Position numbers and translations under genes: made by a program
In this document: in pieces, positions 1 through 61,826 of the stretch
How the letters are laid out: each line of letters begins with the position of its first letter
Position numbering within the stretch: the stretch's first letter is position 1
Notes under the pieces: model-generated
The model's database searches: none
Seen by the model: only the letters and a program-made list of their open reading frames with translations
Told to the model about the DNA's origin: nothing
NCBI GenBank assembly: GCA_964586255.1
Contig: CAZPGE010000006.1
Location: 1-61,826, forward strand
DNA length: 61,826 nucleotides
Direction of reading: 5' to 3'
From: an uncultured Candidatus Saccharibacteria bacterium
Lineage (GTDB): Bacteria > Patescibacteriota > Minisyncoccia > Phycocordibacterales > UBA2100

Positions 1-3
1 CAC

Positions 4-88
4 GGGCATGTGGCGGAACTGGTATACGCGTACGTCTCAGAAGCGTATGTCGCAAGACTTGGGAGTTCGAGTCTCCCCATGCCCACCA
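4..88 (+). tRNA. tRNA-Leu(CAG)
   Basis: GGGCATG/CATGCCC acceptor stem followed by A-CCA; D-loop GGAACTGGTA; anticodon arm TACGT-CTCAGAA-GCGTA; long variable arm; T-loop GTTCGAGTC. Confidence 0.96.
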
Positions 89-95
89 AATATTT

Positions 96-806
96 ATGGA
101 ACTTAAAAATGCAGCGGTCGTACTGACGGGAGGGGCTCGGGGCCTCGGCGCAGCGCTTGCACGCGAGCTCACTCACCGTGGAGCACACGTACTCATTTCA
201 GACATCGATAGTACTGACCTCACTGACCTCGGTGTCGAACTCGATAGTCCGACGATGCATTGCAATGTGACGGACCGCGAGCAGGTCGAGGCGCTCGGCC
301 GCGCGGCGATAGACGAATGGGGCGCTATAGATATATGGATAAACAATGCGGGCATCTGGATGCCGTATGCGCCTGCTGAGAACATAGATTTTGGAAGGGC
401 GCACCAGCTTATCGAAGTAAACTATTTCGGCCTCGCATACGGCATGCTTGAAGCAATCAAGCATATGCGTGAGCGCAAAAGTGGCGTAATCCTCAACACA
501 ATCTCTGTGCGCGCTCTCAAGGGTAAAGCGCTTGGCGCTGCGTACTCGGCTAGTAAATTTGCGGCAGAAGGATTTACGCAGTCCGTGCGCGATGAGGTAA
601 AGGAGTCGGACATACGCGTGATCGGCGTGTATCCATATCGCATCAAAACAGGTCTTTTCGGTGAGAATAAACACGAGGATTATGATCAGTCGATGGAGCC
701 CGCGGATGTCGCGAAAATCATCGTCGATAATCTGGCAAAGAGGGAGCCTGCTGAGCACGTTGAGATATGGAAAGCGGACGATGTACGCACAAAGCAGACA
801 GTATGA
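96..806 (+). CDS. Classical short-chain dehydrogenase/reductase (SDR)
   Basis: TGGARGLG nucleotide-binding motif, NNAG, and catalytic YSASK (YxxxK). Confidence 0.92.
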   Translation: MELKNAAVVLTGGARGLGAALARELTHRGAHVLISDIDSTDLTDLGVELDSPTMHCNVTDREQVEALGRAAIDEWGAIDIWINNAGIWMPYAPAENIDFGRAHQLIEVNYFGLAYGMLEAIKHMRERKSGVILNTISVRALKGKALGAAYSASKFAAEGFTQSVRDEVKESDIRVIGVYPYRIKTGLFGENKHEDYDQSMEPADVAKIIVDNLAKREPAEHVEIWKADDVRTKQTV

Positions 807-1558
807 ATCCCGTTAGAAATAGCCCGTCCCGTAGGCCCAAGGGGCGCGCAAGCGCGGGCGCGATTTCTAACGGGATGAACGTGCGCGCCGTGAAAACGAG
901 GGTCTTCGTAGAGTGCGAAGACCTGTTTGAGTTCATACGGGCACATGTCCCGACTCTTAAAGAACGGAGCGTACTGGTGGTTACTTCGAAAATAGTCGCG
1001 CTTTCAGAGGGGCGCACGGCGAATATACAAGATACAGCTGCTGTCATCCGCGCTGAATCAGAGTGGCAAAAAGAATCAAAGCTCGGGAGCGTGACGCTCA
1101 AAGATGGAATCCTTATGTGGAATGCCGGTATAGATTCTTCCAATGCCAATGACAAGATAGTCCTCTTGCCCAAAGATTCGTTTTCCGCTGCAAAGAAGAT
1201 TCATTCGGAAATCTTGCGACTCTATACGATGCAGAATGTCGGGGTCATCATCGTTGATAGTCGGGTGATGCCGCTTCGCGCCGGCGTCGTCGGAATCGCA
1301 TTAGGATACGCAGGATTCAAGGGTCTGCGAGATTATCGAGGCCAAAAAGATATATACGGCCGAAAGATGCAATACACACAGACCAATCTTGCGGATTCGC
1401 TCGCGACCTCAGCGACCTTTGTGATGGGAGAAGGAGATGAGCAGCAGCCACTCTGCGTGATAGAAGATGCACCTGTGGAATTTGTGCAGCGCGTACAGCG
1501 CGGAGAGCTTCGCATCGATATTAAAGATGATATGTACGGACCTCTTATGAAATTTTAA
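803..1558 (+). CDS. CofE-like (F420-0:gamma-glutamyl ligase family) protein
   Basis: VVTSKIVALSEG, NAGIDSSN, IIVDSRVMPLRAGVVGIALG, RDYRGQKDIYGRKM and GEGDEQQP motifs. Start is either ATG 803 (overlapping the SDR stop) or ATG 875. Confidence 0.85.
   Translation: MNPVRNSPSRRPKGRASAGAISNGMNVRAVKTRVFVECEDLFEFIRAHVPTLKERSVLVVTSKIVALSEGRTANIQDTAAVIRAESEWQKESKLGSVTLKDGILMWNAGIDSSNANDKIVLLPKDSFSAAKKIHSEILRLYTMQNVGVIIVDSRVMPLRAGVVGIALGYAGFKGLRDYRGQKDIYGRKMQYTQTNLADSLATSATFVMGEGDEQQPLCVIEDAPVEFVQRVQRGELRIDIKDDMYGPLMKF
807..876. repeat. Palindromic MITE/REP-like element with 14-bp terminal inverted repeats, in frame in the cofE-like 5' end
   Basis: ATCCCGTTAGAAAT (807-820) and ATTTCTAACGGGAT (863-876) are exact reverse complements. 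ATGAA occurs at both 803 and 875, 72 bp apart. Confidence 0.7.
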
Positions 1559-1560
1559 AC

Positions 1561-2586
1561 ATGAAGAAAAAAGACTCTTCACCTCTCATCGGTGACATTA
1601 TAAAAAAGATAGCGCCCCGCATTGGTGCGAAGGTGGTGATAGAGCCCGAATGGGGTATTGCAGGGCAGATTACATTTAAAAATGGTCTCAAATCCTATTT
1701 TCGATTCAACAGTATCGGTATCAACACACTCGGGGCAGCGGAGATAAGTAAAGACAAAGATTATGCCAATTTCTTCATGCGAAAGATGGGATATCCCACG
1801 ATTCCTGGAAAGACATTCTTTAGCAAAGCGCACTGTGAATCGCTCGGCGTGAAGCGTGGTGCAAGAGAAGCCTGCTTCTATGCAAAAAAGATTGGTTTCC
1901 CAGTCATAGCGAAACCCAATAGCGGGAGTCAGGGAAAAGGTGTGTATCTCGCTCGCAACGAGAAAGAATTGCGAGGTGCGCTTTTATCCATCTTCACGTT
2001 GGACAAAGTCGCTCTCGTGCAAGAAGTGGTGCAAGGGGATGACTACAGGATTGTCGTACTCGACGATAGAGTGATTTCGGCGTACCGGCGCATACCGCTC
2101 AATGTGGTAGGCGACGGCACGTCGACGATTCTGCAGCTTCTCAAGAGGAAGCAGAGGGAATTCGTCGCTGCGAGCCGTGACACACGCCTCAACCCAGACG
2201 ACCCGCGGATACAGAATAAACTTCGAGCTCGAAACTTGAGCCTGGGCTCAGTCCTTCCTCGAGGCGAGAAAGTCTTTCTTTTGGATAATGCGAACCTTTC
2301 CTCCGGGGGAGATGCCGTCGATGTTACGAATATCCTCCACCCCGGATACAGGAAAGTCGCGGTGAGTCTCACGCGTGATATGGGGCTTCGGCTCTGCGGT
2401 GTCGATTTGATGACAGAGGGGGATATTACCAAGCCACCAGAGTACTATAGGATTATTGAGATCAACTCTGCTCCCGGTCTTGATCACTACGCACAGAAAG
2501 GAAGGGCCCAGCGCCGTATCGTCGAACAGCTCTATGAAGAAGTATTGAGAAGTATGAGCGAGACGAAGAGAGTCAAGAGGCGCTAG
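1561..2586 (+). CDS. ATP-grasp ligase, cyanophycin synthetase/GshAB-type ATP-grasp domain (stand-alone)
   Basis: GFPVIAKPNSGSQGKGV, DYRIVVLD, RRIPLNVVGDG, ANLSSGGDAVDVT, CGVDLM and IIEINSAPG. Confidence 0.85.
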   Translation: MKKKDSSPLIGDIIKKIAPRIGAKVVIEPEWGIAGQITFKNGLKSYFRFNSIGINTLGAAEISKDKDYANFFMRKMGYPTIPGKTFFSKAHCESLGVKRGAREACFYAKKIGFPVIAKPNSGSQGKGVYLARNEKELRGALLSIFTLDKVALVQEVVQGDDYRIVVLDDRVISAYRRIPLNVVGDGTSTILQLLKRKQREFVAASRDTRLNPDDPRIQNKLRARNLSLGSVLPRGEKVFLLDNANLSSGGDAVDVTNILHPGYRKVAVSLTRDMGLRLCGVDLMTEGDITKPPEYYRIIEINSAPGLDHYAQKGRAQRRIVEQLYEEVLRSMSETKRVKRR

Positions 2587-5012
2587 CGCCAGTATTTTCG
2601 CGCGAATCCAACATAGCCCCCTATCCCTAAAAGTATGAGCGCTAAAAGGGTGAGCAGGAACAGTGTCCAATCGGTGTCACCCGCTGCTGCAGCAGCTGCG
2701 ACCTGTCCGCGAGTCTCTTCGACGGTCACCGGCGTTTCCTCAGAGGTTAGTGTTTGAGCGGGAATTTGAGCGAGATGCTCTGGAGGCGTATCCCCCTCAA
2801 CTTCTTCCGCAGCACCCGCAAGGATTTCGGCGATAGGCGTACTTGTGGCCTCGGTATTCGCACTTGCAGGGGATGTTGTCGCTATTTCAACAAGTGGGGT
2901 CGTCGTGGCCATCGTTATCACAGGTGTAGACGTAGCAGTCTCAGTCGTGACCAAAACCCCTCCTCCTGTATTCGACGTTGTCTTTGCTGCGGGTCTCGCA
3001 AAACTCGTAAGGAGAGAATTCCAAGTCCTGCCAGTCGCGCCAGGTATAGCGTATTCAGTCGCCCAAATGCGAGTTAGGTCGCTTGCCGACGTGGGCTCTA
3101 CGCCGCCATCGCTTTGCTGAAGCGAAGCGAGGTAGTCGGATGGGTAGAGTCCTCCCACGCTCCACGAAGTTTGCTGTTGTCCGAGTGCCGCAATCGCCTG
3201 CATGGTCCAGCTTGTCGCAGAACTGTTTGCAAAACCTCCCGTGTTTTGCTGCTGCAATCTCAGGTAACTTTCCGCCTTCGTGATTGCTGCGGATACGCCA
3301 GAAAGAGAGCTCAGTGGCGCGAGTGATTGCACGGCGGCGGCGGTGACGTCGACGCCACCTACCCATGACCCGTTTTCCTGCTGTCTCGATAGGATGAATG
3401 CCACGCTCTTGCTTATCATCTCGTCGGCGCTGCTGTATCCCGCATGCGTGAGGGGGAAGAGTGCAAAAATATCATCGTTGTCGAGCGAGGCGTCGCCTAT
3501 TTGCGTGCCGTCGAAGCTCGCTACTATCGGGGCGATGTAGTCGACGCTCGTGCCCGCATACGGGTCAATGCCAAGCGCCATGAGTGCCATTGCGTGGCGA
3601 ATATTATCTTGTACTCCTGAGAGGCCCGGGGCAGTGCTCTCGAGAAATGCCTTGAGCTTGGCCTTTGCTTCGCCTGGATCCGCCGCTGCGAAAGCTATCG
3701 CTGCCCAGTCAGTGAGCAACGAACTGCTGAAGGAACCATCTGCTTCCTGCTTGCTCGAAAGATATGCGAGTGCTGCGGGCACGTTGAAAGTGATATGGCT
3801 GACACCGCCGCCACCACCGCCACCACTTCCGCTCCCGCTTGGCTCGGGTTCCAGGTTTTCTTCCTGAATCACTTCGCGGAGCGCGATGACCCTCACGTCC
3901 TTGGAACTCGACGTGGCATTCGTAATGAAGTTTGTGTAGATAAGTGACATCGTGTCGCCGACGACGAGCGGTAGCGTAATGAGACCTCGCGTCTCTTCGT
4001 ATATACCGTTGTGATACAGCGCCCAATAGGAGGTGCTCGGGTCTTTTATGCCATCGATACTATCGGCGAAAAGGCCTACACCAGCGAACTCGACGAGCTC
4101 ATAGCTCTCTATGTGCCCTTCGTTTTTCGCCTCAACGAGAGCACATATGCCAAGGTACGAATCGGAGAAGTCGTGAGACGAGCCGGTTGTATCCGATACG
4201 GTGCATGCGCTAGGAAGAGAGATGTTGTGGTAGGTATCAAGGAGCGCGTCGATGTGGATATCGACACTAAAATCGAGCGTCGTCTCAGTAAACGTGACTG
4301 GGTCATATGCAGTCAAGACGAGCGAAACAGTGTCACCTGAGGTAAGCGGTAATTCAGACGCGCCGACGTTTGAGCCCGTACCATTTAGATTCAGTTTCCA
4401 GTAACTGTTGGGCAAGGTCGTTCCGTTGACACTGTTGACGAAAAGCCCAAATCCGAAGTCAGCAAATTCGATACTCTCAACCGCGCCTTCATCGACCGCT
4501 TGTTGCAGTGCACATATGGCGAGGTACTCAGTACTCGTGCTAATGGGAAATATATGTGCGATTCCGGTCGCGTCTGCTACCTCACAGCCGTTGTGTAGAT
4601 GTATGGTACTTTCGAGAGCGAAGCCTTGTTGAACTTGCTCTTCCTGCAGCTCGACCGTGACATGAAATGAGGCGGTGCTCGTATTGCCGTGGCTGTCGGT
4701 GGTGCTGCATTCGACGAGTGTATCGCCGAGGGGGAATGAATCCGTACCTGATGCAGGATTGCAGATGACAATTACGCTTTCGTCGATATTGTCGGTTGCG
4801 CTCACGTCGTACGAAGCGGAGAGAACAGCATCTGCGTCTGTCGTGGAGAGTACGATATCCTGTGCGCCGCTCAATACGGGCCCGATGCACTCTGGCAACG
4901 TACACGGCTCTTCAAAGTCACTACCTCCCGGTGCTTCTTCGGATTGCGCATAGGAAACAACAGGAATAAGGAGTAGAGAGCTTACAACGAGCGTGACCCA
5001 GGCATTTTTCAT
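2583..5012 (-). CDS. Surface protein: signal peptide, HYR domain, 2x DUF4430 (transcobalamin-like beta domain), prenyltransferase-like alpha/alpha barrel, C-terminal TM anchor
   Basis: GLFVNSVNG..YWKLNLNG..G..GDTV and GLFADSIDG..YWALYHNG..GDTM; QxxDGSF/QQENGSW/QQNTGGF repeats; HYR-like SATDNID..GDTLVECSTTDSHGNTSTASFHVTV; hydrophobic C-terminus ending RKYWR. Confidence 0.8.
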   Translation of the reverse strand: MKNAWVTLVVSSLLLIPVVSYAQSEEAPGGSDFEEPCTLPECIGPVLSGAQDIVLSTTDADAVLSASYDVSATDNIDESVIVICNPASGTDSFPLGDTLVECSTTDSHGNTSTASFHVTVELQEEQVQQGFALESTIHLHNGCEVADATGIAHIFPISTSTEYLAICALQQAVDEGAVESIEFADFGFGLFVNSVNGTTLPNSYWKLNLNGTGSNVGASELPLTSGDTVSLVLTAYDPVTFTETTLDFSVDIHIDALLDTYHNISLPSACTVSDTTGSSHDFSDSYLGICALVEAKNEGHIESYELVEFAGVGLFADSIDGIKDPSTSYWALYHNGIYEETRGLITLPLVVGDTMSLIYTNFITNATSSSKDVRVIALREVIQEENLEPEPSGSGSGGGGGGGVSHITFNVPAALAYLSSKQEADGSFSSSLLTDWAAIAFAAADPGEAKAKLKAFLESTAPGLSGVQDNIRHAMALMALGIDPYAGTSVDYIAPIVASFDGTQIGDASLDNDDIFALFPLTHAGYSSADEMISKSVAFILSRQQENGSWVGGVDVTAAAVQSLAPLSSLSGVSAAITKAESYLRLQQQNTGGFANSSATSWTMQAIAALGQQQTSWSVGGLYPSDYLASLQQSDGGVEPTSASDLTRIWATEYAIPGATGRTWNSLLTSFARPAAKTTSNTGGGVLVTTETATSTPVITMATTTPLVEIATTSPASANTEATSTPIAEILAGAAEEVEGDTPPEHLAQIPAQTLTSEETPVTVEETRGQVAAAAAAGDTDWTLFLLTLLALILLGIGGYVGFARKYWR

Positions 5013-5031
5013 ATACGCGATGCGAGATTAT

Positions 5032-5568
5032 TTAATAACTTTGCTTGTAACGCCACTCAATCAAATCTCCCGCGTGGACAGTAGTCTCTGATACTCCCGC
5101 GTTTGAAGATTTGTCATTTACATAGAGAAACCAGTAGTAGCCGTCCTCTGCGTGCTTGCCGTTGATAGATTCGACAAAGAAGCCAAGCGAAGGGTATTCC
5201 TTTCCTGTAAACACAAGCCCGTCTGACGTCGCGGCCTGCATAGCAGAAAGAAGTGAAGCTCCGTCTTGAGTACAGGGCACGTAGACAGCGCTTTCGATAG
5301 TGATGCGGATGCTGGAGTTGCATGGAAGTGTCGATTCTCGCGCCGTAGGAGTGGGTGCTTCAGGCGACACTTGTGGCTGCACGGAGGCGTTGCCCGGCTG
5401 GGGTACATCAATGACGATGTCTGCACGAGTTTCGTCGAGAGTCGATGTCGCAGCGAAATCGCCGGGACCGTATGAAATTGTGACGTTTGGACGATCGCCA
5501 TACCAAAGCGACGCGACAATGCCCGCGACGAGAAGTGATGCGATTGAGATATAGATTTTGTTCGTCAT
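5032..5568 (-). CDS. Membrane-anchored DUF4430 (transcobalamin-like C-terminal domain) protein
   Basis: N-terminal TM helix, Pro/Thr linker, then LGFFVESINGK..YYWFLYVNDK..AG..VHAGDLIEWRY. Confidence 0.85.
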   Translation of the reverse strand: MTNKIYISIASLLVAGIVASLWYGDRPNVTISYGPGDFAATSTLDETRADIVIDVPQPGNASVQPQVSPEAPTPTARESTLPCNSSIRITIESAVYVPCTQDGASLLSAMQAATSDGLVFTGKEYPSLGFFVESINGKHAEDGYYWFLYVNDKSSNAGVSETTVHAGDLIEWRYKQSY

Positions 5569-5572
5569 AGGT

Positions 5573-5603
5573 ACAAAAACAAAAAACTCCGCCCGAAGCA
5601 GAG
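5573..5603 (-). terminator. Intrinsic terminator in the riboswitch expression platform
   Basis: Minus strand CTCTGC-TTCGG-GCGGAG followed by TTTTTTGTTTTT, 4 nt before the ATG at 5568. Confidence 0.8.
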
Positions 5604-5651
5604 ATTCTAGAAAGCACGCGTGTATGCACGCATGATTTCCTGCTCGGGAAT

Positions 5652-5767
5652 ACGTTTGAACGATAATCGGACTTTAACCGTTGCGGCACAGTGGAGGAAT
5701 TTCACCCCTCTTCCTATTCGCCGTTTCTATTTTGGCGAATTCCCGCTTTCGCGAGACAGTCAAACGT
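5652..5767 (-). ncRNA. Cobalamin riboswitch aptamer (compact, short-P6 type)
   Basis: Minus strand AGGAA-GAGGGGTGAAATTCCTC-CACTGTGCCGCAACGGT-TAAAGTCCGA matches the GGGAA / GGTGNAANTCC / CTG..GCAACNGT / AAGYCNG core. An 8-bp closing stem ACGTTTGA/TCAAACGT brackets it, and it lies upstream of DUF4430 genes. Confidence 0.9.
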
Positions 5768-5775
5768 GGATGTGC

Positions 5776-5803
5776 ATTGTATGCTTGCGTGAAATATGCG
5801 CAA
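5776..5803 (-). promoter_or_regulatory. sigma70-like promoter for the riboswitch leader
   Basis: Minus strand TTGCGC-N16-TACAAT; predicted +1 near 5769, immediately before the aptamer closing stem. Confidence 0.65.
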
Positions 5804-5860
5804 TGTGCATAGGCCATTACAAAAGAGAATCCGGGAAGCACAAGTGCTATAGTGGCGGGA

Positions 5861-7198
5861 ATGCGAGGTTTCGAGGAAATATTCAAAGGACAAAAAGTAA
5901 CGATGCTGGGTCTCGGCCTCTTGGGTCGCGGGGTAGGTGACGCGGAATTCTTGGCACGTTGTGGCGCTCTAGTGACGGTGACAGACAAGAAAACCGAGAC
6001 AGAATTGGCGGAATCGGTCGAGCGCTTGAAACACTATCCGAACATCATGTTTCATTTAGGAGGGCACCGCGAAGAAGATTTTACAGATGCGGACCTCGTG
6101 ATAAAAGCTGCGGGGGTGCGATCTGATTCGCCAGAGATTGCGGCTGCACGTGCCGCAGGCGTGCCCGTGACGATGTCGACGGCACTTTTCGCGAAGTATG
6201 CGTCCGAAGCCGGTGCGAAAATCGTCGGCGTCACGGGGACACGCGGGAAATCAACTATTTCGCACATGATATTTCATGTGCTGAAGTCAGCAGGTCGCCG
6301 GGCGCACCTTGGCGGCAATGTGCGCGGCATTTCGACACTCGCAATGCTTCCTGAAGTGCAGTCGGGAGACGTCGCCGTCTTGGAGCTCGATTCGTGGCAA
6401 TTGCAGGGTTTTGGCGAGCTCTCGATGAGTCCGCACATAGCCGTGTTCACCAACCTCATGCCGGACCATCAGAACTACTACTCGTCGATGGAAGAGTACT
6501 TTGCCGACAAAGCCAACATATTCCGCTTTCAGCGTCCGGAGGACGCTCTTATCGTCGGGCACAGTGTTGAAGACCGCGTGCGAACAGCTTCCGCCAGCTG
6601 GCGGACGCCCGTTGAGCCCACTGTACCTGGCGACTTGCCCAAGGACTGGCAGCTCAATATTCCTGGAGGACACAATAGATACAATGCGTCGCTCGCGTCC
6701 TCTGCACTCCTTGCACTCGGTCTAACGGCAGAAACTATACGCGCCGGGCTTGAAACATTTGATGGTGTGGAAGGCAGGCTCCAACTCGTCAGTGAAAAAG
6801 ATGGAGTGAAAATCTACAATGACAACAACGCGACCACGCCTGAGGCAACAGTCGCTGCGCTCCGCGCTCTCTCGGGGGATTATCGACTTCGTAAGTCGTT
6901 AATTTTGATAGCCGGTGGGTCGGACAAAGGTCTCGATCTCACTGAGCTTGTCTCTGAAATACAAGAGTCCTGTAAAGGCGTCTTCCTGCTTGCAGGGACC
7001 GGTACCGACAAGCTCAAGGAGAAGTTGCCGGAAACACCCGTATTCGATTCTCTCGATGCTGCTCTCCGCGCTGCTTTTGATACGGCCAAGCAAGGTGACA
7101 CCTTGCTTTTCAGCCCTGCGTTCGCGTCATTCGGCATGTTTAAAAACGAGTACGACCGCAACGACCAATTTCTGGCTCTCATCAAGTCGCGCATATGA
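5861..7198 (+). CDS. murD: UDP-N-acetylmuramoyl-L-alanine--D-glutamate ligase
   Basis: GLGLLGRG, VTGTRGKSTI, LELDSWQL, TNLMPDHQNYY, YNDNNATTPEAT, AGGSDKG and LFSPAFASFGMFKNEYDR. Start placed at ATG 5861, after an extended -10 (TGcTATAGT). Confidence 0.93.
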   Translation: MRGFEEIFKGQKVTMLGLGLLGRGVGDAEFLARCGALVTVTDKKTETELAESVERLKHYPNIMFHLGGHREEDFTDADLVIKAAGVRSDSPEIAAARAAGVPVTMSTALFAKYASEAGAKIVGVTGTRGKSTISHMIFHVLKSAGRRAHLGGNVRGISTLAMLPEVQSGDVAVLELDSWQLQGFGELSMSPHIAVFTNLMPDHQNYYSSMEEYFADKANIFRFQRPEDALIVGHSVEDRVRTASASWRTPVEPTVPGDLPKDWQLNIPGGHNRYNASLASSALLALGLTAETIRAGLETFDGVEGRLQLVSEKDGVKIYNDNNATTPEATVAALRALSGDYRLRKSLILIAGGSDKGLDLTELVSEIQESCKGVFLLAGTGTDKLKEKLPETPVFDSLDAALRAAFDTAKQGDTLLFSPAFASFGMFKNEYDRNDQFLALIKSRI

Positions 7199-8472
7199 TA
7201 CCTACACATATACATATGGTAGGCGTTGGCGGTATCGGAATGTCCGCTCTCGCGCAGCTCCTGGCTTCTCGTGGTCACGCAGTGGTGGGTTCGGATAGAG
7301 AAGAGTCTCCGGTGACGGATATGCTCGCTCAAAAAGGCGTGGAAGTGATAATCGGGCACGATGGATGCAATATCGCGGCGAACACGGAGCTGCTCATTTA
7401 TAGCGACGCCGTACCGAGCAGCAATCGCGAGAGGGCACGCGCACAAGAAATGGGGATTCCGGAAATGTCGTATTTTGAGGCGCTCGGACTCATTTCGAAA
7501 ACAGCGAGAACCATTGCGGTGAGCGGCACGCACGGCAAGACTACCACCACAGGGATGATCGCGAAGATTTTGCGTGATTGCGATAAGTCTCCCACGGCAA
7601 TTGTCGGCTCCATCGTTCGGGATTTCGAGTCGAATTTCCTGCCGGGAAAAGAGGAGCTGCTTGTCGTCGAGGCATGTGAGTATCGTGACCATCTCCTCAA
7701 GCTTCATCCGGAGATACTCGTCATCACCAATATCGAACTCGATCACACGGATTACTTCCCGGACCTTGAGGCGCTCCAGGCGACGTTTCGGAAAGCCGCC
7801 GAGGCAGTCCCTGCTCACGGTATTATCGTGACCAATCCGTATGATCCCGTGATTGCGGCGGTCTTGGGCGGTGCAAAGGCTCCCATTATCGACTACACGA
7901 CGCAGAGTGTCCCCGAGCTCGCACAGATAGGGGAGTTTAACCGTGACAATGCGAGGGCTGCCAAGGCCGCCGCGCGCACGGCATTCCCGCACTTGCAGGA
8001 AGAGTACATAGACAAATCCCTGCTGGGCTTTAAAGGCTCCTGGCGACGGTTTGAATATCGCGGAGTGACGCCGGGGGGCGCGCTCGTGTATGACGACTAT
8101 GCGCATCACCCGACCGCTATAGAAAAGACGATAGCAGCAGCTCGCGAGAGGTTCCCCGACAAGAAAATAATTGTCGCCTTCCACCCACATACATACAGTC
8201 GCACGCGCTCTCTCATGCAAGAGTTTGCGCGCGCGCTTGCGACTTCTGATGAGAGCATCATCGCGCCTATTTATGCTGCGCGCGAAGAGGCAGATCCTGC
8301 TGTGACAAGCGAAGTGCTCGCCGATGTGACGCGCAGACTGGGAGGGGATTCACGAGCACTCAGCACATTCGACGAAATCCGCGACAAACTGCTCGGATAC
8401 GACGACCAATACCTCATCATCACGATGGGCGCAGGAGATATTTACAAAGTAGCCGAACAGATCGCCGACTAA
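7195..8472 (+). CDS. murC: UDP-N-acetylmuramate--L-alanine ligase
   Basis: HMVGVGGIGMSALA, AVSGTHGKTTTT, VVEACEY, ELDHTDY, RRFE, DDYAHHPTAI, FHPHTYSRT and TMGAGDI. Confidence 0.95.
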   Translation: MIPTHIHMVGVGGIGMSALAQLLASRGHAVVGSDREESPVTDMLAQKGVEVIIGHDGCNIAANTELLIYSDAVPSSNRERARAQEMGIPEMSYFEALGLISKTARTIAVSGTHGKTTTTGMIAKILRDCDKSPTAIVGSIVRDFESNFLPGKEELLVVEACEYRDHLLKLHPEILVITNIELDHTDYFPDLEALQATFRKAAEAVPAHGIIVTNPYDPVIAAVLGGAKAPIIDYTTQSVPELAQIGEFNRDNARAAKAAARTAFPHLQEEYIDKSLLGFKGSWRRFEYRGVTPGGALVYDDYAHHPTAIEKTIAAARERFPDKKIIVAFHPHTYSRTRSLMQEFARALATSDESIIAPIYAAREEADPAVTSEVLADVTRRLGGDSRALSTFDEIRDKLLGYDDQYLIITMGAGDIYKVAEQIAD

Positions 8473-8938
8473 CTATAGAGTAAATGGCAAACGAGCGGCA
8501 TAAAATCAATTATGCCGCTCGTAAATACGGATCACTGTTTCGAGCTGAGATCTTGTTAAAGGATAGGTTTCGGGATGCTCAGCCGCTTTCCTGTAGAAAC
8601 CGATGTCACGCTCATTTCTCGGCTCGGGGATTCCCATACGCGGCGCCAGGCCCGATTGGCTCAATATCCCCATAGCAGTGATGTTGTTGAAGACATTTAC
8701 GAGCTTATCAAGCTCGCCCGCGTCGATTGCACGATGTGCGCCATCTCTCATGAACGAATTGAGTTTCTCGAGCATTTCCGACCCTCCTCTTGGCTGAACG
8801 GACTTATATCACCCCTGCGTGTTACAGTCTAGCTCATGGGAACACTTTCAAATAGTTGCGTCACCGGTAGGCAATCTCGAGTCCATCACTATAGGCGCGG
8901 GAGATATTTATAAAGTGGCAGAACAGATCGCTGACTGA
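8418..8938 (+). repeat. 55-bp imperfect direct repeat: murC 3' end (8418-8472) duplicated at 8884-8938
   Basis: The copies encode ITMGAGDIYKVAEQIAD* and ITIGAGDIYKVAEQIAD*. Differences fall at wobble positions, plus TAA versus TGA. Confidence 0.9.
8506..8775 (-). CDS. Orphan hypothetical protein (89 aa)
   Basis: Open frame with a strong SD (AGAGGAGG) upstream and natural composition; no family recognised. Confidence 0.7.
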   Translation of the reverse strand: MLEKLNSFMRDGAHRAIDAGELDKLVNVFNNITAMGILSQSGLAPRMGIPEPRNERDIGFYRKAAEHPETYPLTRSQLETVIRIYERHN

Positions 8939-8939
8939 T

Positions 8940-9377
8940 ATGGAGGAACCCGTACTTCATTCAAAACGACATGTAGCTGTATACGTTGCGTATCGCCGCT
9001 CACCGAACGGCACGTTTGAATTCTTTTTACAAAAGCGCGATATGAATGCTCCGACTCACCCGGGCATCTTCAGTATGTTCGGCGGTGGCACCGAAGATGA
9101 AGAGGATCCAAGGGCGGCCCTCATGAGAGAAGTCAAAGAAGAGCTCTGTTATGAACCGAAAGATCCTCTATATCTTATGAAGTGCGAGCGCTCAGTAGCA
9201 GTCTTTTACGTATTCATCGAAGCGGTTGGGCAAAACTTCGAGCGGCTTGTGGATGTCCAAGAAGGGGAATATGGAAAATTTCTCACTCTCGGCGACATGC
9301 AAAAAACCGAAGTGTCCGCTATCGCCCGGCTCATTACTACGGATATTAGTGAATGGTTGATGGGGAGTGGTCAGTGA
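8940..9377 (+). CDS. NUDIX hydrolase
   Basis: Nudix box FGGGTEDEEDPRAALMREVKEEL. Confidence 0.88.
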   Translation: MEEPVLHSKRHVAVYVAYRRSPNGTFEFFLQKRDMNAPTHPGIFSMFGGGTEDEEDPRAALMREVKEELCYEPKDPLYLMKCERSVAVFYVFIEAVGQNFERLVDVQEGEYGKFLTLGDMQKTEVSAIARLITTDISEWLMGSGQ

Positions 9378-9420
9378 GGCTGCATTGCGGACAGGAGGTG
9401 ACGATGGTAGCGTCATTCCT

Positions 9421-10113
9421 ATGAATGAGTCTTCAGAGCTTAGCGTTGGGAAGCTTTCAATAGTAGGAACACCGATAGGCAATCTCGGTGACCTCTCGTT
9501 TCGCGCGTTATGGAATCTCAAGGAGTGCTCCGTTATTTATGCTGAGGACACACGCGTAATATCGAAACTTCTTACACACTATGGCCTCCATAAGTCGCTT
9601 CAGCGTCTCGATGCTGCTACCGAGATAAAAAAAGCAAAAGATGTGTGCGATCGAATTGAAGCCGGTGAACACGTCGTCTATGTATCGGATGCGGGAACTC
9701 CGGGTATTTCCGACCCTGGCGCACGGCTCGTCGCGTATGTCCGCGCGCATATGCCCGAGGCACTCATAGAGGCCATACCTGGCCCCTCGGCACTCACTGC
9801 AGCGCTTTCTATTGCTGGGATAGATGCACCCACATTCACATTCTCCGGTTTCGCGCCTCATAAGAAAGGACGCCAGACTTTTATTAAGGAGCTCGCCAAG
9901 AGTGCCATCCCCGTCGTCTTATACGAGTCGCCACACCGTATACAAAAGCTTCTCTCTGAACTTGATGCAGTGGGTATACAGAAAGTGAGCATCGGACGCG
10001 AGCTAACGAAGCTCCATGAAGAAATGCTCGTGGGTACCCCCAAGGAGCTCTCCGATAGTCTCAAAAAACGTAAGGCGGAGCGGGGAGAATTCGTGGTAAT
10101 TGTCGAGCCGTAG
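9421..10113 (+). CDS. rsmI: 16S rRNA (cytidine1402-2'-O)-methyltransferase
   Basis: IVGTPIGNLGDLSFRA, AEDTR, VSDAGTPGISDPG, IPGPSA, YESPHR, RELTKLHEE and GEFVVIV. Start uncertain (9367 or 9421). Confidence 0.93.
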   Translation: MNESSELSVGKLSIVGTPIGNLGDLSFRALWNLKECSVIYAEDTRVISKLLTHYGLHKSLQRLDAATEIKKAKDVCDRIEAGEHVVYVSDAGTPGISDPGARLVAYVRAHMPEALIEAIPGPSALTAALSIAGIDAPTFTFSGFAPHKKGRQTFIKELAKSAIPVVLYESPHRIQKLLSELDAVGIQKVSIGRELTKLHEEMLVGTPKELSDSLKKRKAERGEFVVIVEP

Positions 10114-10178
10114 TCATTGGGATTGTGCACAGGAGAGCAAAAATTGGAGCCACCGTGACCAGAGGGTATACTCTCGAT

Positions 10179-10427
10179 ATGACACTCGACACGCTCATTA
10201 TGCTCTCTGGTGCATTTGTCGCGACACTCCCTTTTTTGGGCTTCCCCAATTCGTGGGATTCTGCCCTCTTCTTTATCGCGGGCGCATTTGTCATTGGCCT
10301 CGGTATCGTCGTACGACGTCGCGGAGGTAGCTTCGGCGCCGCCTCCTCGCGGGACACACGTTACGTAGAACATCAGCATTCGCAGGCAGAGATGTCGCAC
10401 CCTGAGACTTCGCATGGTCAATCATAA
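10179..10427 (+). CDS. Small two-TM membrane protein
   Basis: Two hydrophobic segments (MLSGAFVATLPFLGFP; ALFFIAGAFVIGLGIVV) followed by RRR. TATACT lies 6 nt upstream of ATG 10179. Confidence 0.7.
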   Translation: MTLDTLIMLSGAFVATLPFLGFPNSWDSALFFIAGAFVIGLGIVVRRRGGSFGAASSRDTRYVEHQHSQAEMSHPETSHGQS

Positions 10428-11655
10428 AGCGAGACAGCGAAGGAGGATTGGAGCGGTCCTTTTTGGCGTGGCCGCGCCGGCGGTAGTCGCAGCCGGACTC
10501 TTCATATCGCTCTCGTCCCCTTCGGCGGTCTTCTCTCGCATCGCCACGTCGTCCCCGCTGGTTGGAATTACTGAGCCTGAGAAGCCCCGCGTTGCGCATG
10601 TTCAGACACCAAACGCTGTAAAAGCCATTTACATGTCTCAGTGCGCTGCAGGTACGCCATCCTTTCGCAAGGATCTTATGCAGCTTATTGATACGACTGA
10701 GCTCAACGCCATCGTCATCGATATCCGCGATTACACGGGCAAAATATCGTTTCCTGTAACAGACCCTGCGCTCTCGCCATATATATCGGACGAATGCGGT
10801 GCGCCCGACATGAAGGACTTTGTGAAAGAATTGCACGACAAAAATATCTACGTGATTGGGCGCATCACGGTATTTCAAAACCCTGCATACACGAAAGACC
10901 ATCCTGATCAGGCGGTGCAAAGGGCAGGCGGAGGCGTCTGGAAAGACCACAAGGGCCTTGCGTTTGTCGATGTGGGCGCAAAACCATATTGGGATACCGT
11001 GGTATCGCTTGCAAAGGAGTCGTACGACATCGGATTCGACGAACTCAATTTCGATTACATACGTTTTCCCTCCGACGGCCCGATGAAGGAAGCGGTCTAC
11101 AAGTGGAGTAGTGGTAAGTCAAAACCCGAAGCCCTCGAAGAATTCTTCGCGTATTTACACAACGCTATCAAGGACACAGGGATGAAAACGTCGGCAGACC
11201 TCTTCGGAATGACGACTACCAATACCGACGACCTCAATATCGGACAAGTACTGGAGCGTGCGCTTCCGTATTTCGACTACATTGCACCGATGGTCTATCC
11301 ATCGCACTATCCTTCGGGCTTCAATGGCTATACAAAGGTGAATGAGCATTCATACGATATTGTGCATTTTGCGATGAGCGAAGCGGTGCGGCGCACTGTG
11401 GCGACCACGACTTCTGTCGAAGGGCTTACACATACCCGTATCGGCACATCGACGCCAGCCATCTATAGCAAACCAGCATATCCCGCGAGCAAAATGAGGC
11501 CGTGGCTTCAAGATTTCGACTATCCGGTCGAGTACACGCCTGCGATGGTGCGTGCGCAGATTCAAGCAAATACTGACGCAGGTCTCAATTCGTACCTCTT
11601 TTGGGACCCGGCCAACAAATACAGTAGTCTGCGACAGATAGTCTCAGCGCAATAA
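10414..11655 (+). CDS. Putative glycoside hydrolase, DUF4015 family, N-terminally anchored
   Basis: VKAIYM, ELNAIVIDIRD, IYVIGRITVFQ, GFDELNFDYIRFPSDG, SADLFG, IAPMVYPSHY and RPWLQDF. Confidence 0.8.
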   Translation: MVNHKARQRRRIGAVLFGVAAPAVVAAGLFISLSSPSAVFSRIATSSPLVGITEPEKPRVAHVQTPNAVKAIYMSQCAAGTPSFRKDLMQLIDTTELNAIVIDIRDYTGKISFPVTDPALSPYISDECGAPDMKDFVKELHDKNIYVIGRITVFQNPAYTKDHPDQAVQRAGGGVWKDHKGLAFVDVGAKPYWDTVVSLAKESYDIGFDELNFDYIRFPSDGPMKEAVYKWSSGKSKPEALEEFFAYLHNAIKDTGMKTSADLFGMTTTNTDDLNIGQVLERALPYFDYIAPMVYPSHYPSGFNGYTKVNEHSYDIVHFAMSEAVRRTVATTTSVEGLTHTRIGTSTPAIYSKPAYPASKMRPWLQDFDYPVEYTPAMVRAQIQANTDAGLNSYLFWDPANKYSSLRQIVSAQ

Positions 11656-11705
11656 ACGGCGCTTGCCTGTCTGCTGGCGCAGACGCTTCTTGGTATACTT
11701 TCTCT

Positions 11706-13637
11706 ATGTCCGATCATCACGACGATCACTCCCACCAAGATCACAAGCCGCATCCGGATCAATTTGACGATGATAGGCGCATCACATACTTCGCCTCTAC
11801 GCACACGCGCGGGAAGCGCGAGATGTTTGGTATTCGCGCAATCGACAGAGGAAAGCACATATATGTGATCGGCAAGACGGGTATGGGCAAATCGACCATG
11901 CTCGAAAACATGGCGATTCAAGATATCCAAAACGGCGAAGGTATCGCGTTCATTGATCCGCACGGCTCGACGGCGGAAAAACTTCTCGATTTCATCCCGC
12001 AGGAGCGCATCTCGGATGTAGTGTACTTCGCGCCCTTTGACACCGACTACCCTCTAGGCTTCAACGTGATGGAGGATGTGGGGTACGACAAGCGCCATCT
12101 CGTGGTCTCCGGTCTCATGGGCGCACTCAAGCGCATATGGGTCGATGCGTGGAGCGCGCGCATGGAATACATCTTGCAAAATACATTGCTCGCTCTTCTC
12201 GAGTACCCAGATTCGACACTGCTCGATGTGAATCGAATGCTCACCAACAAGACATTTCGCAACGCGGTCATCGAGGTGATAACCGACCCCATCGTGAAAG
12301 CATTTTGGGTAGAAGAGTTCGCTGCGTTCACCGATACGTACACGCGCGAGGCGACGCCGGCGATTCAAAACAAGATAGGCCAGTTCACCGCGAATCCTCT
12401 GATTCGCAACATCGTGGGCCAAGCGAAATCCAGTTTCGACCTGCGTAAAATAATGGATGAAAAGAAAATCTTTATTGTCAACCTCTCCAAAGGGCGGATG
12501 GGCGAGACCAACGCATCCCTCCTCGGCTCGATGCTCACCGTCAAGATTTACCTCGCTGCTATGTCGCGTGCCGACGAACCCGCTGCGCGTATGGCGAAGC
12601 TTCCGCGATTCTATTTTTATGTGGACGAATTCCAGTCGATGATGAACGAGGCATTTGCCGACATTCTTTCGGAGTCGCGTAAATACAAGCTCGCGCTTAC
12701 GCTTGCCAACCAATACATCGAACAGATGGAAGAGGAGGTACGCGACGCCGTATTCGGCAACGTCGGTACGCTTATCGTGTTTCGAGTAGGTCCGTTTGAT
12801 GCGGAAGTCCTTGAGACGGTTTTTGAGCCAACCTTCACGCCGGAGGACTTGGTGAACCTGGGCATTGGGCAGATATACCTTACGCTCATGATAGACGGTG
12901 TTGGTTCTGCGCCATTTTCATCAGAGACAATCCCGCCCATAGAGCCACCTCATGTCACATACCGTGATGATGTAATTATGACCTCGCGTCATGCGTACGG
13001 CCGTCCGAAAACTACGGTGGAGAAGCATATCCATGAGAAGCAGGCGGAGTTTATCCCGCCACCGCGAGAGAAGAAAGAAAAACGTGATTTTCGACCAAGC
13101 GGTCCAAGGTACGAACCCTCTCCTGTGGTTGCTCCTATCGAGAAGCTTCGCGAGACACGGCCTGAGCCTCAGCCTGCCTCTGCCGTGGTGAGACACGAAC
13201 CTGCGCAGTCGTTTCCGCACAGAAGCGACGCGCCAAGACGAGAGCAAAGAGAAGTTGAGCACCGCGGTTCACTACGTGATGCCATCGAAAAAGCTCGTGC
13301 AGAGGGAATCGCGTCTACACCACTGCCGTCGCAACCATCGCGCTCTCCGCTCGATATGATGCGCGAGAAAAAAGCCCAGAAACATGGACAGCAACCACAA
13401 GAGCCGCGAGCACAGGAGCATCGCGGAGAGGAGCGCAGAGAGCATCAGTCAAAGCCGCCGCAGCAAGAATCGCGACATGAGCCAGATCCCGCGCACGCAG
13501 ACATTCCGAAAAAGCCAGAGGGGCGAGAGCGTGATGAGCGCCCACGACACGAACATGTGGGGGAAGTGTCGCACCAAGTCCTCCAGAGAGTCATCAACGG
13601 ACGTGGCGGCCATGTCCGCGACAACGACGATCTCTAA
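11706..13637 (+). CDS. VirD4/TraD/HerA-like P-loop ATPase with a long charged, low-complexity C-terminal tail
   Basis: Walker A GKTGMGKS, FIDPHG, Walker B YFYVDEFQ, SESRKYKLALTLANQY and VFGNVGTLIVFRVG. Confidence 0.85.
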   Translation: MSDHHDDHSHQDHKPHPDQFDDDRRITYFASTHTRGKREMFGIRAIDRGKHIYVIGKTGMGKSTMLENMAIQDIQNGEGIAFIDPHGSTAEKLLDFIPQERISDVVYFAPFDTDYPLGFNVMEDVGYDKRHLVVSGLMGALKRIWVDAWSARMEYILQNTLLALLEYPDSTLLDVNRMLTNKTFRNAVIEVITDPIVKAFWVEEFAAFTDTYTREATPAIQNKIGQFTANPLIRNIVGQAKSSFDLRKIMDEKKIFIVNLSKGRMGETNASLLGSMLTVKIYLAAMSRADEPAARMAKLPRFYFYVDEFQSMMNEAFADILSESRKYKLALTLANQYIEQMEEEVRDAVFGNVGTLIVFRVGPFDAEVLETVFEPTFTPEDLVNLGIGQIYLTLMIDGVGSAPFSSETIPPIEPPHVTYRDDVIMTSRHAYGRPKTTVEKHIHEKQAEFIPPPREKKEKRDFRPSGPRYEPSPVVAPIEKLRETRPEPQPASAVVRHEPAQSFPHRSDAPRREQREVEHRGSLRDAIEKARAEGIASTPLPSQPSRSPLDMMREKKAQKHGQQPQEPRAQEHRGEERREHQSKPPQQESRHEPDPAHADIPKKPEGRERDERPRHEHVGEVSHQVLQRVINGRGGHVRDNDDL

Positions 13638-13695
13638 TCCACACCCACGGATTGCCTGAAGCGATTCTGCGCGCCTGTGAGCAATAATGGTGTTC

Positions 13696-15039
13696 ATGAA
13701 GCAGGCGATACTCGCCGCAATTATAGTGCTCGGTCCACTTGTGGTACGCGCTGATGTTGCGCAATTTGTGTTTACGACGACAGCTCAGACTGTGGCACCG
13801 AGTGTTGCGACTGAGCAAGTGACGCTTGAGGCGCAGGATGCGTCGGGCCAGCCCGTGAGTGGAAGTACACTCTGTATCCGCATCACATCCTCATCAGGAA
13901 GCGGGCAATTCTCTACGAACACCTCCTGGAGTGACCCTCTGTCTACACTGACACTCACACTGAGCTCAAATCAATCTCGCAGGAATTTCTACTACCGGGA
14001 TGCGTCGAGTGGGTCCCACATACTATCAGCTGAGGCCGCGCCCCGACCGGACGGAAGCACGTGTACGCAATGGTCGCCGGATAGCGGCGTGTCGTGGACC
14101 GCGAGCCACACGGTGACCGTCTCGGGGAGCACTCAAACGACAGAGCAAAACAATACCGCGACTACGACACCATCAGAGAATCAAACGACGAATACAACAC
14201 CGATACAAAATACCCCGGTGACTTCGTATGTGGCGCCCCCTGAGCCGACACTTTTTGCCGACGCTGGCTTAGATAGGGTCGTGATAGTGGGAGCACATAC
14301 AGAATATGTCGCCCGCGCATACAATCGGAAAAAAGAGCCTGTAGGTAACGCGAGTTTTCGATGGAATTTCGGCGATGGCACGACCGCTACTGGCCCATCT
14401 GTCTTGCACCATTTCGAATATCCGGGCAAGTACGTGGTTGTCGCCTCTATATCTCAAGATACGGAGTCGGTCTCGGACCGAATTATCGTGACTGCCGAAC
14501 CTGCGCAGCTCGGTTTCTTTGTCGAGCAAGATGGAAGCGTCAGGATTGATAACAATGCGGGGCGGGACCTCGACCTCTCAGCGTGGATCGTGCGCGCGTT
14601 CTTCCGGGAGTTTTTACTGCCCGAGGACTCAATCATCCTTGCTGGTGCATCTATGCGTATTTCGACCAAGACAATCGGATTCTTTGCAGGACCAGAGACT
14701 GAGCTCGCATACCCCAATGGCGCCCTTGCACTCAAGAGTAATCAAGCGTCTAAGACGGAGGTTGCGCCACCTCCATCTCCAGCGCCAATGCCCATCGTAC
14801 GTGCTCAAACGTCGGTCGCATCAAAAAGGACGCGAACGGTCACTGAAGACGCTGAACAGAAAATCGACCCGATATTCGAGCCCGTGGCAACTTCGCAAGT
14901 TGCCGCGGCTGCTGCAGTTTCGCTCGGAGGCTACTGGTGGCTGGGCGCGCTCGCGCTCGCGGGGATTACTGGGGCTGGTGCAGTAGTAATGAGACGTATG
15001 CGTAGCGGGGAGTGGGATGTGATTGAGGATTCACAATAA
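13696..15039 (+). CDS. Secreted/anchored PKD-domain surface protein (signal peptide, Ig-like region, Thr linker, PKD, lamin-tail-like domain, C-terminal TM)
   Basis: ADAGLDR..FRWNFGDGTTATG..HHFEYPGKY (PKD); IDNNAGRDLDLSAW (LTD-like); C-terminal TM followed by RRMR. Confidence 0.75.
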   Translation: MKQAILAAIIVLGPLVVRADVAQFVFTTTAQTVAPSVATEQVTLEAQDASGQPVSGSTLCIRITSSSGSGQFSTNTSWSDPLSTLTLTLSSNQSRRNFYYRDASSGSHILSAEAAPRPDGSTCTQWSPDSGVSWTASHTVTVSGSTQTTEQNNTATTTPSENQTTNTTPIQNTPVTSYVAPPEPTLFADAGLDRVVIVGAHTEYVARAYNRKKEPVGNASFRWNFGDGTTATGPSVLHHFEYPGKYVVVASISQDTESVSDRIIVTAEPAQLGFFVEQDGSVRIDNNAGRDLDLSAWIVRAFFREFLLPEDSIILAGASMRISTKTIGFFAGPETELAYPNGALALKSNQASKTEVAPPPSPAPMPIVRAQTSVASKRTRTVTEDAEQKIDPIFEPVATSQVAAAAAVSLGGYWWLGALALAGITGAGAVVMRRMRSGEWDVIEDSQ

Positions 15040-15058
15040 GCAGTGTAGTCTACTCAAC

Positions 15059-15931
15059 ATGACAGAGCAGAAGACGGTGCTAGTGACAGGCGGCGCGGGA
15101 CTTATCGGTTCGCACCTCATCGAACTGTTGCTCAAACAAGGATATCGCGTTGTTTCGCTCGACAACTACTTCATCGGTAAAACGGAAAGTCATATCGATG
15201 GCGCTGAATACGTGCAGGGTAATACCAAGGATATAGAGCAACTACTCGGGAAAGAAAATCCGGCAATCATCTTTCATCTTGGCGAGTATTCTCGTGTCGA
15301 GCAGAGCTTCGACGATATTGCGCTCGTGTGGGAGTCCAACGTGGAAGGGACGTTTCGTGTACTCGAGTACTGGCGCAAGCGGAAGTGCAAGCTCGTGTAT
15401 GCCGGCTCGAGCACCAAATTCTCCGACGAAGGTGCAGGCAGAAATCAATCGCCCTACGCGTGGATGAAAGCGAGCAATACAGAGCTCGTCACAAACTACG
15501 GCGAGTGGTACGGGCTTGAGTATGCCATCGCATACTTTTCCAACAATTATGGCTCGCGAGAGCTTTCAGAAGGTCAGTATGCATCGGTGATGGGACGCTT
15601 CAAAACTCAGTATGCGAAGGGAGAGCCGATTACCGTGGTTTCCCCGGGGACGCAACAGCGCCGATTGACGTATGTGGGCGATACAGCGCGCGCTCTTCTC
15701 ATGATAGGAGAAAAAGGAACGGGAGACGACTATGGAATAGCGAGCCCGGAAGTGTACTCGATTCTCGAGATTGCGAAAATGTTTACCGACAATATCGTGA
15801 TGATGCCGGAACGTAAGGGAAATCGTATGGACTCGGTAGTCGACACGACGCGTATCGAGAAAGAGTTTGGCTGGAAGCCAGAGATGACAGTGAAAGAATA
15901 TATCGAGTCACTCAAAAAAGACACAACGTAG
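15059..15931 (+). CDS. NAD-dependent epimerase/dehydratase
   Basis: VLVTGGAGLIGSHL, YAGSS and YAWMK (YxxxK). Confidence 0.88.
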   Translation: MTEQKTVLVTGGAGLIGSHLIELLLKQGYRVVSLDNYFIGKTESHIDGAEYVQGNTKDIEQLLGKENPAIIFHLGEYSRVEQSFDDIALVWESNVEGTFRVLEYWRKRKCKLVYAGSSTKFSDEGAGRNQSPYAWMKASNTELVTNYGEWYGLEYAIAYFSNNYGSRELSEGQYASVMGRFKTQYAKGEPITVVSPGTQQRRLTYVGDTARALLMIGEKGTGDDYGIASPEVYSILEIAKMFTDNIVMMPERKGNRMDSVVDTTRIEKEFGWKPEMTVKEYIESLKKDTT

Positions 15932-15932
15932 T

Positions 15933-16616
15933 ATGGAGAGAAAGAAGACGGCCGTCTTAATATCTGGGCAACATCTTCAGGCTGAGGGGTGGGACGAGGT
16001 GATGTGGGGCGACCCGTCCGTTGGTCGCGAAGGCCGAATTGCCAGAGGGCTCATCGAGGCTCTCCGATGGGACGCTGAGATGATTGGATTTGGCACCGGT
16101 GCATCAGAGCGTGATGGCAAAAAGGAGGCGGATATCATCTATGAATATGCACAAGAGCACATTAGTACGCTACCGGCCTTTTCTGATTTAGAGGACCCAT
16201 CGGGTTGGCTTGCTGAACGGGCAGTTATTGACCGTGTGACGCAGAATACTCGTGAAGAAGTGAAGGCTGCAGCCGAGATTGCTATAAGCCGCGGCATAGA
16301 GCGTATCGTTCTCGTTTCGAGCCCCACACATATCTTTCGAGCCCATCAGAGTGCGCTCTCCCTTTTCTCATCTGACGAGCGATTCGGCAATCTTGCTCAC
16401 GAACTCTATGCTGTTTCGTCAGACGTTCCGTATGCAGGTGCGACTGTCGATGACGTCGTCATTATCGAGCCGCCGCATCGAGGTGATTTGCCAAGGATAC
16501 TTTTTCATACAAATGCGAAGCGCATCTTTCAATTCTTGAAAGATGCGGATGTTGCTCGCGGATTTAATGATGCGTGGGGAATCCTCATCGACGAGTGGAA
16601 GAAAAAATTACTATGA
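15933..16616 (+). CDS. YdcF/DUF218-like protein (tentative)
   Basis: TQNTREE..AA and VLVSSPTHIFRA resemble the DUF218 S.NT.EN and LVTS..H..RA motifs. Confidence 0.5.
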   Translation: MERKKTAVLISGQHLQAEGWDEVMWGDPSVGREGRIARGLIEALRWDAEMIGFGTGASERDGKKEADIIYEYAQEHISTLPAFSDLEDPSGWLAERAVIDRVTQNTREEVKAAAEIAISRGIERIVLVSSPTHIFRAHQSALSLFSSDERFGNLAHELYAVSSDVPYAGATVDDVVIIEPPHRGDLPRILFHTNAKRIFQFLKDADVARGFNDAWGILIDEWKKKLL

Positions 16617-17836
16617 AGCGCATACTTATCTTTTCGCTTACGTACCACCCCTTTGTGGGTGGAGCGGAGGTTGCGATAAAAGAAATTACAGACCGCATCG
16701 ACCAGGCTGAGTACGCCTTTGACATGGTGACGCTGCGATTCGACTCTTCGCTTCCGAAAGTCGAAAAGCGCGGCAATGTGACGATACACCGTGTAGGCCC
16801 CTCGGTCGCCGGTGCGAAAGTATCCGACAGGAATCTTCCCCTTACGCTACGTCTGGCCAAGGCACTTTTCCCTTTTACTGCCTGCGCAAAGGCTCTCATG
16901 CTTAGTCGAACGAACGCATACGACATGACATGGGCGATGATGGCCAATTCCGCCGGTTTTGGGGCACTCTTTTTCAAATACTTCCGCCCCACAATGCCGT
17001 ATTTTCTAGAGCTTCAAGATGGTCGGGCATTCGCCGACATGCCGAAGCGTCGCCCTATTTTGCGGCTGATATGGCAGCTTTATGCGCGTGTCTACCTGAA
17101 GGCAGACAAAATCAAGGCGATATCGCACTTTATCGAGCGAGAAGTGCGAGGTATGGGGTATGAGAAGGAAGTTGTGGTCATACCCAACGCGGTTGATGTG
17201 GCGAAGTTCTCGCGTGAAGTACCTGAAGAGAAGCTGGCGGAAGTGAAAGCGAAGCTCGGGAAGCGAATGGGAGATGTGTTTCTCTTCACGGCTTCCAGAC
17301 TCGTTCTTTCTCGTGGCGTAGAAGATACCATACGTGCGCTCGCTTTTCTGCCCGCCAACGTCAAGCTGCTTGTCGCGGGCGCCGGGGAGGATAAAGACAA
17401 GCTCGAGAAGATTGCGTATGACATCGGTGTTGCGGAGCGAATTCTTTTTGTCGGGCACATCGATCATAGTGAGCTCCCGGTATATTACAAAGTATCGGAT
17501 ATCTTCGTGCGGCCGTCAGTAATCGAAGGATTCGGCAACTCGTTTGTGGAAGCATTTGCGGCAGGCATACCGGTAGTCGCGACACCTGTCGGTGGTATAC
17601 CAGATTTTCTTACCGACCCCGACAAGGACCCCGATTCCGAACCGACAGGAATCTTTTGTGAAGTCAACAATCCCGAGTCCGTGGCACGCGCAGTGGAAAG
17701 ATATATGAATGACCCGGCCCTCACTGAGCGGATACGGAGAAATGCAAAAGAGCTTGCGGCGCAGAAATATGATTGGAACATCGTGGCCGAAAGCATGAAA
17801 AAACGAGTGTTTGAGTCTTTGACAAATAGTGGATAA
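16613..17836 (+). CDS. Glycosyltransferase family 4
   Basis: GGAEV, VIPNAVD, RPSVIEGFGNSFVEAFAAGIPVVATPVGGI. Confidence 0.92.
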   Translation: MKRILIFSLTYHPFVGGAEVAIKEITDRIDQAEYAFDMVTLRFDSSLPKVEKRGNVTIHRVGPSVAGAKVSDRNLPLTLRLAKALFPFTACAKALMLSRTNAYDMTWAMMANSAGFGALFFKYFRPTMPYFLELQDGRAFADMPKRRPILRLIWQLYARVYLKADKIKAISHFIEREVRGMGYEKEVVVIPNAVDVAKFSREVPEEKLAEVKAKLGKRMGDVFLFTASRLVLSRGVEDTIRALAFLPANVKLLVAGAGEDKDKLEKIAYDIGVAERILFVGHIDHSELPVYYKVSDIFVRPSVIEGFGNSFVEAFAAGIPVVATPVGGIPDFLTDPDKDPDSEPTGIFCEVNNPESVARAVERYMNDPALTERIRRNAKELAAQKYDWNIVAESMKKRVFESLTNSG

Positions 17837-17892
17837 CGGACTTGGTCATACCTGCTAAATAGTGTTTGATTGTGGTGGAGGAGGGAAGCACC

Positions 17893-18060
17893 ATGTCCCC
17901 ATTCTTTCTCTTTCCGATCCCCATCGAGCTCGTCCACAAGGAGTTCACGAAGCAGATGATGGCCCAGATGGCCATCGCGCACTCTGTCCTCGCGATGAAC
18001 ACCCACGTGGTGACGCAGCTATCCTGGGTATGCTCGCGACTCATGGTCGCGATGCGGTGA
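17893..18060 (+). CDS. Orphan small protein (55 aa, Met-rich)
   Basis: GGAGGAGG SD upstream of ATG 17893, followed by a hairpin terminator; no family recognised. Confidence 0.55.
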   Translation: MSPFFLFPIPIELVHKEFTKQMMAQMAIAHSVLAMNTHVVTQLSWVCSRLMVAMR

Positions 18061-18087
18061 CGCCAAGGCGTCACGTTCACTAAGCTA

Positions 18088-18119
18088 CGAACGGGGCCAT
18101 TCGCGCCCCGTTTCGCTTT
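18088..18119 (+). terminator. Hairpin/terminator after the orphan ORF
   Basis: AACGGGGC-N7-GCCCCGTT followed by TCGCTTT. Confidence 0.55.
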
Positions 18120-18145
18120 GTCTCAACCAGAGATACAATGTCGCG

Positions 18146-19195
18146 ATGAAACGAGTCGCCATCGTAGGAGGTGGGATATTTGGCGCTACGGCGGCTATCT
18201 ATGCATCGCGCGCCGGTCATGACGCGCATCTTTTTGAGCGCAGCGCAGGACTGTTGCAGGCCGCTTCAGGTATAAATCAGTACAGGTTGCACCGTGGTTA
18301 TCACTACCCGCGCTCACCTGAGACTGCTCGCTCCGCTGCTGAATCCGAGACCTCTTTTAGGGAGGAGTATGGAGAGGCTGTCGTAGATGGGGGGCGACAT
18401 CTCTATGGCATCGCGCGCGAGGGTAGCAAGGTTTCTCCTGAGGCATATCGCGCCTTTTGTGACTCTCAAGGTCTTACGTATCGCGAAATCGACGGAGCGG
18501 GCATCGTCGACGTTGGGCGCGTCCCCCTATTGATTGAGGCGGTGGAAGCGCGCTATGACCCTGCAGTGCTCCGCGGACTTGTGGAGAAGAAGCTTACGGA
18601 GAGTGGAGTCTCGGTACATTTGAATACAGGCGCGACGCCGAGTCTTGCTGATGAGTACGATGCGATCATCATCGCTGCGTATGCTCAGACGAATGCAGTG
18701 AGCGGCATGTTTGCAGATTTGCAAGAAAAGTATCAGTTTGAAGTATGCGAAAAACCCGTCGTTAGGATGCCCGAGCGTTTTGCGCGAACGGATCTCGTGA
18801 TCATGGACGGACCGTTTATGTGTGTCGATCCGCTCGGGGATTCAGGGCTCTTTGTTCTTGGTAATGTTGTCCACGCTATTCATGCAACCAATGTGGGATT
18901 TGTGCCAGAGATACCCGAAGAGCTTGAGGCGCACCTTGATCGTGGCATTGTGAAGAATCCGAAGCAGTCTCGATTCAATGCATTCATAGAAGATGGCGCG
19001 CAATATATTCCGGCTCTCGGGGAGGCCGAGCACGTTGGGTCGCTCTTTACCGTGCGCACCGTGTTGCCGAACCTCGATTCGACCGACGCTCGCCCGACGC
19101 TCGTCACTTTGCTCAACGAGCGTGTCATTAAAATATTCTCTGGCAAAGTGGGGAACTGTGTCGAAGCCGCGCGGAAGGCCGTATCGCTACTTTGA
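18146..19195 (+). CDS. FAD-dependent oxidoreductase (DAO/LhgO-like)
   Basis: VAIVGGGIFG, ASGINQYRLHRGYHYPRS and SGKV. Confidence 0.85.
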   Translation: MKRVAIVGGGIFGATAAIYASRAGHDAHLFERSAGLLQAASGINQYRLHRGYHYPRSPETARSAAESETSFREEYGEAVVDGGRHLYGIAREGSKVSPEAYRAFCDSQGLTYREIDGAGIVDVGRVPLLIEAVEARYDPAVLRGLVEKKLTESGVSVHLNTGATPSLADEYDAIIIAAYAQTNAVSGMFADLQEKYQFEVCEKPVVRMPERFARTDLVIMDGPFMCVDPLGDSGLFVLGNVVHAIHATNVGFVPEIPEELEAHLDRGIVKNPKQSRFNAFIEDGAQYIPALGEAEHVGSLFTVRTVLPNLDSTDARPTLVTLLNERVIKIFSGKVGNCVEAARKAVSLL

Positions 19196-19199
19196 AGAA

Positions 19200-20063
19200 T
19201 CAGTTAAGCAGCTCGTGGATGTGAAGGATGTCCGCTCCGAAACGTCCCGCAGTAGTCACCGTACTTCCCTCGGTAATTGATGCGAGATACGCTGCGACTT
19301 CGCAGGTGAGCGGTTGGTCCGTCGATTCAAAAATCACGACCCCGTCTCTTTTAAGGGTCTGATCATTCCATTCGTAGACGGTGCCACTTAGCGCACGTAC
19401 CTCGATGCGGTGCTCCTTTGATTGCGAAATCCGGTCGATACTAGATATAAACGACGCATTGTCATACGCGAGCTCCGTGACGAGCTTGTCGCACGGAGTT
19501 TCTCCCGCTTCGCGGCTCACATATGCCCCGTTGCGAGGCTTCCCGAGAAGGTCATAGGCAAGTGAGAGGTGATGCGTGAGGAGGTTCATCTCGATACTCT
19601 CTGAAAAGGTGCCGTACTTATTCCACACGCACTCTACGGAGGCGATCGTATCGTTTGCGAGGAGGCGTCGCATTTCTTGATACGCGGGATGGTAGAGAAA
19701 GACGTAGCCGGTCGCGAGCGTGCAGCCTTTTGTATCCGCGAGAGCAGCAAGGGCTTCCGCTTCCGCTGCTTTGAGAGCGAGGGGTTTTTCACACATGACA
19801 TGCTTTCCCGCTTCGAGCATCATGCGCGCGATATCCGCATGCGTATCAATCGGTGTGGCAATCCAGACGGCTTGTATATCAGTGCGCTCGCAAATCTGCG
19901 CAGCACTCATCTTTCCGATACCTTGTAGCTCCGTCGCTTCACTGTCCTCTTCGCCCTTGGTGGCATAGGCCGCGAGCTCGCTTTGAGCGGCGAGTTCGCG
20001 CGCGACATTCTTGCCCCAGCGACCGGTACCGAAGATTGCTGTTTTGACGCGCTTTCCCGACAT
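19200..20063 (-). CDS. Gfo/Idh/MocA family oxidoreductase
   Basis: AIFGTGRWG, WIATPIDTH, GKHVMCEKPLA and GYVFLYHP. Start placed at ATG 20063, not 20618. Confidence 0.87.
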   Translation of the reverse strand: MSGKRVKTAIFGTGRWGKNVARELAAQSELAAYATKGEEDSEATELQGIGKMSAAQICERTDIQAVWIATPIDTHADIARMMLEAGKHVMCEKPLALKAAEAEALAALADTKGCTLATGYVFLYHPAYQEMRRLLANDTIASVECVWNKYGTFSESIEMNLLTHHLSLAYDLLGKPRNGAYVSREAGETPCDKLVTELAYDNASFISSIDRISQSKEHRIEVRALSGTVYEWNDQTLKRDGVVIFESTDQPLTCEVAAYLASITEGSTVTTAGRFGADILHIHELLN

Positions 20064-20087
20064 GCGTACACTATACGATATACCCGT

Positions 20088-21203
20088 ATGCGCGTCCTCC
20101 TTGCCACTGGCATTTTTTATCCTGATGTGGGCGGCCCTGCCACGCACGTGCGAAAGATTGCAGAGCACTTTTCCGGACTCGGATGGGGCGTGACCGTTGT
20201 GGCGTTTGGCGAACGACCGAGCGATGAGGTAGTGCCGTATCGCGTCGTTCGTACGAGTCGAAACATGCCGAAGCTTGTGAGCTGGCTTGTATACGCGTTC
20301 ACCGTAATGCGAGAGGCTGCACGAAGCGACGTGGTGTATGCATTCGACCTCACCACGGCCGGTATGCCCGCAGCCGCCTCTGCGGCCCTGTGGAGGAAAC
20401 GATTCATCGTGCGCATCGGGGGAGATCCTATTTGGGAAAGAGAAGCAGAGGCGGGGCGGCGCCTCATTCCGATGGACGAGTACTATATGAAAGGTCTCTA
20501 CATGCAGGACAGACCTCGGCTCTACCGAGTCTTGCGGCGAGTCGTTCGTTCGGCGGATCGCATCGTCGTCTACAATCAGCGTTTCAAAGATTTCTATGTC
20601 ACGTATTTTGGTGCACATCCGTCGAACGTCACCGTCGTAAAAAATCCTGTTCTGCCGAAAGAAACATCGTCGAGAGAATCAGATACACGGACCTGCATCT
20701 TCGCGGGAAGATTTGTCGCGTACAAGAATTTGGAGCGCGTCATCAAAGCAGCGGCGAAGAGTTTTCCGAAGTATCCGAACGCGCGGCTCCTCTTTGTGGG
20801 TGATGGTCCTGAGCGCGGGGCGCTCGAGACGCTCGCAGAGCAGCTCGGCGTGCCGCTCACGATACGTCCCAAGACCAATCAGAAATCACTTTTTCAAATG
20901 ATTAGGGGTTCATCAGTCGCACTCGCGCCGGCCTTGAGCGAATTCAATCCGAATTTTATCTTGGAGTCGCTTTCCCTCGGGAAGCCGGCGCTCATCAGCA
21001 AGAATCACGGGTTGTCAGTCGACGTACCCGACATGATGGAGTTTGATCCCATGGATGTGGATTCGCTTGCCGCAGCGTTTGACAGGATTCTTTCGGACGA
21101 TGGGTATGCGAAAGCCGAGGCAGCGGTCCACTCGTTACCTCTCGATTGGAGGTGGGACGATGTCCTTTCTTCGCAGGAATCTATAGTCCGCAGCATGCTA
21201 TGA
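20088..21203 (+). CDS. Glycosyltransferase family 4
   Basis: YPDVGGPAT, FAGRFVAYKN and SEFNPNFILESLSLGKP. Confidence 0.88.
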   Translation: MRVLLATGIFYPDVGGPATHVRKIAEHFSGLGWGVTVVAFGERPSDEVVPYRVVRTSRNMPKLVSWLVYAFTVMREAARSDVVYAFDLTTAGMPAAASAALWRKRFIVRIGGDPIWEREAEAGRRLIPMDEYYMKGLYMQDRPRLYRVLRRVVRSADRIVVYNQRFKDFYVTYFGAHPSNVTVVKNPVLPKETSSRESDTRTCIFAGRFVAYKNLERVIKAAAKSFPKYPNARLLFVGDGPERGALETLAEQLGVPLTIRPKTNQKSLFQMIRGSSVALAPALSEFNPNFILESLSLGKPALISKNHGLSVDVPDMMEFDPMDVDSLAAAFDRILSDDGYAKAEAAVHSLPLDWRWDDVLSSQESIVRSML

Positions 21204-22279
21204 CACGCGTACTTTCGATATCGGCGGATCGTTCCAAGATGGGAATACTTGTGCCGGGGAGTGCAGCCTACGCGCGCCAAAAGGCATATGCGGAAAAACT
21301 CGGCACACTCGATATCATCGGATTTTCACTGCAGACCGATTCCTTCACAGAAGTACGCGACGGCGCACTTCGTATGTACCCCACGCGCTCCGTCACGAAG
21401 TTTTTATACGGTCTGAATGCAATTTTCATGGCGGCCAAGATGCCATGGCCCGATGTCGTATCGGTGCAGGATCCGTTCGAGACGGGGCTCATCGGACTGA
21501 TCATTTCCCGCTTCGTGCAAAAGCCACTCCATGTGCAAGTGCATACGGACTTTCTCGCGCCCGAATACGCACGTCACTCTCTGCTCAACCGCTTTCGCGT
21601 ATGGGTGGCAGGAATCGTATTGAAGCGCGCCGCTCGCGTGCGCGTCGTATCTGAGCGCATACGGATATCGATACAAACTCAGTATGGGTTGGATGTACCG
21701 GTATCTGTGCTCCCCATCTTTGTGGATATCGAGAACATTCGATCGGCTGGACCCGACCAAACGCTTTCTGCGCGTTTTGAACGGTATTCAAAAAAGATGT
21801 TGTATGTAGGACGACTCGAGCCGGAGAAACACCCGTGCCTCGCGCTTCGTGCATTTGCAAAGGCAGCACCACAAGGCGCATGCCTTATCGTCGTGGGATC
21901 GGGAAGTGAAGCTGCGTACCTCAGAAAACTCGCTTCAGAATTAGGAGTCACTGACAGGGTCTTTTTTGAAGGGGAGACGAGCTCGGCCCCGTACTATGCG
22001 CTCGCCGATCTTGTGCTCGTGACATCGCGATATGAAGGATACGGACTTGTCATCGTGGAGGCGCTTGCCGCCGGGAAACCGGTGCTCTCGACAGACGTCG
22101 GAATTGCACGTGAGGCTGGCGCTCTCATGGCTTCGGAGCACGAGTATGCGGATGCTCTGCGCAGATGGTTTGTGGATGGACCTCGAGAAGGCCGGCTTAC
22201 GGGCTACCCGTATGCAAATTTCGAGGAATATGTTGCAGCATACTGTGCTGACATCGAGGCGTGCATAATGTCCGCGTAA
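21200..22279 (+). CDS. Glycosyltransferase family 4
   Basis: LYVGRLEPEK and TSRYEGYGLVIVEALAAGKPVLSTDVG. Confidence 0.9.
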   Translation: MTRVLSISADRSKMGILVPGSAAYARQKAYAEKLGTLDIIGFSLQTDSFTEVRDGALRMYPTRSVTKFLYGLNAIFMAAKMPWPDVVSVQDPFETGLIGLIISRFVQKPLHVQVHTDFLAPEYARHSLLNRFRVWVAGIVLKRAARVRVVSERIRISIQTQYGLDVPVSVLPIFVDIENIRSAGPDQTLSARFERYSKKMLYVGRLEPEKHPCLALRAFAKAAPQGACLIVVGSGSEAAYLRKLASELGVTDRVFFEGETSSAPYYALADLVLVTSRYEGYGLVIVEALAAGKPVLSTDVGIAREAGALMASEHEYADALRRWFVDGPREGRLTGYPYANFEEYVAAYCADIEACIMSA

Positions 22280-22296
22280 CGGCTACAATCCTCGTC

Positions 22297-24282
22297 ATGG
22301 CGGACACGCAGCCTCTCGTAGGGTTTATAGGCCAAGGGTTCATCGGGAAGAACTACGCCGATGACTTTGAGCGTCGTGGATACAAGACGGTGCGCTACGC
22401 GCTCGAGGAGCCCTATGTGGCAAATAGAGACAAAATAAAAGATTGCGATTTCGTACTCATCGCTGTGCCTACACCGACGACTCCATCGGGCTTCGACTAC
22501 TCTATAGTGCGCTCGGCAATATCGTTGGTGGGGAAGGGCAAGGTCGCCGTCGTCAAGTCGACTATTGTTCCCGGCACTACAAAAGAGCTTCAAGCGGAAT
22601 TTCCTGACAGGATAGTTTTTTACTCTCCGGAATTCCTGAGCGAGGCGACTGCGGCACACGATGCCGCATACCCCTTTATGAATATCGTCGGTCTCACGGA
22701 AGATGCGCCCCGTCAAAAAGCAGTAGCAGAGAAGCTCCACGCGATCTTACCTGATGCACCATTTTCGCAGACGTGCTCGAGCACCGAGGCCGAGATAATC
22801 AAATATTCTCACAACGGAAGCGGCTATACGCAGATAATGTTTTTCAACCTCATGTTCGATCTCGCGAACTATCACGGATGCAACTGGAATATGATACGTC
22901 GCGCCATCGAGGCAGACCCACTGGTCAACAATCGATATGCGCGTCCGATTCACAAGAGCGGTCGAGGGGCGGGCGGCCACTGCTTCATCAAGGACGTAGC
23001 GGCGCTCCGTGCTGAATATAGCGAAAAGATTGGCAATGAGGCTGGCGTAGCCCTTTTTGAGGCAATGGAGCGGAAAAATATCGAGCTTCTCAAAGGTACG
23101 GGCAAAGACCTCGACCTTCTTTCGGGTGTGTATGGTGAGGGCGTACTCAATGTCCCAACGGTCAAAGTGGAGATGCCAACACTGAGCGCGGTTCGCGGCG
23201 ATGTGCGGGTGCTTATCTGTACTGAAGCGCTCGACAGGAGCGATCCGATGCTCGGATATTTCCACGGATGGGTGAAAGAATTCGCGCGGCACGCGTATCG
23301 CGTCCATGTGTTGTGTCTCGGATATGGTGATCGGACGTTGCCACCCAATGTGATGGAGCATACGCTTGGTAAAGAGTCGATGCGAAAGGGTAATAGATTC
23401 TTTAAGCGCTTCATATATTCGGCTCGATTCATGCGTCATGCATGGCGGTTGCGCAGTGAATATGACCTTGTGCTCGTGCACCTCAGCTCCGAATTCGCCG
23501 TCGTAGGTGGCGTATTTTGGAAAATTCTCGGCAAGCGTCTCGGTTTCTGGCACAACGATGCTGAAGCGTCACTCTTTGCGAGGATGGCCATCGGATTCTC
23601 AAACGTGGTTTTCTATTCGAACCCCAATTCCTTTGCGGTTCGGTATCCGCATTCGCGCTTCGTGCCGATGGGTATCGAGTCCGATATGTACACACTCGAA
23701 CGTTCGGCAGCAAAAGAGTCGCTACTCTTCCTCGGCCGGATCAGTCCGAAAAAGAATCTTGGTGCAATCATCGGTGCATTTGCGAGCGTGCGCGAGAATG
23801 TGCAAAATCTCAGTCTCGATATCTACGGCGAGCCGCGTCAGGGAGATGTGGAGTATGCTGCGAAGCTTCGCTCGCAGTATGCACAGCTCGAACGCACGGG
23901 AGCGCTCTCGTACAAGGGGAGTATTCTACATGACATGACTCCCGCGGCGTATGCATCTCACGAAATATTCGTGCATGCCGGCTCCGTGCACGGCTCGAAA
24001 AAGACTCTCTATGAGGCAATGGCCGCAGGCTGCCTCGTCATCACTTCAGAAGAGGAAGTGAGGGATGTTATTGACCCGCGGCTTTTCCTTGAGGAGTCGA
24101 CTGAGGAACATATCGCAAAAGCTATTCGCGCAGCCCTCTCGCTCTCAGAGGAGAAGCGTGAACACGCGCGCTCAGTGGCACGTGCGTATGTGCGACGTGA
24201 ACACGGACTCTCATCGGTTGTTCCTGCGGTACTCGAGATGCTCTCACGCGAGGGCGGCGAGCAATCGCACCATCACGCATGA
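22297..24282 (+). CDS. Fusion: UDP-glucose/GDP-mannose dehydrogenase-like region + GT4 glycosyltransferase
   Basis: GFIGQGFIG, IAVPTP, VVKSTIVPGTT, SPEFLSE, AEIIKY and GAGGHCFIKD, then LFLGRISPKKN and KTLYEAMAAG. Confidence 0.85.
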   Translation: MADTQPLVGFIGQGFIGKNYADDFERRGYKTVRYALEEPYVANRDKIKDCDFVLIAVPTPTTPSGFDYSIVRSAISLVGKGKVAVVKSTIVPGTTKELQAEFPDRIVFYSPEFLSEATAAHDAAYPFMNIVGLTEDAPRQKAVAEKLHAILPDAPFSQTCSSTEAEIIKYSHNGSGYTQIMFFNLMFDLANYHGCNWNMIRRAIEADPLVNNRYARPIHKSGRGAGGHCFIKDVAALRAEYSEKIGNEAGVALFEAMERKNIELLKGTGKDLDLLSGVYGEGVLNVPTVKVEMPTLSAVRGDVRVLICTEALDRSDPMLGYFHGWVKEFARHAYRVHVLCLGYGDRTLPPNVMEHTLGKESMRKGNRFFKRFIYSARFMRHAWRLRSEYDLVLVHLSSEFAVVGGVFWKILGKRLGFWHNDAEASLFARMAIGFSNVVFYSNPNSFAVRYPHSRFVPMGIESDMYTLERSAAKESLLFLGRISPKKNLGAIIGAFASVRENVQNLSLDIYGEPRQGDVEYAAKLRSQYAQLERTGALSYKGSILHDMTPAAYASHEIFVHAGSVHGSKKTLYEAMAAGCLVITSEEEVRDVIDPRLFLEESTEEHIAKAIRAALSLSEEKREHARSVARAYVRREHGLSSVVPAVLEMLSREGGEQSHHHA

Positions 24283-25328
24283 GTTCGCCTCGGCTTTTGG
24301 TGTTTACTCAGACAGTCGATCTCCATGACCCTGTCCTTGGTTTTTTTCACGGTTGGCTGAGTGCCTTTTCGGGTGCATTTCCACACATCCATGTCGTGTG
24401 CCTCAAGGAAGGGCATCATGGCCTCCCTGAGAGCATACATGTGCATTCGCTCGGCAAGGAGCGTGGCGTGGGCCGTATGGGCTACATATGGCGATTCTAC
24501 CGACTCGCGTGGTCTCTGAGGGGCGAGTATGACGCGGTTTTTGTGCACATGAATCCAGAGTATGTTGTGCTCGGGGGCCTCCTCTGGAGGCTTATGGGGA
24601 AGCGAGTGTACCTGTGGCGCAATCACTGGTCGAGCGGCCTCCTTACCGATATCGCGGTCACGCTCTCGCACAAGACATTCTGCACGTCAAAGTCTTCATA
24701 CATTGCGAAGTTTAAAAAGAATGTGCTGATGCCGGTGGGTATAGATACAGATATATTCAAGCCAGTCGATGGCATCATGAGAAAGCCTATGAGCGTCCTC
24801 TCTCTTGGTCGTATAGCTCCTTCGAAAAACATCCACGTCATGCTCGAGGCGTTCAAAATCCTCAAAGAGAAAGGTATTGATTTCACCGCCTCTATATACG
24901 GCGATGCACTGCCGAAGGATGCAAGCTATCTGTCGGCGCAAAAGAAATATGTGACCGAGAATGGTCTTGAAGACCGGGTGTATTTTTATCCTGGAGTACC
25001 GAATCGCGAAACTCCCCAGATATTTTCTGCACACCAAATCTTTCTCAATGCGAGCGCGAGCGGTATGTTCGACAAGACCATGTTCGAAGCGGTTTGTTGC
25101 GGTGCCACTACGCTCGCGTGCAGCAAGGACTATGGCGAGTTCGCGGGTCTTACATACACCTTTGATGCGGACGACGTACAGTCGCTCGTAGCACGATTAG
25201 AGGAGTATCTCGCAAAGAGCCAAGAATCTATCCAAGGTGAGGCGCTCTCTTTACGTGCTCGCATCGAGGAATCGCACAGCCTTCATGCGCTTCGAAATCG
25301 GCTCTTCCAAGAGATGAGCACCTCCTGA
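24279..25328 (+). CDS. Glycosyltransferase family 4
   Basis: PVGIDTD, LSLGRIAPSKN and FDKTMFEAVCCG. Confidence 0.88.
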   Translation: MSSPRLLVFTQTVDLHDPVLGFFHGWLSAFSGAFPHIHVVCLKEGHHGLPESIHVHSLGKERGVGRMGYIWRFYRLAWSLRGEYDAVFVHMNPEYVVLGGLLWRLMGKRVYLWRNHWSSGLLTDIAVTLSHKTFCTSKSSYIAKFKKNVLMPVGIDTDIFKPVDGIMRKPMSVLSLGRIAPSKNIHVMLEAFKILKEKGIDFTASIYGDALPKDASYLSAQKKYVTENGLEDRVYFYPGVPNRETPQIFSAHQIFLNASASGMFDKTMFEAVCCGATTLACSKDYGEFAGLTYTFDADDVQSLVARLEEYLAKSQESIQGEALSLRARIEESHSLHALRNRLFQEMSTS

Positions 25329-25329
25329 T

Positions 25330-28077
25330 ATGCGCTTTCTCTACTTTGGCATCTACGATTCCGATTTCTCGCGCAACAGAATCTACATGCGCGCGCTCCG
25401 CGACGCAGGTCACGAAATCATCGAATGTAGGGACAATAGTCGAGGGTTGCTGAAGTACATCGGACTGGTGCAACGTCTTCGCACACTGAAAGGTTCGTAC
25501 GACGTCATTATTGTCGGATATCCCGGGCACATCGTCGTTCCTCTTGCGCGGCTCTTTGGTGCGGCTCCGGTCGTATCCGATCTTCTAGGCTCTCTTTCGG
25601 ACGCTGCAGAGCATACGTACGATGCCGGATTTTTTGTGCGGAAGTTGTACGCTTGGGTGGACCGGCTTGCAATTGCCTGCTCAGATATCGTTCTCGTTGA
25701 CAGTGAACTTCAGAAGGAATTTATGCAGAGTCGCTTTGGTAGCGGGAAGAAATATCGTGTTGTGTACACGGGGGCGGATGAAGAGGTATTCGGACCTCGC
25801 GGGGAGCGGAATATCACAGACACTGAGCCATTTGTTGTGCTGTTCCGGGGCAGACTAATTCCGCAGTCGGGCATCATGCATATATTGGATACCGCAGAAA
25901 GTTTGCAAAACGACAAGCGGTTTGCATTCCGGATCATCGGATATGGTCCGCTGCTTAAGGCTGTGCGTGAGCGTGCCGGCGGATTATCGAATGTAGAGCT
26001 TATCTCAGAGCACATTTCTTTTGACGAGATGCGCCGTTTGACGCTTGATGCCGACGTCAGTCTCGGTCAGTTTGGGGACAATGCGCGATCGGACCGCAAT
26101 ATACCACACAAAGCATTTGAATCGATTTCTATGGGTATTCCGTATCTTTCTGCACGGGTGCCCGGAATATCTGAACTACTTGAGGATGAGGTGTCGTGTC
26201 TTATGGTGCCTCTCGAGAACGCAGCGGCAATCAAAGCTGCTCTCGAGCGGCTTCAAGACGACCGCCCGCTTGGAAAGCGACTAGCTGAGACGGCGCGCGC
26301 GGTGTACGAATCACGTGCTTCGGCCCGCGTTATTTCTTCAGCAATTACCGCCATCTCCACCTCATGCATCGAAGCAAAGAAAAAGCTAACCGCACGAGAT
26401 TTTCCACGTATGGGGAAGCGTGAGGTGGTTGTCGTACTGGTCTTGCTAGCGGCATTCATTGCCATACGTATGCCCGGGCTCTCTCTCCCGTACCATCAGG
26501 ATGAGTGGAAGATGGGAGAGATTATGCGCTCGCACATTGTGGGGGGTCTTGCCGCGCACCCACCATTAAGCGAACTGACATATCGATTGACAGCGAATAT
26601 CGTTGGTGCAGACAATATGCGCGCCGCTCCGCTTCTCTTTGGCGGTATGTCCTTACTGCTCCTATACGCTGTTGTGCGTCGTAGGGCAGGCGAGGTGGCC
26701 GCGCTCATCGCCGCAGGGCTCTATACGCTTTCTACCTACAGCGTTTTCTCTTCACTCATGATAGATGTCGATGGCGCCCTCTTGGCCACGGTCCTCCTGC
26801 TTGCTGTCTATGCGTATGACAGATTTCTGTCGAGCGAATCTTTTCGCGCGTCTGCGCGCTGGCTTGTGGTCGCCGCTTCTGTCTGCGTCGCGGGACTTCT
26901 CACAAAGCTGAGCGCTATTCTCATTGTAGGCGCCCTCCTCTCTGATTACGTGTGGGAAAAGCGCACTCAAATCACACCGCGCATGCTTTGGTACGGATTC
27001 CTCGCCGTGACTGGAGCAATATTGCTTTCGGTGCTCGGCATCTTTCTTCTGCGTACAGTGGTGCCAGGGTTCGATTTGCAGGAGATTATCATTCATATTC
27101 TTTACTTCGTCGATTTTGCACATCGCGGGTACTTTCAAACAGCCATCCAGGCATTCAAAGCCGTGATGTATCTATCTCCGCTTCTCGTCGTACCCTTGTT
27201 ACTTCTGAATTCGGCTGTATTCGCGCGGATGCGGATATTTTTCGTGTACCTCGGACTTGCGTTCTTGTTCTTCTTTGTGTTGTTTGATTTCTCGCACGGC
27301 GCGCTCGACAAGTACCTCCTTCTCACGGCAGCTCCACTCTCTGGGATTGCTGGTGCAATACTCGCATCCCGCATCTCGGGCCTCACGAAACGGGACGTAT
27401 ACCTCGGGGCTGTGCTCGGGGTGCCGCTTGCCATCCTGCTCTTCGCGCTCAATTTCCTTCCGCACGATGTTGTCCCGCTCTACCCAAAGGGTGCATGGGT
27501 CTCAAGGGTCCTCTCCGCTGACTGGCGCATACTCTTTCCCTTTACGGGCGGCAATGGTCCCATTGGAGTGTATCTATCTGTTCTCTTTATCGGTGTGAGC
27601 TTTGCCGTATGTGCCGCTCTCGCCGCTCTCGCGCGCTGGGGATCGCATGCGCGTATATATCTGGTCGCTCTCATTCTCGTCGGATGCGCTTATATGGGTG
27701 TATTTACTCAAGAGTTCATTTTTGGACGGATCAATGGAAGTGCCCCCAACGTTGTCCGCGAGAGCCTCGCGTTCATTGCCGCATCGCCTTCAATACAAAG
27801 CGTCATCACGCATGGAGACACAGGCGCATATGAGCTAATTGGGATAGGGAAATATGCGGGAAGATTTTACGCAGTGCCCGAATATGAGGACGGGCATAAG
27901 GAGCGATTTAAAGAACATGATGGCTACTACCTGGTAGTAAATGTGCCACTGCTCAATCCGGATGGTTTCTACGCGAAGTATTTTGCCACATGCGAATCTG
28001 TATTTCATGCCATCTCGGGTCGCATTCGGTCCGACGTGTACGACTGTGCGAAACGCGATCCGTACGCTATAAAGTAA
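25330..28077 (+). CDS. Fusion: GT4 (GT-B) + multi-TM GT-C (ArnT/PMT-like) glycosyltransferase
   Basis: N-terminal half: FRGRLIP..G and PHKAFESISMGIP. C-terminal half: YHQDE, HPPL, more than 10 TM helices and TK motif. Confidence 0.8.
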   Translation: MRFLYFGIYDSDFSRNRIYMRALRDAGHEIIECRDNSRGLLKYIGLVQRLRTLKGSYDVIIVGYPGHIVVPLARLFGAAPVVSDLLGSLSDAAEHTYDAGFFVRKLYAWVDRLAIACSDIVLVDSELQKEFMQSRFGSGKKYRVVYTGADEEVFGPRGERNITDTEPFVVLFRGRLIPQSGIMHILDTAESLQNDKRFAFRIIGYGPLLKAVRERAGGLSNVELISEHISFDEMRRLTLDADVSLGQFGDNARSDRNIPHKAFESISMGIPYLSARVPGISELLEDEVSCLMVPLENAAAIKAALERLQDDRPLGKRLAETARAVYESRASARVISSAITAISTSCIEAKKKLTARDFPRMGKREVVVVLVLLAAFIAIRMPGLSLPYHQDEWKMGEIMRSHIVGGLAAHPPLSELTYRLTANIVGADNMRAAPLLFGGMSLLLLYAVVRRRAGEVAALIAAGLYTLSTYSVFSSLMIDVDGALLATVLLLAVYAYDRFLSSESFRASARWLVVAASVCVAGLLTKLSAILIVGALLSDYVWEKRTQITPRMLWYGFLAVTGAILLSVLGIFLLRTVVPGFDLQEIIIHILYFVDFAHRGYFQTAIQAFKAVMYLSPLLVVPLLLLNSAVFARMRIFFVYLGLAFLFFFVLFDFSHGALDKYLLLTAAPLSGIAGAILASRISGLTKRDVYLGAVLGVPLAILLFALNFLPHDVVPLYPKGAWVSRVLSADWRILFPFTGGNGPIGVYLSVLFIGVSFAVCAALAALARWGSHARIYLVALILVGCAYMGVFTQEFIFGRINGSAPNVVRESLAFIAASPSIQSVITHGDTGAYELIGIGKYAGRFYAVPEYEDGHKERFKEHDGYYLVVNVPLLNPDGFYAKYFATCESVFHAISGRIRSDVYDCAKRDPYAIK

Positions 28078-28081
28078 GCAT

Positions 28082-29491
28082 ATGCATTTTGACAACGAGA
28101 CATTGCATTACTTTGACAAGCATGCGCATGCGCGGTCCGATTGGAGGCAGCGTAACTCTTTTTACTACAACGATGTGGAATCGTTCCTCGCCTTCCTTGT
28201 TCCGCCTGGCGCGACCGTGCTGCACGCCGGTGCCGATTCATCGGCACTTCTGCGTAAGCTGGCGCCTAGGAGTGGTTTGGGTATTCACCCAAGCGCACCG
28301 ACTATTTCGCAAATTCAGTACACTGATAAATCATTATCCTACGTACAAGGTGAGCTTGGCGAGGTATCAGAGACATTTGAGTTTGTGGTATTTTCGGACA
28401 TTTTGGGGCACGTACATGACGTCGAGGCGGTGTTGAGGGAAGCCTCTGATTGCATATTCTGGAATGGTCGGATTGTCATAACCCAATACAGTGCTCTGTG
28501 GGAGCCGATTCTTGACCTCGCATCAAGAATTGGTCTCCGCATGCCGTCGGCGAAACAGAGCTGGCTCTCTGGTGGAGACCTCGAAAACTTTGCTCGACTC
28601 GCTGGCCTCGAAGCCGTACGGCGTGGCACACGCGTGCTCGTGCCCTTCTACATCCCTCTTGTGAGTACGTTTTTTAATAAATATCTCGGAAATATCTTTC
28701 CATTTACTCGACTCGGCCTCTATCATTACGTCGTCCTTCGTAAGCAGAATGCTCGCTCATCGATCGAGAAACCGACGCTCTCCATTGTCGTGCCAGCTCG
28801 CAATGAAGCGGGGATGATAGATACGATTCTTCGTGACCTCACAGCACTCGACTGCATGACCGAGCTCATTTTCGTCGAAGGACATTCGAACGATAAGACC
28901 TATGAGGCGATTGAGCGGGCGGTAACGGGCTACGAGGGTGATAAGAAGATTCTTTATACGAAGCAGACAGGAAAGGGGAAGGGCGATGCGGTTCGGAAGG
29001 GATTTGATATGGCTACGAGCGATATCATTACAATCTTCGATGCAGACATGACTGTACCTGCGGCAGATATACCGAAGTTTTACCGCGCAATTGTAGAGAA
29101 CAGAGGTGATTTCATCAATGGATCACGTCTTGTATATCCACTCGAGAAACAATCAATGCGTTTTTTGAATTTCCTCGGCAACAAATTCTTTAGTCTCGCG
29201 TTTAGCTGGTTGCTCGTCACGCGCGTCAAAGACACGCTGTGTGGAACCAAGATGCTCTGGCGTAACGACTATAAAGAGATACAGGCAGGTCGGGCATTTT
29301 TCGGCGATTTCGACCCGTTCGGCGACTTTGACCTGCTGTTCGGCGCATCCAAATTAAATCGGAAAATCATTGACCTCCCAGTCCACTACGGCGAACGTAC
29401 CTACGGGACAACCAATATCCAGAGGTGGAGTCACGGATGGTTGCTTCTCAAGATGGTAGTCTTCGCTATGCGAAAGATAAAATTCATATGA
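28082..29491 (+). CDS. Methyltransferase-like domain + GT2 (Dol-P-Man-synthase-like) fusion
   Basis: LSIVVPARNEAG, FVEGHSND, GKGDAVRKG, IFDAD, NGSR, DTLCGTK and DFDLLFGA. Confidence 0.85.
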   Translation: MHFDNETLHYFDKHAHARSDWRQRNSFYYNDVESFLAFLVPPGATVLHAGADSSALLRKLAPRSGLGIHPSAPTISQIQYTDKSLSYVQGELGEVSETFEFVVFSDILGHVHDVEAVLREASDCIFWNGRIVITQYSALWEPILDLASRIGLRMPSAKQSWLSGGDLENFARLAGLEAVRRGTRVLVPFYIPLVSTFFNKYLGNIFPFTRLGLYHYVVLRKQNARSSIEKPTLSIVVPARNEAGMIDTILRDLTALDCMTELIFVEGHSNDKTYEAIERAVTGYEGDKKILYTKQTGKGKGDAVRKGFDMATSDIITIFDADMTVPAADIPKFYRAIVENRGDFINGSRLVYPLEKQSMRFLNFLGNKFFSLAFSWLLVTRVKDTLCGTKMLWRNDYKEIQAGRAFFGDFDPFGDFDLLFGASKLNRKIIDLPVHYGERTYGTTNIQRWSHGWLLLKMVVFAMRKIKFI

Positions 29492-30156
29492 CCTTTTCAG
29501 AGGAACATTTTGATGCGATTGCGGATGAGTACGACTATTGGAAGAAAAAGAATGCGTATTATCACGAGAATCTAAAGGCGTTATACGGGAGCTATATCCC
29601 AAAAGGTGAGCGCGTCTTGGAGATAGGATGCGGTACGGGGGATATTCTTGCGCGACTTGAACCGAGAGAGGGGAGAGGGGTGGATGTGAGCGAAGAGATG
29701 GTGGAGATTGCGCGCCGCAAATATGCGGACAAATCAAACCTTCAGTTCGAGCGCGAAGATATATTTGCAAGCACGAGCATGTTCGGATACCCCTACATCT
29801 TTCTTGCGGACGTACTCGAGCACGTGGGTGATTTGGGGAGTTTTGTGCGACAACTTGCCGCCCGCACGGATGCCGGTAGTACGGTCGTTATTTCCGTGGC
29901 CAACCCACTGTGGGAGCCGGTCTTGATGATTGCCGAGAAGTTGCATATGAAAATGCCCGAAGGACCGCATACACGTGATTCAATACATGAGACCGAACGC
30001 ATCTTCCGTGAGTCCGGTTTTACTCTCGTCGAGCGGGGCTTTCGGCTCCTTGTCCCTAAAAAGATTCCCGGGGCGGATTGGATAAATGCACGCTTCTACC
30101 GCCTACCGTTCCTGCGCCGCCTTGGCTTCGTCGTGTATTGGGTGCTTAAGCGCTAG
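29488..30156 (+). CDS. Class I SAM-dependent methyltransferase
   Basis: VLEIGCGTG, GVDVSEEM and DVLEHV. Confidence 0.9.
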   Translation: MTFSEEHFDAIADEYDYWKKKNAYYHENLKALYGSYIPKGERVLEIGCGTGDILARLEPREGRGVDVSEEMVEIARRKYADKSNLQFEREDIFASTSMFGYPYIFLADVLEHVGDLGSFVRQLAARTDAGSTVVISVANPLWEPVLMIAEKLHMKMPEGPHTRDSIHETERIFRESGFTLVERGFRLLVPKKIPGADWINARFYRLPFLRRLGFVVYWVLKR

Positions 30157-30616
30157 CGGAAGATTTCGTGTCCCCTTTAGAATCCCGAAATACAAGGTGT
30201 CTATAGCTGAAATAGTTCATGACTGCTATGAAGATGCCACTTATGAACTGGGCGACCAGGTAGTGTAGATGCGCATACTGCACGAAGGTATATATGAGCG
30301 TAGTATTGATCCCCAGTCCGACGAGGATGACGATGAGGAATAGAGATGCCTGGGATTGTAGTCGGCTTCTCGAGGCATCTTCGAAGGTCCAGAATTTCTG
30401 CAGAGTAAAGCTTACGAAAAAAGCCACCATAAATGCGATGACCGATGAGGTTAGGTACCATAGACCAAAGACGTGCGTGAGAAGGAAGAGGATTCCGAGA
30501 TTGACTGATGTCGCTGCGCCACCGGAGATGACGAAGCGGATGAGTCGCATGAAGAGTGGATGGTTTGTATTGACACGTGCGAGCGCGTTTTGTATGGAGG
30601 GCAAGAGATTTGCCAT
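30146..30616 (-). CDS. GtrA family protein (lipid-linked sugar translocase-like)
   Basis: RFVISGGAATSVN, F.L.KFWTF and NYFSYRHLVF; four TM helices. Confidence 0.9.
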   Translation of the reverse strand: MANLLPSIQNALARVNTNHPLFMRLIRFVISGGAATSVNLGILFLLTHVFGLWYLTSSVIAFMVAFFVSFTLQKFWTFEDASRSRLQSQASLFLIVILVGLGINTTLIYTFVQYAHLHYLVAQFISGIFIAVMNYFSYRHLVFRDSKGDTKSSASA

Positions 30617-30725
30617 AAAGAAGAATCGTACGCGCGAAGTGTAGCACATGGGGCACCAAAATTGGTCCTAGCCCCTTATTTCGCGCGATGATATAGTGTA
30701 TCCCTAAACACTCTTACAGCTCGCC

Positions 30726-31697
30726 ATGTCTGATTTTTATAAAGGAAAAAAGGTACTTGTGACTGGCGGCGGCGGCTTCATTGGCAGCCATGTCGTAGAC
30801 ATGCTCGTCGATAGTGGTGCAAAAGTCACGGTGCCGGTGCGTACCAAGGGGAAGACAGAATTCCTAAAAGATGTACTCGATCGCATATCCATCGTCGAAG
30901 CGGACCTGCGTGATCGTTCGCGTGTCGATGCGCTCATGCAGGGGCAAGAAGTAGTTCTCAATCTGGCTGCTGCAAAAGGTGGGGGCATAGCACATAGCAT
31001 GCAGCACCACGGCAGCCTTTTCCGTGACAACATGTCGCCATTCCTTCAAGTGCTTGATTCTGCGAGGGAGGCGGGCGTGGAGCGCTTTCTTGTGGTGAGC
31101 TCGGCTTGCGTGTATTCGCGTGACGCGAGCAATCACGCGCTCGAATCGGAAGGATTTCTGGGCGTCCCGGAGGCGGCAAATGCCGGATACGGCTGGTCAA
31201 AGAGGATGGAGGAATACCTTGGGCAAGCGTACGCAGAGGAATTCGGTATGAAAATCGCTATTGCCCGCATGTACAACGGATATGGTCCACGAGACGACTT
31301 TTTCGCAGAATACAACCACGTCATCCCGGGGCTCATCAAACGGATATTCGAGGGCGAAAATCCTCTCGTCGTATGGGGCACTGGAACGCAAACACGTTCC
31401 TTTATCTATGCTACCGACTTCGCCCGCGGTATCCTCGAGGTCTGCGAGAAATATGCGGTAGCGGACCCGCTCAATATTGGAAGCGATGAAGAGATATCGA
31501 TTGGTGATTTGGCACGATTACTCATAGAGCTTTCCGGTAAGGAAGTGACAGTCGAATTTGATACGACGAAACCGGACGGGCCGATTCGTCGTAGTGCCGA
31601 TACGAGCAAAGCTTTCGAGAAAATTGGTTTCCGCACCGAAGTGTCTCTGCGCGAAGGTTTGAAGAAAAGCATAGAGTGGTATAGAGAAAACGTGTGA
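30726..31697 (+). CDS. NAD-dependent GDP-sugar epimerase/reductase (Fcl/GME-like)
   Basis: VLVTGGGGFIGSH, LAAAKGGGI, SSACVY, YGWSK, YGPRDDF, HVIPGLI, TRSFIY and KPDG. Confidence 0.85.
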   Translation: MSDFYKGKKVLVTGGGGFIGSHVVDMLVDSGAKVTVPVRTKGKTEFLKDVLDRISIVEADLRDRSRVDALMQGQEVVLNLAAAKGGGIAHSMQHHGSLFRDNMSPFLQVLDSAREAGVERFLVVSSACVYSRDASNHALESEGFLGVPEAANAGYGWSKRMEEYLGQAYAEEFGMKIAIARMYNGYGPRDDFFAEYNHVIPGLIKRIFEGENPLVVWGTGTQTRSFIYATDFARGILEVCEKYAVADPLNIGSDEEISIGDLARLLIELSGKEVTVEFDTTKPDGPIRRSADTSKAFEKIGFRTEVSLREGLKKSIEWYRENV

Positions 31698-31702
31698 TAG
31701 GT

Positions 31703-32368
31703 ATGAAAGTGACCCTCATTGGTGCAACTTGGAACGAGTTTGAAGCGGCAAGCGCGGTATTGCCCAAAATTGATCGCACGGTCGTGGACGAGATCATCAT
31801 TGTCGACGCGGGGTCCACCGATGGTACGGTTGAATTCTGCAAGAGTCAGGGATACACGGTTTTCCAACAGATTGAGCCCGGGTACGGATCGGCCATAAAG
31901 GAGGCGGTCGCGAGAGCGAGAGGAGATATCATCATCGAATTCCCGCCCGACGGCAATTCTATGCCCGAGAGAATTCCGGATGTCGTCAGAAAGCTCCAAG
32001 AAGGATACGACTTTGTCATTGCGTCGCGCTACAAAGACGGTGCAAAAAGCGAAGATGACGACTTTCTCACCACGATAGGGAATTGGGGGTTCACATTTGT
32101 TACCAACATGCTTTTCTGGAGCTCGTACACAGATTCCCTCGTCGGCTTCCGAGGGTACTACAAGAAATCGTACGACAAACTACACATGACAGCGAGAGGG
32201 CTCGATTGGTCCATCCAGATGCCCATTCAATTCAGAAAAAAGCGCATGCGCGTCGCAGATATACCAGCCGATGAACCGAAGCGCATCGGCGGCGTCCGTA
32301 AAATGAAGCCGTTTAAAACAGGGTGGCGCATCCTCAAGACACTTATCAAGGAGCGGTGTATTGTATAG
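31703..32368 (+). CDS. Glycosyltransferase family 2 (polyprenol-phosphate glycosyltransferase-like)
   Basis: IIVDAGSTDGT, GYGSAI and VIASRY. Confidence 0.87.
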   Translation: MKVTLIGATWNEFEAASAVLPKIDRTVVDEIIIVDAGSTDGTVEFCKSQGYTVFQQIEPGYGSAIKEAVARARGDIIIEFPPDGNSMPERIPDVVRKLQEGYDFVIASRYKDGAKSEDDDFLTTIGNWGFTFVTNMLFWSSYTDSLVGFRGYYKKSYDKLHMTARGLDWSIQMPIQFRKKRMRVADIPADEPKRIGGVRKMKPFKTGWRILKTLIKERCIV

Positions 32369-32372
32369 GCCT

Positions 32373-33629
32373 ATGTATACCAACATATCCCGCTGCCGCA
32401 TCTGCAGTAATGAAAATCTGGAACAGGTTCTCGACCTCGGAGAGCAGTTTCTCTCCTCCGCGTTCGTAAAGAACAATGAGGATGAAGAGCTCTCAAAGGC
32501 TCGTGTCCCGCTCACGCTCTTACTATGCGATGCATGTGGTCTAGTGCAGCTGCGAGAGACGGTGGACAGAGACCTCATGTATCGGAGCTACTTCTATCGT
32601 TCCGGCGTGAATCCGATGATGCGCGACGCGCTCGCAGATGTGACGCGCGATATCAAGGCGCACTCGAATCTCAAAGAAGGCGACGCGGTGCTTGATATCG
32701 GTTGCAATGACGGGACCATGCTGACGTACTTCCCGATAACGATGCGTCGCATTGGTATGGACCCGGCGCAAAACATCAACAGGCATTCTCTCGATACGTC
32801 CATCACGATTATCGAGGACTATTTTTCAGCCGAAAAAGCGAGGGCAGCAAATGATGGAAAACTTTTCAAGGCAGTGTCGTCGGTAGCGATGTTTTATGAT
32901 CTCGACGATCCCAACACATTTGTGCGTGAAGTGAAATCAATACTTGCGCCGGACGGTACGTGGTGCGTGCAGCTGAGTTACCTTGCGACTACCATACAGA
33001 CGATGAACTTCTACGATATCTGCCACGAGCACCTGCTCTACTACTCTTTGCGGACGCTCAAATTTCTCATGGAGCAACACGGACTCAAGATCATCGACGC
33101 GTCGCTCAACGATGTAAACGGTGGCAGCCTGCGCTTTTTTGCGGTGCATGCCGACGACCCGAGAGATGTTTCTCCGTCGCTGCGCGCTATCGAGGAGGCA
33201 GAGGAGCAGCTCGAGCTCTCAAAGAGCGATACGTACAAACGATTCAACGACTCCATTCAACATCTGAAAAGTATCGTCCTCGATTTTATCGAACAGGAGA
33301 GAACGAATGGGGGACTCGTCGTGGGGCTCGGTGCATCTACCAAAGGGAATGTGCTGCTCCAATATTTCGGTATCACCAAAGAATCACTGCCGGTGATTAG
33401 CGACCGTTACGCCGAAAAGGTAGGTCTGCGAACTCTCGGCACCGATATCCGCGTGGTTTCGGAAGAAGAGGCACGCGATATGCATCCCTCTGCCATGCTG
33501 GTCCTTATCTGGTTCTTCAAGGATGAGCTTCTCAAGCGAGAGCGCGACTACCTTGAACGAGGAGGGAAACTACTCTTTCCCATGCCATATCCGCACGTGG
33601 TCACCAAAGAGGGGGAGAGACGGCTATAA
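32373..33629 (+). CDS. NDP-hexose C-methyltransferase (Zn-binding N-terminus, SAM domain, C-terminal domain)
   Basis: CRIC..LDLG..CDACGLVQL, VLDIGCNDG, DICHEH, DVNGGS and GASTKGNVLLQY. Confidence 0.88.
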   Translation: MYTNISRCRICSNENLEQVLDLGEQFLSSAFVKNNEDEELSKARVPLTLLLCDACGLVQLRETVDRDLMYRSYFYRSGVNPMMRDALADVTRDIKAHSNLKEGDAVLDIGCNDGTMLTYFPITMRRIGMDPAQNINRHSLDTSITIIEDYFSAEKARAANDGKLFKAVSSVAMFYDLDDPNTFVREVKSILAPDGTWCVQLSYLATTIQTMNFYDICHEHLLYYSLRTLKFLMEQHGLKIIDASLNDVNGGSLRFFAVHADDPRDVSPSLRAIEEAEEQLELSKSDTYKRFNDSIQHLKSIVLDFIEQERTNGGLVVGLGASTKGNVLLQYFGITKESLPVISDRYAEKVGLRTLGTDIRVVSEEEARDMHPSAMLVLIWFFKDELLKRERDYLERGGKLLFPMPYPHVVTKEGERRL

Positions 33630-33658
33630 TTGACACTGGGCTATTTTAGAGTTATAAT
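33630..33658 (+). promoter_or_regulatory. Perfect consensus sigma70 promoter
   Basis: TTGACA-N17-TATAAT. Confidence 0.85.
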
Positions 33659-33705
33659 GTAGACAGAGGCAATCGCCTCGCTGATTTCATATTTGGGAGG
33701 TGTAG

Positions 33706-34221
33706 ATGACACCAGACAGAGCGACTCTTCTCGGTGAACTGCTCGCTGAGCTTGCCGCGGACCCCAAGGGGTTCATCCCGGACGCTGCCTGGGCGTCGGC
33801 TCAAAAGGCCTTCGCCTTGCCGTACATCGAGCTTGCGTTCGTTCGGCGGTCACCTGAGGGGGAGCTGCAGGTCCTGCTCTCTCATCGCACTGATGTCGAC
33901 TGGAATGGTTGGCATCTGCCAGGTGGACTGTGGCGCACGAAGCAGACGCTTGAAGAAGCGATTGCGGCGCTGTCTCGGCGCGAGATTGGGCTCCTCGAAC
34001 CGCCGACGATTCTCGCGAAGGGGGAGTGGGAGAAATGGCATGACCACCCCTACGGGTATCCCGTAAGCCACGTCGTGATTCTTCACAACGACAATGTCGT
34101 CGAGAGCGATACGGTGCAGTGGTTTACTTCGCCACCGAACGCAATGATCGACGATCATGGGCATCACACGCAGTTCTTCAACAATGTCGTACGGCAGGTG
34201 ACCAAAGACCGGCTCGTATGA
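33706..34221 (+). CDS. NUDIX hydrolase (GDP-mannose mannosyl hydrolase-like)
   Basis: WHLPGGLWRTKQTLEEAIAALSRREIG; GGGAGGT SD upstream. Confidence 0.75.
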   Translation: MTPDRATLLGELLAELAADPKGFIPDAAWASAQKAFALPYIELAFVRRSPEGELQVLLSHRTDVDWNGWHLPGGLWRTKQTLEEAIAALSRREIGLLEPPTILAKGEWEKWHDHPYGYPVSHVVILHNDNVVESDTVQWFTSPPNAMIDDHGHHTQFFNNVVRQVTKDRLV

Positions 34222-34227
34222 CGATAG

Positions 34228-34264
34228 ATGCACCCGCCCCTCCGGCGGGTGCATATTCTTTTTT
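34228..34264 (+). terminator. Intrinsic terminator between convergent genes
   Basis: ATGCACCCGCC-N5-GGCGGGTGCAT followed by ATTCTTTTTT. Confidence 0.85.
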
Positions 34265-34289
34265 AAATCTGCTTCGGTCTTCCTGCAAG

Positions 34290-35072
34290 CTACGTTGTTG
34301 GTTTGCGCAGTACCCACCAGTTGGGGAGTGAATGCGCCTGGTCCTTAGTGTATCCTCGACGCTTTAAGAGCAATTCGTCTGCGACCATTTGGATGTGCGG
34401 CAGTGCGCGTTGTGCAGGCGTGTATTCTGAGAAGTCGTACATAGAGTGGTAGAAGTACCACTGACTGAGACTGCGCTTCATGTTAGCTTTCAAGAAGTCG
34501 AGGGTCCACGGTATATCGTCGAGTAGTAAGTATCCACCAGGCTTGAGGAGGTCGTGTGCGAGCAGCATAGCCGGCATATCGATATAAAACGTATGGTGGC
34601 CATCGATATAAATCACGTCGTATTTCTCATCATTCTTGAGCATCTCAAAAAGCGTCCAGGAGTACGTACCTGTCGGGTTTGATAGGAACGTAATGCCCCG
34701 GGTATCCGTGCCCTTTATCGTGAGCTCGCGCATGTGACTATCGCACACACTTCTAAAGTCGCAGCCGACATATGACACGCCGTGAGCACGCAAGAGTTCG
34801 AAACGATCAAAGCGGGGGAACTCACCGATCCCGACTTCCAGGAACGAACCGCCGCTCATCGATGATATGATTTTTTTTACATGCTCCTCTTTGCTCACTC
34901 GTGAATCCTCTGCAGTTTCCTGGCTCTGATGTACGGAACCGGCATTCTTGACCTTGAACGCGTACCATAATGGAGCGAGTGCTATATGCCTCAGTCGCTT
35001 GCCGATTCGGACCCAAGCGAGTGCAGTGGCACGACGTATACCCATATTTCGTATTCGGTTGATGATGTTCAT
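34290..35072 (-). CDS. Class I SAM-dependent methyltransferase (Methyltransf_24-like)
   Basis: FLEVGIG, DVIYIDGHH and LLKPGGYLLLDD. Confidence 0.8.
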   Translation of the reverse strand: MNIINRIRNMGIRRATALAWVRIGKRLRHIALAPLWYAFKVKNAGSVHQSQETAEDSRVSKEEHVKKIISSMSGGSFLEVGIGEFPRFDRFELLRAHGVSYVGCDFRSVCDSHMRELTIKGTDTRGITFLSNPTGTYSWTLFEMLKNDEKYDVIYIDGHHTFYIDMPAMLLAHDLLKPGGYLLLDDIPWTLDFLKANMKRSLSQWYFYHSMYDFSEYTPAQRALPHIQMVADELLLKRRGYTKDQAHSLPNWWVLRKPTT

Positions 35073-35077
35073 GCAGA

Positions 35078-36343
35078 TTACGATTTAGCTTGCCAGAAAA
35101 GATACCCGAAACATACGAATGTAATGAATTGGTGAATAACCGTGACCCAGATTGCACCCCAGATGCCGTAAAGTGGCAGCATTACGACAAAGAGGCCAAT
35201 CTTCAGGATGGGCAGAATAGCTTGAGAAATATACAGCTCCCGTTTTTTCAGATGCGCCGTGAGAGCAGAGCTAAATATAGCGCTGGGTGTAAAAATTAGC
35301 GATAGCGCCAGCGCCTGTGTGTAGATGACCGCCCCTACATACGCGGGAAAAAGAATCTTGAATAGAAACGGAGCGGCTATCACGTACGCCAGGGCCGCAA
35401 GGAACATAAGCCCTACGAGCATGAACGTTTTGCGTGGGAGCGTTGTACGCAGTTCAGAAAAGTCTCGCTCGCTTATCTTTGGAATCGCGACTCGTATGGG
35501 TATATCGGCGAGAAGCTTAAGTTGTGCAATAGGTGTCTGTGCGAACGAGTACATAGCGAGCGGTGCAGCACCCAAGTAGTGAAATACGAGCACTTTATCG
35601 ATATTTTCTCCGACCTTGCCGAGCACTCCCATGAAGCTCAGGTGCTTTACGAATGGAAGCGTTTCAGGGTCGATCGTCGAGCTCGGTCTGAATTTTCGAA
35701 TAGTTGCACGATAGAGTACGACGTTCATCAGAATGCCTGTACAAAAATATGAGAGGAGAATGATGATCGGGTTTTCAAAGAAAAACACCGTGATAATGAG
35801 TACCGCTGCGGGGATGATATCAGCGATGCTATCGTACACAGCCTGCGTACGAAAGTCTTTTTTTCCGGAAATGAATTGGCTAAAGAGCGAATACGCGGAG
35901 AGGATTGGATTCAAAGCAGCAACGAGCAAGAATGATACGCCAAGTACTGCATTGTCTTGTAGAAAATAGTAGGAAGCAACGCCAAGTGATAGTGTCACAG
36001 AGATGAAGCTCCAGCGTAGGTAATCGCGGGCTCCCGCTCGCAGCGCCCCTTCGTACCCACGCGCGACAGTCTGTACGACTACCGTGCTCATGCCAGTGAG
36101 GGACAGTGCACCGATTATTCCTGCACCAGCGAGCACGAATCGAAAGGTGCCGAATACCTCTGGCGATATCCAATTTGCCATGGCTGTCGCCACTAAGAGG
36201 GAAGCGACCATGCCAATGGCTTTCGCGAGGGTCAGCCAAAAGCCGCCGTGCATGACATACAGCATGTCCGTCTTCGTATAGACTTCGCTCCACCGGGCTA
36301 CGGCACGAAATGTACTCTTGAGCGACCTAAACATTCCGTCCAT
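35078..36343 (-). CDS. Wzx-type oligosaccharide flippase
   Basis: About 12 TM helices; L.PE.FG.F motif in the N-terminal part; GIWGAIW near the C-terminus. Confidence 0.85.
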   Translation of the reverse strand: MDGMFRSLKSTFRAVARWSEVYTKTDMLYVMHGGFWLTLAKAIGMVASLLVATAMANWISPEVFGTFRFVLAGAGIIGALSLTGMSTVVVQTVARGYEGALRAGARDYLRWSFISVTLSLGVASYYFLQDNAVLGVSFLLVAALNPILSAYSLFSQFISGKKDFRTQAVYDSIADIIPAAVLIITVFFFENPIIILLSYFCTGILMNVVLYRATIRKFRPSSTIDPETLPFVKHLSFMGVLGKVGENIDKVLVFHYLGAAPLAMYSFAQTPIAQLKLLADIPIRVAIPKISERDFSELRTTLPRKTFMLVGLMFLAALAYVIAAPFLFKILFPAYVGAVIYTQALALSLIFTPSAIFSSALTAHLKKRELYISQAILPILKIGLFVVMLPLYGIWGAIWVTVIHQFITFVCFGYLFWQAKS

Positions 36344-36402
36344 GCTACAGCGAAAGTTCTCTGCGTGCCAGTAATACCACATAATGATACAATCCGGCAC
36401 GT

Positions 36403-37587
36403 ATGAATGATGTAGTAGATGTGACCACCTCATCGCCATCGGTAAATTCCATCAGTACGATTTTGCTCCGTCCCTTTTTTGTCGCTTACATCGCCTGCCT
36501 CATTGCAATCGCGAGCCTCTCGCTCTACTTTCTGCCGCATATCCTTCAGGGTGATGCAGTTAGCTATGTCGATGCAGCCAAGGCATATGCAGGAAATGTC
36601 CATCTTAATATCAGCCTTCCTTCCGGACCTCTGACTCGCGAGACCGTCACTCCGGAGATTGTCGCGGTGCATCGCATGCTTACCTCAACGCTGGGCATAG
36701 AGACATTACGACTCTTCGCGTGGATTACGGGTTCGTTTGAGGTGGGGTGGCTTGTCATGGATACTTTCCTGCTTTTTGGCGGCAGCATCGCACTCTACCT
36801 GCTCCTTGCGAGATTCTACGAGAGTGACAGCGTGGCATTTATCGGTGGGCTTTTCTACGCCGGCAATTATTCGATGCTTTCGCAGGGGATGGGCTATTTC
36901 ATGGATATAGGCGGATGGTTCTTCTATCTCCTCGCTCTCCTACTGATCTATCTCTATATAGAATCTTCCAATTACCGGATGCTTGTCATCGCAGCGCTCA
37001 TCATCGCACTCGGTGGTTTATTTAAGGAAAATGCGTATATGGCGTGTATTCCGATTGCCGCAATAATATTGTTTGAATACTACCGCAGACCGCTCGCCCT
37101 TCTCGCGCGGTCGGTGCCCCTCGCTTTAATCGTCACCCTGCCCGCTGTGGTGCAGCATATCTACATGTATCGTGAATATGGATACACGTACTCATATTGG
37201 GTAAATCTAAGTCAAGATTTTTACGAATACGACTCCGTCCTCATCGAGTATTTCAAGAGTTTTGGCTCACTTTTGACGTTTCTCGCTCCCATCGCAATGC
37301 TCGGGGTGTATGAGTTCGTACGCCGTTTCAATGACCCTGGGCTCACTCACAAGAAGAAAGTCTTCCTCGTATCTGTGCTTGCGTCATCTATTCCGGCCGT
37401 ATTATGGCCTGCGATTACTCAGCGAGTTCTTTTCCTGGCTGTTCCTGGGCTCATTCTGCTCGCGGGATTGTGCATCAAGCGATTCGAGCGATATTGGTAC
37501 GCCTTCGTACCGCTTATCATTTTGTATCTGCTCGCGGCTCTCACGATGGATTCCTTTATTCTCAACTACGTAAACCTGCCGATTTAG
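36403..37587 (+). CDS. Multi-TM protein, probable GT-C glycosyltransferase (or Wzy-like)
   Basis: GDAVSY in the first loop, FKEN motif, about 10 TM helices. Confidence 0.6.
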   Translation: MNDVVDVTTSSPSVNSISTILLRPFFVAYIACLIAIASLSLYFLPHILQGDAVSYVDAAKAYAGNVHLNISLPSGPLTRETVTPEIVAVHRMLTSTLGIETLRLFAWITGSFEVGWLVMDTFLLFGGSIALYLLLARFYESDSVAFIGGLFYAGNYSMLSQGMGYFMDIGGWFFYLLALLLIYLYIESSNYRMLVIAALIIALGGLFKENAYMACIPIAAIILFEYYRRPLALLARSVPLALIVTLPAVVQHIYMYREYGYTYSYWVNLSQDFYEYDSVLIEYFKSFGSLLTFLAPIAMLGVYEFVRRFNDPGLTHKKKVFLVSVLASSIPAVLWPAITQRVLFLAVPGLILLAGLCIKRFERYWYAFVPLIILYLLAALTMDSFILNYVNLPI

Positions 37588-37588
37588 T

Positions 37589-38686
37589 ATGTCGCGAAAG
37601 CCCATCGTGCATCTCGCGTATACAGTCCCGTTCGGTCGAACGCGCGCCAGGCGTGCGCTCGACAAAGCGCTTCGACTGATGCATGTGACTCCGCTACACC
37701 GATTTGCACACGATGCGCTCATTCCTTGGCAGCATCCGATACGCGCGCCCCATAGCATCACGCATAATCTTCTCGATGCTATTCGCGTGCGCGGGTACGA
37801 TGTCCGCCTCTATAGTTTATATGAGCACACGGTCGCAGACATCAAGGAGGGCGATATTTTCATCGGCCAACCAGTACCTCGTGGCGGCTTCGGTGCTCAA
37901 AGGTCGCACACGGACGATCCCGATTCCGTGACGTCACGGACCATTCGGGAATTTCCAAGCGTCAGGAACTTCATCATTATGCCGTACGCGCACGATGCGG
38001 AGTATTCGCTTTTCGCTAAAGATCTCTTTAAGACAAATGCCGCAGCGGGTGGCGGCGCTATATTTATTGGCGGCGCAATATGGGAGCGCGATTGGAAAGA
38101 ACGGTCGCCGCTTGCCGATATTGGAGATTTTCGGAAAATACATCTCACAAAGATGGGCATTGATGCGAGAGAGTACAAGTGGGTCAAGACGGGCTTCAAC
38201 CCGAAGGGGAAAAGAAAATACTTTTATATCGGTCACACGGCTTGGTACAAAAATACGCCGCAGCTTGAGCAGATTGCGAAGGCTATGCCGGAACACTCAT
38301 TCATCCACATCGGCGGGGGAGAGCTGCGCGGCTGGGAGAATCGTGGCTTTGCATCCCTCACGCCTGCCTTTATGCGGGCACTCGCAGAAGAATGTGATAT
38401 TTTTGTAAATGTCAGCACTGCAGACCCTCAGGCGACGACGATTGTGGAGCAGATGTGTTTCGGATTCGCCGTCGCATGTACTCCTGAAACTGGCTATGAC
38501 TATCCAACTCTTGCGACACTACGTACGCACGAAACTGATCACAATGTCCGGGTTCTTTTAGGTTTACAGAATGAAGACGAGGAGGCGCTCCTTGCGCACG
38601 CACGTGAACACCGGAGAATTGCCGAAGAGAAACACGGATGGTCCCAATTCACGGACAAAGTTCTAGATTTCGTGGGAATCCATTAA
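37589..38686 (+). CDS. Probable GT-B glycosyltransferase (divergent)
   Basis: YFYIGHTAWYK, DIFVN..DPQATTIVEQMCFG; glycan-locus context. Confidence 0.55.
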   Translation: MSRKPIVHLAYTVPFGRTRARRALDKALRLMHVTPLHRFAHDALIPWQHPIRAPHSITHNLLDAIRVRGYDVRLYSLYEHTVADIKEGDIFIGQPVPRGGFGAQRSHTDDPDSVTSRTIREFPSVRNFIIMPYAHDAEYSLFAKDLFKTNAAAGGGAIFIGGAIWERDWKERSPLADIGDFRKIHLTKMGIDAREYKWVKTGFNPKGKRKYFYIGHTAWYKNTPQLEQIAKAMPEHSFIHIGGGELRGWENRGFASLTPAFMRALAEECDIFVNVSTADPQATTIVEQMCFGFAVACTPETGYDYPTLATLRTHETDHNVRVLLGLQNEDEEALLAHAREHRRIAEEKHGWSQFTDKVLDFVGIH

Positions 38687-38698
38687 ATCCGGTCAGTC

Positions 38699-39121
38699 TT
38701 ATTCACCCTGTACCTCCCAATTGGTGATTTTTCGCTTTAATTGTTCGTGAAGGGGAATATTCAGGCGAAAGGTGTCGCTCTCATAATTCTCGCCACCGCG
38801 GGGCCCGTTTACAAAGCTCAAAAAGGCACATTTTTCCAGTGCGATGAATTCATGAGCTTCGCCTTTGTCCCAGCGGGTCACATCATTTTGTTTGACCACG
38901 AATTTCTCAACCTTCTTACTCCCTTGCTTTCGACTGTAGGCCTGCATGCTGCCGAAAAGCATAAAATCGACTTGTCGGGATTTCTTATGGAAGTGATTTC
39001 CTCGGACTGACCCTTTGTTTGAATACACGATAACGCAGTGCTGGTACGGTTCTTTGACAAAAATATCCATTATGGTTCCGCGAGCGTCTTTGAAATCGAT
39101 CTTTCTCTTTTCTCTTTTCAT
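38699..39121 (-). CDS. Cupin (RmlC/WxcM-like NDP-sugar isomerase/epimerase)
   Basis: FKDARG, RGNHFHK and GEAHEF. Confidence 0.75.
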   Translation of the reverse strand: MKREKRKIDFKDARGTIMDIFVKEPYQHCVIVYSNKGSVRGNHFHKKSRQVDFMLFGSMQAYSRKQGSKKVEKFVVKQNDVTRWDKGEAHEFIALEKCAFLSFVNGPRGGENYESDTFRLNIPLHEQLKRKITNWEVQGE

Positions 39122-39125
39122 ATGG

Positions 39126-40331
39126 CTACTCTATAACATGAGGCGTAACGAATCTCAAATGAGGGAATTTTGGAGAAATTTTGCTTTTCAAGAAATCTGC
39201 GATATTCCAGGCGAGAATGAGAGCGTGAGTAACTTCTTCGTTTATGGCGTCGTCAGAACGAATCGGAAGGTGCGAGCCAGGAGTATATTTGCCTATTTTC
39301 AGAGGGGATGCGTCGGTGGCGAAATCAATCAGTGTGGTGTCTATTCCGCAGTAATTGAGGAGTGTATTTCCTTTGGCAGCTGCACCGATTGCAACGATTT
39401 TCCCGCCTCCTGACCGAGCCTCCACCAATTCTTTCAGCAAATGTATCTTGCAGTCCCTGACGCTTGCTGCGAATTTCTTCCACGTATCTACATCGTAGAG
39501 TCCCGACTCTTCTTCGAGGGCTATCTGCTTTTCGACGAGTGGACTTTCTTCACCATATCCGACGAAGATTCGAATCGATCCGCTCATGTAGTCATTTTCC
39601 TCAAGATGGGTTATGGATAGGCCGAATTTCTTGAAGAAGGGTACCAGAGGCTTCACCGCAATGTACGAGACATGCTCGAGGTATACCACATCGAAATGTT
39701 TCTTCTTGATGATCTCTCGGAAGTACGGGAGTTCAATGACAAAACTGCCGCTTTTGTCCAAAATTGAGACCACGGCATTCATGAACTCATCAAGCGGGGA
39801 AATGTGGTTGAAGGCATTCGTTATCGTTATTGCTTTTGCACGACCTTTTTCCAAGATCTTTTTTGCAGACGAATCATTGAAAAAATCATTGATGGTCGGA
39901 ATCCCATTCTTCTCAGCAAGGGCGACGATGTTGGGAGCCGGGTCGACTCCCTGGATTGCTGCTCCAAGATCTCTGAATGCACCGAGGAGCGTGCCGATGT
40001 TGCTGCCGATATCTACCACTAGATCACCCTTCTGCACCCCTGCACGCTCACTCACCTCCTTCGCCATGTCTGTGAAGTGTTTTACGGAGATTTTGGAATT
40101 ACCGGAGTCGTAGCTGTAGTCGTTCTCCTGGTAGCGTACTTCTGCGGGTACGACGAAGCTGTTCATGCCGTGTCCGCACTGTTGACAGAGAAGGACCGAA
40201 AGAGGATAGCGTCTCTCCGCTTCTTGAAGCTGGTCTTCTTTGAGAAAGAAATCCGCTAGAGGATGGAATCCAAGGTCGAGCACGCTTTTAAGCTCGTCAG
40301 AACCGCACAAAAGACAGCTGGTTACTTTCAT
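39126..40331 (-). CDS. Second NDP-hexose C-methyltransferase
   Basis: CLLC..LDLG..CQQCG, VDIGSNIG, YLEHV and GAAAKGNTLLNYCGI. Confidence 0.88.
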   Translation of the reverse strand: MKVTSCLLCGSDELKSVLDLGFHPLADFFLKEDQLQEAERRYPLSVLLCQQCGHGMNSFVVPAEVRYQENDYSYDSGNSKISVKHFTDMAKEVSERAGVQKGDLVVDIGSNIGTLLGAFRDLGAAIQGVDPAPNIVALAEKNGIPTINDFFNDSSAKKILEKGRAKAITITNAFNHISPLDEFMNAVVSILDKSGSFVIELPYFREIIKKKHFDVVYLEHVSYIAVKPLVPFFKKFGLSITHLEENDYMSGSIRIFVGYGEESPLVEKQIALEEESGLYDVDTWKKFAASVRDCKIHLLKELVEARSGGGKIVAIGAAAKGNTLLNYCGIDTTLIDFATDASPLKIGKYTPGSHLPIRSDDAINEEVTHALILAWNIADFLKSKISPKFPHLRFVTPHVIE

Positions 40332-40717
40332 AGCGAGATCTTATCATCCATGAAGGGACCATCTTTGAATGCGTATACGAGCGCATCCTCAGTGAATCGC
40401 ACTTCATGCCAGCCCCTCAAGATGAGCAAACATTGCCCGGGCGTGACATCCATCTTTTCAATAAGGTCTCCTTTTTCGTCAAAAATACTAGCCTCGATCG
40501 CACCTGTCATGACTACGAGGGCTTCTTGAGGTTGCTGAGTGGTTTTCACGAGCTTCTTATGGGAGTGCTTAGCGACCACATGGCCTTTCTTGCGGTTCAT
40601 CAGGAGAAGTTGGATGGTCGCTGCGGGATCCGTGGCAGGGAACGAGCCCTCTTTAATCGACGCAAGATCTACGTGAATTGCATAGACCTCTTCTCCTGAT
40701 TTAATTTCAGTTGTCAT
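40328..40717 (-). CDS. Cupin-fold protein (WbuC-like)
   Basis: KHSH..QEALVVMTG, GWHEV and K.GPF. Start placed at ATG 40717. Confidence 0.65.
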   Translation of the reverse strand: MTTEIKSGEEVYAIHVDLASIKEGSFPATDPAATIQLLLMNRKKGHVVAKHSHKKLVKTTQQPQEALVVMTGAIEASIFDEKGDLIEKMDVTPGQCLLILRGWHEVRFTEDALVYAFKDGPFMDDKISL

Positions 40718-41675
40718 TGGGGTGCGCGAGGTCGTAATCGAGCATTGCCCGGACAATCTCGTGGAACTTCATTTTCGGTTTCCACCCGAGCTTTTCAATC
40801 TTCGACGCATCTCCGAGAAGGAGGGGCACTTCGTTAGGGCGTTTGTACTTGTCGTCTATTTTGACGAATTTGTCCGAATCAAGACCCACGTACGAGAATG
40901 CTTCTTCGAGGAACTCCCGTATCGTATGAGTTTCTCCGGTCGCGACAACATATACGTCCGGCTTCTCTTGCTGCATTATCAGATATATCGCTTCTACGAA
41001 CTCGGGAGACCATCCCCAGTCGCGTTTCGCATCAAGGTTGCCCAGTACGAGTGAGTCTTGTAGACCCAGCTTAATCCTCGCGACCGCTTTGCTGATCTTT
41101 TTGGTGACGAATGTGCCTCCTCTCCTTGGACTCTCGTGATTGAAGAGAATACCCGTCGTAGCGAACATTCCGTAGCCGTCTCTGTACTGCCTCGTGAGGT
41201 GATAAGCCGCTAGTTTCGCGACCCCGTACGGACTCTGGGGCATCATCGGAGTATTCTCATTGTATGGCGCTGGTGCACCCGGGACACCGAACATCTCCGA
41301 CGACGATGCTTGGTAGAACCTCGTCTTAGGAGATATTTTGCGGAGCGATTCTAGGACATTGAGCACGCCGATCGTATTGGTCTCGAGCGTGTACTGAGGT
41401 ACTTCAAAAGACACCTTTACGTGTGACATTGCTCCAAGATTATAGAATTCATCAGGCTTCACTTCCGAAATGATGCCGGAGATGGATGGGCTATCGGTAA
41501 GATCGGCGTGGTAGGTATGGAAATGCGGATCTGAGTGAAGGTGGTCAATGCGTCCCGATGCAAAGGAAGAAAGTCGGCGCATAAGGCCGTGCACCTCGTA
41601 TCCTTTTGAGAGCAGGAGCTCAGCTAAATAAGAGCCGTCTTGGCCAGTTACCCCGCTGATAATTGCTTTTTTCAT
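40707..41675 (-). CDS. gmd: GDP-mannose 4,6-dehydratase (copy 1)
   Basis: [56 protein letters not shown] and [11 protein letters not shown]. Confidence 0.95.
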   Translation of the reverse strand: MKKAIISGVTGQDGSYLAELLLSKGYEVHGLMRRLSSFASGRIDHLHSDPHFHTYHADLTDSPSISGIISEVKPDEFYNLGAMSHVKVSFEVPQYTLETNTIGVLNVLESLRKISPKTRFYQASSSEMFGVPGAPAPYNENTPMMPQSPYGVAKLAAYHLTRQYRDGYGMFATTGILFNHESPRRGGTFVTKKISKAVARIKLGLQDSLVLGNLDAKRDWGWSPEFVEAIYLIMQQEKPDVYVVATGETHTIREFLEEAFSYVGLDSDKFVKIDDKYKRPNEVPLLLGDASKIEKLGWKPKMKFHEIVRAMLDYDLAHPNDN

Positions 41676-41848
41676 ATAGGAACCGCCAATATATCACATA
41701 TCGGCAAATTTTTAACCCGCCAATAAATTCATTGTGATGTCTGTATTCATCATAGAAAGCTACTTTCTTTGGAGGAATCTCCAAGAAGAAAGCAATACTA
41801 GCAGACTGCTATTCTCCGGACAAGCTATCTCTGCTATCATACAAAATC

Positions 41849-42538
41849 ATGCGTTCGGTCGCTGTTGTGGGTTCACAAGGATACGTAGGGAGTGTTATCT
41901 ATGAACGGCTTCTTCGCTCTTCAGAATACGTTCCAGAAGGGGTTACAAGAGAAAACTACGCACTCAAGAAGGAGAAGGATTTTGACATACTCATCAATTG
42001 CGCGATGCCATCTGGGAAGTTCTTGGCCAACAGTAATCCCGAGATTGATTTTAAAGAAACAGTAGAGAAAACAGCGAATCTTTTATATGGATGGAAATTT
42101 AAGAAATTCGTCCAAGTAAGCACTATATCAGCGCGCTGTCAGATTGATACTGTGTATGGCCGCCACAAAGCTGCAGCAGAGAAGTTATGTGATTTTGGCG
42201 GCAATCTCATTGTCCGCCTCGGGGCACTCTATGGCGCGGAAATGAAAAAAGGCGTGCTTGTTGACATGATGCAAGACAAGAAGGTTTACGCAAACGCAGC
42301 AAGCCGCTACTCTTTTATTTCTGTATCCTTTTGCGCAGATTGGGTAGTGTCGAACCTTGATCAGGAGGGCACTGTAGAGATTGGGGGAAAGAACGCGATT
42401 GCTTTGAAAGATGTAGCAGAGCATATAGGGGCGAATGTGGAGTTTGAAGGAGCTATTCATCATCTTGATATAGAAAGTACGGAGGAGCTCCCGGAAGCAA
42501 GCGACGTCCTGTGTTTCCTTGATACGTTGAAAGAATGA
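41849..42538 (+). CDS. Short NAD-dependent epimerase/dehydratase-like protein
   Basis: VVGSQGYVG and YGRHK (YxxxK); AT-rich coding sequence. Confidence 0.7.
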   Translation: MRSVAVVGSQGYVGSVIYERLLRSSEYVPEGVTRENYALKKEKDFDILINCAMPSGKFLANSNPEIDFKETVEKTANLLYGWKFKKFVQVSTISARCQIDTVYGRHKAAAEKLCDFGGNLIVRLGALYGAEMKKGVLVDMMQDKKVYANAASRYSFISVSFCADWVVSNLDQEGTVEIGGKNAIALKDVAEHIGANVEFEGAIHHLDIESTEELPEASDVLCFLDTLKE

Positions 42539-42567
42539 CACGGCATTGCTGCTCGTGTTGCTCGGGG

Positions 42568-43569
42568 CTATTGGAGAGGATTAAGGAATATAGCTCTGAA
42601 GTTTTTAAATAATAGACGCACAACTCGTTCTGCTCGAGCTTGTGTTCTTACAAATCTGCGGGAAAGATACCAAAAGAAAAAGCGTTTTGCTGCTTGCAGG
42701 CGAATGTAGTTTCTTTTGAGGAATGGATCGCGGGTAATGTAATCAATATCTTTCTCCCTTATAATTCTCTTCTCGACCACTCTTCCTGTCCTGGTTAAAA
42801 AGTCGTTGTGGCGTAAGAAGAATAGCCGAGCATTTCTCTGGATTGTTGAGTGTGCCGACATGACGCCAGGAGCCGTTCTTGTTTTCCCCCAGCTGATGTC
42901 AGAGCGATAGTTAATCCAAAAAGCCCCAGACTTCATTCCGTGGAGCATCTTTGCCCGCAGTACAACGTCTGCGTCATCGAATTGTCCGGGGGCAAACAGC
43001 TCGTCGAGATACCCAATTTTCTTTAGGATGTCAGTTCGAAATGCAATAGGTCCTCGATTGATCATGTTACGAATCGCAAATGTATTTCGCGGGAGAGACA
43101 AAAACTCTCGCGCTGCATAATCAGAGTAACGGGGGGTGCCTTCGCTATCTCCTTGTTCTACATTAAGCGCCGTTCTGCTCGAAACGGCAAAGATGTCATC
43201 GAAAGCGCGAAGAGGGTACGTAAAGCGCCGTTCCCATCCTTTTTCTTCGATAACGACATCGTCCTGGAGGGTGATGAGATACTCCTCTTGCGCAAGCCGG
43301 AATCCGATATTATTGGCTCTGAGCTCGTAGACATTTTCTGCAGTCGTGATGATGAGGTTTTTAAGAAGAGCGGCCTTGGTATCCTTAAGAAACTGTTCGC
43401 TGATCCTTTGAGATGCATCAGTGCACCCATCGAAAACCAAAATCAAGTTAAATGGCGTGGTGGTGTTATTCAAGATTCCCGCCAGGACTCTAGGAATAAG
43501 TTTCTCTTGATTGTGTATACTGATGACAATATCAAGAGCAGTGAGAGGTTTTAGATTTGTAGACGTCAT
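42568..43569 (-). CDS. Glycosyltransferase family 2
   Basis: [27 protein letters not shown] and DDAD. Confidence 0.82.
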
Positions 43570-44501
43570 GCGCTTTTAAACGAATCTTTGAACCATACGT
43601 ACGTACTCGCTAGTCCTTGCTCTAGCGGAATTGTGTGTTTCCAACCGAGTGCGTGAATCTTGCTCACATCGAGGAGTTTTTGCGGCGTACCGTCGGGTTT
43701 TGAAGTGTCCCAAACGATTTCTCCAGAATACCCGACCACTGACCGTACCATATCAGCGAGTTCTTTGATGTTTACATCTTCGCCCGTACCGATATTGATG
43801 ATAGAGGGGTAGTTGTACGTTTCCATGAGGAAGACACAGGCACCTGCCAGATCGTCTGCGTGCATGAATTCCCGCCTGGCTGAACCGGAGCCCCACACTA
43901 CGACCTCGGCCGCGCCCTTCCCTTTCGCCTCGTGGAAACGTCGCATCAGTGCGGGAAGGACGTGCGAACGCTCGGGAGAGAAATTGTCGTTCGGGCCATA
44001 GAGATTCGTCGGCATGACGCTGATGAAATTCGAGCCGTACTGTCGGCGATATGCCTGACACATCTCGATGCCAGCGATTTTCGCTATGGCGTATGCGCTG
44101 TTCGTCTCCTCAAGCGGTCCCGACATCAAGTACTCCTCTTTGATAGGCTGCGGCGCCATCTTTGGATAGATGCATGAGCTTCCTAGGAAGAGAAGTTTCT
44201 TTACGCCAGAGAGATGCGCCTGATGCAGAACATTGGTCTGAACGATGATATTTTCACGGAAGAAATCCGCTGGGTACGTATTGTTGGCGAGAATGCCGCC
44301 AACACGAGCAGCTGCGAGAAAGACATACTCGGGTTTCTCGGTCTCGAAAAAGGCTCGAACCGCTTCCGAATCCATAAGCTCGAGCTCATCGTGCGTGCGC
44401 GAGACTATGTTTTTGTAGCCATGCTTTTGCAATTCGCGCATGATCGCGGAGCCCGCGAGACCGCGATGGCCGGCGACATATATCTTCGCGTCTCTATCCA
44501 T
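43566..44501 (-). CDS. fcl: GDP-L-fucose synthase
   Basis: [59 protein letters not shown] and KPDGTP. Confidence 0.95.
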
Positions 44502-44508
44502 ATGGGCA

Positions 44509-44982
44509 TTAGAGGACCTTTTTCAGACCCTCGATTCGAGTTCTTACGTTCGGATGAATCGAGTCATCATCAAGGTCGAACCATTTCGTTTTGCTGTGTT
44601 GCTCATCGAGCACGATCGATGCGCTGTCGATGACACAATAGAAGTATATATCCACCGCATGATAGTTCACGCCCTCAAAGATTGATGTTTCGTTTATTTC
44701 GTTTATCGCGCCCACATAGGTGAGTGCGGACGGATCGACTGAGATCCCGATCTCTTCTTTGGTGATACGTATTGCCGCCTGTATGAAATCTTCGTTTTTG
44801 TACATACGACTTCCGAAGCTATAGTATTCACCCTTGTATGGTTCATTTTCACGAAGTCCGAGCAGGATGTGCTTCTTTTGAGCGTCCAGAAACAAAATAT
44901 CAACAGTGACGATGGGGGAGTCTTCCATTCCCTGTCGGTACCGATCTGTGGGGAGTTTCCCGCCGATGGGTAGGTTGCTCAT
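44509..44982 (-). CDS. GDP-mannose mannosyl hydrolase-like NUDIX (Gmm/WcaH-like)
   Basis: [34 protein letters not shown]; lies between gmd and fcl. Start placed at ATG 44982. Confidence 0.8.
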
Positions 44983-46019
44983 GCGGGCTCGTTCTCCAGC
45001 GCACCAAGATCTGCTTCCACCATCAGTTTGATGAGCTCTTTGAATGTCACTTTCGGCTCCCAGCCAAGCTCTTTCTTCGCTTTCGACGCATCGCCAAGCA
45101 GCAGGTCGACCTCTGCGGGTCGGTAATAGTGTGGGTCGATCTCTACGAGTACTTTTCCGGTCTTTTTGTCTACGCCTCGTTCTTTCGCGCCTTTTCCCTT
45201 CCATATGATATCGAAACCAAGAATACGCCCTGCTTCCTCCACGAGTTCGCGTACGGAATGCATCTCGCCCGTCGCGAGGACGTAATCGTCGGGCTTGTCC
45301 TGCTGGAGCATGAGCCACATACCTTCGACATACTCTTTTGCATACCCCCAGTCGCGCTTCGCATCGAGATTTCCGAGATAGAGCTTCTCTTGCTTGCCGA
45401 GCTTAATCCGCGCCATGCCGGCCGTCACCTTGCGCGTGACAAAGGTCTCACCGCGGCGTGGGGATTCATGGTTGAAAAGGATGCCGTTGACGGCAAACAA
45501 CCCGTAGCTCTCGCGGTAGTTTTTTGCTATCCAAAATCCGAAGACTTTGGCGCACCCATAGGGCGAGCGGGGGTGGAACGGTGTTTTCTCGCTTTGCGGC
45601 GTCTCGGCGACTTTTCCAAACATTTCCGATGACGAGGCTTGGTAGAAACGTGTCTTTATACCTGTCTCTCGTATCGCGTCGAGCATACGCAACGTGCCGA
45701 GCGCATCCACATCCGCCGTGTATTCGGGAATATCGAAGCTCACGCGGACGTGGCTCTGCGCGCCAAGATGATAAATCTCATCGGGACGGACCTTTTCGAG
45801 GATGCGGTTCAGACTGCTCGTGTCAGAGAGGTCACCATAATGCAGTCGTAGCCGGACGTTCTTTTCGTGCGGGTCCTGCAAAATGTGTTCTATACGGCCC
45901 GTGTTAAAGCTGCTCGAACGCCGGATGATGCCGTGTACCTCGTATCCCTTTTCAAGCAAGAGTTCGGCGAGGTATGAGCCGTCTTGGCCTGTAATGCCGG
46001 TAATGAGCGCTTTTTTCAT
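44979..46019 (-). CDS. gmd: GDP-mannose 4,6-dehydratase (copy 2)
   Basis: [49 protein letters not shown] and [13 protein letters not shown]. Confidence 0.96.
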
Positions 46020-46108
46020 AGGGTCTTTTTTGTGCATGGTATCCCCGCACACCCTCTTTCGCAAGGAAACTGTTGCAACAGAGAGGTCTCGCGTGCATAC
46101 TGCACCCC

Positions 46109-46939
46109 ATGAAAAAGGGTGCGGCGAAGAAAAGCGCAAACAACGGCCCGCGATGGGTTGCAGTTTCCGGTGGTTTCGACCCCATCCACATTGGACATGT
46201 TCGGATGTTCAGAGATGCAAGAAAATATGGCGACAGGCTTGTCGTGATAGTCAACAACGACAACTGGCTCGTGAATAAGAAAGGATATGCGTTTATGCCG
46301 GAGACTGAACGCAAAGAGCTCATCGAGTCGCTCCCTTTTGTAGACAAAGTCGTTCTCACCGACCACAAGCGGGGAGAGAGTGACACGAGTGTCATCCGTG
46401 CGCTTCGCGCGGTAAAGCCTCACATCTTCGCCAACGGCGGGGATAGAAAGAAACTTTCGGATATCCCCGAGGCGGCAGTGTGCCAAGAGCTCGGTATCGA
46501 CATGGTCTTCAATATAGGTGCAGGCGGGAAAATACAATCCTCTTCGTGGATGATTCAGAATGCGAGCAGGCCTGTAAAGCGCAGCGTACGTCCGTGGGGG
46601 GAATACTACGGTTGGGACCAGGGCGGTGGCTGGAATCTCAAGACTATATATATAAAGCCGAAGAGCCGCCTGAGTCTGCAGTATCATCATTTCCGTACGG
46701 AGTGTTGGCTGCTCGTAGAGGGCGATGCGGTCGCTACGGTACACGATACGAAAGGTAAGGTGTCTAAGATTGCCCTCAAAAAAGGTGTCACGCAGTGTAT
46801 AGGGAAGAAACAAGTGCACCGGCTCGAATCAAAGAGGGGCGGTGTCGTCGTCGAGGTTGCATATGGTCGCTTCGATGAAGACGACATTGTTCGGCTGGAA
46901 GACGACCACGGCCGCCCCACAAAGCGGGTGCGCTCATGA
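46109..46939 (+). CDS. Fusion: HIGH-type nucleotidyltransferase (RfaE/TagD-like) + type II phosphomannose isomerase cupin
   Basis: [18 protein letters not shown] and GGKIQSSS; then RPWG.Y, LSLQYH, HRLES and EDDIVRLED. Confidence 0.85.
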
Positions 46940-46952
46940 TAGAATGCCGACC

Positions 46953-49220
46953 ATGACCGCACTCGAGAAGACGCTCAGATGGATTGCACTTGGCGGTATC
47001 TTTGCCCTCCCTTTTGTAGCCCTCATTGTCTCGTCATCCCTCTTTTTTCCCTACATAACCGGTAAGAACTTTGCGTTTCGCATACTGGTAGAAATAACCA
47101 CTGCGGCCTGGCTTGCTCTTGCAATCGTGAACCCAGCGTATCGACCGCGCCGCTCTCTCGTCCTTGGCGCCCTCGCACTCTTTGTATTCATCATAGGCCT
47201 CGCGGATATTTTTGGTGCGTACGCATTCAAGAGCCTTTGGAGCAACTATGAGCGCATGGACGGGTGGGTGACTATCGCACATCTCCTTGCATATACGATT
47301 GCCGCGTCGGCGATGTTGAATACGGAAAAACTATGGCGATGGCTGTTTTGGACGTCGCTCGGCGTGTCAGCCTACCTCTCTCTCTATGGCCTGTTGCAGG
47401 TTACGGGCAAAGTTGCGCTCGGTCTCGGCGGCGTTACGGGACTTAGTGGCCGAATCGACGGTACGTTTGGCAACCCAATTTACTTTGCCGTGTACATGCT
47501 CTTCCACGTCTTTATTGCTGCCATGCTGCTGGGGCAGCAGTGGGTGGAGAAAGGGCCAGGGAAGCGACTCTATATATCCGTAGCATATGGCTCCGTCATT
47601 GTGCTCGATACGGCCGCCCTCCTTCTCACAGGTACCCGCGGAACGATGCTCGGGCTCATAGGAGGTACTTTGTTGACGGCATTCCTCATGCTGATTCTGG
47701 CTCGAAATTCACGCAACGTGTGGCGTGCCTCCGCTGCGGTCGTAGTAGGTATCGTAGCACTGACAGGTATTTTCATGCTGGTCAAAGACCAGGCCTGGGT
47801 GCAGCGTATCGGATTCTTGCAGCGTCTCGCGAGCATTTCGCTTTCGGACCAAACAACCGAGTCTCGCTTTGTGAACTGGTCTATGGCGTGGGAAGGGGTA
47901 AAGGAGCGACCTTTACTCGGATGGGGACAGGAGAACTATGCACTCGTCTTCGACAAGTACTACGACCCACGCATGTACAAACAGGAGCCGTGGTTTGACC
48001 GTGTGCACAACATTGTCTTCGACTGGCTCGTGGCTGGGGGTTTTATGGGACTCTTCTCATACCTCGCAATCTTTGGAGCGGTGCTCTGGGTTCTTTGGCG
48101 ACCGACCGTCGAGGAAGGAAGTACTGAGGCTAGCAAGCCGTACGTGCGATCGGGCGGTTTTACGATTGCAGAGCGAAGCATCCTCACTGGTCTTCTTGCC
48201 GGGTACTTCGTCCACAATTTCTTTGTGTTCGACAACGTGACGAGCTACATCCTTTTTGGCACCATACTTGCGTTTATTGCACACAGATCGTCCAAGGCGT
48301 CAGGCGCGCCCGCTATTCCAGCTTCGCGCCCCCTATCACAGAATGTCCTCCCCTATGTTGCGGTACTCTGCGCGATAGCACTGCTCTTCGCGGCATGGTC
48401 GGTGAATCAGAAGGCGCTTGCAGCGAATCGGCTCTTGCTCAGTGCACTCAATCCACAGAGCGATGCTTTGATGAAGCTTGACGCTCTTCAAAAGTCTATA
48501 GAACTCGGGACGTATGGCATGCAGGAGGCGAGAGAACAGCTCTCACAGATGGCAGCCACGGCGAGTGGCTCTTCTGGTGTGTCCGACGATGTGAAGAAAA
48601 AGTACTTCGAGACTGCTATCAGCGAGATGCAGATGCAGGCGGCGGCGTCGCCGCTCGATGCGAGATTCCCGCTTTTCATCGGCGTTGTGTACTCAGCTTT
48701 TGGGCAGTATGACAATGCGAAAGTCGCCTATGAAAAAGCGCTTGAGTTGTCGCCGAAAAAACAGTCGATCATGTATTTGCTCGGTGAGAATGCGGGCGTG
48801 AGGGGCGATAGCACCACTGCGCTTTCGTACTACAAGCGAGCGTATGAACTCGAGACATCCAACCGCGAGGCCGCGATGCAATATGCCGCTGCTCTTATTC
48901 GCTTGGGCCAATCAACAGCGGCGGAAGCGCTCATCGCTCCGTATATAGAGAGTGGAAACGCTGCGGACCCACGTATCCTCGCTGCGTATCGCGCGAATAA
49001 TCAAATATCTAGAGCGATTCCAATATGGGAAGCAGGAGTTCGCGCCAATCCCGAAGATGTGCAGGGATACTTCACCTTGGCTGCAATCCACTATCTCTCA
49101 GGCAACTCGGCGAAAGCGATTGCGATACTCGAAGATGTAAAGCGCAAATTACCCGGCGTCGCGGTACAAGCCGATCCAGTGATTGAACAAATACGAGCGG
49201 GCACTGCGGTCGTCCAATAA
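46953..49220 (+). CDS. O-antigen-ligase-like (WaaL/PglL, Wzy_C) membrane protein with C-terminal TPR repeats
   Basis: GTFGNP, LLLTGTRG, ERPLLGWG.EN, DRVHN..D.LV..G; TPR-like YEKALELSPKK. Confidence 0.88.
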   Translation: MTALEKTLRWIALGGIFALPFVALIVSSSLFFPYITGKNFAFRILVEITTAAWLALAIVNPAYRPRRSLVLGALALFVFIIGLADIFGAYAFKSLWSNYERMDGWVTIAHLLAYTIAASAMLNTEKLWRWLFWTSLGVSAYLSLYGLLQVTGKVALGLGGVTGLSGRIDGTFGNPIYFAVYMLFHVFIAAMLLGQQWVEKGPGKRLYISVAYGSVIVLDTAALLLTGTRGTMLGLIGGTLLTAFLMLILARNSRNVWRASAAVVVGIVALTGIFMLVKDQAWVQRIGFLQRLASISLSDQTTESRFVNWSMAWEGVKERPLLGWGQENYALVFDKYYDPRMYKQEPWFDRVHNIVFDWLVAGGFMGLFSYLAIFGAVLWVLWRPTVEEGSTEASKPYVRSGGFTIAERSILTGLLAGYFVHNFFVFDNVTSYILFGTILAFIAHRSSKASGAPAIPASRPLSQNVLPYVAVLCAIALLFAAWSVNQKALAANRLLLSALNPQSDALMKLDALQKSIELGTYGMQEAREQLSQMAATASGSSGVSDDVKKKYFETAISEMQMQAAASPLDARFPLFIGVVYSAFGQYDNAKVAYEKALELSPKKQSIMYLLGENAGVRGDSTTALSYYKRAYELETSNREAAMQYAAALIRLGQSTAAEALIAPYIESGNAADPRILAAYRANNQISRAIPIWEAGVRANPEDVQGYFTLAAIHYLSGNSAKAIAILEDVKRKLPGVAVQADPVIEQIRAGTAVVQ

Positions 49221-49249
49221 TTGCGTTGGTAAAAAGGGTGCGTTACAAT
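49221..49249 (+). promoter_or_regulatory. sigma70-like promoter driving the intergenic RNA
   Basis: TTGCGT-N17-TACAAT; the G at 49256 follows 6 nt later. Confidence 0.75.
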
Positions 49250-49255
49250 ACGCTC

Positions 49256-49534
49256 GTGAGTGCCACAAAGTGTGGCTCTTAGATTGAAAGTCGTGCAAGT
49301 ACTCGCCGCAAGGCGGGTATTGCATTTGGACCAGCTGACTATACGCCATCTGCGTTGTTGCGGGCGCCCGAACGCAATTCTCACCGTACGGCTTGTACGG
49401 CTCGAACCGCATTCTGCCCGCGCCTAGCACCTGGCGCATCTCAGCGGACCCAATCCATGCGTTGTCATTGTCGCCGTCAGTGGTACTCTTTGAGTAGCAC
49501 TAAAGGGCGTATTGCGGAGGGCGGCGGCACTCAC
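49256..49534 (+). ncRNA. Unclassified structured ncRNA candidate (~280 nt)
   Basis: Terminal 9-bp stem GTGAGTGCC/GGCACTCAC; long-range ATACGCC/GGCGTAT; GCAA-capped hairpin with G-U pairs on the plus strand; at least four further hairpins; no credible ORF. Confidence 0.6.
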
Positions 49535-49924
49535 ATAAGACTTTCACTTTTTTGGAGCTCGCACCCGTCCTCCGCCATGCGCCTTTGGTGCCCCATTTAG
49601 GGGCACTTTTGCGTAGGCGGGTGCGAGCTCCAAAAAAACGAAGGGGGTCGGGGAAACTGTAGTTTCCCCGTGTAGGAATGTCTTGAAAACCGAGAGGTTT
49701 TCAAAGCAAAGCTTTTTGCGTGCTCGCACCCGTCCTCCGCAATGCGCCTTTGGTAATGCAAAAGGTTGCTCCGGACGGGTGCGAGTCAGCTCGCCCTATG
49801 GCTTTGTTCGCCCGCCTGCTGGCGGACTCACATGCGCATTTCGCTTCGCGAACCGGATGAAAAGCGGTCAACCACTTTTCATTCCTCCGCCATGCGCCTT
49901 TGGCACCCTTAATGGGTGCTTTTA
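49500..49924. repeat. Four copies of a ~20-bp motif CCTCCGCMATRCGCCYTT embedded in hairpin modules
   Basis: Direct copies at 49569-49588, 49734-49753 and 49884-49903; inverted copy at ~49500-49520. 20-bp IR 49548-49567/49618-49637; 13-bp IR 49723-49735/49773-49785. Confidence 0.85.
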
Positions 49925-50207
49925 CATTTCGGTGTGCGGGCGACAAAAAAGAATGTACTGATGTATTCACGAGCTATTTGGAGCGTCACGCTGTATTAAG
50001 AAACTTGAGAGAGACTCTTAAGTGAAAACTCGCTCACATAATATTTCTCAACTCTTTTTTCTCGTTTAAAAAATAAAAAAGTTATCCACATTATTTAAAC
50101 GAAAAACAATTTATTGCGAGCGTGAGTGTAATAATAAATTAAACGCTGTAGCGTTTCGCGCGCGAAGCGAAGGTCGAGTTTAATACTCACAATCATTTAT
50201 AACCACC

Positions 50208-50276
50208 ATGGCAAAGGCAAAAAAGAAGAAGGCCACAAAGAAGAAGACGGCCAAGAAGGCAAAGAAACACCGATAG
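50208..50276 (+). CDS. 22-aa Lys/Ala-rich micropeptide MAKAKKKKATKKKTAKKAKKHR
   Basis: ATG..TAG open frame with an A/T-rich leader, repeated AAG codons and its own terminator; below the ORF-track size cut-off. Confidence 0.7.
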   Translation: MAKAKKKKATKKKTAKKAKKHR

Positions 50277-50289
50277 TATCGGTGTCTAG

Positions 50290-50315
50290 AAAAGACCTCC
50301 GCAAGGAGGTCTTTT
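50290..50315 (+). terminator. Intrinsic (potentially bidirectional) terminator
   Basis: AAAAGACCTCC-GCAA-GGAGGTCTTTT. Confidence 0.88.
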
Positions 50316-50530
50316 CGTTTTCTTTCGCTACCGAAGCGTAGCTTCGGCATCGCTTGTTGAGAGAAAACGAAAAGACGGCCGGAGACGGGGCCCCACCTAA
50401 ATGGGGAGGCGAGGCGGGGCCTGCGCGCGTTCGCAAGTGCGAACGACGTGTGGGCCTTTTCTTTTGATGCCTGAAATATCGCTAGTTCGCGTCAATGGAA
50501 TCAAAGAGACGCGGGTGGTAGGATACGTGG

Positions 50531-53056
50531 ATGTCATTTTGGAAAGGATTATTCGGCGACGCGAACGTTGCGGCGCTCAAAAAGGCGCGGCCTATTGTCG
50601 CGGCAGTCAATGCTCTAGAGCCCGATTTCAAGGTTCTCTCCGACGAGGATCTGAGGGCCAAGACCAGTGAGTTTAAAGGGCGGCTTGCAGGAGGCGAGAC
50701 GCTCGAAGACCTAGCGCCGGAGGCTTTTGCGGCTGTTCGCGAAGCCTCGCGCCGCACCCTCGGACAGCGCCATTTCGACGTGCAGCTCATCGGCGGCATG
50801 ATATTGCACAACGGCGACATCGCCGAGATGCGCACCGGTGAAGGTAAGACACTCGTCGCCACGCTTCCGGCGTATCTCAATGCGCTCAGCGGCAAAGGTG
50901 TACACGTGGTTACCGTCAACGATTACCTCTCGCGTCGTGATGCGTCGTGGATGGGGCAGATATACCATGCGCTCGGCCTTACGGTGGGAGTGCTCAACCA
51001 CGAGTCCTCGTTTATCTATGACCCGTCGCATGTACCGGAGGAGCTCAAGCAAGAAGAGGAGGATCTGCAGGACAAAGAGGGAGGTTTCAAGGTCATGCAC
51101 GACTTCCTGAAGCCTTGTACGCGCAAAGAAGCGTATGCGGCCGATATTACCTACGGGACGAACAACGAATACGGATTTGACTATCTGCGCGATAATCTCG
51201 AGTACGAGAGTGCCAACCTTCGTCAGAGATTGCCACAAGACGGTGGCTACAATTTTGCCATTGTCGATGAAATTGACTCGATTCTTATCGACGAGGCGCG
51301 CACCCCGCTCATTATTTCTGCTCCGGTAGCTGATGCTGAGGCTCTGTACGGGCGCTTTGCGACTATCGCCCGTACGATGGTCAGAGAAGAGGACTTTACT
51401 GTGGACGAGAAGCACAAACAGATCATAATGACCGATGCTGGCATAGAAAAGGCCCAAGACGCGCTCGGCATAGACAATATATACACAGATGCCGGCATTA
51501 AGATGGTGCACCACCTTGAGACTGCAGTGCGGGCGAAGGCGATTTTCGAGCGTGACAAGGATTATGTAGTCAAAGATGGTGCCGTCGTCATTGTCGACGA
51601 ATTCACGGGCCGGCTTCAGCCAGGTCGCAGATGGTCAGAGGGGCTTCATCAGGCGATCGAGGCAAAGGAAGATGTCGCCGTTCAGCAGGAATCGAGGACC
51701 TTCGCGTCCATCACATTCCAAAACTATTTCAGGCTCTACGGCAAGCTTGCGGGCATGACGGGTACAGCAGCCACTTCCTCCGAGGAGTTCTACAAAGTGT
51801 ATGGCCTCAACACTGTGAGTGTGCCTACCAACAACCCCGCACAGAGATCTGACCTCGACGACCTTATTCTCCAGACCGAGAACGGAAAGATGCGTGCCAT
51901 CGCAAAGCGGGTACGGGATTTGCATGAAAAAGGACAGCCAGTCCTTATCGGTACGGTTTCAGTCGAGAAGAACGAACTTCTTGGAGCGTATTTTAAGCAG
52001 GAAGGTATCCCGCACGAAGTACTCAATGCGAAGAACCATGAGCGAGAGGGCGAGATAATCGCGCAGGCGGGTCGTAAAGGCGCTGTCACTATAGCGACGA
52101 ACATGGCTGGTCGCGGAGTCGATATCAAGCTCGGTGGTAACCCGGGCACACCTGAGGAGTACGAAGACGTGAAATCTCTCGGTGGTCTTTTTGTGCTCGG
52201 CACAGAGAGGCACGAAGCTCGTCGTATCGACAACCAATTGCGTGGTCGCTCTGGCCGCCAAGGTGATCCTGGTGCGACGCAGTTTTACGTTTCCCTCGAA
52301 GACTCCCTCATGCGCGTGTTTGCCTCTGATGTCATCAAGAGGGTAATGGGGACGTTTAACATTCCCGAAGATGAGCCGATCTACAATTCGATGATTACGC
52401 GTGCGCTCGAAAAAGCACAGACCCGAATCGAGGAGATAAATTTCGATGCACGAAAACATGTTCTCTCGTACGACGATGTACTCAACATCCAGCGCCAGAG
52501 TATTTACGCGCGCCGTCGAGCACTGCTCACAGGGGGTGAGGAAGCGGTGGAAAGTGAACTCGAGAGACTTGCCGCCGCGGACGAATCATTTACCGCAGAT
52601 ATTGCCAAGAAAAAAGAGCAGCTTGGAAACGTGTTCATTCCAACTGTTCGTAGAATATTGCTACAGGGTATCGACTTCCTCTGGGTTGAGCATCTCGAGG
52701 CGATGGAGTACCTTCGTTCAAGTGTGAATCTGCGCGCATATGGTCAGCGTGACCCGCTCGTCGAGTATAAGAAAGAAGGACTGAAATTATTCCAAACGAT
52801 GGAGGAGACGTACGCTACTCACGTTCGTTCTCTTATACCAAATATTGTGAGTACTCCCGGCGCGCAAACATCTTCGCCTCAGCAGCGCTCAGTAACCAAA
52901 GCAGTCGCGTCGATCACGGCGACGTCCGACACTCCGTTAAAGAAAGAATATGGTCGCAATGATAAAGTCGTCATATCGAATGGCACCGATACGAAAGAAA
53001 TGAAATACAAAAAAGCGGAGCAGCTACTTTCGGAGGGCTGGCGCATCGTTGGGTAG
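50531..53056 (+). CDS. secA: Preprotein translocase ATPase SecA
   Basis: EMRTGEGKT, VVTVNDYL, IVDEIDSILIDEARTPLIIS, KLAGMTGTA, IATNMAGRGVDI and RIDNQLRGRSGRQGDPG. Confidence 0.98.
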   Translation: MSFWKGLFGDANVAALKKARPIVAAVNALEPDFKVLSDEDLRAKTSEFKGRLAGGETLEDLAPEAFAAVREASRRTLGQRHFDVQLIGGMILHNGDIAEMRTGEGKTLVATLPAYLNALSGKGVHVVTVNDYLSRRDASWMGQIYHALGLTVGVLNHESSFIYDPSHVPEELKQEEEDLQDKEGGFKVMHDFLKPCTRKEAYAADITYGTNNEYGFDYLRDNLEYESANLRQRLPQDGGYNFAIVDEIDSILIDEARTPLIISAPVADAEALYGRFATIARTMVREEDFTVDEKHKQIIMTDAGIEKAQDALGIDNIYTDAGIKMVHHLETAVRAKAIFERDKDYVVKDGAVVIVDEFTGRLQPGRRWSEGLHQAIEAKEDVAVQQESRTFASITFQNYFRLYGKLAGMTGTAATSSEEFYKVYGLNTVSVPTNNPAQRSDLDDLILQTENGKMRAIAKRVRDLHEKGQPVLIGTVSVEKNELLGAYFKQEGIPHEVLNAKNHEREGEIIAQAGRKGAVTIATNMAGRGVDIKLGGNPGTPEEYEDVKSLGGLFVLGTERHEARRIDNQLRGRSGRQGDPGATQFYVSLEDSLMRVFASDVIKRVMGTFNIPEDEPIYNSMITRALEKAQTRIEEINFDARKHVLSYDDVLNIQRQSIYARRRALLTGGEEAVESELERLAAADESFTADIAKKKEQLGNVFIPTVRRILLQGIDFLWVEHLEAMEYLRSSVNLRAYGQRDPLVEYKKEGLKLFQTMEETYATHVRSLIPNIVSTPGAQTSSPQQRSVTKAVASITATSDTPLKKEYGRNDKVVISNGTDTKEMKYKKAEQLLSEGWRIVG

Positions 53057-53545
53057 GTTCAAATTTGCCCACATACGAGCTCTTTACAGAGCTCACAAAT
53101 TGTCGTGTATATTATTGCGGCGTCATGAGCGTTGTAGCCCGCGAGTTAGCACAATAGCAGCCCATCGCGTCTGAGGAAGCTGCGCATTCGATTGGCATGC
53201 CGAAAAGTAAACGACATTGTATGACCATATGCTGAGCGCAAACATACAAGCCCGAGAAATGATCGACGCATTTGCAGTAATCTCGGCTGCCGAGATGGCT
53301 TTGTATAGCGACGCATCTCGGCGAGCTCGCTTCGCCGAGTATTAACACAAGATCACGATATCTAAGAGGGGCTGACGGCAGGACGCATCGCGTCACATAA
53401 TCAGGCATCATGCAGATGAGGCACGATATGCGAGATGCGCAGACCGATGCCGCTCCGTATGCTCGCGTGTGCGTGACCACTCGCGTGCTGACCTTTGTTG
53501 TGCACGTATACAGGCGTATGCCGCTCTGCTAGGATTTGCGCATCT

Positions 53546-54976
53546 ATGGCTGTCTATGAGCCCACTATTGGCCTCGAAATACATGCTGAGCTTCGTACAC
53601 AGACGAAGATGTTTTGTAGCTCCAAGAACGATCCTGATGAGACCAAACCCAATGTAAACATTTGCCCGGTGTGCCTTGCGCATCCCGGGACGCTGCCGGT
53701 AATCAATGAGGAGGCGGTTCGCCATGTGTTGCGCGTCGGCACTGCGATCGGCTCTACGCTCGCGGACTATACGGAGTTTGACCGGAAGAATTATTTTTAC
53801 CCAGATTTGCCGAAGGGGTATCAGCTGAGCCAGTTTGAGTTTCCGCTCGTTGCAGGCGGAGAGCTTGCCGGTGTCCAGATAACGCGCATACATCTCGAGG
53901 AGGATACAGCGAGCTCAATGCACGACGAGGTGACTGGTGAGACTACGATAGATTACAACCGTGCCGGGGTACCTCTCATGGAGCTCGTTACCGAGCCGGT
54001 TATTAAGAGCGCGGAACAGGCGGGAGAGTTCGCCCGCGAGCTCCAACTTCTCTTGCGCTTGCTGGGAGTGAGTGAAGCGAATATGGAAAAGGGGGAGATG
54101 CGTGTAGAAGCAAACGTGTCTGTGGCAAAGCCCGGGGAGCGCTCAGTGGCGTATGTCGAACTCAAGAATATAAACTCGTTCAATACCATGGAGCGAGCAG
54201 TCCGCTATGAGATACAGAGACAGACTGAAGCTCTTGAGCGCGGTGAGGTGATAGTGAAAGAGACACGCGGATGGGATGATGCAAAACAGTCGACATTTGC
54301 TCAGAGGATCAAGGAGGGAGGGGCAGATTACCGTTATTTTCCAGACCCCGATTTGCCCAGCCTACGTCTCAGTGAGATTGGGGGTATGAGCGCGGCGCAT
54401 ATACGCGCTACGCTACCTGAGCTTCCTCAGGAGCGTCGAGCGCGGTATATAGCTATGGGCGTCAAGCCAGAAGATGCCGATGCTTTTTTGAAAGATGAGC
54501 GGTTCGGCGCATTTTACGACAAAGTGTGCACGGGCGAGTACTCCAGGCATGCGATTCTTGCGAGCAACTATATCGCCAACGATCTGGTAAAAATCGTCCG
54601 AGACATCGAGAGTCGAGATTCAGTGCATAGCGCTGAAATGCCTATTTCGGCCGATAACTTCAGGATACTCATAGAAATGCTCGCGACTCAGAAAGTGTCT
54701 TCTCGCGCGGCTAAGGATGTTCTACGAATGAGTATCGCTGAGGGAAAATCGCCGGTAGAAGTTGCGCAGGAGCACGACCTTTTGATAAAGAGCGATGCAG
54801 CAGCATTGCAGGGTGTAGTTGACGTTGTCTTGAGCCGCAATGCGAGCGTAGCTGGTGAGTACAGGGCAGGGAAGTCATCTGCACTGGAGTATCTCTTGGG
54901 ACAGTGCATGAAGGAGCTCCGTGGCGCCGGCGACCCGCTCGTACTGAGAGATCTACTGAAACAAGCACTGATGTAG
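53546..54976 (+). CDS. gatB: Asp-tRNA(Asn)/Glu-tRNA(Gln) amidotransferase subunit B
   Basis: IGLEIHAEL.TQTKMFC, HPGTLP, RKNYFYPDLPKGYQ, HLEED, DYNRAGVPLMELVTEP, KETRGWD and YRYFPDPDL. Confidence 0.97.
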   Translation: MAVYEPTIGLEIHAELRTQTKMFCSSKNDPDETKPNVNICPVCLAHPGTLPVINEEAVRHVLRVGTAIGSTLADYTEFDRKNYFYPDLPKGYQLSQFEFPLVAGGELAGVQITRIHLEEDTASSMHDEVTGETTIDYNRAGVPLMELVTEPVIKSAEQAGEFARELQLLLRLLGVSEANMEKGEMRVEANVSVAKPGERSVAYVELKNINSFNTMERAVRYEIQRQTEALERGEVIVKETRGWDDAKQSTFAQRIKEGGADYRYFPDPDLPSLRLSEIGGMSAAHIRATLPELPQERRARYIAMGVKPEDADAFLKDERFGAFYDKVCTGEYSRHAILASNYIANDLVKIVRDIESRDSVHSAEMPISADNFRILIEMLATQKVSSRAAKDVLRMSIAEGKSPVEVAQEHDLLIKSDAAALQGVVDVVLSRNASVAGEYRAGKSSALEYLLGQCMKELRGAGDPLVLRDLLKQALM

Positions 54977-55055
54977 GTTTGCGTGATTCAGCACTTATCC
55001 ACCGAAGTCTCGGCAATCCGAGTCGCCGAGATGTGGCTCAAGATATACTTATCTC

Positions 55056-56012
55056 ATGTCTGATGAGATTGTTCTCGGCAACAAAACATACGTGTCTTCA
55101 AAACGCGCGGCGAAAGCATGCGGGTATGCGCAGGATTATGTAGGCCAGCTTGCGCGCGCCGGCCTAATCGATGCGCAGCGTATAGGAGGTCTCTGGTACG
55201 TCTCTATGGACTCTTTAGAGGGTTATAAGCGCAATGCCGAGGGCTATGCACCGAAGCTCCCTGAGACAATCCAGGCACCAAGAGAGCTCGATACAATCGT
55301 GTCATTCGACGGGAAAGATTACGTCTCTGCTGCAAGAGCCGCAAAGCTGACCGGTTACAATCCCGACTACGTGGGCCAACTGGCGCGCGGTGGCAAGATT
55401 CTTTCGCGACAGGTCGGGAATCGCTGGTACGTAGAAAGAGAGGGCTTGTTGGCCCATAAAACACAAAAGGATTCACTTCTCGCTGTGGTCCAGGCTGAGT
55501 CTGTCGGCTTGCAGCGGCCTTTAGAAACGACAACCGCGGTACACCAGCAGATTGCGCAGGCTCATGAGCCTTATCTAACGTATATACGTGAAGACCAGCA
55601 CTTAATGCCGGTACTTCACTCTAAACCAGAGCAGCCGGTGTCTTCCGCCTCTGTGGAGGGTGTCGCTTCTGAATCGCACTCGGTGCCCATACGCGTTGTT
55701 CGTCGCATGAGCCCATCAACACCTGTCAGGAGCATGGGTAAGCAGACATCACGAAGAATGCGCACATCCGCAATGACTATAAATAAAGCCGTAAAAGCTG
55801 TGGCCGCTCTGACCGTCGTCATCGTCGTGTCGTACGGTTTCGTTTCAATTAAGTCCGAGTCGATCTATGCATTTTTTCGCCCAGATTCTTCTTCTTCGGA
55901 AGCACCTAAGAACGATTCTATGGTAGCAGGTGCTTCCATTGCCTTTGAGAGAGTGGGCGACATGATTGAAAATCTCGTCTCTCCTGAGATACGGTATTCC
56001 CGAAACAGGTAG
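55056..56012 (+). CDS. Protein with two MerR/excisionase-like (HTH_17-type) domains and a C-terminal TM segment
   Basis: YVSSKRAAKACGYAQDYVGQLAR.G.I...RIGGLWYV and YVSAARAAKLTGYNPDYVGQLARGGKI..RQVGNRWYV; TM segment VAALTVVIVVSYGFV. Confidence 0.8.
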   Translation: MSDEIVLGNKTYVSSKRAAKACGYAQDYVGQLARAGLIDAQRIGGLWYVSMDSLEGYKRNAEGYAPKLPETIQAPRELDTIVSFDGKDYVSAARAAKLTGYNPDYVGQLARGGKILSRQVGNRWYVEREGLLAHKTQKDSLLAVVQAESVGLQRPLETTTAVHQQIAQAHEPYLTYIREDQHLMPVLHSKPEQPVSSASVEGVASESHSVPIRVVRRMSPSTPVRSMGKQTSRRMRTSAMTINKAVKAVAALTVVIVVSYGFVSIKSESIYAFFRPDSSSSEAPKNDSMVAGASIAFERVGDMIENLVSPEIRYSRNR

Positions 56013-56028
56013 GTAGATTTTGTGAGAC

Positions 56029-56054
56029 AAAAGGCGCTCGAGTGAGCGCCTTTT
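56029..56054 (+). terminator. Intrinsic terminator
   Basis: AAAAGGCGCTC-GAGT-GAGCGCCTTTT. Confidence 0.88.
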
Positions 56055-56425
56055 CTTCATGTTGGGAATCACACATCAAATTTGCTGCTGTAAGCCCGCA
56101 TGATGGCGACCCGTACTCGCGAGAAATGGCTATGTTGTGTACCTCGTTTAGACGAGTCGGTGCTGTAATTCCTAATCAAATCTCAAAGATACAACGTACG
56201 GCCAGCGAGGATGGGCTATTTTAGATGTAGAGAGAGCTCATGTTGTCGTTTTCGCTAAAATATTTCCGCACAGCCAAATATTTTTACGTATTGGACGAAG
56301 AAATGTCCGATAAATATTTTGTTCAATGTTGTCCACACGAATGAACGTCCGTTATACGTCCGATAGCCGAAAAGACTAGTAAAATACTAGATAAATCGCA
56401 TGCCCGACCACATGAAAAGATACTC

Positions 56426-59400
56426 ATGAGTGACGAAATTTTTTTTGATGGACAACGATTCATTTCGGCAGCTGAAGCTTCTTCAGCAGCTGACCTTTCT
56501 CGCGACTATGTCGCACGTTTGTGCCGCGACGGAAAAGTGAAGGGGCGACGTATCGGCAAAAACTGGTACGTCCATGAGGATTCTCTCAAGCATTTTCTGG
56601 TCGAACAAAGTCACGCAAAAGAGGTCCGAAGAGGGCAGCTCTCAAACGAGCGCACAAAGGAGTATTTGTTGGCACACAGAGTATCGTCGCCAACATCGTC
56701 TGATTTGCAGCAAGTGTTTCCAGAGAATCGTGCAGAGGAGTCGACCGAAAATCTCATTCCAATACGGCGCATTGTCGAGAGTGACGTGAGAGAGGCGCGT
56801 GCGACAAAAAGTCTTGCGTCTCACGCGATGCATGTGCAGCGCGCGTTACAAACAAAGGCTCTCGCGAGAGGCGAGGGTGCGGTGCGCTTCGCGCCCTCAA
56901 TGCTTGCTACACCGTCGGGCGTACACGAAGCTGTCGTGCGGACACTCGGGCATGGAAGCATACATGTACCAGTGCACACACTTACGCCGTTTGCGGAGTT
57001 TTTCCAAAAGTTTGTCGCGATGCTCGTCGCGTTTTCCATGACGTTTGGTACGTATGCGCTTGTCGATCCATCATATGCGCGGTTTGCCATAGATTCTATT
57101 CAAGGCAGCGCCACCTCTGTCTCGGATGTGTATGTGCGCGTCACGGGAGGAGGAGCCGGCGCGCTCCTCGAGCGCTCGCGAGAGAAGATGTTTTTTGCTG
57201 CGGAGAATCCCAATGCGGCTCTCGCACAAGTTTCTGGCGCGGCGCTTGCGTTTATCCCTGACACTGTGCGCAATCTCGCACGCGCAGTAAACTCTGGCAT
57301 CGACGATTTGGTTTATGCCATTGCCTTCCCGGACTCTGTAACAAGTTCATTGGCACATGCGCCGACCGATGGAGCTTCTGTGTCTGTCGAGATTGCGCCC
57401 TATGCGCGAGGAACGCAAAATACTTCCTTGAGTGCGACGCTCGCACAAACTCCCGCCGCGCAATCGAGTGCACCGATCGTACAAAATTTAAATTCAACTC
57501 CCATAACCGTCGTGGAGCGCCGTGTTGAGACGGAGCGAATCGTTTCAGCTGTGGGCGGTATCACGGAGGACTACCTCAATCAGCGTCTGAATACGCTAGA
57601 GAGCCAGATTACAGGCCGTCTTTTGGGTGCTTCTTCAGGCGGAGGCGGTGGATACACGACAATCAACAACAACTACCAGATGATTGCCCAGTCGAATAAC
57701 ATCGACAAATTGGGCTCTGTCACGATAGAAAATTCGACTTTCTCGGGAGGAACCATCACGGGGGCTACGATAACTGGAGGTTCTGTTGAGGCGGGTAGTC
57801 TTACCGGAGTTTTAGGCGTCGGGCAGGGTGGTACCGGAACATCCACCGCCCCAAGTTATGGGCAAGTCCTCCTCGGCAACGCGTCAGGCGCCTATGACTT
57901 GGTAGCTACATCATCGCTCGGCATTACTGGTGGGGGCGGCGTTTCATTGTCCGCTGCGAATACGTGGACCGCGCTCCAGTTCTTCTCCGCGAGCGCCTCA
58001 TCAACAAATTTTTCAAACTTTGGCACGGCATATTTCGGTGGAACTGCCACCTCGACGTTTGATAGCGGCGGTAATCTCTCGCTTGCCGGTACGTTGAGTG
58101 TAACCGGAAGTACCACGCTCGCAAATGCGACCACCACCAATCTCTTCTCCACTACCGCGAGCTCGACGAATCTCTTCTCCACCTCCGCATCGTTTGGCTC
58201 GCTCTCGGTGCTTGGCGCACTCACACAGACAGGTCTCGGCACATTTGCCAACGGGTTCGTCTCACAAGCATCGTCCACCGTGGTTGGTGCGTTTACCACG
58301 ACCGGTACCAACACCTTTGGTGGTGCGCTCAACATCACGGGAGCGATTACATCCACCGCCGGCACCGCCAATACATTCCCGTATGCCTCTACCACCGCCA
58401 TCACTGGCACGAATATTTTCTCTACTACCGCATCTACGACCAACCTCACAATCTCGAGCCTCGCCTCCGGCTCTATCCTCAAGGCGACGACCGGGGGGTC
58501 CGTCATCGCTGCGACTGCGGGCACAGACTTTGAGAGTGCGCTCACATTCTCATCACCTCTCTCTCGTATCGCCAACACTATCTCTATTCAAAATGCTGCG
58601 GCAGATGGTTCCACAAAAGGTGCAGCTTCCTTCACCGCGAACGACTTCGATGCGACCACGGGCAACATCTCGCTCGACTACACCAACGGCCAGGCCGCAT
58701 CCGCTTCCACCAAAGGCTTCCTCACATCTGCGGATTGGACAACTTTCAACACGAAACTTGCGTCATCGTCCATCTCAAATTCGGCGATGGTTGCAGCGCT
58801 CCTCAGTGATGAGACGGGGACAGGAAGCGTCGTGTTCTCTGCGAGCCCGACATTTACCGGTACGGCCGTCTTTGCGAATACGACAAATAGCGGCACGCTC
58901 GGCGTGACCGGTCTCTCGACCCTGACGGGTGGTTTCGTATCGCAGGCATCGTCCACAGTAGTGGGAGCATTCACAAACACCGGAGCGGCGACATTTGGCT
59001 CGACGCTTGCTGCCTCCGGTCTGGCGACATTTGGAAACGCCTCTTCGACACTCTTCTCCAATACTGGAGTGGCGTACTTTGGCGGCAGTGCGACGACTAC
59101 GATAGATAGCGCTGGCAACCTTATCGTGGCCGGGACAATCAGCGGCGCGGGTCTTTCTGCTTGTTCTGGTAGTAGCGACAAGCTTCTTTGGAACTCCACG
59201 ACGAAACAATTCTCATGTGGCACTGATCAGTCCGGAGGTGGCGGCGGGTCGGATGTGAACTGGACATTTTTCAACAATAGCGCACTCCGCCCATCAACCA
59301 CGACGAACCAAGTGCTCATCGGCGGCACTGCGACGACCTCCTCAGCGAGACTGCAGGTCATCGGCGGTCTCTTCACCGACTATGCATCGTCTACGGTGCT

Positions 59401-61826
59401 CTCAAATTTTGGAACCGCGTACTTCGGTGGCACGGCGACGACCACCATCAACTCTGCGGGCAACGTCGCAGTGGCAGGGACGCTCGGTGTGACCGGTAAC
59501 ACGACACTCGCAAATGCGACCACCACCAATCTCTTCTCCACTACCGCGAGCTCGACGAATCTCTTCTCCACCTCCGCATCGTTTGGCTCGCTCTCGGTGC
59601 TCGGTGCACTCACACAGACAGGCCTCGGTACGTTTACCAATGGCTTCGTCTCGCAAGCGTCGTCGACGGTGGTGGGAGCGTTCACTACGACCGGCACCAA
59701 CACCTTCGGTGGCGCACTCAATATCGCAGGTGCCATCACCTCGACCGCGACTACCGCGAACACATTCCCATACGCCAGCTCGACCGCACTCACTGGCACG
59801 AGCATCTACTCATCTACAGCGTCCACTACCAACCTCACAGTCTCTGGCATCCAGTCATCACTCATCGTCACGAGTGCTTCCGGCGCTGCGTCTGCATATT
59901 CGGGCTCGACCTGTACGAACCAGTTCGTCCGCTCGCTCAACGGCGCTGGTATTGCGACATGTGCGTCTATTGCTGCAGCTGATCTTGCGAATGCGGATTG
60001 GGGAGACATTACAATCTCAGGCGGCGTGGCGTCGCTTGATGCTGATACCGTCTCGGACAGCGAGATTGATTACGCCACCGTCACACTCGCCGACTTCACC
60101 AACGATGCGGACTACGTGAAGTGGGCCTCTGCGACATCCACGCTCTGGAAGAGCGCAGGACTCCTCTCGACCGCATCATCGACCATCGGCGGCGGCACTC
60201 AGGCAAGTGGTCTCACTGTCTCGGGTGGCGCGACGACAACGGGGAACCTGAAGGTTAATGGCACGTCTGCTCTCGATGGCGCGGTAACAGTTGGTAATGG
60301 GTCTGTTTCTCTCAGCACCTCTGATAAAGGGTTTCTATACAACGCTTCCCTTCTCTCCGGCTACATTCCGGCTAACACGAACCTGCAGAGCGCAATCAAC
60401 GCTACGCGAAGTCTCTTCTTCAATATTGATTCAAATAACGATGATTCTGATACAAGAGCCATCATCTTTGCAAAAAATAGTTGGAATGAGTCAGGAACTG
60501 AACTAATGAGACTCAGCGAAAATGGCAACCTCGGCATCGGCACCACCACGCCGTGGGGCAAACTCTCTGTACAGGGCTCAGCCGGTCAATCCAATCCTCT
60601 CCTCGACATCGCGAGCTCAAGCAATGCGTCATATTTCTCCATCTCCAATCTCGGTGCCATTGCCGCAACCGGTGCATTTACCTCCACCGCAGGAACTGCC
60701 AACACCTTCCCGTACGCTTCATCGACCGCCCTCTCAGTCTCCGGCGCTCTCTACTCCGGCACCGCAAGCACCACGAATCTCACCGTCTCGGGCGTGCCAT
60801 CTTCTGTGCTCGTGACCAATGCGTCCGGTGTCGTCGCCGCAGCATCCGCTCAGACATGCACCAATCAATTCATCCGCTCACTTTCCGCTGCATACGTCGC
60901 AACATGTGCGAGCATCGCATCGACTGATTTCGCGAATGCCGATTGGGGCGACATGACGGTATCTGGTGGCGTGGTCACGCTCGATGCCGACACGGTCTCC
61001 GACAGTGAAATCGACTACACGACCGTCACTCTCGCCGATTTCACCAATGATGCCAACTACGCCAAGACAAACGTCGCGAACTCGTGGACTGCGCTCCAGT
61101 CCTTCTCCACAGGTGCGTCCTCTACACTATTGTCCGTGTTCGGCACCACTTACTTCGGTGGCACCGCGACAACGACCATCGACTCAGTGGGCAACGTCGC
61201 GGTGGCAGGGACGCTCGGTGTAACAGGCAACACGACACTCGCAAATGCAACCACAACAAGCTTCGCCATCACCAACATCACAAATGGCCTTCTCTCCACA
61301 AATGCCAACGGCTCCGTGGTTGCCACCACCTCCGTCGGCGCTGGCTACATCACCGGTACGCTCGGCACCATCAACGGCACGACGCTCGGCAGAGGAGACA
61401 GCATCACCATCACAGCCGCTTCCTCTACGCTTCTCGCGAACAATAATTCTTGGACCGGTCTCAACACGTTCGCGAATGCGACCACGACACTCCTCAGCGG
61501 TACCACTGCTTGGTTTACGACGTTCATTGGCAACCTCACCGGCAACGTGACCGGCAACGCCTCCACTGCTACCGCTCTCCAGACCGGCAGGACTATCAAC
61601 GGCACCACCTTTGACGGCACGGGGAACATCACCATCACCGCTGCATCGTCGACACTCCTCGCCAACAACAACACGTTCTCGGGCGCGAATACGTTCACGA
61701 GCGCCATTACTTCCACCGCAGGCACGGCCAACACCTTCCCATACGCGAGCTCGACCGCCCTCTCAGTCTCAGGCGCTCTCTACTCCGGCACCGCAAGCAC
61801 CACGAATCTCACCGTCTCGGGCGTGC
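56426..61826 (+). CDS. Giant (>=1800 aa, 3'-truncated) protein: N-terminal HTH, TM helix, then Ser/Thr/Gly/Ala-rich repetitive fibre/adhesin-like ectodomain
   Basis: ATG 56426 gives MSDEIFFDGQRFISAAEAS..SRDYVARLCRDGKV..RRIGKNWYV; TM segment FVAMLVAFSMTFGTYALV. The same frame reads sensibly at 58202, 60242 and 61742 (spot-checked, not every codon). It contains ELMRLSENGNLGIGTTTPWGKLSV. Absent from the ORF track, presumably because it has no stop in the window. Confidence 0.88.
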   Translation, partial: MSDEIFFDGQRFISAAEASSAADLSRDYVARLCRDGKVKGRRIGKNWYVHEDSLKHFLVEQSHAKEVRRGQLSNERTKEYLLAHRVSSPTSSDLQQVFPENRAEESTENLIPIRRIVESDVREARATKSLASHAMHVQRALQTKALARGEGAVRFAPSMLATPSGVHEAVVRTLGHGSIHVPVHTLTPFAEFFQKFVAMLVAFSMTFGTYALVDPSYARFAIDSIQGSATSVSDVYVRVTGGGAGALLERSREKMFFAAENPNAALAQVSGAALAFIPDTVRNLARAVNSGIDDLVYAIAFPDSVTSSLAHAPTDGASVSVEIAPYARGTQNTSLSATLAQTPAAQSSAPIVQNLNSTPITVVERRVETERIVSAVGGITEDYLNQRLNTLESQITGRLLGASSGGGGGYTTINNNYQMIAQSNNIDKLGSVTIENSTFSGGTITGATITGGSVEAGSLTGVLGVGQGGTGTSTAPSYGQVLLGNASGAYDLVATSSLGITGGGGVSLSAANTWTALQFFSASASSTNFSNFGTAYFGGTATSTFDSGGNLSLAGTLSVTGSTTLANATTTNLFSTTASSTNLFSTSASFGSLSVLGALTQTGLGTFANGFVSQASSTVVGAFTTTGTNTFGGALNITGAITSTAGTANTFPYASTTAITGTNIFSTTASTTNLTISSLASGSILKATTGGSVIAATAGTDFESALTFSSPLSRIANTISIQNAAADGSTKGAASFTANDFDATTGNISLDYTNGQAASASTKGFLTSADWTTFNTKLASSSISNSAMVAALLSDETGTGSVVFSASPTFTGTAVFANTTNSGTLGVTGLSTLTGGFVSQASSTVVGAFTNTGAATFGSTLAASGLATFGNASSTLFSNTGVAYFGGSATTTIDSAGNLIVAGTISGAGLSACSGSSDKLLWNSTTKQFSCGTDQSGGGGGSDVNWTFFNNSALRPSTTTNQVLIGGTATTSSARLQVIGGLFTDYASSTVLSNFGTAYFGGTATTTINSAGNVAVAGTLGVTGNTTLANATTTNLFSTTASSTNLFSTSASFGSLSVLGALTQTGLGTFTNGFVSQASSTVVGAFTTTGTNTFGGALNIAGAITSTATTANTFPYASSTALTGTSIYSSTASTTNLTVSGIQSSLIVTSASGAASAYSGSTCTNQFVRSLNGAGIATCASIAAADLANADWGDITISGGVASLDADTVSDSEIDYATVTLADFTNDADYVKWASATSTLWKSAGLLSTASSTIGGGTQASGLTVSGGATTTGNLKVNGTSALDGAVTVGNGSVSLSTSDKGFLYNASLLSGYIPANTNLQSAINATRSLFFNIDSNNDDSDTRAIIFAKNSWNESGTELMRLSENGNLGIGTTTPWGKLSVQGSAGQSNPLLDIASSSNASYFSISNLGAIAATGAFTSTAGTANTFPYASSTALSVSGALYSGTASTTNLTVSGVPSSVLVTNASGVVAAASAQTCTNQFIRSLSAAYVATCASIASTDFANADWGDMTVSGGVVTLDADTVSDSEIDYTTVTLADFTNDANYAKTNVANSWTALQSFSTGASSTLLSVFGTTYFGGTATTTIDSVGNVAVAGTLGVTGNTTLANATTTSFAITNITNGLLSTNANGSVVATTSVGAGYITGTLGTINGTTLGRGDSITITAASSTLLANNNSWTGLNTFANATTTLLSGTTAWFTTFIGNLTGNVTGNASTATALQTGRTINGTTFDGTGNITITAASSTLLANNNTFSGANTFTSAITSTAGTANTFPYASSTALSVSGALYSGTASTTNLTVSGV
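58118..61826 (+). repeat. Intragenic repeat modules of the giant protein
   Basis: 58118-~58400 resembles 59508-~59790 (first ~95 nt identical); ~59830-60110 resembles ~60775-61055; ~60685-60797 resembles ~61713-61826. Confidence 0.85.

Follow-up and report, generated by a model that had tools for sequence, protein, structure and literature searches.

The window, by which we mean the whole 61,826-nt stretch of DNA analysed here, carries two genes for exported proteins with similar C-terminal ends. P0001 (809 aa, positions 2583–5012, minus strand) is a B12-binding-type protein composed of a signal peptide, HYR, DUF4430, a transcobalamin/squalene-cyclase-like toroid, a Thr/Pro-rich linker and a C-terminal anchor module. 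Pfam models matched HYR, DUF4430 and a squalene-cyclase/TED-like toroid, precomputed annotation places PF01122 (Cobalamin_bind) on P0001 homologues, and the operon is preceded by an AdoCbl-II riboswitch. P0002 (450 aa, 13687–15039, plus strand) is a PKD protein with a signal peptide, Ig-like/PKD domains, an LTD-like region, a linker and a C-terminal anchor module; Pfam matches were to PKD, Ig-like and, weakly, LTD, and orthologues occur in 46 of 61 related genomes.

The C-terminus of P0001 reads EETRG-QVAAAAAA-GDTDW-TLFLLTLLALILLGIGGYVGF-ARKYWR-stop, comprising, on the minus strand, the motif QVAAAAAA (residues 770–777; 2682–2705), the polar spacer GDTDW between motif and helix (2667–2681), a hydrophobic helix (2604–2666; Kyte–Doolittle window 2.35), the basic tail ARKYWR (2586–2603) and a TAG stop codon (2583–2585). 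That of P0002 reads PVATS-QVAAAAA-VSLGGY-WWLGALALAGITGAGAVVM-RRMR-SGEWDVIEDSQ-stop. Here, on the plus strand, the motif QVAAAAA (residues 404–410, after A-T-S; 14896–14916) is followed by the polar/Gly spacer VSLGGY (14917–14934), a hydrophobic helix whose WW[LF]GA start is kept in the family (14935–14991), the basic cluster RRMR (14992–15003) and the cytoplasmic extension SGEWDVIEDSQ (15004–15036; family consensus G-K-[KR]-E-W-[DN]-I-[IV]-E-E).

Both tails lie where the initial annotation had placed them, each running from QVAAAAA through a brief polar spacer and a membrane helix to basic residues. Five of the seven shared codons differ between the tails, every change being at the third position, so the match is at the protein level; the two proteins are otherwise without similarity (best BLASTP E = 2.8), and both have Thr/Pro/Glu/Ser-rich linkers and N-terminal signal peptides. 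One detail needed correction: RRMR does follow the helix of the PKD protein, but 11 more residues, conserved in the family, come after it. This extension is confined to the PKD/LTD family, P0001 having no counterpart, and the retention of its EWDIVEE-type sequence suggests that the full-length membrane protein is functional. Among six-frame ORFs of at least 60 aa in the 861-kb genome, VAAAAA occurs three times, two of which are these tails. The shared tail is not explained by chance or composition.

Spread and placement of the motif

Across 61 relatives, the exact 7-mer recovered only one orthologue and one linker copy, and the exact pattern is therefore too strict. A search with the tail only in a set of 5.8 billion proteins returned just five close orthologues, while a tail profile run against 1.84 billion representatives, a scale at which its 42 positions leave it underpowered, returned 23 matches, all of them C-terminal and all in the same CPR families. 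Within the genus, the tail profile matched 40 of 41 genomes. Although the surrounding linker diverges, [ST]-x-Q-[VTI]-A-A-A-[AGS] persists in orthologues from ~40 of these genomes, and the same tail is carried by at least four further architectures (~250-aa cohesin-like, HYR/Big_9, DUF11 and LTD-only), with a cohesin variant lacking the Gln also found. The analysis also covered long contigs of five other genomes.

The P0002 family shows [ST]-S-[STA]-Q-[VTA]-A-A-A-[AGS] at the motif, and Q-[TVL]-A-A-[AV]-A is kept in 93–96 of ~120 homologues of P0001. In motif logos of the two families, which are partly circular since they were aligned on Q and Ala content, only small residues occupy positions 2, 3 and 5 (Ala 88–97%), with Ala, Gly or Ser making up at least 94% at positions 3 and 5; position 4 takes Ala or Val, Val accounting for 34% in B12-family sequences, and the residues common at position 6 do not include Pro.

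We assessed placement in a 2.55-Mb sample of the genus, with longest ORFs as gene calls and hydropathy windows as helix calls, both crude. Over the 30 aa that precede a C-terminal helix, Q[TVIAL]A[AGS]A had a density of 2.3 per 1000 residues, vs. 0.025 per 1000 elsewhere. Absence of enrichment at this place had been set beforehand as grounds for discarding the motif as a generic feature; the enrichment is ~90-fold, and that objection fails. After N-terminal helices the enrichment was 11-fold, and in both places the motif exceeded shuffles in which local composition was kept. A PBP-like (penicillin-binding-type) protein carries it 8–17 aa after its N-terminal anchor in 14 of 21 orthologues, and of the 22 best position-matrix matches, 14 have a terminal anchor no more than 35 aa away, seven on each side. 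By the hydropathy test, a helix follows in 27 of the 96 motif-bearing homologues of the B12 family and in none of the other 69, 48 of which end in a clearly amphipathic segment that lacks a basic tail; among B12-family homologues whose end could be classified, the motif is mostly followed by such a short amphipathic end.

The motif flanks are rich in Gly, Ser, Pro and Asp, so the motif is an island in a flexible linker and not a helix cap, an explanation that the Gly/Ser/Pro/Asp spacer parting motif from helix rules out. A broader passive reading is that an Ala-rich helix or linker, with no reader, is kept for physical reasons such as spacing or lying on the membrane surface, and that the families have it in common through shared ancestry or because linkers next to the membrane are biased in composition. 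Linkers in these genomes are indeed Ala/Ser/Thr-rich, shuffles of the zones after N-terminal helices yield 1.6 matches against the six observed, looser variants without Gln occur (LAAAG, AAAAAG), and some copies are distant from every anchor, such as the one behind PPPPPP in one relative (G011). Set against this, the Gln and three Ala are position-specific within hypervariable linkers, in at least six unrelated architectures and both orientations, and the C-terminal count observed was not attained in any of 2000 within-zone shuffles. We consider a purely passive element improbable.

The motif and known sorting enzymes

The initial annotation had read the shared tail as a lineage-specific C-terminal sorting signal of motif–helix–basic architecture, a proposal that stands in part: the motif is a conserved, lineage-specific element of unrelated secreted proteins and shows most formal tripartite attributes, but it is not specific to the C-terminus, occurring also beside an N-terminal anchor, and the PKD family adds its cytoplasmic extension. 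Tripartite sorting domains lie near the C-terminus, occur several times per genome and have at least three near-invariant residues, together with a hydrophobic helix, a basic cluster, an N-terminal signal peptide and otherwise unrelated carriers (10.1101/2023.06.07.544157, section 5). The tails of P0001 and P0002 share these generic attributes, with the caveat that the PKD family runs ~11 aa past the basic cluster.

A dedicated C-terminal signal would represent a further class, in which cutting after the motif by a membrane enzyme would be coupled to transfer of the protein onto the wall or a lipid, the N-terminal copies being secondary or unrelated. In line with it are the two to four clear copies per genome, the near-invariant residues, helix, basic cluster and signal peptides on unrelated carriers, a motif that stays fixed among orthologues while the helix sequence varies freely, and carrier domains typical of wall-anchored adhesins (PKD, HYR, cohesin, DUF11, LTD). 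The motif is, however, not confined to a C-terminal helix-plus-basic-tail unit: it is kept beside the N-terminal anchor of the PBP-like protein, ~48–69 of 96 motif-bearing B12-family homologues lack a full helix by hydropathy, most of them ending amphipathically, and the PKD tail runs on into a conserved cytoplasmic motif. The polar spacer between motif and helix also varies among orthologues in length (0–15 residues, median 7) and sequence, a conserved neighbouring enzyme gene was not found, and known sorting-enzyme families do not track the motif. On this balance a dedicated C-terminal signal seems distinctly unlikely.

Curated sorting-domain models gave no match to the tails. TIGR01167, which recognises an LPXTG-like pentapeptide with Pro or Ala in second place, Thr in fourth and Gly, Ala or Asn in fifth, scored 9–11 bits, below its cut-off of 15.9 and covering the helix only, the LPXTG model had no match to the full P0001 and P0002 proteins at E ≤ 1, and the JDVT-CTERM model scored 16.8 bits on the tails against a cut-off of 27. 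Scanned over the genomes, the LPXTG model mainly matched helices, but it exposed a separate family with GVPNTG, a helix and RR. The candidate enzyme classes originally named (sortase, exosortase and rhomboid) did not survive comparison with the spread of the motif, as none of them tracks it. Sortase is present in 33/36 other genomes of the genus but only 11/24 other genera; it was rejected as the cognate enzyme on phyletic grounds, since the motif is kept in sortase-free relatives, with PKD-family tails retaining it in G058, G039, G059 and G057, and does not co-vary with the enzyme. Exosortase (EpsH family, PF09721) was rejected with 0 of 61 related genomes, rhomboid (PF01694) with one of 61 above the cut-off, and the CPBP family (PF02517) of myxosortase with two of 61; the tails of P0001 and P0002 contain no Gly-Gly signature, expected at the helix start for GlyGly-CTERM, and no Cys, the residue that is invariant in MYXO-CTERM. 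A papain-fold transglutaminase, considered because the Gln of the motif is invariant, was rejected as absent. A dedicated enzyme gene between the two loci was likewise rejected, the interval (DUF4430, murD- and murC-like ligases, NUDIX, a methylase, DUF4015 and a VirD4-like ATPase) lying in ordinary conserved synteny.

The motif shares with the LPXTG/sortase system of Gram-positive bacteria adhesin-type exported proteins, a short motif, polar residues, a helix, a basic end and several unrelated carriers per genome. It differs in having no Pro or Thr-Gly, in persisting without sortase and also beside N-terminal anchors, and in that the GVPNTG family already serves as the canonical sortase-substrate family of the genus. 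Other tripartite classes pair PEP-CTERM with exosortase, PGF-CTERM with archaeosortase, GlyGly-CTERM with rhombosortase and MYXO-CTERM with myxosortase (10.1101/2023.06.07.544157). P0001 and P0002 are of identical architecture to these, but all four enzyme families are absent or nearly so here, the motif has no invariant Cys, Pro-Glu-Pro or Gly-Gly, the spacer before the helix is variable, and the motif is not bound to the C-terminus.

Candidate roles near the membrane

Judged from sequence, the short motif Ser-Ser-Gln-Val-Ala-Ala-Ala near a membrane anchor is probably a docking or cutting site of an envelope enzyme. More specifically, QVAAAAA is an instance of a motif specific to this lineage of Kaiserbacteria-type Parcubacteria, [ST]-x-Q-[VTI]-A-A-[AV]-[AGS], and we give an even chance to its being read by a general envelope factor near the membrane. 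The motif lies within a flexible linker ~5–15 residues outside the cytoplasmic membrane, on exported proteins tethered to that membrane. In P0001 and P0002 it is the outermost part of a C-terminal anchor module, followed by spacer, helix and basic residues, and the same motif would serve beside N-terminal anchors and short amphipathic C-terminal ends. Such use beside different tethers points to a general envelope factor and not to an enzyme dedicated to C-terminal helix-plus-basic tails.

The most likely event, which we propose tentatively and at somewhat less than an even chance, would be endoproteolytic cutting at the Ala run, after the last residue of Q-x-A-A-[AV]-[AGS]. The cutter would be a protease specific for Ala-x-Ala, for which the genome's only type I signal peptidase is the most economical candidate, and cutting would release ectodomains initially held at the membrane or pass them to the wall. 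Examples of motif peptides for the proposed cut are PVATSQVAAAAAVSLGG and ETRGQVAAAAAAGDTDW. Under the −3/−1 rule, signal peptidase requires a small residue at both −1 and −3, tolerates any at −2 and does not accept Pro at +1, and the small/small/any/small pattern of the motif agrees with this rule for a cut after position 5, without Pro at +1. Further likenesses to a signal-peptidase site are closeness to the outer membrane surface and the presence of one LepB-type enzyme in the genome, encoded at 117657–118262 of contig 3. The differences concern position and the Gln. Signal peptidase cuts a few residues C-terminal of an N-in/C-out segment, whereas in the two window proteins the motif is N-terminal of the helix; in the PBP-like set, 8–17 aa separate the N-terminal helix from the Gln and 13–22 aa separate it from the proposed cut, which exceeds the normal c-region and is a long distance in signal-peptide terms. 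The invariant Gln, five residues upstream of the cut, is left unexplained by signal-peptidase specificity, and cleavage of the PBP-like protein is at odds with the expectation that a PBP stays anchored. The conserved cytoplasmic extension of the PKD family, with the functional full-length protein that it suggests, also speaks against cutting. Cleavage just before the Gln, considered because mature N-termini here often start with QVA, was rejected, as the −3/−1 positions fit poorly in the PBP-like set.

The main rival to protease cutting is that the motif serves as an acceptor or docking site for a general modification. The most plausible one would be O-glycosylation, with a Wzy_C-type transferase embedded in the membrane acting on Ser/Thr in the vicinity. 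The window encodes a candidate, a 792-aa Wzy_C protein fused to TPR repeats (46842–49220), and one gmd gene was also found. Orientation independence and closeness to the membrane would suit an enzyme with its active site in an outer loop. Around the motif, enrichment of Ser/Thr is seen at −3 to −1 and +5 to +9, never invariantly, and Ser is the commonest substitute inside the Ala run (QTASA, QAASA). PglL favours Ser flanked by Ala (optimal WPAAASAG) and disordered Ala/Pro-rich regions (PMC8423747), and the system of Neisseria and Burkholderia (PMC8423747, PMC4850263) resembles the one proposed here in its Ala-rich motif, disordered segments, tethering at either end and Wzy_C gene. Wzy_C occurs in 58 of 61 related genomes despite these bacteria having no LPS, a near-universality that also makes it non-discriminating, and it could be a plain polysaccharide polymerase. 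The residues that are invariant in the motif are Gln and Ala, not Ser or Thr, and some copies, including that of P0001 (TRGQVAAAAAAGDTD), have no Ser/Thr immediately adjoining. The organism is, moreover, a monoderm CPR bacterium, and no PglL-specific domain was detected in its TPR-bearing Wzy_C protein, with a rough topology count placing the TPR domain possibly in the cytoplasm. Glycosylation thus appears rather unlikely.

A further, unlikely reading is that one envelope enzyme outside the sortase, exosortase, rhomboid and CPBP families reads S-S-Q-V-A-A-A ~5–15 residues above the membrane on any tether, whether N-terminal, C-terminal or amphipathic, and cuts the protein or transfers it to the wall or for release. 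If true, ultra-small Parcubacteria would have a surface-protein sorting system of their own that is independent of orientation, adding a class to those already described.

CPR/Patescibacteria live attached to other cells, and to our knowledge almost nothing is known about how their surface proteins are mounted or released; nor do we know of a described prokaryotic sorting signal that operates in either orientation. The proteins that the motif marks form a small, defined set, adhesin-like or serving nutrient capture (a B12 binder under riboswitch control, and PKD, LTD, HYR, cohesin and DUF11 proteins), and the motif is independent of any known sorting enzyme. Should it be passive, it would still be a useful annotation marker for the anchor modules of the lineage. 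If proteins are processed or modified there, the motif would allow the displayed or shed proteome of these uncultivated bacteria to be predicted from sequence, supply a defined peptide substrate with which to look for the enzyme, and exemplify a membrane-proximal signal that can be read in both orientations.

Tails of P0001 and P0002

The genome spans 861 kb in 12 contigs, of which the window is contig 6, and the names of its closest protein homologues assign it to Kaiserbacteria-type Parcubacteria/Paceibacterota. P0001 (2583-5012, minus strand; 809 aa) comprises a signal peptide, HYR, DUF4430, a squalene-cyclase/TED-like toroid, a Thr/Pro/Glu-rich linker and the C-terminal tail QVAAAAAA-GDTDW-helix-ARKYWR. 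An AdoCbl-II cobalamin riboswitch (5658-5726, minus strand; 37.6 bits against a gathering score of 36.5) lies upstream of a two-gene operon formed by a small DUF4430 gene (5032-5568) and P0001, a position that supports a role of the operon in B12 capture. The label "B12 protein" is reasonable because of this riboswitch and the precomputed Cobalamin_bind (PF01122) matches in many P0001 homologues. P0002 (13687-15039, plus strand; 450 aa) carries Ig-like/PKD domains, matches LTD weakly, and ends ATS-QVAAAAA-VSLGGY-helix-RRMR-SGEWDVIEDSQ; the initial annotation had stopped at RRMR and was incomplete in missing the last segment. As that annotation held, the two proteins are unrelated apart from the tail (best BLASTP E = 2.8), and the tails match at the protein level, with 5 of 7 shared codons differing at wobble positions.

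Among six-frame ORFs of the genome itself, VAAAAA occurs three times, two of them in these tails, and conservation across relatives is a stronger case against chance than this count. The family of P0002 orthologues (PKD family) was found in 46 of 61 related genomes, and Q-[VTIAL]-A-A-A is kept in 21 of 30 retrieved orthologues, most of the others having an Ala-run variant (LAAAG, VAAAAAG). The motif is invariably found 6-14 residues ahead of a WW[LF]GA helix, behind a linker that cannot be aligned, and in PKD relatives from other families of the order it loosens to [QE]-x-A-A-[AV] at an unchanged position. The B12 family, seen in this genus only in the genome search of relatives, has the motif in 19 of 22 complete tails and in 96 of 119 homologues from a large protein collection.

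Prevalence of the motif beside membrane anchors

A 42-position profile built from 17 tails matched 40 of the 41 genomes of the genus. Carriers beyond the PKD and B12 families all have signal peptides, and include a ~250-290-aa family without a Pfam match (TSTQVAAAAT, DSQVAAAG or SNQAAAAG, then helix and basic residues), Big_9/HYR and HYR proteins (GQSAAAAAP, TQSASAA), a 1027-aa DUF11 protein (SSSQLAAAG), short LTD-only proteins, and cohesin proteins with a Gln-less GLAAAAAT. A weak third copy in the genome belongs to a 268-aa exported protein (contig 4: 120251-121057, minus strand) ending RQTASAG-VLAIFRNMW-helix-YKWATRPRF, whose orthologue in the related genome G026 has MAAAG only. In many exported proteins, predicted mature N-termini very often start with Gln, frequently as Q-V-A or Q-V/I-x (…A-x-A|QVA…), for example in P0001, P0008, P0017, P0024, P0025 and the LTD proteins of loci L193-L203; a crude count places Gln at +1 for roughly 10% of the candidate signal peptides.

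Enrichment was assessed on 2.55 Mb (the whole genome and long contigs of six relatives, ~three genome equivalents), with genes taken as greedy longest ORFs and helices as hydropathy windows; spurious ORFs are among the 54 "C-tail-anchored" candidates. Q[TVIAL]A[AGS]A occurred at 2.3 per 1000 residues in the 30 aa before C-terminal helices (0 of 2000 shuffles reached the observed count), 0.28 in the 40 aa after N-terminal helices (14 of 2000) and 0.025 elsewhere. The possibility that the motif is a generic Ala-rich helix cap, raised in the initial annotation against its own proposal, is not borne out by these densities and shuffles, and we rejected it given the enrichment before C-terminal helices and the motif-to-helix spacer, which is rich in Gly/Ser/Pro/Asp (median 7 residues, range 0-15).

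All 41 genomes of the genus encode a penicillin-binding-type (S11) protein, and 14 of its 21 retrieved orthologues have the motif 8-17 residues past the N-terminal helix (for example TTQTAAAAS, PTQVAAASS and ESQVAAAAT), the others showing Ala-run variants. Of the best 22 position-matrix hits in the sample, 7 come before a C-terminal hydrophobic end and 7 come after an N-terminal helix; linkers of exported proteins account for the rest. By a hydropathy test, just 27 of the 96 motif-bearing B12-family homologues have a full helix, and 48 of the 69 helix-less ones have a clear 17-18-residue amphipathic end, FFxxLWxxIxSFFxxLL, not followed by basic residues. Such an end also replaces the helix in PKD relatives of two other genera. 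The B12 family (homologues P0031-P0149) has two interchangeable ends behind the same motif, the helix and basic tail of the window or the amphipathic end.

Comparison with known sorting systems

Both tails look like LPXTG-type and Haft-type tripartite domains and have the formal attributes listed for tripartite C-terminal sorting domains (10.1101/2023.06.07.544157), but fail every family-specific test, and the motif departs from the implicit requirement of acting only inside a C-terminal unit. No NCBIfam C-terminal sorting-domain model reached its cut-off when run against the tails or against whole P0001 and P0002. Across the 61 related genomes, exosortase/archaeosortase was found in none, rhomboid over the cut-off in one, and CPBP and a transglutaminase core in two each. 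Within the genus, 33 of 36 other genomes have sortase, against only 11 of 24 other genera; its candidacy as reader of the motif fails, as the motif is retained in sortase-free G058, G039, G059 and G057. The genus has its own classical sortase substrate family, ending GVPNTG-helix-RR. The genome itself encodes two sortases and one detectable classical substrate (366 aa, GVPNTG-helix-RRTQ; the three genes lie at contig 1: 42777-43877, plus strand, contig 5: 43364-43957 and contig 3: 52292-53056), with GVPNTG-ending orthologues in G013 and G007. The ~9 kb between the P0001 and P0002 genes, considered as the site of a sorting enzyme, holds housekeeping genes in conserved order and no candidate.

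The proposed C-terminal sorting signal holds in being common to unrelated proteins and enriched before C-terminal helices, but not in its restriction to that setting, since the motif also occurs beside N-terminal anchors and amphipathic ends. Together with the cytoplasmic tail of the PKD family and the enzyme absences, this indicates that it is not simply such a signal, and we class it as a recognition motif, or an anchor module, close to the membrane, with a modest chance of its marking a new processing system. A dedicated new sorting system is possible. Neither this motif nor any sorting signal of Patescibacteria turned up in the papers searched.

Candidate events at the Ala run

The motif is a conserved island of five to eight residues in a flexible, otherwise hypervariable linker, and lies about equally close to the membrane, on the outside, whether the protein is tethered by one end or the other. 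Judged from sequence, it behaves like a short linear motif that a putative envelope factor would read at the membrane surface; a purely passive element is a further possibility. Logos of the two large families, which are less biased yet anchored on Gln and Ala content, show almost only small residues at positions 2, 3 and 5 after Gln (Ala 88-97%, otherwise Gly/Ser), tolerance of Val at position 4 (34% in the B12 family) and no Pro among the residues common at position 6. That arrangement is the -3/-1 pattern expected of an Ala-x-Ala endopeptidase that would cut after position 5. Because of this pattern and the one LepB-type signal peptidase in the genome, proteolytic processing at the Ala run ranks as the most likely event, tentatively and at rather less than an even chance. 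It would release or hand over ectodomains that were at first kept at the membrane. Four features weaken this reading: topology is reversed at C-terminal anchors, the distance after N-terminal helices is long, the invariant Gln is left unexplained, and the PKD family has a conserved cytoplasmic tail. Past the basic cluster, this PKD/LTD family has a strongly conserved cytoplasmic G-K-[KR]-E-W-[DN]-I-[IV]-E-E (window 15004-15036, plus strand; orthologous loci L007-L035), unexpected for a segment that would just be cut off and discarded. The extension is confined to this family within the 2.55-Mb sample, and other genera of the order have looser forms (EFEILED, DFEIIEQ, EYKIIE, DFTLVE).

The leading alternative is that the motif serves for modification or docking, with O-glycosylation as the concrete candidate. 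This reading is favored by a Wzy_C-family protein in 58 of 61 related genomes of bacteria that, to our knowledge, are without LPS. In the window, this is a 792-aa protein (46842-49220, plus strand) with ~10-12 membrane helices, an O-antigen-ligase-type Wzy_C domain and C-terminal TPR repeats, adjoined by a GDP-mannose 4,6-dehydratase gene (44979-46139). PglL-type enzymes glycosylate Ala-flanked Ser within disordered Ala/Pro-rich regions (PMC8423747), a preference consistent with such a role, but no Ser or Thr is invariant around the motif.

Follow-up and report, generated by a model that had tools for sequence, protein, structure and literature searches.

The window, by which we mean the whole 61,826-nucleotide stretch of Saccharibacteria DNA analysed here, carries on its minus strand a leader followed by two genes, the products of which both contain DUF4430, the C-terminal domain of transcobalamins (PMC4350170) (Table 1). 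The AUG of the first gene (5568-5566) has no Shine-Dalgarno (SD) sequence and lies 5 nt (5573-5569) past the U tract of an intrinsic terminator. The mix of HYR, DUF4430 and alpha/alpha-toroid regions in the 809-aa product of the second gene recalls the two-domain build of transcobalamin. A cmscan search of the window returned one riboswitch, AdoCbl-II (RF01689), at 5726-5658 of the minus strand with 37.6 bits (E 2.5e-5), a score barely above the cut-off of 36.5 bits. Using a whole-genome covariance-model search, we found that this leader is the sole match to the cobalamin clan in the 861-kb, 99.7% complete genome; RF00174 (Cobalamin, Cbl-I) had no match in the genome at E <= 0.001. The B12 transport, binding or metabolism genes that are expected downstream of members of the clan (Rfam CL00101) are present here in the form of the downstream DUF4430 proteins. 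Behind riboswitches of this type, DUF4430 is carried by 74 of 143 first ORFs, and the first ORF of one relative matches Pfam Cobalamin_bind (PF01122).

Table 1. Features of the leader, its promoter and the downstream genes, with two genes elsewhere in the genome (G000, given by contig).
Feature	Position	Strand	Sequence or product	Basis
Promoter	5776..5803	-	-35 TTGCGC 5803-5798, 16-nt spacer, -10 TACAAT 5781-5776	sequence
Whole cobalamin aptamer, closed by P1	5652..5767	-	P1: ACGUUUGA 5767-5760 with UCAAACGU 5659-5652	MFE and RNAalifold
Pa, extra 5' hairpin	5742..5755	-	CUCGC-GAAA-GCGGG, GNRA loop	RNAalifold, 13 relatives
Pb, extra 5' hairpin	5716..5740	-	AUUCGCC / GGCGAAU, A-rich 11-nt loop (AAAAUAGAAAC)	covariation
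J3/4 and P4/L4	5693..5715	-	AGGAAG; GGGG-UGAAAUU-CCUC, T-loop-type L4	cmscan alignment to RF01689
P5/L5	5681..5691	-	L5 U5688 G5687 C5686 C5685 G5684, aptamer half of the kissing loop	sequence, relatives
P6/L6	5668..5680	-	CGG-UUAAAGU-CCG, unextended: 3-bp stem, 7-nt loop	cmscan alignment
P13/L13	5637..5650	-	UUCC, loop CGAGCA, GGAA	fold, 157 leaders, L5/L13 alleles
Middle hairpin	5609..5640	-	CAUGCGUG-CAUA-CACGCGUG 5634-5615, extendable by GGAAA 5640-5636 with UUUCU 5613-5609	fold
Antiterminator	5592..5648	-	CCCGAGCAG 5648-5640 with CUGC-U-UCGGG 5601-5592	MFE of leader and platform
Intrinsic terminator	5574..5603	-	CUCUGCU-UCG-GGCGGAG 5603-5587, 7 pairs; U tract UUUUUUGUUUUU 5586-5574	terminator scan
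First regulated gene	5032..5568	-	178 aa, hydrophobic N-terminus; DUF4430 (transcobalamin C-terminal-like)	Pfam PF14478, 53 bits
Second operon gene	2583..5012	-	809 aa; HYR, DUF4430, alpha/alpha-toroid (SQHop_cyclase_C-like) region	Pfam
RTPR-like reductase	G000:C10:159-2522	+	787 aa	TIGR02505
PduO-type corrinoid adenosyltransferase	G000:C4:79307-79807	+		140 bits

The aptamer (5767-5652) exceeds the Rfam match, which spans the core alone. This conserved core, comprising J3/4 GGAA, the T-loop L4, P5/L5, P6 and the AGUCCG box, scores above the RF01689 gathering score; L4 (UGAAAUU) is identical to the consensus and L6 reads UUAAAGU compared with UaAaAGU, the latter being the form expected for L4 docking in Cbl-IIa. 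In an RNAalifold analysis of 13 relatives, 20 of the 32 predicted aptamer pairs were kept in at least one sequence that had changed on both sides, with compensatory changes in most pairs of P1 and covariation in P4. All six predicted pairs of Pa are maintained, and each pair that varies shows 3-7 double changes; the Pa loop is a GNRA tetraloop in the four closest relatives. Pb, which directly adjoins the J3/4 sequence AGGAAG on its 5' side, covaries as well (AUCUGUC/GACAGAU, ACCCGC/GCGGGU and GUCCGUC/GACGGAU, for example). It sits where the RF01689 model has its J1/3 loop, and those residues that cmscan aligned to J1/3 actually form the 3' strand of Pb; judged from this alignment and the Pb covariation, the internal J1/3 T-loop between P1 and P3, a Cbl-IIa trait, is absent here. 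The P3 of the model (positions 14-18 and 71-75) was deleted in the cmscan alignment of the window, and of two P3 candidates found by eye, AUAG/UUAU and GAAG/CUUC, neither is conserved among the relatives. An invariant ACUGU/ACGGU helix proposed by RNAalifold conflicts with the Rfam P6 and was set aside, so that the Rfam P5/P6 were kept.

The Pb loops of the window and of seven relatives (L002, L023, L028, L030, L041, L042 and L085) share an A-rich motif containing UAGAA(A), the U...A spacing of which fits a T-loop; by this spacing, the loop could stand in for the missing J1/3 T-loop. In other relatives the loops at the Pb position are short and unrelated. We also considered Pa and Pb as a general substitute for the P6 extension and rejected this idea, since many leaders from the candidate phyla radiation (CPR) have neither hairpin and several have both.

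The marginal Rfam score, the deleted P3 and the failure to match RF00174 raise the question of whether the aptamer is degenerate or non-binding, in which case the leader might be a constitutive attenuator or respond to a protein, to temperature or to some other signal. We regard this as very unlikely: the core, L5, L13 and the downstream platform have been kept, with covarying helices, over a phylum-level radiation, the conserved leaders precede genes of the B12-binding type, and the low score is explained by the lineage-specific hairpins, which are missing from the model.

Upstream of P1 we found a promoter that the consensus promoter scan did not call, as its -35 box matches only 3 of 6 positions. 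Of 34 genus-level relatives, 26 share its layout (TTGCnn, 16 nt, TA(C)AAT, about 6 nt, CCACG), and hence the transcript begins within a few nucleotides of P1; the start is probably at CCA (5769-5767), as predicted from a position about 6-7 nt past the -10 box. Across the genome, the positions before the start codons of 619 long ORFs show preferred bases (G at -14, T at -12, A at -11 and T at -7) that look like a -10 box placed for transcription to start at the start codon, and the mRNAs of this genome may as a rule be leaderless.

A preliminary description of this DNA, made from the sequence alone, had proposed a loop-loop contact between the aptamer and a hairpin just downstream of it, and both partners lie where it had placed them: L5 is UGCCGCAA (5688-5681) with a UGCCG core (5688-5684), and the hairpin UUCC/CGAGCA/GGAA, which begins one nucleotide past P1, occupies 5650-5647, 5646-5641 and 5640-5637 on the same strand. 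In the proposed register, G5684 pairs with C5646 and C5685 with G5645, A5644 is bulged, and C5686, G5687 and U5688 pair with G5643, C5642 and A5641, respectively. A trait of CL00101, namely a kissing loop that involves a hairpin immediately 3' of P1 and leaves one nucleotide or more unpaired, is thus present, and an unpaired or bulged L13 nucleotide is required for the ligand dependence of the kissing loop (PMC5028336). P13 by itself is weak (-2.5 kcal/mol, z -0.8), which the proposed mechanism demands, and a lone 5-bp loop-loop match in the window would carry little evidential weight without relatives.

We turned to relatives for support of this contact. Among 151 genomes from the same family, 44 have a match to RF01689; in a class-wide sample of 151 genomes the count is 8, with the present one included. 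Searching a species-level genome collection for an exact pattern of L5 (GTGCCGCWACGGT) joined to L13 (CYCGAGCARG) gave at least 120 stretches, nearly all labelled Saccharibacteria, Paceibacteria, Nomurabacteria, Kaiserbacteria, Gottesmanbacteria and other Patescibacteria. Together with loci from the earlier relative searches, the matches make up a set of 157 distinct leaders; in this and all other leader counts given here the relatives are not independent of one another. The closing pair of P13 covaries from C-G to U-A in this set (CG in 129 leaders, UA in 22, UG in 5 and CA in 1) and is paired in 156 of the 157, compared with a mean of 138 and a maximum of 143 in 500 shuffles. The third pair is likewise over-paired (147 leaders; shuffle maximum 140).

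All 157 leaders and 39 of the relatives retrieved have the L5 core UGCCG unchanged. As both loops are invariant in the lineage, support for the kissing loop comes from other alleles, and these back the proposed register with its single bulged A. Nine of ten relatives with L5 UCGCG carry CGCG at the opening of a 7-nt loop on a covarying stem (GGCU/AGUC, GACU/AGUC, GGCU/AGCC). In one relative with L5 CCCAG, L13 reads CU(A)GGG, so that three double changes preserve the geometry of 2 bp, a bulged A and 3 bp.

The UCGCG allele belongs to a second type of cobalamin riboswitch in the same family (loci L003, L005, L006, L008, L009, L011, L019, L032 and L046), in which L13 is CGCG(C/U)(C/U)(A/U), an extra hairpin stands before P13 and the leader precedes an ORF starting MPETEH.... 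This second type was not detected in the window's own genome.

Downstream of P13, the leader contains the three elements of a terminator-antiterminator platform. The two strands of the antiterminator are at the positions given by the preliminary description, CCCGAGCAG at 5648-5640 and CUGCUUCGGG at 5601-5592, and its claim that they pair and that the antiterminator overlaps P13/L13 is borne out by the MFE structure, in which they form 9 bp with U5597 bulged. The antiterminator takes up the 5' arm and the loop of the terminator together with two bases of the 3' arm. By stacking on the extended middle hairpin it gives one long imperfect hairpin, and the predicted energy of the entire platform is -26.6 kcal/mol (z -3.2). 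The duplex itself (-15.5 kcal/mol) ranks about third among 335 terminator-like sites in the same genome, and shuffling the 14-nt P13/L13 segment of the window produced an antiterminator in about 10% of trials. The terminator stem-loop has a predicted energy of -7.7 kcal/mol. When the six bases of L13 were barred from pairing in imitation of the kissing loop, the fold switched to the terminator state at -23.8 kcal/mol, compared with -26.6 kcal/mol for the free fold. Thus, an intrinsic terminator and an antiterminator that excludes P13 and the terminator alike are both present in silico, with the caveat that equilibrium folding of this kind takes account neither of folding kinetics during transcription nor of the energy that the kissing loop contributes. 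The middle hairpin alone contributes -11.0 kcal/mol, and its extension, which competes with the 3' strand of P13, is the MFE structure of 5655-5604 (-16.1 kcal/mol, z -2.7).

Nearly all relatives have a hairpin of different sequence at the middle position. Its stem is variable and its loop is very often (C/U/A)AUAC (window 5615-5634, minus strand, and L014-L034; GCGCAUACGC and GUCGCAUACGAC are examples); such constancy of the loop above a changing stem is suggestive of a contact or of a site for a protein.

Comparative data provide the decisive evidence for the switch, as judged from the sequences of related leaders. In 28 of 34 leaders from the same family, nearly all of them from the same genus, the free MFE is the antiterminator and blocking L13 yields the terminator, whereas the free MFE of the other 6 is a different structure. 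These figures were read directly from the folds; a stricter terminator finder, which shifts the terminator ends, gives 16 of 26 within the genus. CPR-wide, the switch was found in 49 of 85 leaders with a clear terminator, compared with 9% after shuffling of the 14-nt segment, and blocking L13 restored the terminator in 80 of 85. A MAFFT alignment of the platform misplaces the 3' arms of terminators with 6-nt loops, and motif-anchored scripts were used instead. The OFF logic read from the leader by the preliminary description is supported by these results. Moreover, the terminator stem covaries among relatives (CUCUGC/GCAGAG and CUCCGC/GCGGAG), and through this variation the GCU(N)CGG of the terminator arm and loop retains complementarity with the invariant L13 region. 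Since L5, L13 and part of P13 are invariant in the lineage, the case for the antiterminator rests on conservation and energy models and not on many compensatory changes. Locus L050 provides one example of such a change: here CCU-CGAGCA-AGG faces GCUCGAGG in the terminator loop, and a C-to-U change beside L13 is matched by an A in P13 and an A in the terminator loop. This triple covariation of the base 5' of L13, its P13 partner and a base of the terminator loop has few informative cases and is given as an example only.

The terminator 5' arm and loop resemble L5 in that both complement L13, which places a CGG near the terminator loop and raises the possibility that L5 CCG kisses this CGG (5595-5593) directly and stabilizes the terminator, in which case UUCC-CGAGCA-GGAA would not be P13. 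The match comprises only 3 bp, however, and relatives with the same L5 have terminator loops without CGG (UCGUGU, UCGACC, UCUAC). In addition, L5 alleles covary with the P13 loop and not with terminator loops, and the CGAGCA hairpin is invariant across the CPR, has a covarying closing pair and occupies the canonical site just after P1. We consider a direct contact between L5 and the terminator highly improbable, even more so than a degenerate aptamer.

We thus favour, with a probability of roughly 80%, a transcriptional OFF cobalamin riboswitch that controls a two-gene B12-capture (DUF4430) operon in a Saccharibacteria/CPR bacterium. Observed motifs, covariation, conservation and in-silico energetics underlie this proposal, from which we infer that a ligand binds, which corrinoid it is and in what kinetic order the steps occur, as follows. 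The aptamer would fold as P1, Pa, Pb and the conserved P4-P5-P6 core, with the weak P13 next. With a corrinoid bound, L5 (UGCCG) and L13 (CG-A-GCA) would form the 5-bp kissing loop with A5644 bulged; this would keep P13 together and 5648-5640 out of reach for the antiterminator, so that the terminator (5603-5587 and the U tract) could form and polymerase would stop 5 nt before the start codon. Without ligand, the extended middle hairpin would take the 3' strand of P13 once 5655-5604 had been made, freeing the L13 region, and CCCGAGCAG would capture CUGCUUCGGG as soon as the latter was synthesized, leaving the terminator arm occupied and allowing readthrough. The riboswitch therefore most likely halts transcription of the two B12-capture genes when B12 is plentiful.

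Control was also said at the outset to be transcriptional, and our data agree with this: a canonical terminator is present, the AUG stays unpaired in either state, and across the genome the 619 long ORFs show no enrichment of SD motifs ahead of their starts (17% compared with 20% in a control region). Considering that most studied class-II riboswitches are translational (PMC10327014, PMC5028336), we weighed translational or dual control, in which the kissing loop or the terminator hairpin would mainly mask the ribosome-binding region, as in env8HyCbl or E. coli btuB, and termination would be secondary or Rho-dependent. The AUG is just 5 nt past the U tract, and in several relatives the GGAG of the terminator 3' arm lies 9-14 nt before the AUG, a spacing that would suit this mode of control. 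In the window, however, GGAG is 18 nt from an AUG that is accessible in either state, L13 (CGAGCA) is not an SD sequence, SD-like motifs are not enriched in this genome, and the canonical hairpin with its U tract is conserved in 85 of 157 leaders. Translational or dual control hence appears unlikely, if somewhat less so than the two alternatives discussed above, and control is most plausibly transcriptional.

The closest mechanistic parallel is the Priestia megaterium metE riboswitch, for which the scheme comprising a kissing loop, P13, an antiterminator and a terminator has been established by disrupt-and-restore mutagenesis (PMC10327014). Both are OFF switches with a corrinoid-dependent L5-L13 kissing loop (predicted in the window) that stabilizes a weak P13, an antiterminator that excludes P13 and the terminator, and a structured spacer between P13 and the terminator. 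The position of L5 in the window is also that of the UCCCG consensus L5 (PMC10327014). While the metE kissing loop consists of five contiguous pairs, UCCCG:CGGGA, that of the window is UGCCG:CG(A)GCA with a bulged A, a difference amounting to one compensatory swap (C to G with G to C) and an inserted A. Furthermore, the metE antiterminator uses the 3' side of P13, whereas that of the window draws on the 5' strand of P13 together with the complete six-nucleotide L13. As a consequence, kissing loop and antiterminator are in competition for one set of bases, and the terminator arm behaves as a mimic of L5. The metE aptamer is of the Cbl-I class, in contrast to the aptamer of the window with its minimal P6; the large P6 extension of Cbl-I (RF00174), P7-P11, is absent in the window. 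Judged by its sequence, the leader is most likely a genuine cobalamin riboswitch with a mechanism of known kind, and as such adds little to riboswitch mechanism.

The best Rfam match of the window is to the env8HyCbl/AdoCbl-variant family (RF01689 AdoCbl-II, Cbl-IIa; PDB 4FRN/4FRG, as cited in PMC7367189), with which the aptamer shares the L4 and L6 loop sequences, an unextended P6, a short P1-P13 linker and an unpaired purine in L13. It differs from env8HyCbl, which is translational with its ribosome-binding site in L13, in the absence of a J1/3 T-loop and in the presence of two additional 5' hairpins. Strict conservation in 144 AdoCbl-variant members has been described for two bulged purines and for a purine-purine (A.G) pair of the kissing loop (PMC5028336); that of the window has neither the two bulged purines nor the A.G pair, and instead one bulged A (5644) and five Watson-Crick pairs. 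Bacillus subtilis yvrC (PMC7367189) has a hybrid periphery like that of the window, with a small P6 and a 5' arm that lies between P1 and the core. Compared by description, a single P2 arm and a small P6 hairpin in yvrC stand against Pa, Pb and a bare L6 in the window.

One claim of the preliminary description did not hold up, namely that the short P6 indicates a preference for methyl- or hydroxo-cobalamin. Class-II riboswitches span selectivities from AdoCbl to MeCbl, with J1/3 as the key determinant (PMC6158498; PMC7367189), and selectivity in this class is set by J1/3 and not by P6; the window has Pa and Pb where J1/3 would be, and its kissing loop departs from that of the AdoCbl-variant family. 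Aptamers with a hybrid periphery, B. subtilis yvrC among them, bind several cobalamin forms, and for yvrC the peripheral make-up is not a simple predictor of ligand form (PMC7367189). Same-genus relatives with the same L5, L13 and platform have a P6 extended by a hairpin (an insert in L6) and a continuous P1/P3 helix, and this combination of a continuous P1/P3 with a short P6 hairpin resembles, by analogy, the description of AdoCbl-binding Cbl-IIb (PMC7367189). On the side of the enzymes, the sole reductase-like ORF that we found is an RTPR-type AdoCbl-dependent ribonucleotide reductase (TIGR02505, 328 bits, below the cut-off of 340), a PduO-type corrinoid adenosyltransferase is encoded as well (Table 1), and a search of the genome for the MetH-type B12-binding domain PF02310 found none. 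AdoCbl is the only cofactor form for which the predicted gene content reveals a use, and given these enzymes it is the most likely candidate for the corrinoid sensed.

With a genome of 861 kb, in which the single ribonucleotide reductase detected is AdoCbl-dependent, B12 must come from neighbours, and judged by gene content the bacterium seems to need scavenged B12 for DNA synthesis. The leader is the only B12 sensor detected in the genome and is predicted to control transcobalamin-like surface proteins. A literature search on CPR/Saccharibacteria cobalamin riboswitches found nothing relevant. A tentative reading, which we hold to be possible yet on balance doubtful, is that CPR/Patescibacteria have a structural subclass of cobalamin riboswitch of their own, defined by the near-invariant UGCCG:CG(A)GCA, a terminator 5' arm that mimics L5 in direct competition for the bases of L13 and, in this lineage, the replacement of J1/3 by Pa and Pb. 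Under such a reading Pa, with its GNRA loop, and Pb, with its UAGAA-containing loop, may buttress the binding pocket like the P2 arm or the P6 extension do elsewhere; if true, the subclass could have its own corrinoid selectivity and would mark the B12-salvage regulon of these bacteria, comprising DUF4430 proteins and unnamed genes.

The compact platform would offer a convenient model for competition between a kissing loop and an antiterminator, and the L5/L13 pair, being common to many CPR lineages, provides a cheap sequence marker for their B12-acquisition genes. Eight leaders with the CPR-typical L5/L13 (L055, L074, L077, L083, L089, L095, L116 and L118) stem from metagenome-assembled genome records labelled 'uncultured Gammaproteobacteria', and these labels may be automatic mis-assignments.

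Follow-up and report, generated by a model that had tools for sequence, protein, structure and literature searches.

Organization of the locus

The region considered here begins at position 49221 on the plus strand of the window, that is, of the whole 61,826-nt stretch of DNA that was analysed, and its 280 bases fall into three parts: the gene for one small RNA (RNA A), a repeat element inserted after it, and the 5' half of the gene for a second small RNA (RNA B). A preliminary description had treated the same bases as a single RNA; the sequence features that it listed are real, but its boundaries and the single-RNA reading are wrong. The view favoured here, to which we would assign a probability of about 60%, is that the locus is a composite, in which two separately transcribed small RNAs work as a pair, with an insertion between them.

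The gene for RNA A

RNA A is a predicted small RNA of about 72 nt (49256 to about 49327, plus strand) that would start at G49256. Its promoter (49221-49249) is formed by the -35-like hexamer TTGCGT (49221-49226), a 17-nt spacer and the -10 hexamer TACAAT (49244-49249), and is followed by GTGAGTGCC (49256-49264), all of which are found in the sequence as first described. In 76 of 91 relatives, exactly 6 nt separate the end of a TAnnnT box from the G/A of [G/A]TGAGTG. Since a box 4-9 nt upstream was itself demanded by the scan for RNA A, what is informative is the narrow peak of this spacing at 6 nt and not the presence of the box. An extended TGn is seen in 40 of the 91. The fixed distance between the -10 box and GTGAGTG bears out both the promoter and the transcription start that had been proposed, and it is this comparative evidence that decides for the plus strand, as had also been proposed; fold energy alone does not give the strand, because the minus strand folds better (z = -6.7, against -3.7 for the plus strand). 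The promoter was missed by a consensus scan because its -35 element is weak. A candidate helix further upstream, a P1 formed by GGGUGCG (49237-49243) and CGCACCC, was rejected, as the upstream letters are unconserved and lie within the promoter.

From its 5' end, RNA A carries the word GUGAGUGCC (49256-49264), a small hairpin AGUGCCACA/UGUGGCUCU (49259-49279) by which that word is partly sequestered in the MFE fold, a second word, UGAAAGUC (49285-49292), just before the terminator, and the GC-rich terminator hairpin itself (49293-49325), which has a GCAA loop and a short UUU run (49325-49327). The terminator is the GNRA hairpin GTGCAAGTACTCGCC-GCAA-GGCGGGTATTGCAT of the preliminary description, where its three G-U pairs had been correctly noted, and it has comparative support. 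Across some 90 relatives, pairing and U-run are kept in spite of quite different stem sequences, although this conservation is partly built in, the scan having selected for a terminator-type hairpin.

RNA A is present, in identical layout, in 89 of the 128 loci that bear RNA B. In the manner of a generic trans-acting small RNA, it has its own promoter and an intrinsic terminator that bracket a length within the range of 50-300 nt, a likeness that is partly circular as both features were also used to find it, and it has a complementarity to a partner that is kept by compensatory change (helices h1 and h2, below). RNAalifold, applied to a MAFFT alignment of A, predicted no pairs because the hairpins were misaligned, and a per-sequence analysis was used instead. 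A search of the window for extra seed targets, in the form of CACUCAC near gene starts, gave no clear pattern.

The gene for RNA B

RNA B is predicted to extend from about 49496 to 49610 on the plus strand, downstream of an extended -10 promoter, TGGTACTCT (49481-49489). The pattern TGnTAnnnT occurs in 90 of 114 distinct regions upstream of B, compared with 6 of 109 control windows, and the -10 most often ends 32-34 nt before a GCACTC anchor, which places it 7-9 nt before the base of the B stem. The element stays with B in loci where A is absent or inverted (L009, L002, L004, L016). The letters of a hairpin AGTGGTACTC/GAGTAGCACT that had been noted earlier are indeed present, but the hairpin is not conserved and overlaps this promoter.

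The core of RNA B is a hairpin (49503-49586) of 22 bp, with a 5' arm at 49503-49524 and a 3' arm at 49565-49586, and with an apical loop of about 41 nt (49525-49564) that consists of GGCACUCAC-AUAA-GACUUUCA followed by an almost invariant strand of 18 nt. In 79 non-redundant sequences, 93.0% of the cells of the stem are paired, against 71.3 ± 0.7 when shuffled and only 42-50% in slid registers; compensatory change is seen in 18 of the 22 pairs, and double-change cells number 345, where 98.8 ± 10.3 were expected from shuffles (0/500). G.U cells exceed A.C cells by about five to one (224 to 46), an excess that fits an RNA made from the plus strand. A covariance model of B scores 91 bits (E = 1.4e-22) at this site, the sole full copy in the window. 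Two claims of the preliminary description fail at this stem: the proposed 3' end at 49534 falls inside its loop, in the middle of RNA B, and the proposed long-range pairing of ATACGCC (49341) with GGCGTAT (49506) would use letters that belong to the covarying stem, while the region around 49341 pairs locally in the MFE fold.

Most of the loop is nearly invariant, in the 79 sequences and in more than 100 genomes. In 38 loci the block from 49503 to 49586 keeps 77-96% identity, against only 59-96% for SecA, and about 95 further copies came from metagenomes that were scanned with a sequence pattern. The 18-nt strand at the 3' side of the loop (strand X, CUUUUUUGGAGCUCGCAC, 49547-49564) has columns that are invariant or at least 90% conserved in the 79 sequences (invariant letters GUGCGAGCUCCAAA), its core UUUGGAGCUCGCAC being nearly invariant and its U-run variable in length. 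There is no universal partner for strand X nearby: no more than 19 of 127 loci have a complement, which in each case flanks an inserted element. Directly after the stem lies a terminator-like hairpin, GUGCCCC-AUUUA-GGGGCAC followed by UUUU (49588-49610), which was partly listed by a terminator scan and is probably the 3' end of RNA B in this genome; relatives have, variably, a U run or a small hairpin at this end.

Pairing and independence of the two RNAs

Of the 89 loci with both RNAs, 71 have A and B in tandem and 18 have them on opposite strands, at spacings of 82 to 3549 nt. Since A may be opposite to B and up to 3.5 kb away, the two are separate genes, and the 9-bp helix GUGAGUGCC/GGCACUCAC that had been viewed as the closing stem of a single molecule is therefore intermolecular, or at most intramolecular in read-through transcripts. 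The helix itself, termed h1, stands and covaries. It would pair nucleotides 1-9 of A with the loop of B at 49526-49534, where GGCACTCAC had rightly been read, at -17.7 kcal/mol. The strand contributed by B (h1') is nearly invariant, and the first pair is G-C in 74 cases, G.U in 10, A-U in four and A.C in none, nucleotide 1 of A being A only when its partner is U (4/4).

A second helix, h2, would join UGAAAGUC (49285-49292) to GACUUUCA in the loop of B (49539-49546) at -10.5 kcal/mol; it was absent from the helices listed in the preliminary description. The joiner between h1' and h2', here AUAA (49535-49538), has a length of 1-7 nt among relatives. Compensatory change has given rise to 12 or more distinct versions of h2, including GAAAAUC/GAUUUUC, AUAAAGUC/GACUUUAU, ACAAUGUUC/GAACAUUGU, GAAUGUC/GACAUU and AGAAAGUC/GACUUUCU, and cognate duplexes have a mean of -10.1 kcal/mol, compared with -8.71 ± 0.13 kcal/mol for shuffled partners, a difference that none of 2000 shuffles attained. 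Covariation among homologues, which had been suggested as a check, is thus found in the B stem, in h1 and in h2. On the strength of such sequence comparisons, RNAs A and B co-evolve to base-pair in trans via h1 and h2, and the same comparisons establish the two predicted genes with their promoters, the B stem, and the independence of the transcription units.

A would dock on the loop of B by h1 and h2 together. The order of the strands crosses, which would generate a pseudoknot-like junction with h1 beside the stem of B, h2 beside the terminator stem of A, and the invariant strand exposed. Pairing between A and B alone does not explain why h1 and the 18-nt strand are nearly invariant, which points to a further partner, be it a protein or another RNA.

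Inserted elements

The accessory insertion that separates A from B in this genome (49333-49448, plus strand) is a hairpin-rich, self-contained element of 116 nt with a local closing stem in the MFE fold. The nested GC helices noted earlier are present and lie within it, as do the GCGTT/AACGC, CCGTAC/GTACGG and GCGGGCGCC/GGCGC helices. The element occurs in only five related loci; nhmmer recovered relatives only in L006, L051, L112 and L015, each directly 3' of RNA A, and in the close relative L001 its place is taken by some 77 nt of unrelated sequence. Overall, the spacer between A and B is unconserved; it can be as short as about 10 nt or as long as several kb, and the insertions in it are optional. 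The stand-alone, multi-domain RNA of about 280 nt that had been proposed is in effect two genes, which 18 of the 89 loci hold on opposite strands, and a middle that is an optional insert.

A different inserted element is located 3' of B (49618-49711, plus strand). It starts with the complement of strand X, CGGGUGCGAGCUCCAAAAAAA (49618-49642, inverted repeat I3), and continues with a conserved two-hairpin core (49644-49711) that was found 3' of B in 14 relatives; U runs and A runs covary in length. The strong hairpin with T-runs that had been noticed at this point is real, and corresponds to 49547-49642, where a long hairpin carries runs of T and of A. The element is followed by a displaced direct copy of the 3' end of B, comprising strand X and the 3' arm (49712-49754), and by a more degraded copy at 49862-49904. 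These copies form the direct-repeat family D5 and are 91% and 60% identical to 49547-49589, and in relatives (L022, L023, L016, L005, L021) the second copy changes in step with the first at the variable letters of the outer stem.

Distribution and genomic context

The A/B pair is kept in more than 100 genomes of ultra-small bacteria (Parcubacteria/CPR). The B model matches 36 of 52 Paceibacteria-type SecA loci and none of 28 loci from other bacteria, and B is present in exactly one copy in each of 128 B loci; no copies were found on viral contigs. A dispersed repeat of the MITE or REP type was rejected as an account of the whole 279 nt, there being no second copy in the window and one per locus, and a replication origin was rejected in view of a single perfect DnaA box and no turn in GC skew.

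In about 24 diverse loci, obtained without the use of SecA as bait, murB or secA lies 8-40 nt downstream of B, and in basal lineages the distance from the end of B to the start codon of one or the other is 8-40 nt. Several basal loci have a -10-like box, identified by reading, between B and the start codon, and co-transcription of B with secA is therefore not proven. In about eight SecA loci B is inverted relative to secA, and in the window insertions and a terminator-like hairpin come after it; where B is inverted or uncoupled from secA it is no cis leader, yet it is equally conserved in those genomes. Some close relatives (L003, L011, L012) have neither A nor B in the vicinity of secA.

The core of B is found in public RNA-labelled runs, including a soil metatranscriptome, in contigs that are unstranded and without transcript ends; these contigs continue into the letters of the B promoter, and may represent DNA or read-through. 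The copy of this genome itself was in none of the RNA runs searched.

Comparison with known RNAs

The earlier impression of a promoter-driven non-coding RNA of no recognisable class has held: the comparison with Rfam that had been suggested gave no match at the gathering score in the window, none at E <= 10 across 49100-50600, and none in 14 related loci. As to tRNA-like domains, ARAGORN and Rfam detected only a tRNA-Leu (4-88) in the window, and no tmRNA.

RNA A is like the enterobacterial envelope-stress RNAs RybB, OmrA/B and MicA in that a span of about 70-85 nt follows a promoter of its own, has an unstructured or semi-structured recognition word at the 5' end and closes with a Rho-independent terminator, and in that it pairs with a partner RNA (in the case of A, with covariation) in an envelope or secretion context, while B, as a dedicated and stable partner of A, recalls sponge or decoy RNAs. 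Unlike RNAs of the RybB type, A has two recognition words that would clamp one loop in a crossing, pseudoknot-like order, and its partner is an ultra-conserved hairpin RNA with its own promoter. A and B are unrelated in sequence to these RNAs and to catalogued families; A has no known chaperone, and as a regulator it is a candidate. CopA/CopT of plasmid R1 and RNA I/RNA II of ColE1 are like A:B in that the loop at the tip of a long target hairpin is what the small RNA recognises, and in that more than one helix stabilises the complex; in the plasmid pairs, the resulting multi-helix junction changes the fate of the target leader. The plasmid pairs are cis-encoded and fully complementary, whereas A and B are chromosomal, encoded side by side or apart, conserved class-wide, and complementary over 7-9 bp plus 6-12 bp only. 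Two-piece (permuted) tmRNA and other naturally split structural RNAs are similar in that two chains base-pair into one folded unit; the pieces of the tmRNA are cut from one precursor, whereas A and B have separate promoters and may be on opposite strands.

RNA B is comparable to SRP RNA (4.5S, ffs) and 6S RNA in size (about 90-115 nt), long terminal stem, strong promoter and single copy, and, as with ffs, tRNA and tmRNA genes, it is a target of insertion. SRP RNA (RF00169) nevertheless gave no match at E <= 10, the loop of B is without the GNRA/GGAA (GGAA/AGCA) motif of helix 8 and its symmetric and asymmetric loops, and Parcubacteria reportedly have neither ffh nor ffs. Similarly, 6S RNA (RF00013) gave no match; B, a stem and terminal loop that together make up about 90 nt, does not have the 6S layout, in which a closing stem, a large two-sided central bubble and a terminal stem form one RNA of about 180 nt. 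The P1-P2-P3-P4 core of type A RNase P RNA (RF00010) shares with A:B a terminal stem and two crossing long-range helices with a hairpin between them, and the word GAAAGUC in the P4-like 5' strand of A resembles the conserved CR-I word of RNase P, GGAAAGUCC. However, no RNase P model (RF00010/RF00011) matched even at E <= 10, A:B is in two pieces with two promoters, and the invariant P4, CR-I and CR-V and the conserved J2/4 have no counterpart, given that h2 changes freely and the joiner spans 1-7 nt.

Possible functions and alternative explanations

Our best guess is that the locus encodes a clamp, in which a small RNA grips a partner or leader RNA and genes of the envelope and of secretion are thereby controlled. 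A would be a dedicated base-pairing small RNA, and B the partner RNA that heads the murB/secA gene block. In basal lineages, binding of A may remodel or mark the leader hairpin B, and thereby tune envelope and secretion genes. In Kaiserbacteria-type genomes, including the present one, B appears to have been uncoupled by insertions and to possess its own terminator-like hairpin, and A and B could act as free RNAs, either by titration of A by B or as a small RNP.

A possible, if doubtful, alternative is that A and B are the halves of one structural housekeeping RNA, be it the core of an RNP or a catalytic or binding RNA, in which the invariant 18-nt strand would be the working surface and the adjacency to secA only conserved gene order. 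This would account for the near-invariance of most of the loop in more than 100 genomes, for an h1 that is invariant while h2 covaries freely, for strong promoters on both genes, for a B that is conserved even when inverted and uncoupled from secA, and for the insertions at B, which leave displaced 3' copies behind just as insertions at tRNA and tmRNA genes do. It sits less well with the absence of both RNAs near secA in some close relatives, the narrow clade range, and the construction of A, which with its 5' word and terminator is that of a classic regulatory small RNA; moreover, no partner protein is known.

It is unlikely that, in an extension of the earlier single-RNA reading, A, spacer and B are a single pseudoknotted, multi-domain RNA of about 330-360 nt, transcribed from the promoter at 49221-49249, with h1 and h2 as intramolecular helices. 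The tandem arrangement in 71 of 89 loci, often with about 10-80 nt from the terminator of A to B, is compatible with such a transcript, as are the RNA-run contigs that reach past the predicted 5' end of B; and the terminator of A in the window has only three U, which makes read-through plausible. These observations have to be set against the 18 loci with opposite strands and distances of up to 3.5 kb, the extended -10 that B has of its own in 90 of 114 regions, the unconserved spacer with its optional insertions and lengths of up to several kb, and the conserved terminator-like hairpin and U-run that end A.

The notion that the locus is an element at the level of DNA is very improbable. The arms of B would then be an inverted repeat used for recombination or attachment, or as a protein operator, and the similarity between A and B would result from templated copying of adjacent sequence, of the kind observed around the inserted elements. 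Direct copies of the 3' end of B do lie beside inserted elements, B occurs in either orientation, and inverted repeats covary in DNA as well as in RNA. Neither the strand-specific excess of G.U over A.C (224 to 46 in the B stem, 10 to 0 in h1) nor the promoters at fixed distances upstream of both units would be accounted for, and the covariation of h2 between sites that are kilobases apart and on opposite strands fits diffusible RNAs and not a DNA site.

Finally, a split, minimised RNase P-like ribozyme, with h1 as P2, the hairpin of A as P3, GAAAGUC/GACUUUC as P4 and the B stem as P1, is scarcely credible, for although the order h1(5') < h2(5') < h1(3') < h2(3') is that of P2/P4 and GAAAGUC recalls CR-I, the RNase P models found nothing, the P4-like helix changes freely (AAUGUUC, AAUGUC, AUAAAGUC), the J2/4-like joiner is of variable length, equivalents of the specificity domain, P15 and CR-II to CR-IV are absent, and type-A RNase P RNA (rnpB), in some cases diverged, is present in every circularised CPR genome examined (Lui et al., 10.1101/2020.03.05.979740).

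Implications

One speculative proposal, which we regard as quite unlikely, is that A:B is a new bipartite RNP RNA linked to protein export, in bacteria that have reportedly lost SRP; Parcubacteria have been described as having neither ffh nor ffs (Nelson & Stegen 2015, PMC4508563). A and B would assemble into the pseudoknotted junction, and the invariant 18-nt strand, with its UUUGGAGCUCGCAC core, would bind SecA or another export or ribosome factor, perhaps as a cofactor or sensor that couples the expression of secA and murB to secretion demand in a secM-like manner, or alternatively as a functional stand-in for an SRP-type RNA. The proposal fits the tight linkage to secA across the clade, the restriction to Paceibacteria-type genomes, and an invariance in h1 and the exposed strand that is otherwise unexplained.

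The Parcubacteria and other CPR bacteria constitute a large share of bacterial diversity and are thought to translate largely without Shine-Dalgarno sites, and the literature searched contained no description of regulatory RNAs in these organisms. More than 100 natural variants of A and B record compensatory evolution between two molecules, a strength that is rare before experiment, and the pair may serve as a testable model of RNA-RNA recognition in which a two-helix clamp is set on a hairpin loop. The pair heads cell-envelope and secretion genes in a clade reported without SRP, and both RNAs merit annotation and a family model.

Two RNA genes in the interval

The flagged interval (49221-49534) lies within a 1.3-kb intergenic gap between a gene for a Wzy_C/TPR membrane protein (46842-49220) and secA (50531-53056). 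It had been viewed in the preliminary description as a single promoter-driven structured RNA of about 280 nt. All motifs quoted in support of that view are present where it placed them, and the reading that we consider very probable (roughly 0.9) is that of two RNA genes, each driven by a promoter of its own, a small RNA (A) and a hairpin RNA (B), in which B forms a stem and two helices clamp A onto its loop. Folding energy cannot decide on strand or boundaries, because both strands of the flagged stretch fold better than shuffles (z = -3.7 for the plus and z = -6.7 for the minus strand).

The host is a Kaiserbacteria/Parcubacteria (CPR) genome. The window's SecA is matched at 96% identity by the SecA of one Parcubacteria metagenome-assembled genome, and about 50 assemblies labelled Kaiserbacteria or Paceibacteria encode SecAs 59-80% identical to it. 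Pfam matches in this SecA comprise the DEAD, PPXD, P-loop and wing/scaffold domains only, the C-terminal SEC-C zinc-binding motif not being matched.

When the region was compared with 80 SecA loci by BLAST and nhmmer, the best conserved part proved to be a block at 49503-49586 (77-96% identity in 38 genomes), which is found in either orientation relative to secA and runs across the 3' end proposed earlier. Conservation is also seen in the 5' 70 nt (49256-49327) and is absent from the middle, where the closest relative has 77 unrelated nt against some 180 in the window. Of 120 metagenome stretches returned by a search pattern based on the block's invariant portion, about 95 are genuine; the others, in human-gut contigs (L081, L088, L089, L096, L125 and others), are chance matches to an unrelated gut-bacterium coding sequence (GGCGGCACTCAAGGAAAAGGCTTTGGAGCT) and were excluded.

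RNA B

RNA B (about 49496-49610, plus strand) is built on a stem with arms at 49503-24 and 49565-86, whose covariation is evident in 79 non-redundant sequences. Standard pairs fill 93.0% of cells (71.3 ± 0.7 in shuffles), slid registers pair in only 42-50%, both partners have changed in 18 of the 22 pairs, and double-change cells number 345 against 98.8 ± 10.3 in shuffles, a value reached by 0 of 500. The excess of G.U over A.C cells (224 to 46) identifies the pairing strand as the window's plus strand. The 41-nt loop is nearly invariant except for one strand, h2', and its joiner. An extended -10 box (TGnTAnnnT) precedes 90 of 114 distinct copies but only 6 of 109 control windows; in the window it reads TGGTACTCT (49481-89, plus), and since the box most often ends 7-9 nt before the stem base, the start of B is placed near 49496. 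Downstream of the stem, a small hairpin followed by UUUU can be read at 49588-49610.

A covariance model made from the alignment scores the window's copy at 91 bits (E = 1.4e-22), finds no second full copy in the window, and matches 36 of 52 Paceibacteria-type SecA loci versus 0 of 28 from other bacteria. Exactly one copy is present in each of 128 B loci; the copies amount to 120 distinct sequences, including a single chance match.

RNA A

Four parts make up RNA A (49256 to about 49327, plus strand). A 5' word comes first, then a small, length-variable hairpin based on AGUGCC paired with GGCUCU, then a second word ([N]GAAAGUC), and directly 3' of it a GC-rich, tetraloop-capped hairpin and a U run; pairing in this final stem is preserved although its sequence varies widely. 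Such an arrangement, from promoter to terminator, is that of a small RNA some 70-85 nt long. Support for the promoter recognized in the preliminary description comes from 76 of 91 relatives, which have a TAnnnT box ending exactly 6 nt 5' of the opening [G/A] of [G/A]UGAGUG; the evidence is the sharp 6-nt peak, as the scan itself demanded such a box 4-9 nt upstream.

A accompanies B in 89 of the 128 loci. In 71 of these it lies upstream on the same strand, 82-3549 nt (median 154) separating its start from B's stem, and in the other 18 it occupies the opposite strand, mostly convergently. Such distances and orientations imply separate transcription units rather than a single stand-alone RNA. The middle of the interval holds a self-contained element (49333-49448) with a local closing stem in the minimum-energy fold and relatives in only four other loci, each directly 3' of A. 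The long-range pairing proposed between ATACGCC and GGCGTAT is thus unsupported, as GGCGTAT belongs to B's covarying stem; nor is the suggested hairpin AGTGGTACTC/GAGTAGCACT conserved in its pairing, and it overlaps B's -10 box.

Pairing of A with B

The stem thought to close the single RNA, GUGAGUGCC/GGCACUCAC, does pair and covary, but as an intermolecular helix (h1) between A and B, with a duplex energy of -17.7 kcal/mol. Its sequence is almost fixed, with covariation at the first pair (G-C 74, G.U 10, A-U 4, A.C 0). The second helix, h2, joins UGAAAGUC of A (49285-92) to GACUUUCA of B (49539-46) and occurs in at least a dozen different compensated versions, including GAAAAUC/GAUUUUC, GAAUGUC/GACAUU, AAAUGUC/GACAUUU, AUAAAGUC/GACUUUAU, ACAAUGUUC/GAACAUUGU and AGAAAGUC/GACUUUCU, the longest extended forms reaching 13 bp. 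Cognate h2 partners average -10.1 kcal/mol versus -8.71 ± 0.13 for shuffled ones (0 of 2000), and where B departs from the consensus word, the A of the same genome binds better than consensus-type A RNAs by at least 1 kcal/mol in 12 of 15 cases, and by 9 kcal/mol at most. Wobble intermediates, together with kilobase or opposite-strand separations, favour diffusible RNAs over a DNA-level repeat.

The clamp has a pseudoknot-like strand order, h1 lying where it can stack on the stem of B and h2 where it can stack on the terminator stem of A, and leaves exposed the invariant 18-nt strand of B's loop (49547-49564).

Gene neighbourhood and inserted elements

Among more distant lineages the gene order is Wzy_C-like gene, A, B, murB, a K/R-rich protein and secA. 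In about 24 loci, retrieved through the B sequence rather than SecA, B ends 8-40 nt before the start codon of murB or secA. Some of these gaps hold a -10-like box, pointing to a leaderless mRNA, and others are too short for a promoter, so that co-transcription of B with the downstream gene is likely in some lineages, though not proven across all. In the basal lineages L032, L040, L033, L085 and L140 such a box is located inside B's 3' arm or immediately past it, some 7 nt ahead of the secA ATG, and would yield leaderless secA mRNAs; in L031, L100 and L128, which lack it, secA is probably read through from B's promoter. B is inverted in about eight SecA loci.

In the window and its close relatives several features come between B and secA: insertions, a DnaA box that is conserved, and a micro-ORF, rich in lysine, that has its own promoter. 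The box (TTATCCACA, 50082-50090), the only perfect one in the window, follows an A/T-rich stretch, is kept between B and secA in most relatives, and resembles a site under DnaA control more than oriC. The micro-ORF (MAKAKKKKATKKKTAKKAKKHR, 50209-50277; leader 50120-50208) is kept as MAKKKK...RR upstream of secA in dozens of relatives, its basal-lineage counterpart, encoded between murB and secA, being a protein of about 100 aa rich in K, R, A and P. GCACUCA, the heart of B's h1 strand and complementary to A's 5' end, occurs in the micro-ORF's conserved leader (..GCGGGUCGAnnUUAGCACUCA..), and [C/U]ACUC[A/C/U] is kept in 45 of 114 such leaders; the leader is a possible second target of A.

Small structured elements lie 3' of B (49618-49904) and, in L015 (2920-3075), also 3' of A, each bordered by sequence complementary to the neighbouring RNA's 3' end and by a direct copy of that end. 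In the window there are, at 49618-42, a stretch complementary to the invariant strand of B, then a two-hairpin core that is conserved (49644-49711) and direct copies of B's 3' end (49712-54 and 49862-904). B, and A in L015, thus serve as insertion targets, as stable-RNA genes do. Only 19 of 127 loci have such a complement, which is therefore not the general partner of the invariant strand.

Identity and function

The absence of a recognizable class, as noted from the outset, is borne out by Rfam: the region has no match at gathering scores or E <= 10, and 14 related loci likewise have none. No paper on either RNA was found in the literature searched. ARAGORN found nothing at the flagged region, its only prediction being a distant tRNA-Leu(CAG) that opens the window (4-88, plus). 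Rfam also matches an AdoCbl-II (cobalamin) riboswitch aptamer at 5658-5726 (minus), slightly above the gathering score (37.6 bits against 36.5). The window's own B copy was absent from the RNA runs searched; the B consensus core occurs in about ten runs labelled as RNA, a soil metatranscriptome among them. Their unstranded, assembled contigs extend into flanking and promoter letters and show presence at best, not ends.

We tentatively infer that A is a dedicated base-pairing small RNA and B its partner, heading the murB/secA block. Binding of A might alter the fate of the murB/secA leader, or a free-standing B might titrate A. That h1 and the exposed strand are fixed in sequence implies a third partner, which keeps two other readings alive: that A:B is a housekeeping RNP, which we regard as unlikely, and, at low odds, that it is tied to export through SecA in a clade reported to lack both ffh and ffs, and hence SRP (Nelson & Stegen 2015, PMC4508563). 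Three features recall P2, P3 and P4 of an RNase P RNA: h1 and h2 cross in order, a hairpin lies between them, and the word GAAAGUC is present. This identity is rejected as there is no model match, h2 changes freely in sequence, the joiner varies between 1 and 7 nt, and the other RNase P domains are absent; type-A RNase P RNA, in some cases diverged, was found in every circularised CPR genome examined in one study (Lui et al., 10.1101/2020.03.05.979740). SRP and 6S RNA are dismissed for want of motifs and model matches, a replication origin by the single DnaA box and a cumulative GC skew without a turn, and a mobile repeat by the element being single-copy in the window and in each B locus. We place A and B with the base-pairing small RNAs, among which they are unusual in their two-site clamp, ultra-conserved partner RNA and broad natural covariation.

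Follow-up and report, generated by a model that had tools for sequence, protein, structure and literature searches.

Several kinds of bacterial elements are found at the 3′ ends of genes. Islands and prophages integrated in the 3′ ends of tRNA and tmRNA genes, which Williams reportedly divided into sublocation classes in 2002, are flanked by attL/attR repeats. Bacterial class C group II introns insert just 3′ of intrinsic terminators, and tRNA 3′ trailers can carry functional RNAs, such as 3′ETS-leuZ of E. coli or the tRNA-like 3′ processing signal of the mascRNA type. MITEs and REP/BIME repeats are small, non-coding, hairpin-rich, multi-copy elements, likewise located at gene 3′ ends.

A short repeat of CPR bacteria, termed here element E, shares features with each of these systems and differs from all of them. 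As in the case of the tRNA/tmRNA islands, it is accompanied by a direct repeat of the 3′ part of the host gene, often starting from the T-loop, the gene is left intact, and tandem arrays are possible. However, the insert is only ~100–170 bp long and contains neither integrase nor cargo, the ends of protein genes are used as well, the length of the repeat varies from 13 to 95 nt, and an inverted copy of the target is present at a fixed distance. E resembles MITEs and REP/BIME repeats in the features listed above, but it has no constant terminal inverted repeats (its flanks are long, variable copies of the host gene), is strongly biased towards tRNA and translation genes, is strictly co-oriented with them and shows no association with RAYT. 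With class C group II introns it has in common a terminator-proximal, co-oriented position and pairing between the element and upstream host sequence; unlike them, it is only ~70 nt long, lacks intron domains, requires no RT in the same genome and is associated with duplication of the host sequence. Finally, like the tRNA 3′-trailer RNAs, E (whose function is putative) is a structured RNA placed directly 3′ of a tRNA and followed by a piece that partly resembles a tRNA (T2, see below), but it also occurs behind protein genes, and its flanks, being duplications, are not independent tRNA-like genes. In the best explanation of the locus described below, to which we assign a probability of about 0.7, three copies of an RNA tail represent the sense-strand tail of a conserved RNA and its duplicates, placed beside E, a small repeat at the ends of translation genes.

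The window, i.e. the whole stretch of DNA that was analyzed (61,826 nt), is contig C6 of genome G000, a CPR genome of 861 kb (12 contigs, 99.7% complete). It contains a gene-free stretch of 1.3 kb (49221–50530), flanked by a Wzy_C/TPR gene (46842–49220) on one side and by a 22-codon Lys-rich ORF, followed by secA, on the other. Misassembly of this repeat region, considered as an alternative in the first-pass annotation, is unlikely, since positions 49523–50300 are covered, with 0 differences, by a public contig of the source metagenome. Public contigs were also searched for an invertible DNA switch, and no alternative joints were seen at the locus. Among RNA-seq runs, none contained it. A DnaA-box-like sequence, AGTTATCCACA, is located at 50079–50090, ~100–130 nt 5′ of the Lys-rich micro-ORF (50210–50277), and is kept in at least eight species (relatives L006, L007, L009, L010, L016, L018, L022 and L024). 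In a distant part of the window, the minus strand carries an AdoCbl-II riboswitch aptamer (5658–5726; 37.6 bits, barely above the Rfam gathering score of 36.5).

The upstream part of the gene-free stretch encodes a conserved RNA, all features of which, like those of the downstream repeats, are placed on the plus strand. A promoter read from the sequence, TTGCGT-N17-TACAAT, occupies positions 49221–49249, and its −10 box, 6–7 nt 5′ of GTGAGTGC, recurs in relatives. The 5′ domain (49256–49335), which is kept in at least 11 species, consists of segment X (GUGAGUGCC, 49256–49264), a hairpin, segment Y (GAAAGUC, 49286–49292) and a GNRA hairpin; X and Y have their complements, X′ and Y′, in the 3′ domain. 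The latter comprises arm A (49502–49524), i.e. the 5′ strand of a terminal helix, whose partner is located at 49565–49586, and an invariant core (49526–49564), in which X′ (GGCACUCAC), AUAA and Y′ (GACUUUC) are followed by the single-stranded sequence GGAGCUCGCAC.

A search of 60 relatives showed conservation to be highest, within the region as a whole, from 49502 to 49586: this piece is 88–96% identical within the genus and is also present in other families of the order. It runs without a break from the arm that had been annotated as the RNA's 3′ module through the sequence that had been annotated as the first of its copies. In 19 species, the terminal helix formed by arm A and the sequence at 49565–49586 comprises 22 pairs, with 93.3% of cells paired and with compensatory changes on both sides in 11 of the 22 pairs. 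Such pairing was not reached by any of 500 shuffles, and sliding of one arm reduced it to 42–57%. Because the terminal helix pairs arm A with it, copy 1 is, as judged from sequence comparison, a part of the conserved RNA and not an antisense copy. The helix probably also serves as the RNA's own terminator, since in relatives without further insertions a U-run directly adjoins its 3′ side. The 3′ end of the RNA is consequently placed ~60 nt downstream of the previously assumed boundary, and the RNA, conserved across the genus, is unclassified.

None of the Rfam 15 covariance models gave a credible match to the conserved RNA, to the modules or to E. An identification as RNase P RNA was rejected, as the RF00010 match is located at C10:3040-3373 (107 bits) and not at this locus; tmRNA was also found elsewhere in the genome. 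The SRP RNA models matched neither the locus nor G000, nor any of 13 related genomes, and the 6S RNA model gave no match at the locus or in G000. The order X, Y … X′, AUAA, Y′ along the strand corresponds to the pseudoknot topology of P2/P3/P4 of RNase P RNA, together with its GAAAGUC motif; this is a resemblance only. The variable middle of the RNA contains a second multi-copy structured insert, element M (49340–49446, ~105 nt), for which Rfam has no match. Its paralogue, placed in an intergenic region behind clpP (G000 C2:6939-7040), shows paired changes (CGGGC/GCCCG vs CAGGG/CCCTG), and further copies were detected in G003, G005, G010, G011, G024, G027 and G028. A diversity-generating retroelement (DGR) template/variable repeat was rejected as an interpretation of 49340–49446, which is this structured element with its paired changes.

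The first-pass annotation had described three antisense copies of the RNA's 3′ module on the minus strand, each joined to a different hairpin. The 20-mer on which this description was based, CAAAGGCGCATKGCGGAGGA, does occur on the minus strand at exactly three sites (49568–49587, 49733–49752 and 49883–49902; spacings 165 and 150), and no match was found in 100 shuffled sequences. A genome-wide count, allowing up to 3 mismatches, recovered just these sites and a plus-strand relative at 49502–49520. The adjacent hairpins are also paired as proposed (GTGCCCC/GGGGCAC, 49588–49606; GCACCC/GGGTGC, 49903–49919), the enclosing inverted repeats are real (49543–49567/49618–49642, with the inner 20 bp perfect, and 49723–49735/49773–49785, 13 bp perfect), and the two extra perfect hairpins (49649–49670 and 49683–49704) were found to be the two helices of E. 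Their interpretation, however, required revision. What had been called copy 1 supplies the 3′ strand of the covarying helix with which the RNA itself ends, and copies 2 and 3 are duplicates of the sense-strand tail. TTTT is present 3′ of both hairpins, but these T-runs lie on the plus strand, not on the minus strand on which the modules had been read.

The modules are indeed complementary to arm A, a point in favor of the earlier view, but this complementarity is that of the RNA's own helix; in addition, the 20-mer motif is absent elsewhere in the genome and the T-runs are on the opposite strand. The antisense or decoy reading, in the form in which it was stated, is essentially ruled out, and the wider earlier view, in which the modules are either minus-strand antisense/decoys or REP/MITE-like mobile units built on the 20-mer, is now scarcely credible. 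The impression of an antisense system is artefactual, produced by reading the stem of a conserved RNA, and a possible decoy or alternative-pairing role of the copies would operate in the sense orientation.

The tail itself, T1, occupies positions 49547–49589 and includes the 3′ strand of the terminal helix. It is followed by a terminator hairpin with TTTT (hp1, 49588–49610) and by IR1 (49611–49638), an inverted copy of T1 that is perfect over 20 bp with 49548–49567 and has counterparts in G005, G008, G027, G028 and G030. E (49638–49712) is placed next, and behind it lies T2 (49712–49754), a direct repeat of T1 with 91% identity over 43 nt, accompanied by its own inverted copy, IR2 (49766–49785). 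Further downstream, a decayed copy of the X′-J-Y′ core (GGCGGACTCACATGCGCATTTCGC, 49821–49845) precedes T3 (49883–49903), the second terminator hairpin with TTTT (hp3, 49903–49923) and IR3 (~49930–49951), a degenerate inverted copy with an A-run, at which an E-less unit ends. GC-rich hairpins followed by a T-run on the transcribed strand, typical of intrinsic terminators, are present at 49581–49604 and 49902–49920, in both cases on the plus strand. Since each tail has its own inverted copy behind it (and T1 and T3 also a terminator hairpin), the region is a short tandem series of RNA-tail units. We infer that the window contains (i) a full unit, (T1-hp1-IR1)-E, (ii) an E-less unit, T2-IR2, and (iii) an older, decayed unit composed of the pseudo-core, T3, hp3 and IR3. 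No second E was found between T2 and T3, even with the filters off. T3 lies inside a decayed duplicate of the RNA's entire 3′ domain and is identical to the last 21 nt of T1 (21/21), though the surrounding block is only ~60% identical, which suggests conversion or selection.

The copy of E present in the window consists of a CGAAG linker, GGGGUC, the hairpin at 49649–49670, GUGUAGGAA, the hairpin at 49683–49704 and a GCAAAGC tail. Its positions 49638–49707 also match other sites of G000 and of many relatives, and this ~70-nt sequence scored 80.7 bits (E=1e-20) against covariance model R1. Alignment of 40 copies yielded the consensus GAAG-GGGGUC, an 8-bp hairpin, GUGGAGGAAGG, an optional hairpin and a second hairpin with a ACCGNGGGU tip. 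Compensatory changes were observed at 6 of the 15 consensus pairs, with both hairpins represented, and the unpaired bases are invariant. A small ORF suspected within E (GGAGG-N5-ATG) was rejected, as its ATG is not conserved. The element usually ends with GCGAAGC (window: GCAAAGC, 49706–49712; also L071-L080), and in many lineages GUGAGAU, instead of a T-loop, follows this end. As DNA, GCGAAGC forms a mini-hairpin of unusual stability.

A covariance-model search of evenly sampled Patescibacteria detected E in 31 of 301 genomes, representing 27 of 248 genera, with 1–8 copies in each; G000 contains five. By pattern scan, it was found in more than 120 contigs assigned to named CPR lineages, i.e. 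Jorgensen-, Taylor-, Nomura-, Lipton-, Campbell-, Yonath-, Niyogi-, Staskawicz-, Colwell- and Berkelbacteria, ‘Saccharibacteria’, WS2 and others. Rfam does not contain E, nor do phage collections or IMG/VR, and no description of it was found in the literature, searched by topic and by sequence. The expectation that a small, repeated, structured element is involved at the locus was borne out; nevertheless, the unit repeated in the genome is E, whereas the 20-mer modules, like the GGAGCTCGCACCCG core, are confined to a single locus.

In the first sample, a same-strand tRNA gene was present 26–114 nt 5′ of E in 31 of 67 copies. In an independent sample, selected by the first hairpin of E alone, such a gene was located directly 5′ of 34 of 76 copies, and any isoacceptor may serve as a host. 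The other hosts, confirmed with Pfam, are rpsI (S9, at least 8 lineages), rplL (L7/L12) and fusA (EF-G), in addition to the conserved RNA of the window. The order of the components is the same in nearly every copy: T1, here the 3′ end of the host, comes first and may be followed by a terminator; then come its inverted copy, a 4–9-nt linker, E and a direct copy of T1. With tRNA hosts, the inverted copy corresponds to the T-loop and the 3′ strand of the T-stem, sometimes also to the acceptor strand. In the two samples, the direct-repeat score exceeded the 99th percentile of permuted controls for 33/67 and 36/69 copies, and the inverted-repeat score for 30/67 and 37/69; about one third to half of E copies have no significant repeat. 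The end of the inverted copy is placed 4–9 nt 5′ of GGGGTC in 79 of 87 copies. The T1-IR-E-T2 layout also accompanies the same RNA gene in G005, G008, G028 and G030 (and, without T2, in G027), with IR and T2 tracking the version of T1 specific for each species.

The direct copy can continue through the terminator and the inverted copy, and tandem arrays of whole units occur. In young copies, the duplicated segment comprises 57 nt at L071 (host tail and terminator), ~75 nt at L109 (the end of fusA), 81 nt at L095 (ending inside the inverted copy) and 95 nt at L146 (up to the first base of E). At L078 (69 nt) it extends a few bases into E, as does the ~163-nt unit of G254, which forms perfect tandem arrays behind tRNA-Arg (L090, C2:25850-26650). 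A ~190-bp E-containing unit with its own hairpins is present in G009 at four or more unrelated, dispersed sites (L051/L058/L060/L061). Judging from the sequences, the arrays of G254 and the dispersed units of G009 suggest recent amplification in some lineages. The RNA gene itself is rearranged in sister species: in G005 (L006) and G028 (L010) the 3′ domain and its T1-IR-E-T2 have the opposite orientation to the 5′ domain, and in G025 (L016) the 3′ domain comes first, ahead of a 5′ domain with a promoter of its own. These genes are either broken or encode a two-piece RNA joined by X:X′, Y:Y′ and tail pairing; the repeats appear to drive such rearrangements.

This layout could also be that of a functional RNA module, in which the inverted copy would act as a guide and E as a scaffold, possibly as a new ribozyme or protein-binding 3′ element, that, on read-through transcripts, clamps, processes or regulates the upstream RNA at its 3′ end. 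In that case, T2 and T3 would compete for the inverted copies through the alternative helices A:T1, T1:IR1, IR1:T2 and T2:IR2. Consistent with such a role are the fixed spacing between the guide and the scaffold, the covariation of both hairpins of E with invariant unpaired bases, the coherent set of hosts (tRNAs, S9, L7/L12 and EF-G), the maintenance of E at orthologous sites, where IR and T2 follow species-specific changes of T1, and the perfect conservation of T3 within a decayed block. However, the distribution of E is patchy (~10% of genomes, 1–8 copies), the near-identical tandem arrays and dispersed units (G254, G009) resemble amplification, a match of IR to T2 is far rarer than to T1 (10/67), and Rfam contains no matching ribozyme or riboswitch. 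On balance, we regard a functional module as unlikely. The same assessment applies to a related proposal, that E and its host-complementary arm would constitute a new RNA device (a guide-scaffold or a self-cleaving/processing motif), with an undescribed mobility mechanism behind the duplications.

No gene for an RT or a HUH/RAYT transposase was detected in linkage with the element. RVT_1 is absent from G000 and from 20 of the 31 E-positive genomes, including G254, G137 and G344; as judged against group II introns, retrons and DGRs, no RT is linked to E or present in G000. The weak Y1-like (PF01797) matches of G000 are far from the locus, on other contigs, and Y1_Tnp shows no association with E (PF01797 in 13/31 E-positive and 11/20 E-negative genomes). 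Although RVT_1 genes are more frequent among E-positive genomes (11/31 vs 1/20 of the E-negative ones), as would be expected if RT template switching joined E RNA with abundant host RNAs and the chimeric cDNA then recombined into the host gene, the genomes with the freshest arrays (G254, G137 and G344) are among those devoid of RVT_1. The hosts encode the most abundant RNAs and T2 often starts 3–6 nt into the T-loop, which also fits such a route, but the duplications take in trailer sequence that does not look transcribed, as well as terminators. An origin of this type is therefore considered improbable.

Integration at tRNA genes classically leaves direct repeats of the tRNA 3′ end with a start in the T-loop, and a direct repeat of the gene 3′ end does flank the insert, so the repeats could be duplications of the attL/attR type, the remains of a site-specific integrative element at RNA-gene 3′ ends that later lost its cargo. 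This origin is, however, very improbable. In all ~136 copies the segment between the repeats is just 100–170 bp long and cargo-free, the ends of protein genes are also targeted, E is absent from phage and viral collections, and the target-specific inverted copy is left unexplained. Furthermore, each genome, including G000, has a single Xer-type recombinase and no extra integrase. One copy of E in G000 (C4:1627-1707) lies 1.6 kb from the gene of this only tyrosine (Xer-type) recombinase (C4:3321-3842), which may be a coincidence. Candidates for an autonomous parent element, namely pairs of E placed 0.3–10 kb apart, turned out to be merely separate tRNA loci. REP/BIME repeats form many dispersed short palindromes, whereas the 20-mer and the core have one locus and E five copies in G000; in place of the constant terminal inverted repeats and fixed-length duplication of MITEs, the flanks of E differ from copy to copy and equal the host end (13–95 nt). 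Both an RT-mediated origin and decayed att sites are less likely than template switching or a functional module.

No enzyme is linked to E, and therefore an origin at the DNA level, through template switches at terminator hairpins behind heavily transcribed genes, is favored to account for the duplicated tails beside E, albeit tentatively, as we rate its chances at somewhat less than even. E, as a non-autonomous repeat, would settle at the terminators of such genes. DNA synthesis would (i) fold back on the terminator hairpin, generating the inverted copy, (ii) copy E and (iii) re-enter at the host tail, generating the direct copy. The direct repeats could later recombine, which would multiply the units or delete E and give rise to T2-IR2 and T3-hp3-IR3; the E-less units are the expected leftovers of such events. 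We infer the exact inserted segment, because no empty/filled pair of one site was found in close strains. Because of the fixed spacing and the covariation, the T1:IR helix together with E may also act as an RNA module on read-through transcripts.

Several observations do not fit this explanation well. A target-specific, precisely spaced inverted copy is not obviously predicted by a simple template-switch accident, and about one third to half of the copies of E lack a significant repeat. The presence of E at orthologous sites (tRNA-Lys, rpsI and the conserved RNA) in several species fits both functional retention and old insertions, and the identity of T3 to T1 suggests conversion or selection.

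E is a widespread, apparently undescribed element of CPR bacteria and a mark of the 3′ ends of translation-apparatus genes; its signature is two copies of the host end, one inverted and one direct, at a fixed spacing. If E is selfish, this signature would point to an unusual insertion mechanism. An RNA device, if real, would have as its targets in CPR bacteria the 3′ ends of ribosomal-protein mRNAs, of tRNAs and of a conserved RNA; if functional, E would give these organisms, whose genomes are minimal, a common module for 3′ control or processing in the translation machinery.
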